Assembly (NCBI RefSeq): GCF_009914755.1
Contig: NC_060931.1
Strand: one strand, 5' to 3'
Origin: the human T2T-CHM13v2.0 reference genome, Homo sapiens
Length of the DNA: 64,000 nt
Shown in pieces: positions 1 to 64,000 of the stretch (positions are counted from its first letter, which is position 1; every line of letters starts with the position of its first letter). A program made the translations under genes and the position numbers. Below the pieces are notes generated by a model, which was not told the origin of the DNA, did not search any database, and was given only the letters and a program-made list of their open reading frames with translations.

Positions 1-350
1 AAATGTCAGAATATTAATTTTTAAAAAAATATCTGAAAATCTTCCCACCAGAGAAGCTTCCCTGGTCCTGTACAAGAAACAAAATACCACACTAGCCTCA
101 AGGTTTCTCATGAAGTTAGAAGACACTGAAGAAGGGACTCAACATTTCTGACAGAAAACCATTTTCACTTATCATTCTATACCTAGCCAAACTGTCAATC
201 AAGTGGGAAACTAGAATAAATACATGTTTAAATCTACACAGGCTTGGAAATTCATAGCCCACACCAGTTACCATAGGAGATGACTTGATGTGACCCAGAA
301 CAAAAAGTAAAGGAAATCAAAGAAAGAGGAGGCTGCCCTGAAGCCTCAAG
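1..350 (+). mobile_element. Old L1/HAL1 ORF1-region fragment
   Basis: 'tatacctagccaaactgtcaatcaagtg...aataaatacatgttt' resembles the end of L1/HAL1 ORF1; A-rich plus strand; boundaries approximate. Confidence 0.45.
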
Positions 351-1034
351 TACTCAATGGTGCAGTAAGAAACAAAATACAAGAGTTGGGATTTGTAATT
401 ATAGAGTAGCAAGATATTTGGATCCTAGAACTCAACATCAAGGCCAGATGGCATGGCTTGGAACACCCTGGTTCCCTCCTTTGAAAGGGGAAAAAGGCAG
501 AAAGCCTGCCGTTCTAGGGTTCCCTGACCAGTCAGGTCACTTACCCTCCTGGCTGCTGGGACCCCTAGATTTTTACGAGAAACAAGGGAAGCTGTGAGGT
601 GGGAGATGGAGGAGGTGAAGCTCACTGATACCATTATATATCATTAATCTCATGGGCAGCCTTTGAAATAACACTAAACTGAAGTCAATGTAATCGTGCC
701 CAATTCTAGGTTGTCCTCTTTCCTTGCCTTGCCTGGACTGGCCTTTGTGGTCTGTCCTAGCTCACATGGGATTCAGACAACAGTAGATCCAACCCAGAGG
801 CGTAATGAAGGAGGATCCTAATGAGGTAACTGTGTGGCAGGCCTAAGAACAAGCAGTCCAATTTGCTTCAGGAGGATAAAGAACTCCAGGAGGGAGGGAA
901 TTCGGGGGCAATTAGTATCCAAGGGATTTAATAGTATTCCTGAGAATGTCGAATTATTTAAGAAGATGACAAAGAAGACGTCCTGAAAAACAAGGAGGAG
1001 TCAGAGGAAGAAAAGTGAAAAAAAAAATGCATTC

Positions 1035-1290
1035 ATAATAGGTAACATTTATGTAGCACAAACTACAGACAAGGAGCCACTCTAAGCACTTGATGTTTAT
1101 TAGCTCCCTAATCCTCATAACAATTCAGAGACAGGCACTATTATTATACCCATTTTATAGATAACGGAACTGGGGCACAGAGAGGATTAGGAAGAACTTG
1201 CCAAAGGCCTAAACTTAGTGAGTGGCAGAGCCAGGATCAAATCCTGGCAGTCTGGCTCCAGCACCTGAGTGCCACGAACCACTACCTGAG
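1035..1290 (-). mobile_element. MIR SINE
   Basis: Reverse MIR core 'cccattttatagat...actggggcacagagagg...gccaggatcaaatcctggcagtctggctcca'. Confidence 0.85.
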
Positions 1291-1349
1291 ACCGGAAGCA
1301 CAATACCCTACCTCGCTGTGCTGGGGACAATATTTGAACACAACAATAA

Positions 1350-1655
1350 GTCCAGGCGTGGTGGCTCACGCCTGTAATCCCAACGCTTTGGGAGGCCGAG
1401 GTGGATGGATGACTTGAGGCCAGGAGTTCCAGACCAGGCTGGCCAGTATGGTGAAACCCCGTCTCTACTATAAATACAAAAATTAGCCAGGAAAGGTGGT
1501 GCATGCCTGTAGTCCCAGCTACTTGGGAGGCTGAGGCAGGAGAATCACTTGTACCAGGAGGCAGAGGCTGCAGTGAGCTGAGATCACACCACTGCACTAC
1601 AGCCTGGGCAATAGAGTGAGACTCTGTCTTGGAAAAAAAAAAAACAAAAACAAAA
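1350..1655 (+). mobile_element. Alu (S/J type), full length
   Basis: Dimeric Alu, A-rich linker and tail, TSD aacacaacaat at 1337 and 1654. Confidence 0.97.
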
Positions 1656-1864
1656 CACAACAATGAAAGCACTGTTTATTGATTTTCATCTTTTAGAATA
1701 AACATAACCCCCAAATCATTGTGTTTTCAAAACACAATGTTCTGGCAATGTAAAATTAAAGGACAAGTGGCAAAGTTGGGAACAGGAAAAATAGAAAAAG
1801 TGAGGAAAAAGGTAAGGGTGCTGGCATCTTAATCGTACAAAATAAGGAATTGAGAGATACTGTC

Positions 1865-2070
1865 TCTAATTTGTTTGCACACTTATTTCCCGTCTCCCTA
1901 CAACCCTGATGTCAGCCCCACAGGAGCAGAGACCTTGTTCATCTTGTTTGCTGTTATATTTCCAGCCCCCTACAGGAATACAAGGCATGTACCTGAAGGC
2001 ACTCAATAGATATTTGTGGAACGATGAATGAATGAATGAATGAATGAATGAATGAATGAATGAATGGAAT
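1865..2070 (+). mobile_element. L2 3' end with (TGAA)n tail
   Basis: 'gcactcaatagatatttgtgga' followed by (TGAA)n at ~2025-2065, the typical L2a terminus. Confidence 0.85.
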
Positions 2071-2258
2071 AATAAGATTCTGAGAATAGCATTTAAATTT
2101 ATAAAAGTAACAAAGAGGAAATAAAAATACTGAAAGAATTTTATTAAGAAGGAGCTATGGGAGGTGTGAACAATGGAAGTCATCTAAATCGTCACCTATC
2201 ATAGCAGAAAGTCAAACAGAATCTATATTTGATAAATTAGGAAATGGATATAGGCATA

Positions 2259-2624
2259 TCATCGTCCCTCAGGATCCTTCAGGGACTGGTTCCAGGACCA
2301 CTGTGGCTACCAAAATCCTCGGATGCTCAAGCCCCTTATGTAAAATGTATGTAAAGTATAAAAAATGTATATAAAATATTGTATAAAGTGTACTTCCATA
2401 TAACCTACACACATCTTCCTGTATACTTTAAATCATCTTTAGATTGCTTATAATAACCAATATAATATAAATGCTCTGTAAATAGTTGTGATTCTGTATT
2501 TTTATCTGTATTATTTTTATTGCTATATTGGTTTTTTAAAAAAATTGGATTCTTTTCTGAATACTTTTGATCCACAGTTAGTTGAATCTATAGATGCGAA
2601 ACTGCAGATAAGCAGGGGAACTAT
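2259..2624 (+). mobile_element. MER2 (TcMar-Tigger MITE)
   Basis: 'ggttccaggacc...accaaaatcc..ggatgctcaag' and 'catataacctacacacatc...tatactttaaatcatc' match MER2. Confidence 0.88.
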
Positions 2625-4304
2625 ATTCTTCAGGAAAAAACACAGATAAATAAAAAAGAATTAAAAAGAAGAACATTAAAATTCTTAATAGTGACAGTGT
2701 TTGGATGTGGGATATGGATGGAGACAGGTGGGGCAGGAACTGCTTGCTTTTATTATAAGCTCATCGAGATTCTTTTTTCTCTATGTGCATGTATTACTCT
2801 GATTTAAAATACAACTTAAAAACAAATATAACCACAACATTCAGGACTTCTCCAGCACTTTTCCACGTTAACTTGACTTTAATCAATCAATTCTGTAAAA
2901 CCTGCCAGGTAATTTAAAATAGATGCAGCCTTCTTTCTGTCCAAAATCAATCCTATAACCCCCTAGTCAGAAATATCTCCATCAGTTAACTGCTCTGTCT
3001 CATCTTCAACCAATTATTTTCTAGTGACTCTCCTCAGCTTATAAAACATGCTCAAAACTCTACTACAAACAAAATGGGAAACCCTTCTGCCTGCACCCCT
3101 TTCCATCTACCTCCTGCCCATGGCTCTCTTTCCCTTCAGAGCTGAGCTTGAAAACTAGTTGCCCTCCTTGTCTCGATGTCCTCACCTCCCACGATGCTCT
3201 CATCAACACTTTGCTTTCTACGTCGGGCCCATTTTCCCCTGATTTGCTCCCACAAAAATGGCTGGACCTTTATTGCCAAATCCAGAGGGCAGTTCTGAGT
3301 CCCCCTCCTGGTTTTTTTTAACCTCTCTGGAACATGTGCTACTGTGAGCCCTCAGGCTGCTCAGTGGGACCCTTTTCCTCCAGTCACTGCAGTTCTGCAG
3401 GTCACATGTTCTTTATGTTCTTCCTCTGAGCAGTGTCATCTTCTCTTATGGGGTCCATGGTCCTGCCTATCTAGTGGTGGCAGCCAACTCTGTCTAGCTC
3501 CCTGGCCTGTTCCCATAAACAGGTTAACATAGTTTTTTATTTACTCACACATCTAAATTTCTTTCTCACATTTTAGTTTTAGAAGATAGGTTTTGAGGTG
3601 ATTGTGTCCTTAAAGCTCTCTTTCTTTGGAAGTACTCCCACTCCCAGCCTCCACCGGTAGGTTCCGTCTGGGAAGTCATGTTGGATCAGGTGACCCAGCC
3701 CTGTGGCCACAGCTGATAGGACCAAGGACAGACGTCAGACGGAATATGGGCTAATCAAATTCCTCGCCTGAGATTGGTGCCATAATAAGGCGAAGCCTGT
3801 GGCTGCGACAAGTTTAAATTATGAGTACATTGTGAAGTGACATCCAGAAGCTGTTTAAGAGTTAAGAGCTGCAATTCTAAAAACAAACTGCCAAGGTTCT
3901 CATGTCAACTTTACACACTGTGTGACCTTGGGAGAGTTACATCAACTCTCTCTTACTTTATTTGAGCTAACTTAGTTGTCTTTCTCTTCCAGGCTCTTAA
4001 CAAATACTTATTGATAATAAGGTTTATAGTTAGTATTTTAGGGGGTACAGTAAAGTTCTCCTTGGTGATTCAAAGACACTTTTTAACATAGAACCTGGGG
4101 GAAAAAAATCAACTTCCATAAATTATTCATTTATGGAAATCATAAGCCATGGATCTTCTAAGAAGTTAATGTGGGTTTTCATAGTCATTTTCTTCATCTA
4201 TTGAATGGGTATATTACCAACCCTGGCTGCTTTCAGACAACTCTGGAAATGGCAAAATGTTAAAAATAATAACAGCAACAACAATGATAACAAAAGCGAT
4301 CACA

Positions 4305-4545
4305 ACAAGCACTTCTTTTACGCATATTATGTGCCAGGTGCTGTCCTGGGTGCCTTACATATATTACTTTAAGTTATTCCCACCACAACTAGAAGGTAGG
4401 CACTATTATTATCCCCCTTTTACAGACGGTGAAACTGAAGCACAGGGAAGTAACTTTTCCTCAGCCACAAAGTTAGTAAGAGCTGGACCTGAGATAAGAA
4501 CACAGGCAGTTTGGTTCTGGAATCTTTGCCCTTAACTCTTAGATA
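4305..4545 (-). mobile_element. MIR SINE
   Basis: 'tattatgtgccagg...ttttacagacggtgaaactgaagcacagg'. Confidence 0.85.
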
Positions 4546-4950
4546 CCCCCAAGTCACTTGACAATTTGTGATGCATTCCCTCAAGGATTGCACCACATAG
4601 CCAAGGGGTGCTGTTTGGGAGATACAGGTCTTACTCTTAATCTGAAACAGTCTTTATGAAAAACAGAAAGTGATAAAAATTTGTTAAAAGCTTAAATGTG
4701 TTGATGACCATGAGGAAGATCTCACAAAAATGTCAATAAACCCATTCTTATATCAGCAGTATATATAATACGCTATGTTATGTACATGCTATATATCAAT
4801 CTCTACATCTGGGATAATATGTATCCATCCCTACATTGAAATAATACAGCATATCAATACATACTATATGTGTGTGTGTATCCACAAATACATACATACA
4901 TACACACACTGTTAATAATCAGTGGTATTTTTAATTCTAAGATCAGGTAA

Positions 4951-5390
4951 TGTATTAGAGCACTGGCTAAGCTGATATAACAAGGAAACCTCAAAATATA
5001 CTTATTTAGGAGAGAACTTCCCTCTCACATAAAGATCCAGATATATGTGGTGCAGATCTGGTAGAAATGCTCTGGTTGTCTGGGATCTGCTCTGCCTGCC
5101 ACCTTCCCAATATGTGGCTTCCATTGCTGGGTGGAAGTGGATGTTACTCCCACCTTCGCCCTCTCCCAGGTGGCAGGAATTAGGAAAGGAAATGGGAATG
5201 CATGGCCAGCTCTTTAAAGGCCAAGATTCACCCATTAGTGGTGTACTTCAATTCTGTTCATAGCCTATTGGTCCAAATAGTCACATGGCCACACCTAGTG
5301 GCAAAGGGGGCTGGGAAATGTAGTTTTTAGCTAGATGGATGGTCACATGCCAAACTAAAAAGATTTGAGCAAACACTCAGGAATCCACTA
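4951..5390 (-). mobile_element. Old MaLR LTR (MLT1J/K-like)
   Basis: 'tgtattag...' start; 'agtcacatggccacacctag...aagggggctgggaaatgtagt' motif. Confidence 0.65.
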
Positions 5391-5651
5391 CAGCACAATT
5401 ATTACAATTATTTTATTTTCTCATCTCCTAACGATAATAGCAAAACTCATTTCTCTTATTTAATTCCTTTAAGAATAAATTCAGATGAGGGAAGAAAACA
5501 TTGATTTTAAAGGAGTTCAGAGACATGAAAATGGGATAGTGAAATATAAGGCTTAGAGTTTTTATCTTTATTGGAGGACCTCTAAATGAAGATTATGTTT
5601 GGCCACATCTCTGCAATTCAGTGATTTGTGTCTCTCCCTGGCTGCTGTCCC

Positions 5652-5708
5652 TCTCTGCTTCTAGAATTCCTGGCCCTTCTCTGCTTCTAGAATTCCTGGC
5701 CCTTCTCT
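5652..5708. repeat. 26-bp tandem duplication
   Basis: ctgcttctagaattcctggcccttct x2 (5655, 5681). Confidence 0.95.
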
Positions 5709-6982
5709 TCTCCAGGGCTATCCAGCCACATCTGGTTGGAGAGAAAAGCAGCAGACACCCCCAAGAGAAAACTACAGAACTTTCCATAAGGTTTTGATTA
5801 GATTGGAAAGTATCCATTCCTTCTCTTCATTTCTTCACAGCAGATCTCTTTTTTCCCATTATGCTAATCAACTTAGTTTTATTTTCATCTTTAGAGCTGT
5901 CTATTTTTTCTCTGTCTCCACTTTCATGATTTCAATCACTCAGCCTTCTTTTTTTTTTTCATTTTCTCATTCCCTCATCCATTCTTTCTGCTCACTCATT
6001 CATTCATTATCCATTTTTCCACAGCTTTGGTTGCCATGATTAATTTTATTAATATTCATTTCCATTTTCTCATTTCCTTGCCCATAAAATGAACATCTCT
6101 AATTTACTGTGTAATCTTTTCTCTCATTCACTACTTTATTCCTGATCTCATTTGTTAGATTTCCTCATGCCTGGTCCATTCTTCAACTTATTTTACCCAT
6201 TACCTCATTCATTCTATGTCACCTTTCTTCTACTTTCTTATCCCTGCAATTGATCCTCATGTGCTTTTTGCTATTTTCTCATTTTATGCATTCTTTCCCC
6301 ATAATCCTGAGGTTACATTTCTTTTACATCTATATTTGGCATTCTATTATCTACTGTCTTAGCTTTTTTTCATTTACCCTATCTCAAGTATAACCATAAA
6401 GCATAAGTTACTCTTTTTTAAAAAACTGGGTCAAAATTTATTTATCTTTATCCAAAGTAGTAAGACAGACGGCTTAAAAGCTAAAGCTAAGCCCTCTTTC
6501 ACAAAGATTGCCCAAAATATTTGGAGACCTTCATAAGGAAACATTGTCAGAGATCTTTACAAGCCACCTTCACAACCAGTTTCAAACCTTTATGGTCCTA
6601 TCTCATTTTTGTTTCCAAATAATATTCATCAGCTTGATAATCCACCCATATACCAAAATGTATTTTTTAAATTACTATGGAATGTTTATAAAAATTTATG
6701 TCTATACTCAAACATTGACAATGGGCTACCAGAAAAGAATATAAAGATGATACATATGAAGGAAAGCCTGAAAGTGAACTACCAAGAAGTATTTGAGCAC
6801 TGGCGACATGATTGGAATAAAACTACAGCATCTTGAGATGACTGCTCTGAAGAAACCGGCACTCTTTGGTTGGCATATAAAACAACACAATAGATGCCTA
6901 ATACATGTTCCTTTCTTTTTTCTTTCTAGTGATTGTTACAAAAATCAATCAGTCTCACTGCTTTTACTCAAAACTTAAATTT

Positions 6983-7451
<469 letters not shown>

Positions 7452-9399
7452 TCAATTTCTTTTTTTTCTTTCTATTAATTCTACAGTTTCATGAGCCAGG
7501 TATTTAATATTTTTCTTGATCACTTCATTTTCATTTGTTAATCTCATGGTTTTTAAATCTGTACCTTCAGCCCAGATGTATCCCTTGAACTCCTGACCTA
7601 TACAAGTTGACCCTGATATTCTCACATCATGCTTCCCAAAGACTTTCACAAATTGCCAAGTGTGTAGAATGTTACTGCAGGGCCTTATTTTCCCTTCCCA
7701 CAGTAAGTATAGAGCTACAAAGCAAGTTGAAGTATAGGTTCCAGGAAGTAGACCACAAACTTGATCACTGGTAAAGTGGCCCATTCTTATATTAATATAT
7801 TGGCCTAATCACATAAGATAAACTCTTCCCATGTCAATTATGAAGAATGAAAATCCCTTGCAGCTTTTTCTCACAATGGGAACTAAATTCTGGGTTGTTA
7901 TCACACAGAAAAAAGAGAAGAGGTGTATTCTAGGGTCAAAGAAGCTTAGAGAATTAAATATTTTTCTGGAGGACTTTTTAGAGCTTTTAATATGCAAATA
8001 TACATTGCAACTATTCAAGAGGGCTATAATATTTATTCTTTCTATTATAACGAATATATATCACATAGACATGAATTCTCCATCTCATTTTCCATTTGCA
8101 ATGCCTTTTATAAATCTCCTCTTTTGTCCAATTATGTATCTCCTCATCTATTCTAAACCTGTGTTTCATTTTCTGCCTGTTTCTCACCCCTCACTTTATT
8201 TTACTGCTATTATATCACTCTTATTTGTTACCTCGTCTTCATTTTCTGTCTATGTGTGGCTTTGTTTCTCAGTTTCCTGATTTCTTTCTTTCTATTTTGA
8301 ATCAATTCTCCCTGCTATTGTCTGGGCTCTGCATGTCCCTCTGCTCCCATGCAGAATTTGAGAACAGAGAGGCAGCCTCTGGGGTGACCCACCCTGTCAG
8401 GGCACCCTGTCTCAGTCAGATCTCATTTTCTCTCTCCTCCCAGATCTGCACCTGCAGCAGTCCAGGAAAACATAAAGCCAGTTATGAGCCAGAGGCCCAA
8501 GGACAGCTGTTGATCCTGAAAATGGTTTTAATTTGTCTCTGTCTCATTAGCTTAATGCTGATGCTGGTGGCCCCCAGGCTGCTGACCAAGCTCAGTGACT
8601 TTCTTTTCAACTTGGCCTGCAGCTTATTATCAGGGCCATAGATGAAGCTGACAGCTCAGGCAACCTTCCCTTTGTGACCCTGGCCCTGTGTGTCTACTCC
8701 CCAAGGACTTTCATTCATTTCTGGGCCCACAGTAATTAAAAGCTGGAGGGGAGACCGTCCTCATTGGCATGACAGGCAAAATCACATAAATAAATGCTTA
8801 CAGTGCAGAAACCACCTTGTAAATGTAGGGCTCGCTTTGATGACCACCTGGGAGAATTATCCACCTGACACATGCTGCAGTGAATAGGAGTCCAGAGGCT
8901 GAATCGTCATAAATTGCTTTCAAAATCGACCCCAGAAGACCATCCATAACTAAGAAAGACACAAAGCTTGAAGAAATGTTTTTCTTTTCAGTAAATGATT
9001 TAAGTTGCCACATTTGAAAAACAGAGGGTTAGGTTTGAAATTGATCCAGTTAAGAATCTATTCAGGCAGAGTGCAGCAGGTAAATCTCTAAGACAAATAA
9101 CAGTGCTGTCTCCTGGCCTGAATATCAATTTCTTGATAATTTTACCATGCAACATGAACTTCACCTCATTTGTATTTATTACGATTGATGCCCTCTGTGT
9201 CTTGAGACGGTGAGTGGCAGTGACCTAGGAGAACTTGCTGAGTTGGGAGATACATGAGTTGTTTTGCCTAGACCCCATATGCATGCTATTCTACACTCAA
9301 TGTCTGATCAGTTCTGAGCTGATATGTTCGTCTGGGTTTCATGAAGGGATCCAGTTCCTGGGCAGAGGTTGATGAGGGTAACAAACCCATTCCAGCCCA

Positions 9400-10271
<872 letters not shown>

Positions 10272-10909
10272 ACCTAATTAAGATGAAACAAGCCTAGAAC
10301 TTCACCTTCCCCTCCCTGTTCCAGAGCCTCTAGTGGTCACTTTCCTTTACCAGGATCCCTTCTCCTGCCCCTGCTGCCCCCAGGCTGCCCACCCTGGAAA
10401 GCATCTCATCCATTCATTCACTCAAACAGTATTCGGTAGGTGCAGGCTGGGTCAAGAACTAGGCTACGAGGCCTAGAGATGTATAAGTAAGGGCTTCCAC
10501 CTTACAGGAACTCATGGGTCAGAAGAGAAGGACCTGAGAAACATGTGGTGATCATGGAAGAGGAGGGAGCCATAGTGTTTGGGAGCCCGGAGGACAGTGT
10601 TACCAGGGCAAGGGAAGACACGGGTGGGAGGTCCAAGGAAGCTCTTGGAGTCTTCCCCTTCTACAGCAATCTGTCTGCCTTAAGTTGCCCTGCCCCCAGA
10701 CAAGCTGTCAACATCCTGAAAGCAGAGCTAGGTGTACCCTGCCCATGGGGCATCCCCAGGGCCTGGCAGGGGCCTGGCAGGTACCTGGCATAATACCACA
10801 CTTGCAGTGGGTTTTCAGGCTTATTGATGAATTAATCTATGTAGGACTTATGTGGTCCTTCAAAGACAAAACACACTGAATTCAGGAGATGGAAAAAGGG
10901 AATGGGCTA

Positions 10910-11300
10910 TTATTATTTTGCCTTATTTAAATCATTTATGTATTTGAGTAGCTAATATAGTCACAGAGTTCAAAAATCAAAACAATATAACAAGAAATAC
11001 ATTAACAGGTCTTACCTCTACCCTGATTCCCACCTATTCCTTTTCCCACCCCATCATACTCACCTCAGCCTCCTATGAGTTATAATTTTAGTTTTTGGTA
11101 TATTACTCCAGTGTACCCTTATGCAAATAAAATCACACACATAGTTTTTCTTATTTTTACTCCTTTCCACACAAATGGTGGTAACTGAATAAATTTGCTT
11201 TTTTCTTTTACTCAACAATATATCCAGGAGCTCTTTCCCTAATAGTACATTGAGAATGACTCATTCTTTTTTACAGTTGCATAGTACTCCATGGTACCTT
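10910..11300 (-). mobile_element. Old L1M 3' fragment
   Basis: T-rich, 'ctcattcttttttacagttgcatagtactccat' motif of L1MC/ME 3' ends. Confidence 0.6.
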
Positions 11301-11760
11301 ATCTGAAACTCATTTTAAGCACCTGTATTTGACTAGCCCTTTTCTCCTCCCCCATCACACCAAAACTTGCCCTCAAGACACTAATCTTCTTTAAGTGTCT
11401 AATTTAATAAAACAATCATGACAGTGCATTCAAAAAATGGCAGGGTGTGTTTATATGTATACTTTGTAAAACAGGCCATGAGGGCAAATGTCTCATTTCA
11501 GAGGAGTCAACTCCAAAGGAAGCAAGTGGAGAAGCATCTTGGTGCAGGGACTGTGTCTCCAGGCTATTCATATTCTTAAAAGGATCCCCCCATGCTTAAG
11601 ACACTGAGGGGCTGAGCTCATTCTGGTTGAGGAAAATCGATCCTGTGGTGATTGTTGCAGGTTCTGCAGGCTGCTGATAAAGGAACTATTCGAAGTAGGT
11701 GCCCTGCACACTTTCTCAGCAATCTGGCACTCTGTCAACAGATGCAATCCTGGCTGGTGG

Positions 11761-12420
11761 TGACCCAGGATTTTTCTTGGCCACTTTGCTAACCTGGGAC
11801 CTCCATGGCTGTGGGAGGTGCCCTGCCCACTCGGCCTGCTGGGCCATGCCTGGCTTGTGCATCAGCTCAGCCCACAGCTGGGCCAGGCGTGCCTCAGCTC
11901 ACCTGTGTTATAGCTTGTACCTATGTTTGGCGGTTCCCAAATTCTTGTCCCGCAACCAAGAAGAATGAGGTTATGCTGATAATTGAAGGGTGAGGAGGGC
12001 AGAGAAGAATTTTATTCAGTGGCAGAACAGCTCTCAGCAGAGAGGGGATGCAAGGGTGGTCCCCCACCTGAAGCTGGGTGGTCTATCTGTGTGCCTGGGT
12101 CTGGGGCTTTTATGTGCTCAGAATGGGAAGTATGTGCTGATTGCTTTGCAAAACAAGGGTAAGACAAAGGCACCACTCTAAGGTGGGCACAACAGTGTAA
12201 AAAACCAATTAGAGAAAGGTACATATATGTAAAATAGATGAAGAGTTGGGATCAATCAGAGGAAAGCATGCCAAACAGGAAGACAGGTTTCTCAACCTTG
12301 TCTGTGGATTTAGACAGGACTTGTAGCTAGGCTTTACAAGCTGTCTTTGGTTTGAAGGTGGGGTTTCACCAGGGACCCGCCCCTGTCTGCCTAGGATCTG
12401 TCTGCCTCTTGCCACTATCA
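11761..12420 (-). mobile_element. ERV1 solo LTR (LTR27/LTR28-like)
   Basis: TGA...TCA termini; minus strand begins TGATAGTGGCAAGAGGCAGAC...GGGGCGGGTCCCTGGTGAAACCCCACCTTCAA; AATAAA on minus near 12011; 4-bp TSD gtgg/gtag. Confidence 0.85.
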
Positions 12421-13998
12421 GTAGGAGGGTAGGGGATGGGTGCTTTCTGGTCCAGTCTACCCTCACTGTTCCAGAATGTAATAAGATTGTACCAATACTC
12501 CCTTAACCTTGTTTTCTCCCTTAACTAAAAACTTTCTTAAAATTAAACCAGATGAGATTATAGGTAATAGCATATTCGATTTTGCCTAATTCCTTCCAGC
12601 CAAACTGCAAGTGTGCAGCATATAAGATCTGAAACCTGAGCTGAGAATAAAGCCAACATTTTTATGTTAGTAATTATTGCTGACTTGTTTTTTAGCTTTT
12701 AGTATTCTAGGCAGCTCTGCTGCTTTGTGTGGCTGCTATTTTTAGTCATCTTTTATCTACGATTTCTCCCATCTTAACACGTCGGTTTTTCATTTCCACA
12801 GTTGAGGAGCTCAGGTATGTCATTCTTCCTGCAGAAGGACATGGGCTGTATTTGTATGTGTGAAAAGACCAGCGATGCCACCCGCCCTCTTGTTTTGGTT
12901 GCCTTAATGATGATTGTGGATTGTTATAGAACTGATGGGTCTGCAGACTCTGGATCAATAAGAGAGATGGTCAAAATGACCAAACTGGCCAGGTTGTCTT
13001 GCTGCTCATTCACCCTATTCCAAAATGGCCAAAAACTCGATGATGGCTGGGGCAAAAGGACACTTTGAAGGTTGTAAACTGTAAAAATTCCCTGCCCCAA
13101 ATCAGCATGGGTCTTGGGCCATTCATTCTCACTGGAGGATTGAAGTACTTGAGAAAAACAATTGTGATTTCAAATGCTGAGGCTAGAAACCCTCCTAAAG
13201 AGGGCCTTTGTTGTTGTTGATCACCCAATTAGACATGAAAAACCAGGCTGCAGGGCAGAACACTTCAAAGAAGAAAGCAGAACAAAGAAAAGGCTACATT
13301 GCTCTGCACAGAGAAAAGAAAAAGAAGATTCGGCCACCCAGAGGAGTCTGAGCTTCCTGGCAGGAGGCTGGAGGAAGGAGAGAAAGCAATGGCTGGCCAG
13401 GTGTTCCTGGGGGCAGGAATATTTGGGAAATATCTAATGTTCAATTGTAGGTTGTTTTCTGGGCTGCAACTCTTTTCTGTTGCCCCTCGCAAATCTTCAA
13501 TAAAATCTGCTATGAACATTGCCTGTGTCAATGATATTATGGGGAGAGGTGGGAAATGGAGTGGCCTGTGACACAAGGTGATGGGGTAGGAAGTAGAAGC
13601 CTCCTCCCACAGCCGTGGAAAAACAGACCTTAGGCTGAGGGTGCAGTGGAAGGAGAAGGTCTGAGCCATTGTGCAACTGATATACATAAGCCCTTTGAGG
13701 ATTCCCAGAGGTGTCTGCCAGGACCCTGGATTTCTCCCTTTATATGGGCTGGTGGCTCAAGCCATTGTAGTTCAGTATTATAGAAAAAGGTAGCACCATA
13801 AATATGAAAGAATGCCAAACCCCAGGTTGCCAACTTCTCACTCAGTAATAAGTATAATTGAGGTTAATTTATACAAATTTTTAAAGAAAAGAATAGCAAG
13901 ATGTTCTAAGTCCAAGTAATAACATTTTTTCCTTAGTATAGGTCAACAGGAAAAATGTAGCAGAATCAGGGTGCCACAATCTTGGGAGGGCAAGGAAT

Positions 13999-14031
13999 AC
14001 ACACTCACACACACACACACACACACACACA
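13999..14031. repeat. (CA)n microsatellite
   Basis: Direct read. Confidence 0.95.
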
Positions 14032-15091
14032 TGTATATTTTTATATATGTATGTACATAAATACAGCTAAACTTAATTTGTTTCCATTGAGAGTTCCCAT
14101 TCATCTTAGTCAATCAGTGTATACAAGGTTGCATCTGAGCTGGGAGACAGAGGGTGAGAAGGGAAAGGACAGATATGCCAACCAGGTCGCACTGTGGCCA
14201 CTCTACATTCTGACCTGGGAGAGACGCTGGGTTTCCCTCGAATCTTTGATCATTCATTGGTCCATGTGATTGGCAGCTTCCTTCATGCTCAGGCACAAGG
14301 CCCTTGCAGGTGCAGCTTTTCCTGAGCTCCTCTGTGTCCTCACAGGCTCTCAAGAACCTTTGCTGTTTGGGGGCCACATTCCCAGGGAGGGTGGGGAACA
14401 CCATGGATCTGCCTAAGACCATTCATCACCTCTGGACCCCTCTTTGGTGTATGCAAAACATTCCATTATTTCCTTGTCACGTGGAGGCACAGGGGCTCAG
14501 ATCCAACTCTTTAGGTAGTTGCACGTGGGAATGAGGCTGCAGATCTGCCCTGCCAGCAGCTCCTTCAGACCATCTGGTGGTTTTGGTTTATTTCCCCCAC
14601 CCCAGTGGGGATAGAAGCAGGCCCTGAGTTTCCTATCTCAGATACCCCCTACTTATAAGCATTCCTCTCTTCCCCTTCAATGGTGCAACTCTGTGCACTG
14701 GGGGCTCTTCAGGCTTCCTTGCAGGAAGCCACATTCTCATGTTGTCAGATATTCTCCCAGATCTGCAGAAATAAAACGTCTGAAACTCAAAAAAGCTGCT
14801 GTTACCCTGCAAGGCACCTCTTCCCTAAGACAAAGGTCAAAGAGACTGTCACTGTTTCGCCATCAGTGCCTATCATTGGGAGTTAACTGCCAGTCATCAG
14901 GTGGAGGATTTCTCAGATCACCTCCATTCAAGGACAAAAAGCTCAGTGCTCCAGGACGCCATGAACCCAAGGGTTTATTAAATGGTGGAATGAAGAGAAA
15001 GCACTTGCAATTCTCTGCTACTGAGAATGAGGAGGATTTCTTTTTTATTCTTGAACTAGAAAGAATCTAGCTCCTTCTAAACTGTTTCCTT

Positions 15092-15093
<2 letters not shown>

Positions 15094-15132
<39 letters not shown>

Positions 15133-15235
15133 AGTTTTAGGGTACATGTGCACAATGTGCAGGTTTGTTACATATGTATACACGTGCCATGTTGGTGTGC
15201 TGCACCCATAAACTTGTCATTTAGCATTAGGTATA
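15094..15235 (-). mobile_element. Extremely 5'-truncated L1PA (3' UTR ~105 bp plus (TAA)n tail)
   Basis: 'taagttttagggtacatgtgcacaatgtgcagg...tagcattaggtata'; TSD tgtttcctttc at 15083 and 15236. Confidence 0.93.
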
Positions 15236-15859
15236 TGTTTCCTTTCTTAAGACTGGGTTTTTTTTTTAGTATTCAAGTGCCTTCTACCTTAAGACCTTTT
15301 ATTCATATCAGACATTCTGAACCTGAAATTTGTGAGCTCCCTGAAATAATGGAAAATTGTCTAGATGACTTTCTCTGAGATAAGCGGCCATGATTTTTTA
15401 TCTGCTTGTTTGTTTCATTCTTAAAAATCAGTTTCTTCAAAGAATTTGTGATCCAGATAAGGGTAAGAACTATTCCTCCAAGCCAAGGTCATAAACCTAT
15501 TTTCTCTTGACTTTTGTGCTTCCCCTTGACCATGCTTTGAAGCTCAGAAAATACTTAAGATCTGTTTAAATGAAAATTGTCATTCTGTGCACTGAATTAA
15601 AGCCTTAAAATATGCAAACTTTAGCCTGTTATCCCTTCCCACAGGTTCAACTTATGACAGCACCTTATGGTTTTGAGGTAAAGCTGGATGTGACATCTGT
15701 CACCTCTTGATCACAAGGTCTTGGCACAGGTCTGCATCTCCTGACTGTTCTAGATGATTGCTTCCCGAGACTGGACATTTCATCTTCAATCACAGGGTGC
15801 AAGGAGCTCAGCTCCTCCCCTGTTCAAACCTCCAGAAGCTTACCTTCACATAGCTATTT

Positions 15860-16010
15860 GCACAGGATAAGGCTCTTTTGTATGCATTTTATCATTTGAT
15901 CCTCACCATAACTCCAGGCAGATATTCCTGGCCCCATTTTATAGATGCAGAACTGAAGCTTAGAGAAGATAATGACCACTCCACGGTCCTGCCAGAGCTC
16001 ATGCACAGCA
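15860..16010 (-). mobile_element. MIR fragment
   Basis: 'catttgatcctcaccataac...ccccattttatagatgcagaactgaagcttagaga'. Confidence 0.75.
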
Positions 16011-16062
16011 GGGGGCTGCCTACAACTCTTTCCAAGATTGTTTTTAATTAAAAGTAATATAA

Positions 16063-17139
<1,077 letters not shown>

Positions 17140-17140
17140 G

Positions 17141-17276
17141 GGCTGGGCACGGTGACTCACGCTTTTAATCCTCATACTTTGGGAGACCCAGGCAGGAGGA
17201 TCACTTGAGGCCAGAAGTTCGAGACCAGCCTGGACAATATGGTGAAATCTCATCTCTACTAAAAATACCAAAATTA
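17141..17276 (+). mobile_element. Alu left arm
   Basis: Left monomer ending at the A-rich linker, into which the next Alu inserted; no right arm follows. Confidence 0.88.
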
Positions 17277-17578
17277 GGCCAGGCACAGTGGCTCAAGCCT
17301 GTAATCCCAGCACTTTGAGAAGCTGAGGTGGGTGGATCACGAAGCCAGGAGTTCAAGACCAGCCTGGCCAAGATAGTGAAACCCCATCTCTACTAAAAAT
17401 ACAAAAAAAAAAAAAAAATAGCCAGGAGTGGTGGTGGGTGCCTGTAATCCCAGCTACTCAGGAGGCTGAGGCAGAGAATTGCTTGAACCCAGGAGGCAGA
17501 GATTGCAGTGAGCCAAGATGGCGTCACTGCACTCCAGCCTGGAAGACAGAGTGAGACTCCATCTCAAAAAAAAAAAAA
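17277..17578 (+). mobile_element. AluS inserted in the linker of the previous Alu
   Basis: Full Alu; TSD aaaatac(c/a)aaaattag on both sides. Confidence 0.93.
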
Positions 17579-17646
17579 TACAAAAATTAGTTGTTAGTTT
17601 AGTTGCTGCCTAAAAGCAAGACTAGGCTCTCATGGAGGTACAATGG

Positions 17647-17924
<278 letters not shown>

Positions 17925-18764
17925 AGGCGGTGTCGGGGGGAAGAAGTAAAATGGACAGCAGCAAACCACAGGTGTGATAGGAGAGAATACTGAGCTGAGA
18001 TCAGTCTCCTAAAATTTGAATCGGATTTCAGGATCATTCATTTATCTGACTGTCAAGAATGCCTCTGAACAGGAGGAAGAATTTGGGGAGAGGGTGGGGT
18101 TTGTTGAAAGGGCACCGAGAAGGGAAGGGGGTGGTACCCAAACAATTTGTTTACATAATGTTTTTTGGACCTAAAATATGTAGAAAAGTACTTTGAAACT
18201 AAAGTACTGTACTGAAGTTTAATATTTTTCTTATTGCTTGCCTATTCTCCCTCCCAGATAATTTACAGAGGGCACTAAAGCTGATCCCCTGGGAGCTTCA
18301 GAGTTTAATGACTTCGCCTGACGATTTCCTATTCTTTTCCACAAGGTGCTAAGTCAAATTATGGCCAAATTACCAATCGCATGGTAATTCAGCTTCTAAA
18401 TATATTTTGTAGAGTGTTTCCAAAAGTTAAAAAAAAAAAAAACTTTACCTAAATTGTTTTTACTTGCTTCACCTTAAATCAGTTATTCGGTTCCTTTGAA
18501 GAACATGTTGCTTTAGCAACCCCCAAAGTGAACCCAGATACCCAGGACTACTGATTGTTACATCAGAGTTTTTGAAAACGCCAACACTGGAAACAGGCCG
18601 ACAGTTAAGGAGAGGCAGGCCTCAAACTAAAGCAGAACCTTCTCAAAACTACTTATATTTCAAGAGATGGATTAAGCGAAAAGAGCTGTACAAAGAAGCC
18701 ATTGTCTATGCGCCTGTTATATGCAAGGCACTGCACTCCCTTGTCACTTGTTAATTTACAAGAA

Positions 18765-19032
18765 GACTCGCGGGTCCAAGGAAAGGGAGAGGGGAACAGG
18801 TGCAAGGTTTGTGGAGGGCGGCAAACTGCACTCCACGTGCCGCGGGGCTGCGCTTGCGAAGACCAGGGTTCTGATGCCTGGCGCCGGCTGCCAGGTAGGG
18901 GCGCGCATCCTGCGCAGTTGCCGCGCGCGGCCTCCTCCAGCTTCAGGCCGGGCCAATCAGGAGGCGGGCGGGAGGGGGCACGGCGCCGCGAGGGGGCGGG
19001 GCCGCGTCGGGCTTTGCTGTCTGCTGGCCAGC

Positions 19033-19035
<3 letters not shown>
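18765..19035 (+). promoter_or_regulatory. Small CpG island with promoter architecture (orphan)
   Basis: About 28 CpGs in ~250 bp (hand count); CACGTG 18834, GCGCAT/TGCGCA near 18903-18916, GGCCAATCAG 18951, GGGGCGGGGC 18993. Confidence 0.75.
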
Positions 19036-19326
<291 letters not shown>

Positions 19327-19327
19327 C

Positions 19328-20258
19328 TAGCATGAGTTGAATTGTGTCCCCTCAAATAATCCATATGTTGAAGTCCTAACCCTCAATACCACAGAATGTG
19401 ACCCTATTTGGAAACAGGACTGTTGCAGATATAATTGGTGATAATGAGGTCAGGCTAGAGTAGGGTTGACCCCTAATAAAATATGACTGGTTTCCTCATA
19501 AGAAGGGAAACTTTAGACACAGACACATACAGGGAGAATGCCATGTGAAGAGACAGGCAGAAATCAGAGTGACGCTTCTATAAGCCAAATACTGTGCTGG
19601 ACCCATATTAACCTCAACAGGGATGGCACCAGGTTCAAGAAGTTGAAGAAGAGACCCAGAGCCAGCAAACGAGACCCCGTGAGACACAGAGTTTTATCAG
19701 CTGGAAACTTACATACAGAGCGGTTCCATGGTGGTGAGCTGGGCGGGAGAACTGCCACTGCTTGTAAGAAGCATGCAGTTTACATAGCATTTTACCTTAG
19801 CACCCTCCCCCTAACTACCTGTACCTGGCAACCTTCATTTAACTCAAAACAAAGAGCCTCAATCCCCTGCATAGCCTACATTTCATGGGACAGGCTTGGG
19901 GGACAGTCCAATGTTCCTCACGGATAAGGAATAAGTCTCTGGTTTGGCCGCTCCTTAGATTCCTTAGATTTTGTAACTCCAAACACACATTCAGGCGCAT
20001 CTGCCATGTAGGCTCATTCTCAATGTAAGCTTAAGTCAAGTTATCATTGTCAGGTGCATCTACCATACTCTAAGGAATGCCAAAATTGCTAGCAAATCAT
20101 CAGAAGCTAGACAAGAGGCTTGAAACAGATTCTCAAAGCCCTCACAAGGAACCAAGCCTGGACACTTCTAGCCTCTAGAACTGTAAGACACTATATATCT
20201 GTTGTTTAAGCCACCCAGTTTGTGGCACTTTGCTATGGCAACCCTAGAAATTAATACA
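19328..20258 (+). mobile_element. MLT1B/C MaLR LTR, split by an LTR47-like element
   Basis: 'ttgaattgtgtcccctcaa...tatgttgaagtcctaacc' start, 'ccctagaaattaataca' end. Confidence 0.88.
19590..20069 (-). mobile_element. Solo LTR, LTR47-like (ERVL), copy 1
   Basis: Minus strand starts '.GTATGGTAGATGCACCTGACAATGATAAC'; homologous to 39513-40002; degenerate 5-bp TSD ccaaa/ctaag. Confidence 0.8.
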
Positions 20259-21535
20259 TTCCCTCTTTCACAATTTTTAAAAAGTAAAGAAATAGATGCA
20301 TCTTTGCTTTGGCATGAAATATTAGAACAACACAAAAATATGTAGAATAAAAAGTGAAATGCCCCCCCCTTCACCATCCTAATACCATTCCTCTCCAACA
20401 TAACCACAATTATACTGGGTAGCTACTCCTCCAGAACTTTTTCTGTGCATTTACACACAGATTTGTAGAGATGCTCATATGTGTTTATGAACCCAGTTTT
20501 TCTGACTCTGGGTTTTCCCTTACATGTTATTATTCACTCGGATACCTAAGATAATGTTTACTCGTCTATTGATTGTTAATTCAAAGTGTTTCTTCTTTTT
20601 AACAACCCATTGAAGTTGTGTGCACGTGTATGTGTGTGTGTGAGTGTATTTTCATAATCATTTCAGGAAGAAAGAAAAATTCAAACAAAGAGACCTCTCT
20701 GAGGTAAAATGTGCACATTGGAAAAGCTTTTAGATATTGCAGACATAGATATACTTGCTTTGCATTCATCCTACAGCTAGAGACCAGGTGAAAAGTGTGA
20801 AATACAAGTTTTGTGATATGTTTTCCCTCAAGCTCAGAGGGTAATTCATGCTTCCACGTAAATACAGGTGGTAGTTATCTACCCACAGATGTGACTGCCC
20901 CCCTCCAAGTTTTACCTGTTAAAAATGCATCTTTTCCCACTGCCTGGACAAGGTGCTACTCTCTCCTATCAACTCAGAAATTTCTGCTTTTTAAAAACAA
21001 AGCCAAATAAAAAAACAACACTGTCTCCATATGGCCACTGTTGCAGAGCGCATATGGTGCCTGGAAGGAAAGAGAAAGCCTTGCACTCCTGTGGTCCTCT
21101 CCAGTTGATACATAGACTAAAGTTCAAGAATGCTCAATCTGCATATGAATGGAGGGAAGCGTGGGGTCTGAAAGGGGAAGTCAGCAGGTACCTCCTGCAG
21201 CCCTGGGTGGCCTGTTTCCAAGTCCGGTGTCCTTCCTGCCTCACTCACCACCGTTCTTAGAGTACTTCATTCCCTGGGTGCCACACAAATGAGGCATCCC
21301 ACCAGCCAAGATGGAAAATATTTCATTAACTGTGCTGCCCATGGAAAATAAAAGTAGAAGGGAGAGCCCAGAACAGAGGCTGAGGCAGAAAAGAGAATGG
21401 TGGAGGTGAAAGCCTGAAGCCCAAAAGGAAAAAAAGAAGCAAAATGAAGATGTGGAGTGGCAGCCGTGGGAGGAGAGGGGTGATCACAAGGGGGTGGACA
21501 GAAAAGGCCTTGGCCTAATATAGCAGTTTGGCCCC

Positions 21536-21950
21536 TGTCATGGTTAATTTTGTGTCAATATTTGGCTAAACATTTTTCTGGATGTTTCTGTGAGGGTGTT
21601 TTCTGCGAATGAGATTAACATTTAAATTGCTGGACTTTTAGTAGCATGCCCCTTCATAACACAGCTGTGACTTATCCAATCCATTGAAGGCCTTAACAGA
21701 AAAAGACTGACCTCCCCAAGAAAGAAGAAAATATGCCAGAAGATTGCCTACAGGCTTGAACTGCAACTCTTCCCTGGGTTTCCAGCCTGCTGGTCTATTC
21801 TGCAAATTTTGGACTTAGCCTCCCCACAATTGTGTAAGCCAATTACTTAAATACAATGCTCTCTCTCTTCTTCCCATATTGGTTTTGTTTCTCTGGAGCA
21901 CTGGAAACTTATCCTATTGGTTCTGTTTCTCTGGAAAAATTACTAATATA
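21536..21950 (+). mobile_element. MLT2 (D/B-like) LTR
   Basis: 'tgtcatggttaattttgtgtcaa','gagattaacatttaaatt','aaaagactgacctcccc', end 'ttactaatata'. Confidence 0.82.
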
Positions 21951-22425
21951 GCCCACAACAATCTCGCCCCTCCCTGTATGCCCATGCCACTCCTCATGTC
22001 AAAAGATAGGGCTTATTTCTGCTCCCCTTGAAGCAGAAATAAGGGGATCGCTTTGACCAACAACATGTGTCAGGTGTGAAATTCTAAGACTTCTAAGTGC
22101 AGGCTATAAGAGAACTGGGAACTTCTACTTCCTTCCTCTTGCAACCCAGCTGCCATGCTTTCAGAGACCCTAGCTACATGGAGAGACTGTGTTGAAGAGA
22201 ATCTAGGTGCTCTGATCAACAACCCCCATGGAGACTTCAGCACCACCAGCATTTTCCAAAACCAGATGATCCTCAGATGACTGTGGCTTCAGATGATATC
22301 ACATGGGGCAGAAGAACCACCCAGCTGAGCTCCATCAGCTATGGCCTCATGAGAGATAATAAAATTGGTGTTGTTTTAAGCCACTAAGTTTGGGACTGGT
22401 TTATTACACAACGATAAATAACCTG
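21951..22425 (+). mobile_element. MLT1G/H-like LTR
   Basis: 'gaagaaccacccagctgagc...tgttgttttaagccactaagtttggg'. Confidence 0.78.
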
Positions 22426-23810
22426 CCTTGAAATTTGGCTCAAGGTAGACCCTTTGTCCATTAAGACCTCTGTCTTCCTGGATGGCTTTTCCTATGCCTA
22501 GCAAGAACCCATTTGACTCCCTAGAGAAGGGTTGCCCTTATTTTCAAATCCAGGATACCCCTTCCCTAGGTCTTTAAGCAGTTCCTGCCAACCATGCCAG
22601 AGACAAATCACACTGCTACAGCTATGTTTGAAGTCACCAGCTAAAAACTACTCCTCCAACAGTGTTTCCCAACCGCCAGAATTAGTTCATTTGCAAATAA
22701 GTGCCCTGAACCCTTTATCATGTTAAGCAAAGTGATAGTGGTGTTTGGTGGAGGCAGACACTTTGCTAGGGAGTCATTTGAATTAACTCCACTGTTATTT
22801 GCTTGGTAGGAACCTGGCCTTAGTGGCTTCTTTCAACATTATATTACACTGCATTGCCCAAGGTCATTATCAATCCAAACCCCAGTGGAACTAGGCCAAG
22901 CTGCTCATAAACTTCTCTTTGCGATCTACCACAGGAATGTCCTCCATCTCTCAAAAAGGGAGTTCATTCTGTACCAATGATGTTAAGACCTTTACAATGT
23001 AGATTTAACTTGAAAGAATATAGAATATAGGAAACTCATATAATCTTATGGTAACAGGGTCTAAAATTTATATTCATCACTCAGGTATGTAAAACAAACA
23101 TAGTTTATCTATTCCCTATAAATAATCTGACATTCTTCAGGCCTACCTTATTGACTAGTTGGGAGAAGGTATTCAGATACAAAATTTGAATTCGCCACAA
23201 TTTATGGCAATGCAGTCTCTTTCAGTGTAAGCTGTCTTTCTTAGATGACTCAACTTTCTCCTCCACATGCTCTTCTTGGTGAGGGTAGGCAAGTGTAATG
23301 AAGTGTGTGCAAGGGCCTGTATCCCTTCGGGGAGCTTCAGACTCTTATTGTTCTGTTGGTGAGTGAGACCTCTGGTCTAGTCTCTGAACTGATGACCACA
23401 GGGGTCTGTCTGGTTGCAGACATTTGCCCCAGTCATAAACTTTCCAAGCTTGCTCCCAAGGACTGTTCACCTCTGTGCTGTTTGCCAAAGTTTGTGGGGC
23501 CTTCTGACCCCCACATAAGAACTGCTGCCCCAGCTCACCTGTTGCAGTATTGTGCCCTGCCACATTGGCAGTGCCTGAGCACAGGACTTCTCCTAAAAGC
23601 TCCTTCACCATCTCCAGGACAGCCAGAAGAGCATGCCACTAGCCCTGTACCTTTAGTGACCTCAGATTCCTGAACAGCTGAATTTTTTCACTATGGACCC
23701 CCTGGAGGACCCTGCTCGTACAAGGCACAAGCAAGTACACATGTCTGAGCTTCTCCTCTCTCTGCTTGCAGTTTACCAGGGCTGGAAAGGGTGTGTAAGG
23801 GTGTGTTTTC

Positions 23811-24119
23811 TTTTCTTTTTTTTTTTTTTTTTTTTGAGACAGAGTCTCACTCTGTTGCCCAGGGTGGAGTACAGTGGCATGATCTCGGCTCACTGTAACC
23901 TCCATCTCCCCAGTTCAAGCAATTCTCCCTGCCTTAGCCTCCTGAGTAGCTGAGATTACAGGCACCCCACACCATGCCTGGCTAATTTTCGTGTCTTTTA
24001 GTAGAGATGGGGTTTTGCCATGTTGGCCAGGCTGGTCTTGAACTCCTGACCTCAGGTGATCCGCCTACCTCAGCCTCCAAAAGTACTGGGATTACAGGCT
24101 TGAGCCACCACTCCTAGCC
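23811..24119 (-). mobile_element. AluS
   Basis: Reverse Alu; TSD aagggt(g/a)tgttttct. Confidence 0.96.
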
Positions 24120-24178
24120 AGAAAGGGTATGTTTTCTACTGTCTTTGTCATAACCTGGGTTCTCTGTGTGCTGTAGAA

Positions 24179-24400
24179 CAGGGTTTGGCAAACTTTTTTT
24201 ATGAGGGGCCAGATAGTAAATATTTCAGTCTTTGTGGTCCACATGGTCTCTGTAGCAGCTACTCAACTCTGCTGTTGCAGTGTGAAAACAGCCATAGACA
24301 ATACATGAATGAATAAGTGTAATAGGGTTCCAATAAAGCTTTGTTTGCAAAAACAGGTGGAAGGCTAGATTTGTGCTGTGGGCCAGTTTGCCAGCCCCTG
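24179..24400 (+). mobile_element. MER58A (hAT-Charlie MITE)
   Basis: TIRs cagggtttggcaaact / agtttgccagcccctg; 8-bp TSD ctgtagaa/ctatggaa. Confidence 0.92.
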
Positions 24401-24454
24401 CTATGGAAGAAACCACATGAGCTTAGTCTTCCAGGTGTAGATCTTGATAAGGCA

Positions 24455-24980
24455 GTATAGTGGGTAAGAGATAACCACAATTTCTTTTTTACACTCTTGA
24501 CTTCAAATGGTAGCTCTCTGCATCTTTACCTTAAACCTGGTTGAGTTAATGGCTGCTTTAACCAATAGAATATACTAGAAATAACAATGTGCCCATTTCT
24601 GGTTCAGAGAATGGCAGATTTTTTTTTTTTTTTTTTTTTTTGGTCTTTTGGAACATTCACTCTTAAAACCCTGAACCCTGCCACGTAAGAGGTCCAATTA
24701 CCCTGGAAAGACTATATGGAAAGGCCCTGAAATTATGTGGAGACAAGCAGGGTGCGGTGGAGCTCAGCCTTCCAGCCATCCCCACCACAGCACAAGACCT
24801 GTGAGCGAAATTATCATAGATTGTCTAAGGAAGCCCAGAAGCCAGTGGAATTCCACTGACATCCCCCAGACCAAGCTATGCATGGCAGAAGAATCACTCA
24901 GCTAAGCCCTGTCCAAATTTGTGGCCCACAGGAATCATGGTTCTTTGAAGTCACTAAATTTAGGTGGATTGCCAGAACAG
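24455..24980 (+). mobile_element. MLT1G/H-like LTR
   Basis: 'cagccttccagccatccccacc','gcagaagaatcactcagctaagccctg'. Confidence 0.7.
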
Positions 24981-26984
24981 GTTATGGCTGAAAACTCCCT
25001 GGATTACTTCAAAAATATTATTCTCATTCCAATTAAAATCTAGCAAAGTCACTGAATCTCACTGTTTCCACCTCTTGGTAAGCACAAGGTGAAGCTTCAA
25101 CCAACTGACTACCTGTCTTACATTTTGGAGCATAAGATTAACTTTTCCTGCCAAAAAATTTCAGCAAAAATGTTCTTGAAAGAAGCATGTGCAAATCAAA
25201 TGGAAGAATACGTGGTTTGGGAAATGAGAAGACTTTAGCATTGTGTTTGATGAGCATTACATTTTTACGGCCTGTAGGGGCTTGTAGCTTCCTTGTCCTG
25301 ATTATGCAATCCCACAGCATGGCACACAGGAAAAGATGTGCCTAGTGCCTGTTGAAGCAGAGCAAGGATAAGAAGGATAAATGAATATGAAGTCTTTCTA
25401 TCTTCTTTCTGCCTTTCAGGAAGGGTTTTTGCTTTGTGGCTGTCAGCACCTGAACTTTCGTTTTTGGTGCAGAATCTGGGAAATGGACAAATTTTTTCCC
25501 AAGAAAAATAATTGGAGTAAGAGGCCAGACTATACTTTCCAAAGTTTTTTGTAGGGAGCACAAATGGAGGCTCTAGAGTGGGAGTGAGGGTGAAGGGGAA
25601 ATAGAGGAGACATGTGGAAGTAAAGGAAACGCAGGAATGGGAGAGGAAGAACCAGATTGTCAGGCACTGTTGAGTGGAAGACATTGTGCTGGGTGCATGT
25701 GGGGGGAATATTCTATAGTGGGGAACTGGGAATGGGGAATTGATTTACAAAGTAGCAACTTCTGCCTATGTGGAAAATAGTGGAAGATTAGAGAAGATGA
25801 TTAAGATATTTTGTTAGACATTAAGAACAGCAACCCCACTTCCATGCCTTTGGTCTTTTCTAAAACACTGAATACCATTGAAATAGTTGATTATCATATG
25901 TGCCTATTGTAAACTGCAATGTTTTCTTTTTTTCAAAAGTATCCTTTAAAAGAGAGGAATCATAATCAAATCCCTCCAAAGTTTCTCATATTATAGGCTT
26001 TCTATCATTGACTGTACTTTATTTTGAACAGCTGGTGCTGTTGGGAAAGGGACATTGGCCTGAACTGATCTCAATCAATGCCAGTTTTGGGTGATTCTGG
26101 AATCAGCTGATGGGGTCAGTTAGAAAAGAGCAAAACTATTTAATACAGATTTACTTGTCTGTTTGTGGGATATCATCTCACAGTTGTAATTGGTGATATT
26201 ATCGATAGAATTATTTTAAAGATCTTTCAAAAGCAAAACAGTACGTGCTTCTGTTGTAGAGATCAAGTGTAAACACAAACAAGATAAACAAAAATAAAAA
26301 CAAGTGATCTAATATTTCACAAATGGGTACTTAATCCTTGGGATGACATTCCCAGTGATGACATAACACATGCTGTCAATGCTATTTCTCTACAAAGAAA
26401 GATGATATGCTCTGCAACACTGTGGAGAATGATTCAAAAGTGACTAGTCATGTTTTCAGTGATTTTTCTGATTAGAGAAAATAGGAAATTTATTGATACA
26501 TATAGTTGTTTGCATGAAATCATATAGACAAATATTCATTTCTGCTTTTCTGCTGTTTCTTTCCATTGACATGGCACAAAAGTGAAGCCACATTGAGTCC
26601 CAGCTACATTCAGGTCTCACAATATATTATTTAGAGCCCACATGGGTAATACAAGAAAAAGTAACCCTTTGGTCTAAATTTTATATATGTTTCAAGAGAG
26701 AGTATGGGGTTTAGGATCTTTGTTATCCCCAAATACTAGTTTTGCATTTCTTAATACATGTAGACAATTCCAGAAAACACTCAAGGTGAAATCTCAGAGG
26801 TGATAATCACATATACACGTGCTTCTTGAGATTGGCACATAATTTTGTAATATTATTTTAACTTTCTAAAGGAGAGGGTACAAAATAAATTAGAAGAAAA
26901 ATTAATTTCATCCTTGTGCTAATTTGGTACAAGAGGAGTTATGATTAAAGGCATGTAGTTTTCTATTGATCTAACGTTGATCTA

Positions 26985-27196
26985 CCATAAAGGCCATGAA
27001 TTGACTCAGTCAGGTCAGATCTGACTCAGAGACTTGCTTTTTTTGGATTGCACAGTGTTTTTGTTTAAGTTTTCATCAGTTCCTTTTAAATGAGGATTCT
27101 ATAATTCCCCCAATCACCTCTACCCACTTACACCTTGCCTTCTTAGCCAAGTATATTATCTCGCTGGTTCCTGCAGACATTTTTTACCGTCCCTGA
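26985..27196. mobile_element. MER102-like hAT element
   Basis: 'cagatctg...tttttggattgcacagtg' and terminal 'tggttcctgcagacatt...ccctg'. Confidence 0.55.
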
Positions 27197-28165
27197 TGAA
27201 AGTTTATAGAAATTAGTTTTGTAAGTTGGCCATAAAACCTATAAAACAATTCAATTATGAGTCAGTTGCCATATCATTCCCAGATTTACTATAAGTGAGC
27301 TCAGAAGAGGAGAGGAAGCATTTGGTTGGCCCTGCCCTTGGCTTTCTACATGTTACACTTTAAATTTATTCATAACTTTTCACCTAAGAATAATATTGTG
27401 GCACTGAAATTAGCACTGATGGTGTTGGATAATTCCCTCTGAACAAAGGATGTTAGTGTTACGGAAGTCTGGCATGGAGATTCTCATAATTATGAATGTC
27501 CAAACTGTACTCCCTGAGGGAAAAGTCTATGTGAATGAAGCCTGGCTCTGACAATCCACACATTTCTTGAGGGCCTATTAGGAATCTCTAGCATTTTCCA
27601 CATTTCATTCAGCATTTTGTGTTTCTTTTTCCCACTTTATAGACTAAACGAATAGATTATAAAGACGAGTTTATTCTGAAAAGACCACGTCAATCTCATT
27701 AGCACCTACTTGAAATGGTATCCCTGTGTGTTAGAATTCCTTAGTAAGTCTCCTTCCATTTTTCTAGAAAAAATCTGCGTAGCAATAATATGTGTTTAAA
27801 AATAAAAGCCAGCTGCTCCTCACACATTCACAGCTTCTCCGCCCGCCCTTCTTTGCAGGGCATACAGGAAGTCAAATTTTCAGTTTTGTTTTGCTTTTTA
27901 AAAATCATCAACTACAAGACTATTTTCTATTTAGATGGATCTGGTGCCTGGAAGTGGGTATTTTTGTGCCCTGCCTCCCTAAATAAAAAAGGTATTTATC
28001 CATTTAACATGTTGTCCATTTCAGCCCTTTTTAGACCAGAGGGACTAGACAACATATACATTTTGGAAGACTCATGTGCTATTGCACTAATTAATAAAAC
28101 CACATTTTAAGCAAACATGCTGTTCTCTTACCTATTTTTAGGGGAAAAATACCTAAGGTGTTAGA

Positions 28166-28679
28166 TGCAGTAGGTTGATTACTGAAATGACCCCATTTTC
28201 TACCCCTCCTTGTATCCAAACCCATTGCAAAGTGACCTTTCAGCTCCTCCCATCAAGATGTGGATTCTATTTCCCCACTCTTGAGTCTGGGCTGGTCTTA
28301 TGACTGTCTTTGGCCAATGTGGCAAAAGTTGTGGTGTGCCAGTTCTATGCCTAGTCCTCAAGAGGCTTAGTGTGCGCCCACTCTCTTGAAACTTTGCCAC
28401 TGCCATGAGAAAAAGCCGGGCTAGCCTGCTGGAGGATGAGAGACCACATGGAGAAGAGCCAGGCCACCCCAGCTGAGGCCATCCCGGACTGGGCAGCCCC
28501 CCGCCAACCTGTTAGCTGATTGTAGGGGTGTGAGAGATACTTGCCAAAATCAACTAAACCCAGCCCACATCAGCAGAATTGTTCAGCCATCCCACAGACT
28601 TGTGAAAAATAATGAAGAGCTGTTTTTAAGTTGCTATATTTAGCAGCAGTTTGTTATGCAACAATAGCTACTTGATACA
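28166..28679 (+). mobile_element. MLT1F/G-like LTR
   Basis: 'ctcctcccatcaagatgtggattctatttccccactcttgagtctgggctgg'; end 'caatagctacttgataca'. Confidence 0.82.
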
Positions 28680-28749
28680 CTCTGTCACAAAATATAAATT
28701 TAAAAATGTATTCACATATATAATAGAGAGTATGAATATAGATGTGACT

Positions 28750-28955
28750 GCACTGTGGCTTGGGATCTAGTGTCAGATTCACCACGTTCAAATCCAGCTT
28801 TTTCACTCACAAAAATGATAACAAGTTAATCTCTTTAAACTTTAGTTTCTTCCTGGAAACTAAGGAAAATTAGTACATTGTAGCACTGTTGTAAAAATTA
28901 GAGAATATATATATATATTCTCTAATATTGAGCACAGTTAGTGCTTAATCAATGA
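28750..28955 (+). mobile_element. MIR (diverged) containing a 30-bp palindrome
   Basis: 'ttcaaatccagc...caagttaatctct...tttagtttct'. Confidence 0.65.
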
Positions 28956-29419
28956 AAGACACTAGCATGTCTATGCATATGGTTATGTTTGCTCTTATGT
29001 GACTTGTAACTAATAAATTCACCTTTCTATGGCCCAGAGATTACAGCCAATAAGTAGTTACCTATGAGAGTTGTCTGTGTGTCTGGCCCTCACAAGGAGA
29101 CCTGCCTAATCCCCAGGCCCTCTAACGACTTCCTTTTCCTAGAAACATCTCAAGGTACTTCTCCATGGAGGCCTATGGGCTCAGACCTTCACTCCAAAGC
29201 ACAGCCTTCACTTCTGCTGGCCTTCTGCTATGCTTCAGTGTGACTGCCCTCACCTTGATCTGTCTCCTTGATTTACTGCTATTGTTTGATTGCTTCTCCC
29301 TTGGTCTTCATGATTGCTGCCACATTGACATTATCACTCCAGCTCGGCTTCTCCAGCCATTAGCCCAACCTTTTTACTCTCCTCACTGGTACATTTATCA
29401 GGTTCTCACCATGTCATGA

Positions 29420-29845
29420 CACCATGGTAGAAACTCACCAAATTCCTTTTTCTCTCTCAGTACATAGCTAGACTACATTTTCCAGCCCCCTCATATCTAG
29501 TTCTCAATAATGGAACTCTCACGCTGGAGCGATATATAACTTCTAAGAAGAAACATATAAAAGTGGGTATGCCTTCTCCACATTTTCTTTTCACTTCCTG
29601 GTTGGCTGTTTGGAAAGCATAGAGTGGAGGACAATTGTGGCACAGGGGATGACAAAGGTACTAGTTGGAAACAACCTGGATCCCTGTGTCACCACCTGGA
29701 AGAGAACAACCCGAGAGGACATGACCAGAAACATCTACATTGAACTTTCCACGAGTTAGAAACGAATTTTTATTATGTTAAGTCTCTAATATTTTAGTGG
29801 TTTTTTGTTACCACAGTATTGCTTAATGTATCCTGACTAGCACAA
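29420..29845 (+). mobile_element. Old MaLR LTR (MLT1I/J-like)
   Basis: 'catagctagactacattttccagcc','cctggatccctg','ttattatgttaagtc'. Confidence 0.6.
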
Positions 29846-31566
29846 CTCCCAAATTCTGTAGCCCTACTTTCTGTTTCTTAACATGCTTCTAGCATAACAG
29901 CTATAATTTGCTTCTCACAGATCCTTTGCATCTTTAAAGTTGGGCAAGTTACCTAGAAGTTTGGTAAAAAGAAAATATAAAGTAACTCAAAAAATATTTT
30001 TGAATGCCTATTAGTTGCTGGGTAGTGGGCTAGGCACTGAGATTATGTAGATGAAACACAAAAGTGATAACATAGTGCTTCACTCAATATTACACCTCTG
30101 GGGGCTGAGTTATCTCTGCTCCCAAGATATCTTCACTCTGCTCCCAAGAATAAATTCCCTGTCCATACTGGATCTTGTAGGAAGGGTAAAAGATAGTCTT
30201 TTTCCCTGTGCTTCTTATTGACAAGTCTCAGTCCTAAGGCTACAAGGCAGCTCCCATATATCTTGTTTTTTTTTTTTTCCTTCTGAAGATCCACTGGAGC
30301 CTCTTATGAAGATCCCTCACTGGCTGCCCTAACATGCCAGGACTTCACAGGTGACTAGGAAAATAGGTAACCCCCCACAACACCCTCCCTGTAGTCATAC
30401 AATTTTAATGTCACAGTATGTTTTTATATGTTGTTGGTTGTTTATTTTTTCTCCCTAGATGCCCAGAAGGGTGGATCACAAGATTGTGAATTTGACTTTC
30501 ACTCTAGCACTCTGTACAAGAAAAACTGTATCTGGTAGAGACATGAAGTTATTTTAAATGGGAAAATAAATGATTAGTAAAATGATAGTTATTTTAATTT
30601 TCACTAGAAAAGATAAGACACTTAAATAAAGAGGGAGACTTTCCATCTTTTTGGGAGAGCAAATATGAGGTTGATTTAAAATTTTTTTTAAAAGCCCCAG
30701 CCATGAAACTTACTCTAAACATAACAAATTTGCATTTCCATTTCCAATTTAGCCTTATAGTCCTGAAAACATTTCTCCTTCCAAAGATTTTTGGTATTTC
30801 ATCTGCTACTAAACAACATGCTGCCGGATAATTAAAGAGCCACATTTGGGGTGTTTTCAAGAATCTCCGTGTGTTCCTGGGATGGTTCCACAGAACTTCA
30901 GATTACATCGTCTGTTATACATTGTTAAAGGGAATTGTTGAAATCAGAGACGTCCATTGAGCCCAGAAAGAACCAGAGGAGCAACAATAATAGCTGGATG
31001 CTATAAATGCCTCAGTATTTGAACTCATCTTTCAATCATTGCACTCACCGTAGGTAGAATATTCAGCAAAAGGACGTTTGCCACAGAACCATCATCTGTT
31101 TCTCACTCTGCAGTGTCTGACAGTGAGTGAGATCGGCTCACTTTGATACTGAATGTGTTGGTTGGAGATAATTAATTCCCAGCCTGTGTGAGTTAATCAT
31201 TGTTTCCCCACTTTTCTCAGCTTTAATCAGACTCCCATGAGCCTTCCACTGAGCATGCTCACAAGAGCATTCACGTGCCCCTTGTTATTGCTGTCAAATC
31301 CCGTATGCGAAAGGAATCTACTTTACAGAACGACAGCACAGCATTCTTCACTTAACAGCAACTAGATTCTACTATTCAATTTATGGACTAAAGTTGACAG
31401 ATATAGCCAATTGGCCATTGATAATAGTACAACATACAATAAAATTATATTTTAAGACAGTGCCAACTTGAGTACCTTTCTTCCATATAAACAATTCACA
31501 AGGTCCCTCATGGAGGAGGAACACTGTTTTCTGATTATCCTGTAATTGGTACAAAATATTTCACTA

Positions 31567-32244
<678 letters not shown>

Positions 32245-33814
32245 TAAAATATTAAAAAAAAAAAAAAAAAAAAAAAAGAAGCCTAAGTATTTCTGACTCT
32301 TCAATACTAGAACCTAGCAGCTAACCCAGGGAAGGCTACTCAACAAACAGCTATTGAACTAAAATCTTTCCACGTTTGTTCAATTGAAATGGTTGTTTTA
32401 TCTTTACCCTGACTTTTATCTGCTTGGAATATCCCTCTGGCAATAATGCTGTATTCTGACACACAGTTCTTTTTAAGTACTAAGTTACATTGCTGTTGGA
32501 GTTTTAGATTTTGAATATTCCCCGTGTGGGCATTTCAAATGATAGATGGAACACCTATGCCACTAAAAATTTTTAACTACGTGAAAGAAAAATTTCTCTA
32601 CTTGTTTCTCTTCAACCATAATATTTTTAATCAGTACTGAGATGATAAATTAAACTAAATAGATTGCTCAGTTGATTTTTTGTGTGTTACTGCCGACTTT
32701 ATTTTTCTTACGATCATTCTGACATTCTTCTTTGGTTAAAAAGAAAGAAAACTCAAAAAGATGTACCCTTTGAATTAAAATTTTGATAAAGATATAGAAA
32801 GAAAGAAAAAGAGAAAAGGGGAAATGAAGAGAAGGGAAGGAATTCAAAGATGCTTTGATATAGATATGAAAGATCTTGGCTTGAGCCTTCTGTTCTCTGT
32901 AGGGTCCAGACCCTTCCAGACACATTCATTGATCTAGGGGGATAGGGAAGCCTCACAGGCCTGTTGATGTGGCTGCTAAGGAGCCTCCGGAGAACACACT
33001 AGTTCTGTTTATTGCTGGCATGCAGAAACATCTGGCACTTCTCAAGGCCAGGTGAAGGGGATAATGGGATCCTGGGGTAAGGAGAGGTGTGAAGAGCCTA
33101 TTTAGAGAAAACTCAACCTAGGAAAGAAGACACTAGGTACTTTGACCTTTAAGTAGCCACTGAAGTGGGGTGGGGACTCCTAATAACAAGACAATAACTA
33201 TACCAGATCTACCCAGCCTCACCTTCAGACCCATGTCTGCATCTGCAGAGAAGAAAGCTGTGAGTAGAAACAAAAAGAGCTGCTTCTCTAAACTGTCAGG
33301 GGCATTAGGCACAGATGCCCCATTGTCAGGGGGTCCCCCACATTCCTGAAGGTCGCTGTGTGACCTTGGCACTTGGCCACTGTCAGAGTGGACACTTGTG
33401 TTCAGCAAAGCAATCCAAAGCAATGGCACATTCACTGTGGCTGGTGGGACACTGTGGAGTGACCAGCCAAGTATAGTGGCAACAGGCAGAGAGGACGGCC
33501 ATGCCTGGGGGATGGGAAGAAGAGTAGTGAGGTTCAGCAGCATCACATGGTCACCAGCGCAATAGTACACATGAGGAACACCTTCTGGGAACACCCAGTT
33601 GTTGTCAGGTGGACTGGAGATGCTGTGAGAGCAAGCAGAGGCACTGGGCCAGCAAAAGGTCGGTCTGAGTGTGTACTGGTCTGTCCCATTTATCCTCCAG
33701 GGGTGACTGAGGCCTGGAGACACTTGGGATAGACAGAGAAAAAGGAATCCTGAGGAGATGTCCTTATCAAATGAAGTAGGTAAAGAAATTTTTGTTTAAA
33801 ACATCAGGAAAACT

Positions 33815-34118
33815 GGCCAGGTGCACTGGCTCATGCCTGTAATCCCAGCCCTTTGGGAAACCAAGAGGAGCAGATTGCCTGAGCTCAAGAGTTTGAGACC
33901 AGTCTGAGCAACATGGAGAAAGCCCGTTTCTACCAAAAAATACAAAACATAGCCAGGTTTAGTGGTGCATGCCTGTGATCCGAACCACATAGGAGGCTGA
34001 GGTGCAAGGATTACCTGAGCGGGAGAAGTCAGGGCTGTAGTGAGCTGTGATTGTACCACTGCACTCCAGCCTGGGAGACTAAGTGAGGCCTTGTCTTAAA
34101 AAAAAAAAAAAAAAAAAA
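33815..34118 (+). mobile_element. AluJ
   Basis: Diverged Alu, 'gtcagggctgtagtgagctgtgatt' J-type right arm. Confidence 0.93.
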
Positions 34119-34324
34119 GAAGTCGGGAAAATCAGTGTAAAGCATTGAAAATCACACATGTATGAGGCACCCACGTGTGCCAGTCTCTCTGCTGGGTGCC
34201 TTCCGGGCCTGCCTTATGTGCTCTCAGCCAGCTCTGTGAAAGGGCATCACGTGATTAAACAAAAGCTCAAGGTGTTTGAAAATAACATTTCTAAAATCAC
34301 AAAACCAGTGATAGTGGATATTCA

Positions 34325-34822
<498 letters not shown>

Positions 34823-34995
34823 TTAAAATCATGCAAACCAAAATTTGAAAAGTGGTAGGGATCTACCGTATGATCTGTCGAGATCACCAAGAGATTGTCT
34901 GCCCTGGGCCTCCCTTTCAGAGGAATCGCTGCTTCCGTGCCCCTTGGCTTCATTCTCATAAATCACCTGGATTGGGTGGAATTCTAGGTGGGCCC

Positions 34996-35416
34996 TGTTT
35001 TCCTGTCCTAGGGCTGCTGTAACAACATATCACAAACTGAGCGGCTTCAACAACAGAAATTTCTTCTCTCACAGTTCTGGAGGCTAGAAATCTGAAATCA
35101 AGACATCAGTGGGGCTGTGCTCCCTCCAGATGCTCTAAGGAGAATCCCACCTTGCTTCTTTTAGTTTCCAGGGGTTGCCAGCATTCTTGGTGTTCCATGG
35201 CTCATGGCAGCAGCCCATCTCTGCCTCCGTCTTCACACGGCCTTCTTCCCTGCGTCTCTCTCTGCCCAAATTTCCCCTTCTTGTAAAGACACCCCCAATC
35301 CAGTATGACCTCATCTTAACTCAATCACATCCACAAAAATCCTATTCCCAAACAAAGTCACTTTCACACGTCCCACGTGGACATGAATTTAGGGGTGACA
35401 CTATTCAACTCAGTAC
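34996..35416 (-). mobile_element. MLT1C-like LTR
   Basis: 'gggctgctgtaacaa...ctcacagttctggaggctagaaatctgaaatcaag','tatgacctcatcttaact'. Confidence 0.85.
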
Positions 35417-36250
35417 TGTCCTCCAAGATCCCCACCTTCTGGTGTACATGTCCCAAATAATCCCCTCTCCTCAAGTGTAAGCAGCACCTGCAAATATGAC
35501 GGGTTAGTCACTTCTTTTTTCTTCTTTCTCTCCTTTTTTTTTTCTTTTGAGAGGGAGTCTTGCTCTGTCACCCAGGCTGGAGTGCAGTTGGCGCCACCTG
35601 GCTCCACCTCCCAGGTTCAAGCGATTCTCGTGCCTCAGCCTCATGAGTGACTGGGATTACAGGCACACCACCAAACCCAGCTACATTTTTTTTGTATTTT
35701 TAGTAGAGATGGGGTTTCACCATGTTGGCCAGGCTGGTCTCAAACTCCTGACCTTAAGTGATCCGCCTGCCTTGGCCTCCCAAAGAGGGTTAGTCACTTC
35801 TGGGATTCCATGATATTACAGAAGACTCCATCGCAGCAGGCTGGAGAGAGCTTTAAGTGATGGTTTTGAGGAAGGGCCTGATTAAGAGCTTTTTCCTGAT
35901 GGCTTTGAGGAAGCACATGGCCATGCTGTGGGAGAGCCACATGGTTAGGACCTGAGAGTGGTCTCAAAGAGCTCAGAGCAACCCCCAGCTAACAGTCAGC
36001 AAGAAAATGGGACCTCTGTCCTATAACCACAAGGAGTTGAATGACCTCTGCTGACAACCAGAGTTCTGAATGGGCTTGAAAATGGATTGAGCACCTCCAG
36101 ACAAGAAGTCAGCCTGCTGAGACCTGAGTGGGGAACCCAGTGAAGCCATACCCAGATTCCCCACCCATAGGATGAGCTGATAATAAATGCGTATCTTTTC
36201 ACTGCTAAATTTGTGGTAATTTGTCATGTAGCAATAGAAAACTAATGCGT
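35417..36250 (+). mobile_element. MLT1E/F-like LTR interrupted by an Alu
   Basis: 'cagcaagaaaatgggacctctgtcctataaccacaagga', end 'gcaatagaaaactaat'. Confidence 0.8.
35516..35785 (-). mobile_element. 5'-truncated AluS
   Basis: Perfect 15-bp TSD gggttagtcacttct at 35501 and 35787. Confidence 0.95.
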
Positions 36251-36679
36251 CATCCAGTGTCTTTTTCCCTTTAGATTGGTCTGCAGATGGCTCAAACAAA
36301 TTATAAAGATGTGAAATTTGGAGGAGAGACAATAGGGCTAGAAAACTTTGCATCTGATTTAGATTTGTCTTCCCATTTGGAGCGGCTCTGAATGGTTCCT
36401 GGCTTTATCATGACTTGGTAGTTATTGTGTCCCATATATCTTCCCCAACCATTTGCCCCACCCCACTTAAGGAAATCAAAACTGGTTTCTGTTGTTTGCA
36501 ATCAAAAGCACCTAATTAATTCAAAACTATAGAGTGTAAATGTTGTGGAAGTGTATATTAAGTTACCTATATGATAGTGTGAGACTAAAAAAAATGAAAA
36601 TCATAAACTTTAAAGAAAGATTTCAGCTAAGAAAATTAGTACTATTATGTGGAGGTGATAAATGAGTATTGTATTATAT

Positions 36680-36880
36680 TATATTATATTATAGTTACCA
36701 GGCTGTGTACTTTACATATATAAGCTCATTTAATCCTTACAAAGACCTCATCGGATAGGCAGTTGCTACCTTTAATCTCGTTTCTCATTTACAGATTTAA
36801 CAAGTGATCAAGCTGGGATCTTAACCCAGGTCTGTCTGACTCTAGGGCCTGCCTTTTAAATCACTAAGCAATATTGCTTC
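36680..36880 (-). mobile_element. MIR
   Basis: 'ctcatttaatccttac','aacccaggtctgtctgactctag'. Confidence 0.75.
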
Positions 36881-37176
36881 CAGCAAAATAATTAGTGCCA
36901 TATATTGTCCTCAAGCCGTAACCTTGGGTTTAAGAGTCTCTTAGTCTACCAAATGAAAGAAGAATAAAAATCGTCTTGTAAATAATGAAATAAAATCCAG
37001 GTAAAATTAAACAAATATATTTTCTAACGACGTCAAAAAAAATGAAAGCCATTTGTTTTGGAATAGGATTTATCAGACTCTGCCTGGTTTCCAGGTACCC
37101 CTCAGTGTCCCTCCCCACCACGAGTGACACTACTGACCCCTCCACCTGTGTTTCAGTTCGGCTCCGGTTTCTAGGG

Positions 37177-37351
37177 CCAAGGCTCTCAGCCTGGGCTGTA
37201 CATTAGACCCACCTGGGGGCTTTTAAAATCCTGGAAGCCACCCAGTTTGTGATACTTACATCAGAATCCCCAGGTGTGGGGCTCAGGCTTTGGTATGTTC
37301 TTCTGGTTCTCCGGGTGTTCCCATTTTGCTGTCACAGCTTCGAGAACACTG
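37177..37351. mobile_element. MER5-type hAT MITE
   Basis: 'ctctcagcctgggctgtacattaga..cacctgggg...gagaacactg'. Confidence 0.7.
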
Positions 37352-38295
37352 CTCCAGGATTCACGCAGACCTCGGGCAGAAAGACAGAAAGGCTTCTAAC
37401 CTAGCCTTTGCTTCTAGTCATATATGCTGTCTGCAATGCAGCTTGACTGGGGACCCCAGGGCACAAGGCTGGACTTCCACTTTTACCTCCAGACCCAGGC
37501 TCCGTCTTGTGCATCAGTTCTAGTTACAGAGACCTCCTTCTCATTGAGTCTGAGTTCCCGTTTTAATAACCTGTGCCTCACTCCACTTCCTACAAGTTTG
37601 GGGGTTCATCTGTCTTGCTTTGTCTTGTTCTCCCTGAACCAGAGTTCTACCTACAACCTACTAAATGGCCTAGACCCTGCCATTCATGGACAGCTGTTCC
37701 TGAAACCACCACCCATTCCTGCATCAACCTTTGCTGGGCTTTGCACACTAAGCACACCTGACCGTTGGTGGTCATTAGCTGCCTGACTACGTCATTGTCC
37801 TCCTTGTTCTGGACTTTTCCTAGTCCCCTCCCTGGGCTTGCCCCCAGCTCCCATCCTGTCCCCCACTGTCAGTTTCTCTGCACCTGTCACCACATTGCAC
37901 TTTGTGGAATCCTCTCACAATCAAGGCGGAGCACTTGCTGAAAGTAAGCAGTCACTCGCTTGTAGAAATTAATACATTTCATCCCAAAACAATTTAGTAG
38001 TGTTTGAAAATGCATTGAAGAATATGTGTCATTTACACTGCCTATTACACAACAGATCAATAAGAGAATACCTGTATTTTATATAATTAAATATATGTTC
38101 ATTCATTCACCTGAAAACAGATTATAAGAAGCAGGAGTGAATGCAAGAAGAACTGTTGGAAGGAAAACTGTATCAGTCCAGATGCATTTGGCATGGACTA
38201 ATGGGGTTACAGCACAGACAAAAAGAAGTGGGTGGATTCAGAACAAATTCGAGAAGCATAGCTGATACGAGGAAGGGTCAGAGGTATAAGAAAGC

Positions 38296-38625
38296 TGTTA
38301 TGGACTGAATGTTTGTATCTCCTCAAAATCTGTATATTGAAATCCTAACCCCCAATGTGATGGTATTAGAAGGTGGAGCCTTTGAGAGGTAATTAGGTCA
38401 GGAGAGTAGAGACCTCAGGAATGGAATTAGTGCCCTCATAAAAGGGACCCCAGAAATCCCAGTTCTCTTCCCACCACATAAGGATACAAGAAGAAGACTC
38501 TCACTGGAAGTGACCACACTGACACGGTGATCTTGGACTTCCAGCTTCCAAAACTGTGAGAAATAAATTTTTGTTGTTTCTTAGCCACTCAGCCTATTGT
38601 ATTTAGTTATAGTCTAAAACTGAAG
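38296..38625 (+). mobile_element. MLT1A/MSTD-like LTR
   Basis: 'tgttatggactgaatgtttgt...cccaatgtgatggtattagaaggtgg','tcttggacttccagc..ccaaaactgtgagaaataaa'. Confidence 0.88.
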
Positions 38626-38852
38626 TGAAGATGCCAGAACCACTTTATAGATGGGAAGTTAAGCGAATGGTTAAAGGTAACGCCTTCTACTGAGTTAGTG
38701 AAGATGGGGGAAGGACAGATTCAGCAGAAGATACCAGGTGATCTGTGGATAAGTTTAAAGTGCCTATTAGGCACCCAATCACTAAATAACCTGTTACACA
38801 TTCAATATCCTGGGCAATTTACGCGGCAAATAAAAAAGACATAGCATCCCCA

Positions 38853-40034
38853 CACGTTCTCCCCATGTCTGTGTGGGTTTTCTCCAGGTGCTCCAGTTTT
38901 CTACTATATGTGCGTGTTAGGTTCATTGACATGTATACATGGTACCAACATGAGAGAGTAAGCGTGTGAGTGGCCCTGCTATGGGTTGGTATCTAGTCCA
39001 GGATTGGTTCCCACCGTCAGCTACCCAGATAAGCTCTGGCATCCCGCAATCCTGAACTGGAATAAGCAGGTTGGAAAAGGAATGAGTGAATGAATATAAA
39101 CTATGGTCAAATAAAAATTAATAAAGGAGATGACAATCATACAGATGCCCAACAATAAATGATGTGTACAAAAGTGCTCAAAAAGGACAACCGATTGGTG
39201 ATTTTTTTTGAACTTTGTGGTGGCAGGAGGTACTCTTACGATTTTTGCTTTGCAAATATTTATTTCCTGATTTAACTCACCACCACTATGACCACCATCA
39301 CTTACTAATTCAACAAAAATGGGCAAATAATTTTTACCTTTAAAAACTAATCTTTCTTAAATGTATGTATAGCTCACATGGATTATGTTAGAAGTGTTGG
39401 CGTCTTTAGAAGTTTGGTGATGTTTTTAATTCTCGTTTTTATCAATTAACCTATGGTAAAACTGGTTTTGCTATATGCCGTTTCATTTGAAGTCACAGTT
39501 TGTAAGAATCTATGTTGTGCAGAACCCCTATCAGCTCCCATGGGGATGGCACCAGGTTCAAGAGGCCAAAGAAGAGACCCAGAGCCAGCAAACAAGACAT
39601 GGCGTTTCACCGAGGCTTACATACAGAAGACAGAGCCCATTGGCAGCAGGATGGACAGACGTGCCCTATATACAGTCCAGTGGTGAAGGGCTGAGCAGGA
39701 GAACTGCAACCACTTGCAAAAGGCATGCAGTTTATGGAACATTTTCACTTAATATCCTCCCCCTGACAACCTCCCTCTGGCAACCTTCATTCAACCCGAA
39801 ACTCGGAGGCTCGATTCCCCTATATGGCCTATGTTCCATGGGACAGGAAGGGGGCTCAGATGTTCCTCATAAACAAGGAACAAATCTCCAGCTGGCCATT
39901 CCCAGTTTCCCTAGCTCAGAACACACATTCAGGTGCATCTGTCATACAGGGTCATCCTCAGGGTACGCTAAAGTTATTGCTCTCAGGTGCATTTACCATA
40001 CAATCTATAGACAATGTTAAGTGAAAACTTACTG
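38853..40034 (+). mobile_element. MER6 (Tigger-family), 5' end missing, split by an LTR
   Basis: 'cacgttctccccatgtctgtgtgggttttctcc...cctgaactggaataagc' and terminal 'gttaagtgaaaacttactg'+TA. Confidence 0.88.
39513..40002 (-). mobile_element. Solo LTR, LTR47-like (ERVL), copy 2
   Basis: TG...CA ends, perfect 5-bp TSD ATCTA (39508, 40003); minus strand starts TGTATGGTAAATGCACCTGAGAGCAATAAC. Confidence 0.85.
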
Positions 40035-40462
40035 TACTCTGGCTGTGAAACAGTGTTGTCAATACTATTCTATTGTTACTACTTTCAACAACTTGGCAAA
40101 AAAACCTTTGATAGTTATTTGGTATTGAACACACACGTCTAACTTGTTGTCCGTGTAATTGCAGGGTCTGTCAGTGGTAACGTGAACAGGAGCTGGGGAG
40201 GCATATTTGTGAGAAGCCAAATCTGAGTGCTGTCACATTTCATCCTGTCTGCTGACTAATATCCACGTTTGGGAGGGAAGTTCTCCGAATGTCTTGCTTC
40301 TTTTTTCATCCTCAACCGTGACTGTGTTACCCCGCTCTGACCGTGGCATAGCATCCTGACATGAGAGTACTTCCAGCTCTTCAGGGTATTCATATTGCAG
40401 AAGTTTTGAGTTTAAACAACTGTGGAAAGTATATTATTGCTAATTTTTGTTGAATTATTATT

Positions 40463-40751
40463 TTATTTTTAGAGACAGGTTCTTGCTCTGTCACCCAGGC
40501 TGGAGTGCAGTGGCACAATCATAGCTCACTGTTAACTTGAACTCCTGGGCCCGAGTGATCCTCCCACCTCAGCCTCTTGAGTAACTAGGACTATGGGTAC
40601 GCACCACCATGCCCACCTAATTTTGTTTGTTTGTGGAGATGGGGTTTCACTACCCTGTCCAGACTGATCTCAAACTCCTGGCCTCAAGGGACCCTCCTGC
40701 CTCGACCTACCAAACTGCTGGGTTAACAGGCATGATCCACCATGACTGGCC
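40463..40751 (-). mobile_element. AluJ
   Basis: 'aatcatagctcactg' J-type; TSD ttgaat(t/g)attatt. Confidence 0.93.
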
Positions 40752-41070
40752 TTGAATGATTATTGTAGAAAATTGGGAAATAATTATAATAAAGGAAAAA
40801 AAGCATCATTTGTGATACCATCAGGCCAGAGGTAGACACCCTTGATGCTTTGATGCATTTTCCTCAACTCTTTTACATGTGTGCATATATATTTTTTGCT
40901 TTTATAAAATTGGGGGTTTCCTGCTTTTTTCACTTAAAGGTGTATCATATGCATTTTCCTGTATCATTACTTTTCTAAAACATGATTGTTATTGACTGCA
41001 ATTATATGCATATCTCATAATTGTTTAGCTATTGTAGATTATAAGCCTCAAGACAAATTTTAAAAAATAA

Positions 41071-41368
<298 letters not shown>

Positions 41369-41404
41369 AAAATAATGTATTTATAATGATTGTTTATGGG
41401 ATGG

Positions 41405-41590
41405 AGTTTACTGCTTTGGAATTAGAGGGACTGAGGTTTAAGTCCCCTCTTATGAGATATTTGACCTAGGCAGAGGACCAATCCTCCCAGCCTCACCTGT
41501 AAAATGGAGCTAATTTAAATAACTAGGTTATTGTAAGAATTACATGATATAATCTCTGCACCCAGAAAAAGTACATAGAAAGCTATTACA
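41405..41590 (+). mobile_element. MIR
   Basis: 'tgacctaggca...cacctgtaaaatggag...ggttattgtaagaatta'. Confidence 0.65.
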
Positions 41591-43918
41591 ATTGATTTGT
41601 TTTCAGAAAGCTTGGAGCTAGAAACTCGCATACCTATACATAATATAAAAAAAGAATTTTGGAGAGGTCCTACAGTGAAAAACCAAGGATATTTGTTGTG
41701 AACCTAGAAAAATGTCCTGGCACAGGGGCATAAAAAGGTTAACTTTTTGCATTTTAGAGTGTCCACAATGCGGTGATGTTTGGCCCTTTCACAAGTTAAA
41801 AGGATTGAGTTAAAGGGAGCAATGATCTCTAGAAATAGGGTTTGGTGGAGTCTCTAAAGGGGTGTGTGTGTGTGTGTTCTGTTTTTAAAAACTGGAAACT
41901 TCTCTGCTAAATGTTCTGTAAACAAGCTCTGTTGGATTAGCAGAACTTGCAAAAATTATGGTGACTGAAACCAGAACCATTGGTATGCTCTAGCATGCTG
42001 TGGTTTTCAACCCTTTCTAAAAGTCTCTTATGCAAAGCAGATTTCAGCAAAGCTGCTCTGGTGGAAGAGGGAGACATGCCCCATGCCCACTCTGCTTTTC
42101 CTCAAAATGCCATCCTCTCCCCTCCACGCGGTGACAGGGAACTGAGAGACCTAAGCTCCCAACCCAACGATCCCACTAACTGGCTGCGTGTGATTTTGAA
42201 TAAGTACTGACCTCCATATTTTCATTTCCCTTGCCCATGAATGAGATGACTAGGCACTAAGGTCCCTTCCACTCTAATAGCCATGATTTTCTGAGTCTTC
42301 ATATTCGCTTTTCCTGGAGTCCCTCCAGCCTCCCTGAGCTATGAGAACTCCACATTTGGCCTCCAACATTGGCAGAGATTATGCCTTTTCCCTTATCCAA
42401 GAGGAGTCAGAATTTTCGTGGTAACTAAATGATACTGTATCTGGTGCTGTAAAAGAGATTATAGGCTGTGACTGTCCAGATTTGCAATGTGGTTTGGGGG
42501 AAACTTTAGGAGAAATAAACATTGGGAGCTACAGATAAGGAACCAGTGCTAAGAAGGGAAGGGGCAGGATTTCTGTGAATAATCACAATGTCAATGACAT
42601 TAAACAAACAACACGCATATATAGTTAACAATCAGAATTAATTATATTTATATCTATGTCTCAGACACTTTTTGCAGTAGCATGAGAACAGTGATCCTCC
42701 CTCAATTCTGAGTCAGGATTTAAAATTCCAGAAATCCTTCCACCCCCACCCCACATACACACAGAAATTTCAAATTCAATTGATGTGGGTAGAGCCTAGC
42801 TTCCAGTATTTTGGGGATTCTGAAGTCAGCCAAGGTTGAGAATGGATGTATTTAGAGAACTAATGTGCCTGTCTGTTTCTTCATGGAGGCAGACATTTCC
42901 ACGTGCCCATCAAAAGCAAATAACAAAACTGAAATCCTTTTATCATTTACCTGACTAAATCTCACTTTCAGAGGCTGTCATTACTGTTGCAGTATTACCT
43001 AACTCAGGCTTGGCACACAAGAGACAGTTAATATTTATACTGTTTACAAAACCGTTCAATAAGTACTGGGACCGTGGCACACAGAGAAGAATTTGCTGCA
43101 TCATGATCTCATTTCAATTCCCTGATGGCAGTTCAGCCATCTGTGTGACAAAGTTCAGGGACTTTGGACTATCAAACCTTCAGACTTTGTGAGTCCCAGA
43201 TCATAGCCCCTTATCTTCAAGAATGTAACTTAAAAAAAAGTTTGGAGGAGCAGGATAATAATGCTCCAGCTGAACTTATTCCCTGGCACCTGGTGACCTT
43301 GTTTATTCCAGAAGGATTGGCATCCCCCATTAAACCACTGTGCTTCCAGCAGCTGTCCTTAAATGATTAATGTAAGCAGGCAGATAAACCTTAGGTCATT
43401 CCTAAACCAGAGAAGTATCTGCAAATTAATACACAAGCTTAACCTCGTTTTACTGGGGTTGAAGATTTTCTTGAACTGATGTCCATCTGACATCACTGCG
43501 GGGCTAAGACTATACTTACTCTAAATCATACTCTGCCAGGGCAGATTCAATCACTCGTTTGCTTAACTCAGTTAACAAGCCCTTATTCCCACAATAGCCC
43601 ACTTGCCACACAAGTAATACTCCTCAAAAGACTCTTTAAAGTTGACTGGGAAGCAACCTTCTGCTTTCTTCCATGCCACTAAGACCAAAAAAAAAAAACC
43701 AAGTGTCACAAATAAAGAATTTCAATGAAGAGACCTAGTAATTGGATTCTGTCTGTCCTGAGTTTTCAATCATACTCCAAAATCTGACTTTTCTAAAATA
43801 CATAATACCTTCCAATTTTGAAAGAGAGCTCAATAAATAATTTCTTAAAAATATTATCTTTGCCTCAATAATTCCATTCCCAGCGCTTTATAATCTGCCT
43901 TCTTTCCTCTCTTCCATA

Positions 43919-44004
43919 AGGGAAGGAGGAAGGAAGGAAGGAAGGAAGGAAGGAAGGAAGGAAGGAAGGAAGGAAGGAAAGAAGGAAAGAAGGAAAGAAG
44001 GAAA
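43919..44004. repeat. (GGAA)n microsatellite
   Basis: 13 consecutive GGAA at 43928-43979 plus flanking GAAGGAAA units. Confidence 0.97.
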
Positions 44005-44172
44005 CGTGTTACACATATAGATGGGCTTCAAACAATAAAGAGATTGGTTAAGTCAAGTGTACTATACCAACCTGATGAACAGTTATAAAATAATTGTGAA
44101 CACTATAGAATGACATGAAAATGCTAATGTTTACCAAAAAAGCAAAATACAACACTACATAACAATACATCT

Positions 44173-44475
44173 TTCTTTCTTTCTTTTGAGACAGAGTCTT
44201 GCTCTGTTTCCCAGGCTGGAGTGCAGTGGTGTAATCTTGGCTCACTGCAACCTTCACTTCCTGGGTTCAAACGATTCTCCTTCCTCAACCTCCTGAGTAG
44301 CTAGGACTACAGGCGCGCACCACCATGCCCAGCTAATTTTTTTTTTTTTGTATTTTTAGTAGAGACGGAGTTTTACTATGTTGGCCAGGCTGGTCTCGAA
44401 CTCCTGACCTCGTGATCCACCCACCTCAGCCTCCCAAAGTGCTGTGATTACAGGCGTGAGCCACCATGCTCGGCC
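44173..44475 (-). mobile_element. AluS
   Basis: Reverse Alu; TSD aacaatacatct (44161, 44478). Confidence 0.97.
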
Positions 44476-45878
44476 CCAACAATACATCTATACTATGCAT
44501 TGTGGATGTATTTATATGTATATGAACTAGCAAGAAATAGGAAGAATAAAAAGTCGATATTTGGTAGCTGTGGAATTCTGAGAGCTCACTTCCATTTTCA
44601 AAATTTCTATTAATGCTGTTACAATAGAGTTAGTGCAATTTTTAAAATCATCTCTTTTTCTGCAACAGTTTAAATGTTTTCATATAAGTATAATCTAACA
44701 CTAAAGTGTCCTCTAAAGGGTAAAAACTCATTCTATTCTGTGAAGACTTGAAGATTTTTGAAGATTTAATATATATGTATTTAACATTTAATATTTATAA
44801 CAAGGGTGGAATGTATATATCATTATCCCTTGTTTGATAAATGAAGTCTCAGAGGTGTTGCGACATGAATGGTTTGACCAAGGTTGTATCATTTATCAAT
44901 GACAAGCAGGAGTGGAAGGAAGAACACCATAAATCCAAGTCTTGAAACTAAATCCAACTCACAATCTCTACTTTGTATTTTTCAAAGAGCCCAGTAAAGT
45001 ACAACATACTCAGTGAGAACTTGGTGAACACTGATTTTCTTAAGTGCCAGGATTAGTAAAATTATAGAGACTGTTAGCCAGTCTTCTTGACGCCAGCCTC
45101 ACCTTTTGTCTTGTTCATCATCTACATACAACTGTGAGGTGAATCTTGAAATAGAGCTTTCATCCTCTCACACTCCCATACTCAAGAACCAATAATGGCT
45201 GCAAGTTCATTTTTCAGACTCTAGATCCTGGCTTTCAGGGCCATCTATAATACGACTCTATTCCACTTCAGCCAAACTTTTTGGTTAGACCTACCTGGAG
45301 GGTACCACCCTCCCTTCCAGTAGAGCCTAGCTCTCTAATACCTCCTGTGTGATGAATAACCTCCTACGAGAATGTTTAAGTTTTACATTTCATTTTCGCA
45401 TTAATCTAAAAAGAAATAAATGTTTTTTTTAAACCTGGGCTCTTTGGATAACCAGTTAATATTGGGTGTTGACTCTCAATATCAGTGCCTGGATTTATGT
45501 CTGCACAGAGGATCACATTGGCATCAGGAAGATACCTTTAGTTGCTACGGGCTGATGTGAAAAGAAAACAGGCAGGAACAGAACACAGTGATGATATGCT
45601 AGTGCTTTATGGAGGCCAGATGCCACTGTGCAATGTCTAAGCAATGGGTTCATGGTAGTTGAAATGGAGCAGGGTGGTGGGAGAATTGAGTCATCACACA
45701 GCGCTCGCATATCAATCTGCCAAAAGCTTGTGCTGTAGCATTCACCTTTTAATGACATAAACATCAATCTGGTGACTGAAAAACATCATTTGTCAACATA
45801 AATTAACCTATTTCAACTGAATATTACTGGTTTTGTAGTTTTACGATTTAATTTGTAAATTTGCTTTGGTTTATAAAT

Positions 45879-46313
45879 TGTGTTAGGCTGTTTTTGTGTC
45901 ACATAAAGAAATATCTGAGGCTGGGTAATTTATTTAAAAAGAGATTTAATTGGTGCACAGTTCCGCAGGCTGTATAAAAAGCACGGACTGACATCTCCTC
46001 AGCCTCTGGTGAGGGCCCCAGGAAGCTTACAGTCACGGCTGAAGGTGAAGAGGAATGAGCATGTCACATGGAGAGAGCCAGAGCAAGAGAGGTGCGAGAG
46101 GGGAGAGGTCCCAGACTTTTAAACTTGAAGTTTAAACTTGAAGATCTCACATGAACTTAGGGAGAACTTACTTATCACCAAGGGGATGGTACTAAACCAT
46201 TCGTGAGGGATCTGCCCCCATGATCCAACCCCCTCCTACCAGATCCCACTTCCAACACTGGGAATCACATTTCAACCTGAGATTTTGAGGCGACACACTT
46301 TCAAACCACATCA
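45879..46313 (-). mobile_element. MSTA/MSTB MaLR LTR
   Basis: 'ataaagaaatatctgaggctgggtaattta','aggaagcttacagtcacgg','ccacttccaacactggg...accacatca'. Confidence 0.9.
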
Positions 46314-46324
46314 TAAAGGTTTGA

Positions 46325-46950
46325 ATGTCTTTGGTTGTTGTTATTATGGCTGAATAACAAATTTCTCCCAAATTTAGTGGCTTAAAACAACATTTTATTA
46401 TTATCTCTCAGGGTTCTAGTGGTTAACTGGACTCAGCTTGGCAGTTCTCACCCAGAGTCTCTCCCACAATTACTGTGGCTGGGAGAGGAGGCTTTCTCAC
46501 ATATCTGATGCCAGATCTGGGAAGACTCAAACAGTCAGGACTGGAGCAGCTGTGGCTCCTTGGGCATGTAGTCTTCCGACATGGTTCCATGGTGGCTTTA
46601 GGGTAGCCTAAATTCATACAAAGTGGCTCAGGTCTCTAAAGTCAGAGAGAAAGAGGGAGAGAGATCTGGGTAGGTAGGTAGATTAATTGATTAAATCAAT
46701 CAATAGACTTACGTAGGTGGATGGATGGATGGATGGATGGATGGATGGATGGATGGATGGATGACAAAGTGACAGACACACTGTATCACATCTTCTAATA
46801 TAGTATCAGAAGTCACCCAATCTCACTTCCACCATATTCTACTCATTAGAAGAAAGGTACCAAGGACAGCTTACAGTCAAACAGAGGGAAAGTAGACTCT
46901 ACTTTTATGGAAATGTGTCAAAGAATTTGCAAAAGTGTAAAACCACCACA
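46325..46950 (-). mobile_element. MLT1-type LTR containing (GGAT)n
   Basis: 'ccccaaatttagtggcttaaaacaac','cacttccaccatattctactcatt'; (GGAT)n at 46718-46763. Confidence 0.75.
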
Positions 46951-47060
46951 ATTATACAGTTCCTTCCCCTTCTTGTTTGCTAATCTAAATCTTGTCATCT
47001 TTTGCAGCTGGCTTAAGTGTCCCCAGCCCCTAGAAGACACCCCAGGTTTCTCCAGACCTC

Positions 47061-47150
47061 AGTCTCCTTTGATAAAACGAGTCTCCTTTGATAAAACGAG
47101 TCTCCTTTGATAAAAGGAGACTATATTACAGCCTATAGTCTGTAATATAG
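47061..47150. repeat. 19-bp tandem x3 plus two adjacent hairpins
   Basis: agtctcctttgataaaacg at 47061, 47080, 47099 (third ends ...aaaaggagact); palindrome 47121-47150. Confidence 0.95.
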
Positions 47151-48489
47151 AGGTAAACCTTTCATTGTATTCTGCCTCATATTGCTTTGTTTCTGATGAT
47201 GGTAACAAAAGTTATGACCGATATTATGTATCTACATAATCTAATTACATTAAAATCCTTATTTTATATGTATGATCTAATTAAATTAAAATCCTTGTAA
47301 CAATTCTGTCTTCTTAGCCCAATTTTACAGAAGAGATTCAGAGAAGTTGAGAGAATTGCCCAAGATCACTTCTACTGAGCTAAAGTCTGTTTGACTCCAA
47401 AGCCTCTTCTTAAGCACTATGCTATATACTGTTTCCTATAATTTAAGTCGTATATGTGGAGTATGATTGAGAAGCATAAAGGGTGGAAAATAGAAGAGGA
47501 AAAGGCGGAAGGAACAAGAGATACATGAGGACAGTGATGTCAGAGCCTGACCATATTGGCTGCTTCAAGGAAGCCCAGCACCCTGGTTACCGACCCTCCC
47601 CCTGCCACCATTATCTTCTCCAACACGCTCCATCTTCTTCCTGCATTCCCCGTCTGGAATTGTTGGGTCAGTCATTAATTCAACTCTCCGTAGCCCTGTC
47701 AGTCTCTCCATCTTTGAGGCAGCAATCATAAAATGCACCTGCATCCACAGTGACATTTGGAGGACAAAGGTACTTTGCACATATAAGTGCCAAATATGCA
47801 AGATCACCACTCAGAGATGAAAGGTGATCAGGGAAACTGAACTCTTCAGCTGAAGTTCCTAACACTGATTTATCATTAAGTTTAGGCACACCATAAAGTC
47901 AACACCCATTTGAGTGCAAACACAATATGCCCTATCACTCACTGCATTTAGTACAATCAATTTAATGTCCTCATTTAAATATCTCTCTGAAAGATGATCT
48001 CTGGAAATGGGGTGGATTTTCGGTGTTATCCTCAGCAAGTGAATTTTCATAATATGAAAGGCCATTTCTGAGGGTTTGCAACTACTTAAATAAGAAGTGA
48101 TAAATAAGGGTCATACAAATTTATTGCTGCTAGAATGCTTTACATTAGTAGGGGTACTGCAAATTTGCTTTTCATTAACCTAACAAGCAGAATTTAATAG
48201 TTGAACAGGACTTGGAAAGTGCCTGCCCATCAGGCGAGGCACCACAACTTTTCCACTTGGAACAAGAGGCCAATCCATTAGTGAGATTGCACAATGATGA
48301 AAACGTATCTAAGTATTCAGTTATGTCTTCAGTTATATTTATGCCCTGCAAATGGGGTTGCCCTGCCAGAAATTTGAGCACTGGCCAGTTCATGACTGCC
48401 AGGGGGTTAAATTTAAAAGCTATTTTTTAACCAAAATTATTAGGAAGACAGAAAGGGTAAAGTAAAATGAATCTGAGCACTGAAGGGGA

Positions 48490-48715
48490 TGCAGTATGCT
48501 GGATAAGAGGGCAGTGTTGGGGCATTTTTCTCTGCCACGGACTAGGCACATAACTTGGAACAGGTTACAGTATTTATCTTTAAACTTGAATCTCCTCATT
48601 TGTGAATTGAAGATCATAATAGAGTTGATTCAAAAATTATAAGAATATCAATAGAAGTGTTCAAAACAGTGAAAAGCATAAAATAAAAGTTCAATACATT
48701 ATTGTTATTACTATC
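48490..48715 (+). mobile_element. MIR
   Basis: 'aatctcctcatttgtgaattgaagatcataata'. Confidence 0.65.
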
Positions 48716-49479
48716 ATTGGGGAATACAAAAAAATGTCATTTCTTCTGTCTTCTCTCTCTCTGTTATAATGGATTTATTTAATCTTTTGTGATTTATAAA
48801 CCCCTTTAAGAATCTGATGCAAAACTATAATCTGTTTCTCCAGAAAAGTGCACATATGCACACACTCAATATTTTGCAATTTCAGAGTTTCGAGGACTCC
48901 CTGGATACCTAAAAGCTCTGCTCTCACTTATCTTTCTATTCTCCCTTACTGTCATTTTGAAGTTCTGTGGCTATCTATATTTTACAACTACTTAATTAGT
49001 CTTAATCGTAGCTTCCGAAAATAAAAAAGCCAACTCTGTAAAACTATCAGCATTTATATTTCAGATTTGATAAAATTTAAGATCAAGGTAATCAGTCAAT
49101 CAAAACATTACAGTCTGTTTTAAGCTTATTAGCCCCTTTCCAAAAGAGTGATTCTAAGTTGATAGTAGAGTTCTCAGAACACATTAGCTCTTAGTAACTG
49201 TATTAAAAATGACAGCTCCATTACCAGGACACTGTTCAGAACATATTTAGCCCATGAGGTTAACACTGAACTAATTATCTTCTCCAACAAACTCAATCTT
49301 CTTCCTGCATTCTCCATTTTGAATTATTGAGTCAATCATTAATTCATTTACCCATTCAGCAACTATACTAAGTGCTGGCAAGGTATAACAGAAGAAATCA
49401 GGCCCTACCTTTCAGGAGGAGAAATGTAGGTAAGCAAATCAAGGATTCTGGGGACTAGAATGAAATATGAGCCGGGTGT

Positions 49480-49894
49480 TGGGCAGTGGAGTACATTGTA
49501 TGATTTTTTCCCCAGGTATTCATTCTGCCCTTCTCTAGAGGTAAACCTCCCAACCTCACTGATGTTGGTCTTGGCCATGGGACTTGCTGTGGCCAATGAA
49601 ATATGAGCAGGCAAGTTGTACATCACAAGTGAACAGAAGCTTTAAATATAACCATGTGTTTTGACTAGGACTTTTACTTGCACTTCTGATATCTGCCACA
49701 AGAAAGAGCATATCCCAGGGAACAGCTGTTCCTTCAGCCTGGGTCCTGGGATGGAGAGGCAGGTGGAGCAAATCTGTAGCCAATCTGCAGCCCAGAGCAG
49801 AGCTGCACCCCTCAGCCTTCATATAATGAGCATGAGATAAGTGTCTTTTATTCTAATCTGGAGTTGTTAGTGCAGCAAAACCTAACCAATACAG
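49480..49894 (+). mobile_element. MLT1J-like LTR
   Basis: 'tggccatgggacttgctgtggccaatgaaat','ttccttcagcctgggtcc', end 'aacctaaccaataca'. Confidence 0.78.
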
Positions 49895-49999
49895 ATGAGC
49901 TTAAAGAAGAGCATATTCATTTCTACCTGAGGAGACAGTGCAGCCAAAAAGATTTTGAGAAGCTAATGATGCTGGTAGGGTTGGTATGGAGGTTGCATG

Positions 50000-50362
50000 G
50001 GTATCGTAGTAACCTGAAGCTGCAATAACAAAATACCATTGACTAGGGTGGCTTAAACCACAGAAATTTACTTCTCTCGCAGTTCTGGAGGCTGGGAAGT
50101 GATTTGGGTGCCAGGTGATTCAGTTCCTAGTGAGAGCTCTCTTTCTGGGTTGCAGACAGCCGCCTTCTTGTGTTCTTACATGGCAGAGAGAGAGAAGGCT
50201 CTCTCCTGTTTCTTCTTATAAAGGTATTAATCGCATTCATGAGGGCTCCATCCTCATGACCTAATTACCTCCCAAAGGCTCCATCTCCAAGTACCATCAT
50301 ACTGGGGGCTGAGATGTCAACTTATGAATGCTGGGGGGAAACCCAACTCTGTCCATAGCAGC
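50000..50362 (-). mobile_element. MLT1A-like LTR
   Basis: 'cagttctggaggctgggaag','ctcatgacctaattacctcccaaagg'. Confidence 0.85.
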
Positions 50363-50408
50363 AGGTTTTGAAGTAAGGTACAGAGATTGAGGCATCTGAA
50401 TTGATCAT

Positions 50409-50770
50409 TGTTTTAGCCTACTTTGTGCTGCTATAACAGAATACCACAGACTAGGTAATTTATAGCGAATACAAATTCATTTGACTGAAAGTTCTGGGAA
50501 GTCAAAGATTGAGGGGCCACATCTGGTGAAGGCCTTCTTGCTCTGTCATAACATAGAGAAAGGCATCACATGGGTGAGAGAGCAAGGCAGGGCAAGACAG
50601 TGTTGAATTTGCTTTTATAACAAACCCACTCCTGCCGTAACAACTCAAATCCATTTATGAGGGCAGAGCTCTTATGACCTAAACAGCTCCCAATAGGCCC
50701 CACATGACATTGTTGTATTGAGAATTAACTTTCCAAGACATGATCTTTGGGGAACACATTCAATCCACAG
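50409..50770 (-). mobile_element. MSTC/D-like LTR
   Basis: 'tgctgctataacagaataccacagactaggtaattta','atctggtgaaggccttcttgct'. Confidence 0.82.
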
Positions 50771-50774
50771 AAGT

Positions 50775-51500
50775 TATGAAGGGCCTAGTACAGCAAACTA
50801 AGGAATTTTATCATATCTTTAACACGTGACCTTTAACATCATTTTAAAAAATGGAGCAAAAGGGGCCTAATTTGCATTTCAAAAAGTTATTTAATCATAG
50901 TGTGGTTGTGTGGAGGATTCACACAGATATAAGGCCAGTACCAAAGATATTAGATGATTACAATAGTCCAGGTGAGATCCTTGAAGCTTTGCAGCCAGGC
51001 TGGCCACGTGACGTGATTCAGCAGCCCTGATTAGCACCAGAGAGGGTAAGGGGGTGATGTGAGGCATGATAAGGAGTACAATTTCAAGGACTAGAATGCT
51101 GATAAGATACAGGAAGTGAGATAAAGAGAGGAACAAAGAATCACTCCCAGATTTCTGCCTCAGATAACAGGATCGATGGCAGTGCCACTAACAAATATAA
51201 GAGAATAACAGGAAGGGGCAAAGGAAAATAAGTCATTTAGTCTTGAATATTCTGTGCTGAGGTTCCTTTGGGACACTGAGGTCCACGTGCCAACAAAGAG
51301 GTTCGAATTGGAAATTCTGCTGTGGAGTGAAGGGGATCATCCTAGGAATGTGCAGGTAAAGGGAACTAACAGGCCCTGAGAGCAACTAATAGCTGAAGCA
51401 ATGAGAAGCTGAGGAAGAGAAGCCCACAGAGGAGACAGAGATGAAATGATCAGGGAAGTAGGAGAAAAGTGAAGAGATGGTAGTGTCACGGAAAAGAGTG
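50775..51500 (-). mobile_element. L2 fragments
   Basis: 'caatagtccaggtgagat','tcactcccagatttctg','agtgtcacggaa' L2 motifs; boundaries approximate. Confidence 0.6.
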
Positions 51501-51965
51501 CGAGTACTTATGTACTGAATCTTCTCTCCACTGAAACCCAAGGTGAAAAAGGGATGCCTCCAAACTGAGATGTAAAGTAGCCCCCAAAGAGAAGGGAACC
51601 CTTCACCAGCCATAGCTACTAAAAGCCACAGAGAGAAGGTGACCCATTGCCATGACAGGAAAACGCTCCCTTGGCAATCACAAGTAAAAATGAAGTGGAC
51701 AACACAATGCAATAGGAAGAGCAAGCGCCCACTGCCATGACCAAAGAACCTCTGGCTCTGTTGTGGCCATATTTGTATTTAAAATGCAGTTTGGAAGTGG
51801 GGGTTTCTACATGCTAGTGACTTCCGTTTTGCACAGCACTATATGGGAAACTTGGGACTGCTGAGTAATGACTAGGAGTTGGGGTGCCATTGATTCTCAG
51901 TGTGTCAGAGGGAGCAAGCCAGCCTGAAGTCGACATCCATCAGTTCAGTTATTTAAAAAATGGAT

Positions 51966-52497
51966 TGTAACCAAAGGGAGATTCAGTTGATTGCCACTTG
52001 CAAAACCGAATAACAAGGATGAATTGTGATAGAAAGTCAGTGACTTTATTTTTCCATAGCTAGCAGTGAAGAAACTGTCCAGTCTCCTGTCTTAACGAAA
52101 CCGTATCAAATTTTCAAGCAAAATGCAAAGGAGTTAAAAAGAGGAGTTTGGGGTGAAGGGCATGCAAGACGGGCAAGGCTGTGCAGGTCTACATGACTTG
52201 TTCTGATGACTTAAGTTACTGCTCCATCTGGTGAATAGGCTGGTGCCATCTTGGGCTCAACCAGGTTATAAATTAACTGTGTCCTTGAAGCAACCTCCTG
52301 GTAGGGGAGAATTCCGTAGGCACCTGGATTGTCTCAAGATTCAGTCTTTGGAACTTCTAAGCAAACATAGAATTAGATAAGCTACCAGTGCAAGGGAGGG
52401 CCTGGTGGAAAGGAGAGTAAAGGTTATTATTTCATTACTAAGAAATTAACACAAAGGGCAACAGAAAGAAAGCTTAAAAACAGGGTACCTGGTTACA
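51966..52497 (-). mobile_element. ERV1 (MER4-group, MER66/67-like) solo LTR
   Basis: Inverted termini TGTAACCA...TGGTTACA, 532 bp, AATAAA on minus near 52045. Confidence 0.75.
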
Positions 52498-52514
52498 ATA
52501 TGACCTTGGCCAAG

Positions 52515-52735
52515 TTTGTTCATTCATGTGTCTATTTGTTAATAGTTTATCAGTGCTTACTTTGTGCCAGATGCTATGCCAACAGTTGGAGATACAGTAG
52601 TGAACAAGATTGATAAGTCTGCCCTCGTGGAATACTGATTTCTGGAAGGAGATGCAGGCATTAATCATGTAAATAAATAAAAAGATAATATCTACCTGTG
52701 ATAGTAACATTAAGGAAGTAAACAGGCAGATGAGA
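52515..52735 (-). mobile_element. L2 3' end
   Basis: 'tttatcagtgcttactttgtgccag...gatacagtagtgaacaag...tctgccctcgtgga'. Confidence 0.78.
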
Positions 52736-52741
52736 TAAACT

Positions 52742-52925
52742 GATGGCCCTCAAACTCAAGCGGCACGTATTGGAGTCATAGCAGTAGGGCTCCTTGAAAC
52801 AGACTGCTGGACTCCATCCTCAGAGTTTCCGTGGGTCTGGGGTATGGCCTGAAAGTGTGCATATTTCACAAATTCTCAGGTAATGGGGATACTGCTGGTC
52901 CAGGGATCAAACCTTGAGAACCAAA
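52742..52925. mobile_element. MER5A
   Basis: 'ggtctggggtatggcctga...tgctggtccagggatc..accttgagaacca'. Confidence 0.8.
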
Positions 52926-53036
52926 GAGATAGAGAGTAACTACAGGAGGTTTTTAAAATAATAATAAATAACACTTATGTAGGCTTTATGGCATTTCAGG
53001 TGCTAGTTTAAATGACTATGTTAACCCATTTAATCC

Positions 53037-53335
<299 letters not shown>

Positions 53336-53834
53336 CCCCTTTAATTCTTACAGCAATTTTGTGAAGGAGAAACTAACAGGGTGCCCATTTTAGAGATGGG
53401 AACACAGACACAGAGCTGGTGTTAAGTCTGATGGCCTAGGCCTTTAGGCTATTGGATGGAGGTATTGCAATTCAGCCCCCAGGCAGTGGGCTGCAGGGCT
53501 TAGTTGCTCTCCTTTCCCATGATTTGCAAGTAAAGGCTGGCTTCTCTGAGCAGGCGGTGTTTGAGTTGAGACCTGCAGGCTCTGAATGAGAAACCATGTA
53601 AAGAGCTGGGGAGAGAGCATTCCCAAGCAGAGGAAACAGCAAATGCAAAGAACCAGGAGTAGAAGAGAGCTCAATGTCATTAAAGTAAAGCGACAATGTG
53701 GCTGGAGTTAGAAACGTGGTACAATAAGAGGTTGCGGTGTTAGGCAGAGGATAGGATCAGTGGACACCTGTGGGCCACATTTTGTTTGCATTTTATTTTA
53801 AAAGCAACTGGAAGTAAAAAAAAATAATGTTTTA

Positions 53835-56800
53835 AATTAAATGTTTCATTTTAAGAGATAAATGTAAATTCCCATGCGGTTGTCAGAAATAATACAGAGA
53901 GAATGGGTGTTCTCTTTACCCAGTTTCCCCCCAGTGGCTGCATCTTGTAAATCCATAGTGATATCACAAAGAAGATATTATCATTGATAGAGTCAAGATT
54001 CAGAACATTTCCATCACCACAAGGACTCCCCATCTTATCCTTTGATAGCCACTTTCACTTTCCAGTCACCTTCTTCCCTTCCTCCATCCTTAACTTCTGT
54101 TAACCACACATCTGTAATAGACTTTTATAATTTTGTCATTTCAAGAATGTTATATAAATTGAATTGTATAGTATAACCTTTTGGGATTTACTTTTTTCAC
54201 TAAGTAATTCACTGGAGAGTCCATTGTCCACTTTGTTGTATATGTCAGTAGTTCATTCCTTTTTATTGATGAGTAATATTCCATGGTGGGATGGACCACA
54301 GTTTAACCATTCACCTGTCGAAGGACAACTGGGTTATTTCCAATTTAGGGCTATTACAAACAAAGCTTCTATAAACATGCATGTATAGGTTTTGCATGCA
54401 TTATTTCTCTGGAATAAATGCACAGGAGTACAATTGATGGGTCATAAGGTAGTTGCATGTTTAGTTTTTCAAGAAACTGCCAAACTGTTTTCCAGAGTGG
54501 CTATGCCATTTTACATTCCCACCAGCAATGTATGAGTGATTCCATTTCTCTGCATCCTCACCAAAATGTGGTGTTGCTACTATTTTTGATTTTACCCATT
54601 CTGACCCATATGTGGTAATATCTCGTTATAGTTTTAATTTACATTTCCCAATGGCTAATGATGGTGAACATCTTTTCATGTGCTTATTAGCCATCTGTTT
54701 ATGTTCTTCAGAGAAATGTCTCTTCATTTCTTTTGCCCATGTTCTAATTGGATTGTTCAATTTTTTATTCTTGAGTTTTGAAAGTATTTTGTAAATGCTA
54801 CATTCTAATCCTTTGTCAGATATGTGGTTTACGAATACGACCCCCTACTCTGTAGCTCATCTTTTCAACTCTTCACAGGGTTTTTTGCAAAGCAAAACTT
54901 TTTAGTCTTGATAAAATACAGTTTATCAATTTTTCCTTTCATGAATTGTACATTTGGTGTCAAGTCTAAGACTCTTAGTCCAGCTCAAGGTCCTAAAGAT
55001 TTTCTCCCATTTTAAAAAACGTGATAAGTTTATGTTTTACATTTAAGTCTGTGATTAATTTTGAGTTAATGTTTATATAATGGGTGAGGTTTATGGTGAG
55101 GCTTCATTTTTTTGTTTGTGAATGTCCAACTGCTTCAGCATCATTTCTTGGAAAACTTATCGTTCCTCTGATGAACTGTTTTGCACCTTTGTCAAAAATC
55201 AGTTGGGCATATTTGTATGAGTCTATTGCTGGGTTTTCTGTTGTGTTCTATTGATCTATATGTCTATCCCTTCACCAGTACCTCATAGTCTTGATTACGT
55301 AATAGGTCAAAACTGGGTAGATTGTTTCCTCTTCCTTAACTTTTTTGAAATATTTTAGCTATACTACTTCCTTATTTTATATAAATTGTATAACAATCTT
55401 GACTATATCCACAAAAAAATCCTATTGGAATTTTAGTAGAAATTGTGTTAAACCTGTATATCAATTTGGGGAGCATTGACATCTGTAATATGTTGAGTCT
55501 TCCAATCCATGAACACTGTATATCTCTTCATTTTTTTAAATTTCTTTCATCAGTGTTTTGTAGTTTTCATCATACCAGTACTATTCATGTTTTTATAGAT
55601 TTACATCTAAGTATTTCGTTTTTGTTCTTGAATAATTATAAATAATGTTAGTATTTTTATTTCAGTCTTCAGGGTTTCATTGATAATATATGAAATACAA
55701 TCAATTTTTGGATGTTTATCTTGTATTTTGCTGAACTTACTCATTAGCCCTAAGAATTTTTTTTTTTTTTTTGGTGAATTCTTGGGGATTTTCTAAGTGG
55801 GTTATTATGTCATCTTCAAATAGGGATAGTTTTATTTGTTTCTTTCCAAACTGTATGTCTTTTATTTTTTTTTCTTGCCTTATTGTACCAGTTAGGACAT
55901 CCAGCACTATGCTGAATAAGACTAGTAAGAGTAAACAGTCTTGCTTAAGTCCTGATAAAACGGAGAAAACATTCAGTCTTTCACTATTGAATTTAACATT
56001 GGCTATAGATTTTTTTGTAGGTGCTCTTTACAATGTTGACAAAGTTCTCCCTATTCCATTTTCTGAGAGTTTTTTTATCATGAATTATTGAATTTTGTCA
56101 AATGTTTTTTCTACCATGATTGATATGATCATGAAATTTTACTTCTTTAGCCTGATAATATGGTGGCTTCCATTGGCTTATTATCAAATATTAAATCAAC
56201 TTTGTTTCCTGTAATAAGCCTCACATTGTCATGGTATATAATTTATTTTATACGTTGCTGAATTCTATTTGCTAATAGTTTATTAAGGATTCTTGTGTCT
56301 ATACTCATAAGGAATATTGGTCTGTAATTTTCCTTTTTTGTGCTGTTTTTGTCGAGTTTTGATATCAGGGCAATACTAGCTTTTAAAAAAATGAATAGAG
56401 AAGTTTTTCTTTCTTTCTATTTTCTGAAAGAGATTGTGTAGAACTGGTTGTTAACTCTTCTTTAAACATATGGTAGAATTCTCTGATGAAACCATCTGGG
56501 CCTGAAGATGTTCTGGGGAATTTTTAAATTACAAATTTGATTTCCTTAGTAGTTATAAAACTATTCAATCTACTTCATGTTGGGTAAGTTGTGGTCGTTT
56601 TTGGTTTTCCAGGAATTGGTTTATTTTGTCTACATTTTCAGGTATATGTGTGTAGAGTTACTCATAGTATTCCTTTATTATTCTTTTGACATGTTCAGGG
56701 TCAATAAAGATAGCCTGTTTCCTGCCTAATGTTGGTAATTTGTGTCTTTTCTTTTTGTCTTTGTCAGTTTTGCAAGATGTTTCTCAATTTTATTGATCTT

Positions 56801-57572
56801 TTCAAAGAGCCAGTTCTCTGTTTCACTGATTTTTTACTATTTTCTGTTTTCAATTTTATTGATTTGTATTCTAATCTTCTCATTTTATTCCTTCTGCTTG
56901 TTTTTGGCTTATTTTGCAATTTTTTTTAGGTTCTTGAGATAGGAGCTTAGATTATGGATTTAAGAGTTTTCCTTTTTTTAATGTACACATTTAGTGTTAC
57001 AAATTTCCCTCTCATTGCTGCATTAGCTGTGTCCCACAAATTTTGATACATTGTAATTTGACTTACATTTAGTTAGTTTTCTTTATTTCCCTTGAGACTT
57101 CCTGTTTGACCCATAGATTATTTAGAAGTGTATTGTTAATTTCTATGTGTTTAGAGATTTTCCTCCTGTAAGTGTATTGTTAATTTCTATGTGTTTAGAG
57201 ATTTTCCTCCTATCTTTTTTATAGATTTCTATTTTTATTTCAATGTAGTTGAAAAACACACTGTATCCTTTTCGTTCTTTTAAATTCATTAAGGTTTGTT
57301 TTACGGCCCAAGATACAGTCTATTTCACATATATTCTATGGACACTGCTATTATTGGGTGAAGCGTTCCATAAATGTTGATTCCATCCTGGTGCTCAGCA
57401 GTGTTGAGTTTTCCATGTCCTTGCTGATTTCTGTCTGGGTATTCTGCTAATGGTTGAGAAAGGAGTATCAAAGTTTTCAACCATGACTGTGGGTTTGTCT
57501 GTTCCTCCTTTCAGTCCTATCAATTTTTGCTTCACATATTTTGCAGTTTTTGCTTCACATATTTTGCAGCTC
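53835..57572 (-). mobile_element. L1MC-type LINE, 3' UTR plus degenerate ORF2 (~3.7 kb)
   Basis: 'gaaataatacagagaga...tttacccagtttcccc' 3' end; 'aactgccaaactgttttccagagtgg','ttttcatgtgcttattagccat','gcacctttgtcaaaaatcagttg'. Confidence 0.92.
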
Positions 57573-57699
57573 CACCTATTGAAGGAAATAGTGTCAAAGT
57601 ATTATGGGCAAGTTTTTTTTTTTTTAACTTTTATTTTAGGCTTGTGGGTGGACATGTGTTAAAACCACATGATATAAAGCAAATCCCTTCACTTATACC

Positions 57700-58945
57700 A
57701 AAGGACATCACTCTAACAAGTGTCCCCTTTCTCCTACATCATCCATTTTTACATCTCTACTTGATCATTCTCATCATTTAACAAACTTGTCATTTTCCCA
57801 GCTTTTAAAAGAAACTCCCCCAGATACACTCAAATATTTTTCTCGCCTTTGCAGTAAAACTCTTCAAAGGAACTGCCATTAGTGTCTTCCCACTCTCTCT
57901 TAAACCCATTCCAATCAGGCTTTCATTACAATTGGTGAAAACTCTTCTTGTCAGGTCACCAATGACCCAATGCTGCTAAACCCAATGATCAATTCTGAGT
58001 CCTCATATTATTCGATAATCAGTAGCAGTGATCACTCTCTCTTCCTTAAAACACTTTCTTCATTTGGCTTCTAGGTCACCTCAGTCTCTTGGTTTTCCTC
58101 CTATTTCAGTGGTTGCTTCTTTTCAGTCTCCTCCACTGGGTTCTCTTCTCTGCAACTTATTAATGTTATAATGCATCAGTTCTGGGACACTGGTTCTTTG
58201 TTTATCTCAAACTACACTCACTGTCTTAGTAATTTCATACAATCTCATGGCTTTAAATGTCATATAGGCCATGACTCACAACTTTATACCTGCAGTGCAG
58301 TCCTGTTAGCTGAACTCTTGACTCACATATTCAACTGCTTATTCAACATCATCTCTCCTCAAATGTTTGGTAGATGTCTAAAAATCAACATGCCTAAAAC
58401 TGAGATGTCTATGTCATACCACAAATTTGCTATGCACTTAGCCTTCCTCGCCTCAGCAGTGGCAACTCCATCTTTCCAATTGTGCAAACTAAAATCTGGA
58501 AGTTATGTTTGACTTGTCTCTATGTCTTATAGCACACATCTAATCCATCAGTAAATCCTTTTGATTCTTCTTTTCAAAACGTATCTGGAATACAACCTCT
58601 TTTTACTATCTCCATGATCACCTAGGCCTTTCATGTCTTTTCTCAGATGTCACCTTCTCATTGAAGCCTATCCTGACCACATTGTTTAAAATTGCATCCC
58701 TCACTTCTGCCCAACTTTACACTGCTTTATTTTTCTTTTTCCCCACATATAGCACATAACATCTTCTAACATACTATGTAATTTGTTTATTTATCATATT
58801 GATTCTCTCCACAAAGGCAAGGGTCTTTGTTTTGCTCACTGGAGGGGTCCCAATTTTGTTTGCTTCACTGCTGTGACTATAAGGTACATCTATAGAGGCA
58901 TTCATAGCACATAGTATTTGCTCAGTAAATATTTGGTTCTGAACA
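57700..58945 (+). mobile_element. L2 (L2a-like) 3' portion
   Basis: 'ggtcaccaatgac','tctcatggctttaaat','ctcagtaaatatttg'. Confidence 0.8.
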
Positions 58946-59269
58946 AACCTTGCTTATGTTTTTTTAAAAAATACGCCTATGGCTGCTGTGTGGATATAGA
59001 TTGATGGGAGTGGAGGGAAAATATATATCCCTTAGAAATGTTTTCACCTGCTAGTAATAGACAAAAATCAGACCACTTTGGATGAAACAAGAGTTATTTT
59101 TCCCTTAGAATATGATGTGAGAGATGTAACTTTTGGACTTAGTATATCAGGGCTAATGTCTCTGTGACTATAGTCCCTTTTTTCTCATTCTCACAACTGG
59201 TTACAGCAGCTCCAGCCATCAAATTTACATTCTAGATGAGGAGATGGAGGAAGGTAAATAGGGAGTTTC

Positions 59270-59780
59270 CAAGAGTCAGGGATATTTTGCATTAGCTTAT
59301 ACAAAGGTGGAGATGAAGAAATGCAAAGAGATTTTGCAATATATGTTTGTTATAAACTGGGGGAATAGTAATGAGAAAGGTGACTCCTAGGTTATTTATA
59401 TGAGTGATTGGGTAAATGGTGGAGTCATTTATTTAAGTAGTTCAAATGCAAGGAGAAAGAGATATGAAGAGAAAAACTCAAGATCTCCAAACTGGACATA
59501 CTAAATCAGAGATGCTCACTCATTATCCAAATGTAAATTTCAAGTATGCAGTTGGATATACAAGTCTGATGGTAATGGGAGAGGTTTGAGCTGGAGAGAC
59601 ACACTGGAGAGTCATGAGCACATGGGTGGTATTTAAAGCCATTGTACCAGGTAAGATCACCAGCAAATGTAGATAGTATTCAAAATTGAGTCACAGTTAA
59701 AGGGGAGGAGGAGAAAAAGCTAAAAGACTGAGAAGAAGAAAGGGGAAAATCAGGAAAATGTCGTGTCACTGAAATCAGAG
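59270..59780 (-). mobile_element. L2 fragment
   Basis: 'gcagttggatatacaagtctg','tggtatttaaagccat'. Confidence 0.7.
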
Positions 59781-59789
59781 TTTAAGAAC

Positions 59790-59940
59790 AGAATTACTTA
59801 GCCTTCTGGAATCCCAGTTTTCTCCTCTGTGAAATGAGGTGAGAATAGCTATCTCTTAGGGTGTTTATGAAGACAAAATGCTATCATGTGTGTAAATGTC
59901 GGGATAGTGGCTCACCATGATAGGCACGCAATCAATGTCT
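59790..59940 (+). mobile_element. MIR
   Basis: 'cagtttttctcctctgtgaaatgagg...tagggtgtttatgaaga'. Confidence 0.7.
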
Positions 59941-61939
59941 GCTCCCCTCCCTTTGGGAGTAGCCTCCTAGGCTATGTTCCCAGACCCACGGAGGAAAAAA
60001 CACTTTCCAGATAACCTTTTTACATTCCAGCAGGCTACGTTGATTCAATATGGTAAATAGCCATTTGTCTGGAAAACTATTTATGCAGGATGACTAGAAC
60101 AAATATTGATTTTGTTTTATCCTGATATCCATATAACTCAAGGACAAGGGAAATTCAGTACACGAATTTTAGAAACAGTAAATGTGTTGCTCATATTTTC
60201 AAGTCTGTATTAGTAATGAATAAATTAACACTTGTTTGATGAATAAACAAATGAATGAATCAAGTGAAAGGGAATGAGGTAATGTCTATTCTAGGGCAGC
60301 ATTAAGCTGTTTGTAAGTGTATGTGTTAATTATCTTAAGGTGGTTGGCTTAGTTGGTTCCAAAATGGTGTTATCAAGTTAATATTGCAGGACTACTCCTT
60401 GCTCCAATACCACATATTGAACTATTGACTACCCAACAATGGACCAGTGACAAGCCCATTGCTACTGTAGGAAACAGTAAAAACTCAACGCAAAGAAGAT
60501 AAACTCTACCTTAGGTCAAGAATTTAGAAGATGTCCTCTACTTTCTAGGGAGTGAATGTAGAATTTGCATCCTCTTTATATATTAAGGCCAGATTTAGCT
60601 TCTGGGGACCACTTCATGCAGTTTCTGCAAGTATATTTGTGGATATGTCTACATGTCTGTGCAGGCAAGGTAAATTCACGTCTTCGGACAAAGGAGTACC
60701 AGCCTACACTGATCCCGGAAAGATTTACTCACTTACAGTCAAGTGAATGAAAATTAGAGTGGAAAAATCAAGGGATGTAATTTGAAGTGAGAACAGCATT
60801 GGAGTTTGTTTTATTTATACTGATAATGAGTTCTTGGAGCCAAACATTTTTTTTCTCCTCGGTTGGTGGCTCTCTGTTGCTTTTTGCTCTTTTTTTTTTT
60901 TTTTTTTTTTTTTTAGCTTGCTTTGAAGCCACCCTGAACAAATCCATAGCAATAATCAAATGGAGGATTTAAATATGACCCACATGGAACTGTTCTGACA
61001 GTTGGGGTACCTGAGAACTGTTCAGCAAAACTTAATTTACCAACTTCCTTTTCCCTCACTAGTGAGGGACGTATGTACAGACTTGAGGGGACATGATTGA
61101 ATAATGGTTACCGGATCTAATTTAAACTTGTTTTTAAATAGCAATAAAATGTATACTGGGTTGAAGAATCTATCTCACAGCTGCCTACAGCCGTTTTTTA
61201 AAATCACTCTTTTATGCAGCATCCCTGGAAAGTCATCCATTAACCCAAGAGAGGGAGCATGGACTCCCACAAAGGAAGCATTTTGTTGCCCACTGAACAC
61301 ATATTGAAAGCACTTTTCTGTAGTTTGAAAATCTTCAATCTGCTGCACCCTTTAAATCTTGGCTGGCGAAGACAGGACCTAACAGATCACATTCCCAGAG
61401 TTTTGCTGGCAGTACTGATAAAATGAAGAAGCCAGTAAAATAAAGGCCACATTGCTAGTGTGTGAAGTTCAAGGAAGCCTGGTCAAAAATCTAATGTTTG
61501 TTAAATGGAAAGGGAAACAGCCTATCCTCCAGCACCTGCTAAAAATGTAATGATTTTCCTGGCATGCTTTAAGGGAAGGGCAAATCATAGTTCTGAGTTC
61601 AATATCATGTGGCCCCTTGAGAAAGGAAACTGAAAGCAGCAAAGAAAAACTCTAATCAGGAGCAAGATATTTGCTGCTGGTTTTCCCTCACAACCCATGC
61701 CAACCAGTGGAACAACAGCTAAAATTAACGGTTTTTTTCCTGAGTGCCTTTGGGAGGCACTGTGAGCCCAGGTGAGTCTAAGCTAAGCACTGGCCAGGTG
61801 CAGAGAAAAGAGACTGGCAGGAGCTAGGGTCCGTAACGTCAGGCAGCCCACGTCGGAGCTTAGATTAGGAGAGAGTAGGTGACGGGCCTGTGGACCAGGG
61901 ATAGCTTTGGAAGGGGGTGGGGAGGGGACTGTGGTTATA

Positions 61940-62190
61940 ATAATACAATAAGAGCTAATTCTGATTAGGTACTAGCTGTATACCAGGCACTGTACCAGGT
62001 ATATTACACAGATTATCTTTTTATTTCATAGAAGTTAGTTACTATTATTACTCCTGGGTTCACGGATGAAGAAACAGGCTCCGGTAGATTAAGGGTGTTG
62101 CCCAGGGTTCCCCCTGCAGTGAGTAGGGGAGCCAGGGCTTACAACCAAAAGCTATGACTCCAGGATTTAGCCTTTTAACACACGGTGCTA
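61940..62190 (-). mobile_element. MIR
   Basis: 'tataccaggcactg','gatgaagaaacaggctc','ttgcccaggg'. Confidence 0.78.
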
Positions 62191-62834
62191 GATCAGGCCT
62201 CAGGGACTCAGTGGCTGAGTCTCTGTGTTGGGGCATGACTGTGACATCCTCTTCTGTTTTCTTCCTTCTGCTGCTCTTCTGCAGACCTGGCCATCACCCA
62301 GGCTCAAACACAGATAATGGGAGAACAGAGACAAGTGAGACAGCCAAGGAGAGGAGGTAGGCAGTGCAGGGCCCAGGGATAGGAAGAACTAGGCCACTGG
62401 GAACTCGACAGCTGATGGGAAGGACCAAAACACAGCTCATGTTGGCGCTTCAGAAATCCGCTGGCGTTAACTTCCAGAGAACTTCTTGACAGTTGTCCCC
62501 AATTACTTCATCAAGGAGTCAAAACAATAAAACCGGGATAGGATAATGGCCAAATAGTGGATTAAAACCCACACTACGAAGTAGTGTGTCCAAGAGTTTC
62601 ATTTTCATTGGTATTTTTGGCCATAGTAAGGAAATAGTTTAGTATGTTGCAAATTGTTTACTACTGCCTTCAGATCTTCAAAGAGCTTCAGTGAGGGAGG
62701 GAGCTGATTGGTTCTATGCGGCTTCCAGAGAAGCATTAATTCCTATTAGTTCTATTCGGAAGGACTGTCTATCAGTGTGCAACCAACCCCACAAAGCAGG
62801 ACTTCACCACAGAGCACAGCCGAGCAGAAGCGAG

Positions 62835-63013
62835 GTCACTGGTCAGGACTTGGCTGCTCATTATAATCCCCTGGGAAGTTTTAAGAAAGTCTGATGCCTT
62901 GGTCTCACCCCCAGAAATTCTTACTTAGATGATCTGAGGTGGAGCCCTGGCGTTAAGATCTTTAAAACCTCCCCTACGTGATTCCAATATTCAGCAAAGT
63001 TTGAGAACCACAG
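62835..63013. mobile_element. MER5-type hAT MITE
   Basis: 'ctgatgccttggtctcacccccagaaattct...gtttgagaaccac'. Confidence 0.75.
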
Positions 63014-63917
63014 AGTTAGATATCTCATCAGGGAGGCTGCAGCACAAATTGAGTAGGAGGTTGGTCCAGGTTATTTCTAAAGTCCCTTTCAGTTCTAAGA
63101 TCCTAAACTGCTAACCAAGTACATTCACTGTGAGTTTGCTGTTTATGATGGCTATGGATAATTTTATGATTAATTATTAGTGACAGTGGACTACAATTTT
63201 TTACATGTAGAAAAGTGACACGCTGTAAGCAACAAAAGACCACATCCACTATTTTGGATTTCTGTCTCTTTGAAATTATGTTTAAGGAAAAGAAGCTAAG
63301 AAAACGTACGATAAATTTAGAATGCTATTAATCCGAAACCACCCTTCCTCCCTGGCTCTGTATCCTGGCACACTGGAACATGGAGAGTTTCTGGAGATTA
63401 ATAATAACAGTGCACATGGATCTACTTGCATCTTAGATATCCAATCTCATTGTTTCAAGGGAAAAATGATATTGGACTTAGACAAATTTTCCAGAGGGAA
63501 AAAAGACTGTGCAGTATGACTGCCAGTTGGAAAGCACAGGCACAGAGCAGACCTATTTCAGCCTCCACTTTATATCCCTGCCATCTTGCATCGTTTTTCT
63601 CACTCCTAGATCTAAGTATTGTATTTGGCAGAAACTGTCAGAATCCCTTCAAACCGCAGTCTGAACTTCATACAAGGGCCTGAACTAATTCCACACAGGG
63701 ACTTAGAATCACAGTTGCCAGTGGACTATTTAAAGACAGAAGTGCAGGACTTGTATCAACATAACTGCTTCCAGTAGATGCGGCAGGGTTCAAGGAGTCC
63801 TGCCTAGTGGAAACAAGTTCTTGGTCTGATTTTAACCTGCCATGATCCCTGCAGCGTGACTTTGGACCAACTATGTCCCCCTCAGTGCTTCAGTAACCTT
63901 AGAAGTTAAGCAAACAC

Positions 63918-63933
63918 AGAAATGCTGACTCAC
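63918..63933. promoter_or_regulatory. NRF2/NF-E2-small Maf (ARE/MARE) consensus site
   Basis: AGAAA-TGCTGACTCAC; motif match only. Confidence 0.35.
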
Positions 63934-64000
63934 TTCAGAGGGGGGCATTGTGAAGCCCAGAAAGAGGCCCTGCATTAGTAACACAAAAGGAAGCTAAACT

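What the first reader, a model, noticed from the sequence alone, without database searches (positions are those of the whole stretch)
18765..19060. Orphan CpG-island promoter cut off at about its start site and fused to an AluY
Seen: the only CpG-dense unique sequence in 64 kb, with E-box (18834), NRF1-like GCGCAT/TGCGCA (18903-18916), full NF-Y GGCCAATCAG (18951) and Sp1 GGGGCGGGGC (18993). It stops abruptly at ~19035. Established: CCAAT usually lies 60-100 bp upstream of the start, which places initiation at about 19015-19055. Inference: a housekeeping-type promoter separated from its gene, now able to drive Pol II into an Alu that has lost its Pol III A box, or to act as a lineage-specific lncRNA promoter or enhancer. 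CpG retention implies recent arrival or germline hypomethylation.
Basis: partly seen in the sequence, partly recalled or inferred. Interest (0 to 1): 0.75.

Follow-up and report, generated by a model that had tools for sequence, protein, structure and literature searches.

The report
Stray copy of FAM221A gene promoter
The CpG-rich block is the front half of the FAM221A gene's promoter, copied about 750 kb along chromosome 7 some 15-28 million years ago and ending against a shortened Alu, so it is a promoter-like island with no gene behind it: a small duplication of a known kind.

Summary
Window 18765-19035 is the only CpG island in 64 kb (271 bp, GC 0.72, CpG o/e 0.83, 28 CpG), and all four motifs sit at the stated coordinates.

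It is not native sequence. Window 17591-19037 is a 1.45-kb intrachromosomal duplicate (1355/1456 identical, 93%) of chr7:23818016-23819480, 752 kb upstream. That source is the 5' flank plus the upstream ~55% of the CpG-island promoter of the chr7 FAM221-family gene (FAM221A; the name is recalled).

The copy stops 22-34 bp before the parental ATG, inside the zone where the CCAAT box predicts initiation. It joins, through a scrambled microhomology zone, an AluY-type element that lacks its first ~41 nt and has no target-site duplication.

A third, inverted copy (window 16873-18620, 96.8%) lies at chr7:23.726 Mb, abutting a CLK2 processed pseudogene. It lacks the island and derives from the window copy.

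The orphan island holds as many CpGs as its parent (28 each, 22 shared). Given its age (~14-28 My), this test cannot show hypomethylation.

Promoter or enhancer activity is untested here; the hub lists a RefSeq enhancer feature at 18900-19459.

It is a new member of a known kind, of modest interest.

The parts
17591..19037 (+). Duplicated segment: a copy of G000:C7:23818016-23819468/80, the 5' flank and upstream half of the CpG-island promoter of the chr7 FAM221-family gene.
   Evidence: BLAST gives 1355/1456 identities (93.06%) over window 17591-19027. MAFFT extends a decayed match to about 19037.
17644..17926 (+). Older Alu (AluS-like by recall) lying inside the duplicated segment and shared with the parent locus. 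It was therefore inserted before the duplication.
   Evidence: It is aligned in all three copies. Window-parent divergence is 26/283.
18765..19035 (.). CpG-island fragment: the upstream ~55% of the parental island, which spans about 23819200-23819700.
   Evidence: 271 bp, GC 0.72, o/e 0.83, 28 CpG. Window and parent differ at 21/247 positions. Each has 28 CpG, of which 22 are shared.
18834..18839 (.). CACGTG E-box. It is private to the copy; the parent has CATGTG.
18903..18916 (.). GCGCAT..TGCGCA palindrome with a 2-nt spacer, so not the canonical NRF1 spacing (recalled). The parent reads GCGCGT here, and the difference falls at a CpG.
18951..18960 (+). CCAAT box inside the longest run identical to the parent in the island (40 nt ending at 18979).
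18993..19002 (+). GC box GGGGCGGGGC. The parent has a GGGGCGGG core here with different flanking bases.
19015..19042 (.). Junction zone where homology to the parent decays (9/23 mismatches over 19015-19037) and overlaps the first Alu bases. This is microhomology, not a clean break.
   Evidence: sequences read
19035..19293 (+). 5'-truncated Alu (AluY-type by recalled diagnostics) from about position 42 to its A-rich tail at 19274-19293. It has no target-site duplication.
   Evidence: Rfam gives sub-threshold SRP and mir-1268 matches here. In the TSD test, 1879/2000 shuffles scored as well.
17143..17590 (+). Acceptor-side left flank. An Alu left monomer (17143 to about 17277) is interrupted in its A-rich end by a full Alu (about 17278-17574). 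That Alu is flanked by its own 16-nt duplication (17262-17277 and 17575-17590, 15/16 identical). The duplicate starts at the next base.
   Evidence: Read.
16873..18620 (+). Stretch copied a second time, inverted, to G000:C7:23725872-23727627 (copy 3). It comprises 0.7 kb of the window's own Alu flank plus the first 1.03 kb of the FAM221A-derived segment, without the island.
   Evidence: 96.8% over 1,740 columns. The Alu is intact in the window and truncated in copy 3.

Best explanation
The block is the 3' end of a 1.45-kb duplicative copy of the FAM221A 5' flank and of the upstream half of its CpG-island promoter.

History. The segment was copied 752 kb down chr7 roughly 14-28 My ago. It landed next to an Alu cluster. 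It ends in the parental start-site zone, 22-34 bp before the ATG, at a scrambled microhomology junction with a 5'-truncated AluY that has no target-site duplication. About 6-13 My ago, part of the new locus (without the island) was copied again, inverted, to a site 90 kb upstream of FAM221A.

What is shown: the paralogy, the donor, the direction of both copying steps and the junction anatomy.

What is inferred: how the copy was made. I favour a DNA-level event in cis, meaning break repair or replicative template switching between nearby loci, with the Alu cDNA joined either in the same event or soon after with loss of the downstream part.

What the relic does now is also inferred. It keeps the CCAAT and GC-box core and full CpG density. 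On general knowledge that CpG-dense, factor-bound DNA stays unmethylated wherever it lies, I put about even odds that it is a hypomethylated island with weak bidirectional promoter or enhancer activity. The other half of the odds is that it is silent. There is no gene for it to drive within 120 kb on the + strand.
For: - Paralogy. Searching the whole genome with 18700-19040 gives 2 places, the window and C7:23819144-23819476 at 90%. The full alignment is 1355/1456 identical. It was one of two rows left after my filter (length 350 or more, or identity 92% or more) when the window was compared with 40 kb around the paralogue. The other row was a 72.6% Alu match.
- Donor. The parental sequence runs on without a break into ATG..MERLTLPLGGAAAVDEYLEYRR plus a GT donor. 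That exon joins in frame to an exon 4.2 kb downstream that matches Pfam FAM221, 110 bits against a cut-off of 25. Two more FAM221 exons follow on the same strand.
- Direction. Both ends of the segment are continuous unique or exonic DNA in the parent, but abut Alus in the window.
- Copy 3 shares the window's Alu flank and the 17590/17591 junction. The Alu is whole in the window and cut in copy 3.
- Order of events. Over about 1,030 three-way aligned sites there are 46 parent-private, 12 window-private and 10 copy-3-private differences.
- CpG count. The island has 28 CpG in each copy, 22 shared and 6 private to each.
- No TSD. For segment plus Alu, 534/2000 shuffles scored as well. For the Alu alone, 1879/2000 did.
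- Activity. The hub lists a RefSeq enhancer feature at 18900-19459.
Against: - The gene name FAM221A is recalled. The tools show only a FAM221-family gene at that place.
- No outgroup genome was available. Ages rest on assumed neutral rates (1.0-1.5e-9 per site per year, recalled), and the empty site could not be seen.
- The mechanism is open. I cannot tell whether the copy once extended into exon 1 and was cut back by the Alu, or whether the Alu came with it.
- Nothing here measures methylation, chromatin or transcription.
- The CpG bookkeeping has little power. CpG-to-TpG/CpA differences read as losses number 3 in the window and 2 in the parent within the island, against 4 and 3 in the flank. 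These are my reading of the listing.
- I could not see which assay underlies the RefSeq enhancer feature. It also covers the Alu and 170 bp beyond.
- The start-site zone itself is the most damaged part of the copy (9/23 mismatches) and is then replaced by Alu. This argues against efficient sense initiation.
Confidence: 0.9

Rival explanations
1. Two steps. A larger DNA duplication of the FAM221A 5' region, possibly including exon 1, arrived first. A later AluY insertion then deleted everything downstream of about 19037 (Alu insertion-mediated deletion, or non-classical Alu insertion at a break).
For: The Alu is 5'-truncated, has an intact A-tail, has no TSD and joins through microhomology. These are the hallmarks I recall for this class. 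Passages of PMC5056899 give only the counts (24 insertion-mediated deletions since the human-chimpanzee split) and state that Alu elements repair breaks by microhomology.
Against: No trace of FAM221A exon 1 or intron 1 lies anywhere else in the 64-kb window (with the filter stated). By recalled CpG and non-CpG decay rates the Alu is about as old as the duplication, so the two cannot be ordered. The scenario also needs the same kind of coincidence a second time at copy 3.
Confidence: 0.4
2. One step, coupled to a retroelement. During target-primed reverse transcription of an Alu RNA, the nascent cDNA end switched by microhomology onto the FAM221A promoter region, as nearby DNA or nascent RNA. 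It copied 1.45 kb and was then joined to the target. Copy 3, next to the CLK2 retrocopy, would have arisen the same way.
For: - Two of two duplications in this small family end, on the same side and in the same orientation, at the 5' end of a retro-copied sequence. These are the AluY at about 19037 and a spliced CLK2 retrocopy at the copy-3 end that matches window 18620, with 3-6 nt of shared bases at the junction.
- Sequence is scrambled within about 25 nt of one junction in each event.
- The Alu's age is similar to that of the duplication (rates recalled).
Against: - No significant TSD flanks either composite. For the window composite, 534/2000 shuffles scored as well. For copy 3, 547/2000 did, the candidate duplication being 10/12 identical.
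- The untranslated parts of the CLK2 retrocopy differ from CLK2 by 4.75% (32/673), against 2.6% (45/1728) between window and copy 3. Fisher p = 0.0096 over all sites and p = 0.054 over non-CpG sites. The retrocopy therefore looks older than copy 3.
- Donors lie within 0.85 Mb of acceptors in both events. That is not expected for switching onto free cellular RNA.
Confidence: 0.25
3. A native orphan CpG-island promoter of the locus, for example an alternative start of lncRNA LOC107986777, that only resembles a housekeeping promoter.
For: It lies inside the span of the minus-strand lncRNA, and only 1 of its 16 isoforms is listed by the hub. A RefSeq enhancer feature overlaps it.
Against: A 1.45-kb collinear 93% match to the FAM221A flank includes a shared Alu. 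The boundaries fall at Alu junctions in the window only. This does not exclude that the copy was later adopted as a start site.
Confidence: 0.03
4. An assembly artefact, or a processed (RNA-derived) FAM221A pseudogene.
For: None beyond the paralogy.
Against: The copies differ by 5.7% at aligned positions, with a consistent three-way tree. That is not a collapsed or misplaced identical contig. The copy contains only sequence upstream of the coding exon. It has no exon-exon joins and stops before the ATG.
Confidence: 0.01

Closest known systems
Orphan CpG islands (Illingworth et al. 2010, PMC2944787; I saw the search listing and the start of the abstract only)
   Same: A CpG island remote from the annotated start sites listed for the window, with promoter-type motifs.
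   Different: Going by its title and my recollection (the part of the abstract I saw does not say so), that class was defined by unmethylated state, H3K4me3 and initiation, and many members are conserved between mouse and human. This one is a primate-age duplicate of a known gene's promoter, and its chromatin state is untested.
Partial (promoter-only) segmental duplication
   Same: An intrachromosomal copy of at least 1 kb at 90% identity or more, with Alu at both acceptor-side boundaries. It carries regulatory DNA without the gene body.
   Different: It is very small (1.45 kb). The donor boundaries are not in Alus, so Alu-Alu homologous recombination does not explain it. It spawned a nested secondary copy.
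Alu insertion-mediated deletion and non-classical Alu insertion at double-strand breaks (Callinan 2005 and Srikanta 2009, as cited in PMC5056899; passages read)
   Same: A 5'-truncated Alu with an A-tail, no TSD and a microhomology junction.
   Different: The pre-insertion allele is unknown, so a deletion is not demonstrated.
L1-mediated template-switch chimeric retrocopies, such as U6-L1 or U6-Alu chimeras (recalled; no paper read)
   Same: A 5' part of foreign origin joined head-to-tail to a 3' retroelement that carries the poly(A).
   Different: Those chimeras have TSDs and a defined small RNA as the 5' part. Here there is no TSD, and the 5' part is 1.45 kb of unspliced promoter-flank DNA from a locus in cis.
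SVA_F1, the MAST2 CpG-island exon fused to the 5' end of SVA (recalled)
   Same: A CpG-island promoter fragment of a host gene sits at the 5' end of a non-autonomous retroelement.
   Different: SVA_F1 is a spliced exon that amplified as a family. Here the fragment is upstream DNA, and the island is found at only 2 places in the genome, parent and window. It did not become mobile.

Membership tests
CpG island (Gardiner-Garden and Frommer criteria, recalled: at least 200 bp, GC at least 0.5, o/e at least 0.6) | Length, GC content and observed/expected CpG | tested here: met
   271 bp, GC 0.72, o/e 0.83
Segmental duplication (at least 1 kb, at least 90% identity; recalled convention) | Length and identity of the paralogous alignment | tested here: met
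   1,456 columns, 93.06%
Segmental duplication | Not explained by a high-copy repeat | tested here: met
   The unique part 17930-18700 is found at 3 places genome-wide, and 18700-19040 at 2. The tool warns that only the best candidates are scored.
Orphan CpG-island promoter | Remote from annotated transcription starts | tested here: met
   Hub gene table: the only listed exon in the window is 31049-31392, on the minus strand. The other 15 isoforms were not seen.
Orphan CpG-island promoter | Unmethylated, H3K4me3-marked and initiating transcription | not testable with these tools
   No epigenomic or transcript data are available. CpG counts equal those of the parent, but the test lacks power.
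Processed pseudogene of FAM221A | Contains exons joined without introns | tested here: not met
   The copy ends 22-34 bp before the ATG and holds only upstream DNA, including an old Alu.
L1-mediated chimeric retrocopy | Target-site duplication flanking the whole chimera | tested here: not met
   534/2000 shuffles match as well.
L1-mediated chimeric retrocopy | Poly(A) at the 3' end of the 3' partner | tested here: met
   A-rich tail at 19274-19293
Alu insertion-mediated deletion / non-classical insertion | 5' truncation, absence of a TSD and junction microhomology | tested here: met
Alu insertion-mediated deletion / non-classical insertion | Loss of target DNA relative to the pre-insertion allele | not testable with these tools
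   No other primate genome is available.
Mobile composite family of the SVA_F1 type | Several genomic copies sharing the same fusion junction | tested here: not met
   The 18700-19040 query gives only the window and the parent.

The most novel reading that the evidence does not exclude
Both nested duplications in this 0.85-Mb neighbourhood were made by one recurrent process. In it, the free end of a retro-copied cDNA (an AluY once, a CLK2 mRNA copy once) primes error-prone copying of a nearby chromosomal segment before ligation. Retrotransposition would thereby disperse host promoters in cis and seed orphan CpG islands.
Probability: 0.15. Interest if true: 0.6.

Novelty: new member of a known kind. 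Interest (0 to 1): 0.3.

Why it matters
It gives one orphan CpG island a concrete, dated origin: a promoter-only duplicate of a known gene, cut in its start-site zone.

This makes it a natural experiment on whether a half CpG-island promoter keeps its unmethylated, factor-bound state for tens of millions of years without a gene. The parent serves as a built-in control, with 21 discriminating positions in the island.

Practically, reads from the FAM221A promoter and from this locus can be confused in methylation, ChIP and CRISPR off-target work.

The nested second copy next to a CLK2 retrocopy offers a small test case for how retroelement insertion and local duplication are linked.

Tried and rejected
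- Rfam scan of 18000-20000 at E up to 1. It gave 4 matches, none reaching its gathering score. Three lie in the Alu (mir-1268, Metazoa_SRP, mir-3135), and one weak '6A' match lies at 18400-18453. Nothing falls in the island, so there is no known structured RNA there.
- Target-site duplications. None of four boundary pairs beat shuffles: copy 3 composite 547/2000, segment plus Alu 534/2000, Alu alone 1879/2000, from the left Alu monomer 1699/2000.
- Alu-Alu homologous recombination as the duplication mechanism. Rejected because the donor boundaries are not in Alus.
- Copy 3 as the first acceptor. Rejected because it lacks sequence that the window shares with the parent (18621-19037), and its flanking Alu is cut where the window's Alu is whole.
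- Recent gene conversion as the reason for CpG retention. Rejected for the island, which is the most diverged part (21/247).
- Literature. 'LOC107986777' gave 4 papers, which from titles and the abstract openings I saw are GWAS or SNP-association studies; I did not open them. 'FAM221A' plus 'promoter' plus 'CpG island' gave 6 papers; the one I opened (PMC5888497, passages) concerns a CRISPR off-target site only. 'CLK2P1' gave 3 papers, none opened. I found nothing in print on this duplicate in these three searches. Subscription journals are not covered.

Full report
**1. Observation**

Window 18765-19035 is a true CpG island by the usual criteria: 271 bp, GC 0.72, o/e 0.83, 28 CpG.

I scanned 1,276 windows of 200 bp and printed the 25 richest. 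All windows with 11 or more CpG lie between 18701 and 19001, peaking at 23 CpG. The best elsewhere have 10 CpG and lie in a repeat-masked Alu stretch. The whole window holds 540 CpG against 2,715 expected from composition.

The island gives way to Alu sequence at about 19035. The Alu runs to an A-rich tail at 19274-19293. It aligns to full-length Alus only from about position 42 onward, so its first ~41 nt are missing.

Rfam finds nothing in the island. Three of its four sub-threshold matches are Alu-derived; the fourth is a weak '6A' match at 18400-18453.

**2. What it is**

A search of the window's own assembly with 18700-19040 finds two places: the window, and chr7 (contig C7) 23819144-23819476 at 90%.

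The full alignment runs from window 17591 to 19027 against 23818016-23819468. It has 1355 identities in 1456 columns (93.06%) and 22 gap columns. I compared the whole window with 40 kb around the paralogue and kept rows of at least 350 columns or at least 92% identity. That left this alignment and one 72.6% Alu-cluster match.

In the paralogue the sequence continues without interruption into an ATG at 23819502. That ATG opens MERLTLPLGGAAAVDEYLEYRR, followed by a GT donor. This exon joins in frame to an exon at 23823775-23823999 that matches Pfam FAM221 (PF14753) at 110 bits against a cut-off of 25. Two further FAM221 exons lie at 23828521 and 23830655 on the same strand.

The donor is therefore the promoter of the chr7 FAM221-family gene. 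I recall that gene as FAM221A.

The parental island spans about 23819200-23819700, so the copy carries its upstream ~55%.

The parental CCAAT lies 107 bp before the ATG. The copy's homology ends 22-34 bp before the ATG. That is 70-80 bp after the CCAAT, inside the zone where a CCAAT box predicts initiation.

**3. Boundaries and direction**

In the parent both ends of the segment are continuous with unique DNA (left) and with exon 1 (right).

In the window the left end (17591) follows directly on an Alu left monomer. That monomer had already been split by a full Alu carrying its own 16-nt duplication (17262-17277 and 17575-17590, 15/16 identical).

At the right end, the last 23 aligned bases have 9 mismatches, against 21/247 for the island as a whole. 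They overlap the first Alu bases, so the junction is a scrambled microhomology zone.

No target-site duplication flanks the Alu alone (1879/2000 shuffles scored as well). None flanks segment plus Alu either (534/2000).

The parent is thus the source and the window the acceptor.

**4. A third copy**

The unique part 17930-18700 finds a third place, C7:23725872-23726564 on the minus strand, at 98%. Extended, window 16891-18620 matches 23725872-23727609 at 96.8% over 1,740 columns. A gapped stretch takes the match back to about 16873.

Copy 3 contains 0.7 kb of the window's own Alu flank and the 17590/17591 junction. It lacks 18621-19037 and so lacks the island.

The flanking Alu is whole in the window and cut in copy 3. 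Copy 3 therefore derives from the window locus.

Over about 1,030 three-way aligned sites there are 46 parent-private, 12 window-private and 10 copy-3-private differences, plus 1 site where all three differ. This fits the order parent to window, then window to copy 3.

Copy 3's other end joins, with 3-6 shared bases, the 5' end of a spliced retrocopy of CLK2.
- The retrocopy forms 13 exon blocks against C1:154401431-154411931, with 68 mismatches in 1,830 columns.
- Its best match among solved structures is CLK2 at E = 1e-253.
- Its 3' end runs into seven extra bases, an Alu right arm and A21.

**5. Ages (inference)**

I assume 1.0-1.5e-9 substitutions per site per year (a recalled range).
- Window to parent: 5.7% over all sites and 4.3% over non-CpG sites. 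This gives about 14-28 My.
- Window to copy 3: 2.6% over all sites and 1.9% over non-CpG sites. This gives about 6-13 My.

The untranslated parts of the CLK2 retrocopy differ from CLK2 by 4.75% (3.4% at non-CpG sites). That exceeds window to copy 3 (Fisher p = 0.0096 over all sites, p = 0.054 over non-CpG sites). It is indistinguishable from window to parent (p = 0.38).

**6. CpG bookkeeping**

In the island each copy has 28 CpG, of which 22 are shared and 6 are private to each. In the 1.17-kb flank each copy has 22, of which 14 are shared.

From the listed sites I read CpG-to-TpG/CpA differences as follows. These are counted as losses without an outgroup, except in the flank up to 18620, where copy 3 polarises them.
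- Island: 3 on the window side and 2 on the parent side.
- Flank: 4 on the window side and 3 on the parent side.

The orphan copy has therefore not decayed faster than its active parent. But even at the flank's loss rate, only about 4 of 28 losses would be expected. The comparison cannot separate a methylated from an unmethylated history. Age alone explains the retention.

The island is the most diverged part of the duplicate. Recent gene conversion from the parent therefore does not explain the CpGs either.

**7. Motifs**

- The CCAAT box sits in the longest identical run of the island, 40 nt ending at 18979.
- GC-box cores are present in both copies.
- CACGTG is private to the copy; the parent has CATGTG.
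- The GCGCAT half-site differs from the parental GCGCGT at a CpG. The pair has a 2-nt spacer in both copies, which by recall is not the canonical NRF1 arrangement.

**8. How the copy arose (inference)**

Alu-Alu homologous recombination is excluded by the donor boundaries.

Two readings remain.
- (a) A larger DNA duplication was later cut back by an Alu insertion-mediated deletion. The Alu has the hallmarks I recall for that class. The passages I read (PMC5056899) give only the counts of such events and state that Alu repairs breaks by microhomology.
- (b) A single event joined the Alu cDNA and a template copied from the FAM221A locus.

For (b): both duplications of this family end on the same side at the 5' end of a retro-copied sequence. 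Both also show scrambled bases within about 25 nt of a junction.

Against (b): there are no significant TSDs, and the CLK2 retrocopy is apparently older.

Donors and acceptors all lie within 0.85 Mb. This favours a DNA-level mechanism in cis over switching onto free RNA.

I give (a) 0.4 and (b) 0.25. The remainder goes to other break-repair histories.

**9. What it does (inference)**

Shown: an intact CCAAT and GC-box core with full CpG density. The start-site zone is damaged and replaced by Alu. No annotated gene follows for more than 120 kb on the + strand (hub table). A RefSeq enhancer feature lies at 18900-19459 (hub), but I could not see which assay it comes from.

Inferred: the relic most likely persists as a small, factor-bound and probably hypomethylated island with weak bidirectional promoter or enhancer activity. 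I put this at about even odds against silence.

**10. Comparison and verdict**

It meets the tested criteria for a CpG island and for a small segmental duplication. It fails those for a processed pseudogene, for a TSD-flanked chimeric retrocopy, and for an amplified composite of the SVA_F1 type, because the island occurs at only 2 places.

It is a new member of a known kind: an orphan CpG island created by partial duplication. My three literature searches found nothing in print on it.

Interest is modest.

Noticed in passing
L010/L011 = G000:C7:23723877-23727627 (minus strand): Composite locus reading, in order: inverted copy of window 16873-18620, then a near full-length spliced CLK2 retrocopy, then 7 extra bases, an Alu right arm and A21. 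A candidate 12-nt flanking duplication is 10/12 identical but does not beat shuffles (547/2000).
   Followed up: partly
L010 8413-9960 (minus strand): The CLK2 retrocopy keeps a 515-codon frame without stops through the whole kinase domain (residues 121-514 align to CLK2 105-498, E = 1e-253). The N-terminal coding part is in another frame, and a stretch of the RS-rich region is missing.
   Followed up: partly
window 18510-18764: This tract is almost identical between window and parent (2/255 mismatches), against 29/583 just upstream (Fisher p = 0.002) and 21/247 in the island. The cause may be constraint on both copies, a low mutation rate, or an old conversion tract. It remains unexplained.
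   Followed up: partly
window 19015-19037 and window 16873-16891 (copy 3, L011): Each duplication has one junction with locally scrambled sequence. The first shows 9/23 mismatches. The second shows three small deletions within about 20 nt. This is reminiscent of error-prone synthesis near breakpoints.
   Followed up: no
window 17760-17780 versus L004 8190-8215: The A-rich linker of the shared old Alu is a plain A-run in the window and copy 3 but an ACAC-type dinucleotide run in the parent. A microsatellite was born or lost after the duplication.
   Followed up: no
window 19126-19177: A sub-threshold Rfam mir-1268 match (68 bits against a gathering score of 83) lies inside the Alu. It is an Alu-derived resemblance, not evidence of a miRNA gene.
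   Followed up: no
window 16760-16832: An AT-rich simple repeat (TATATAAA-type) lies directly upstream of the Alu cluster that flanks the duplicate.
   Followed up: no
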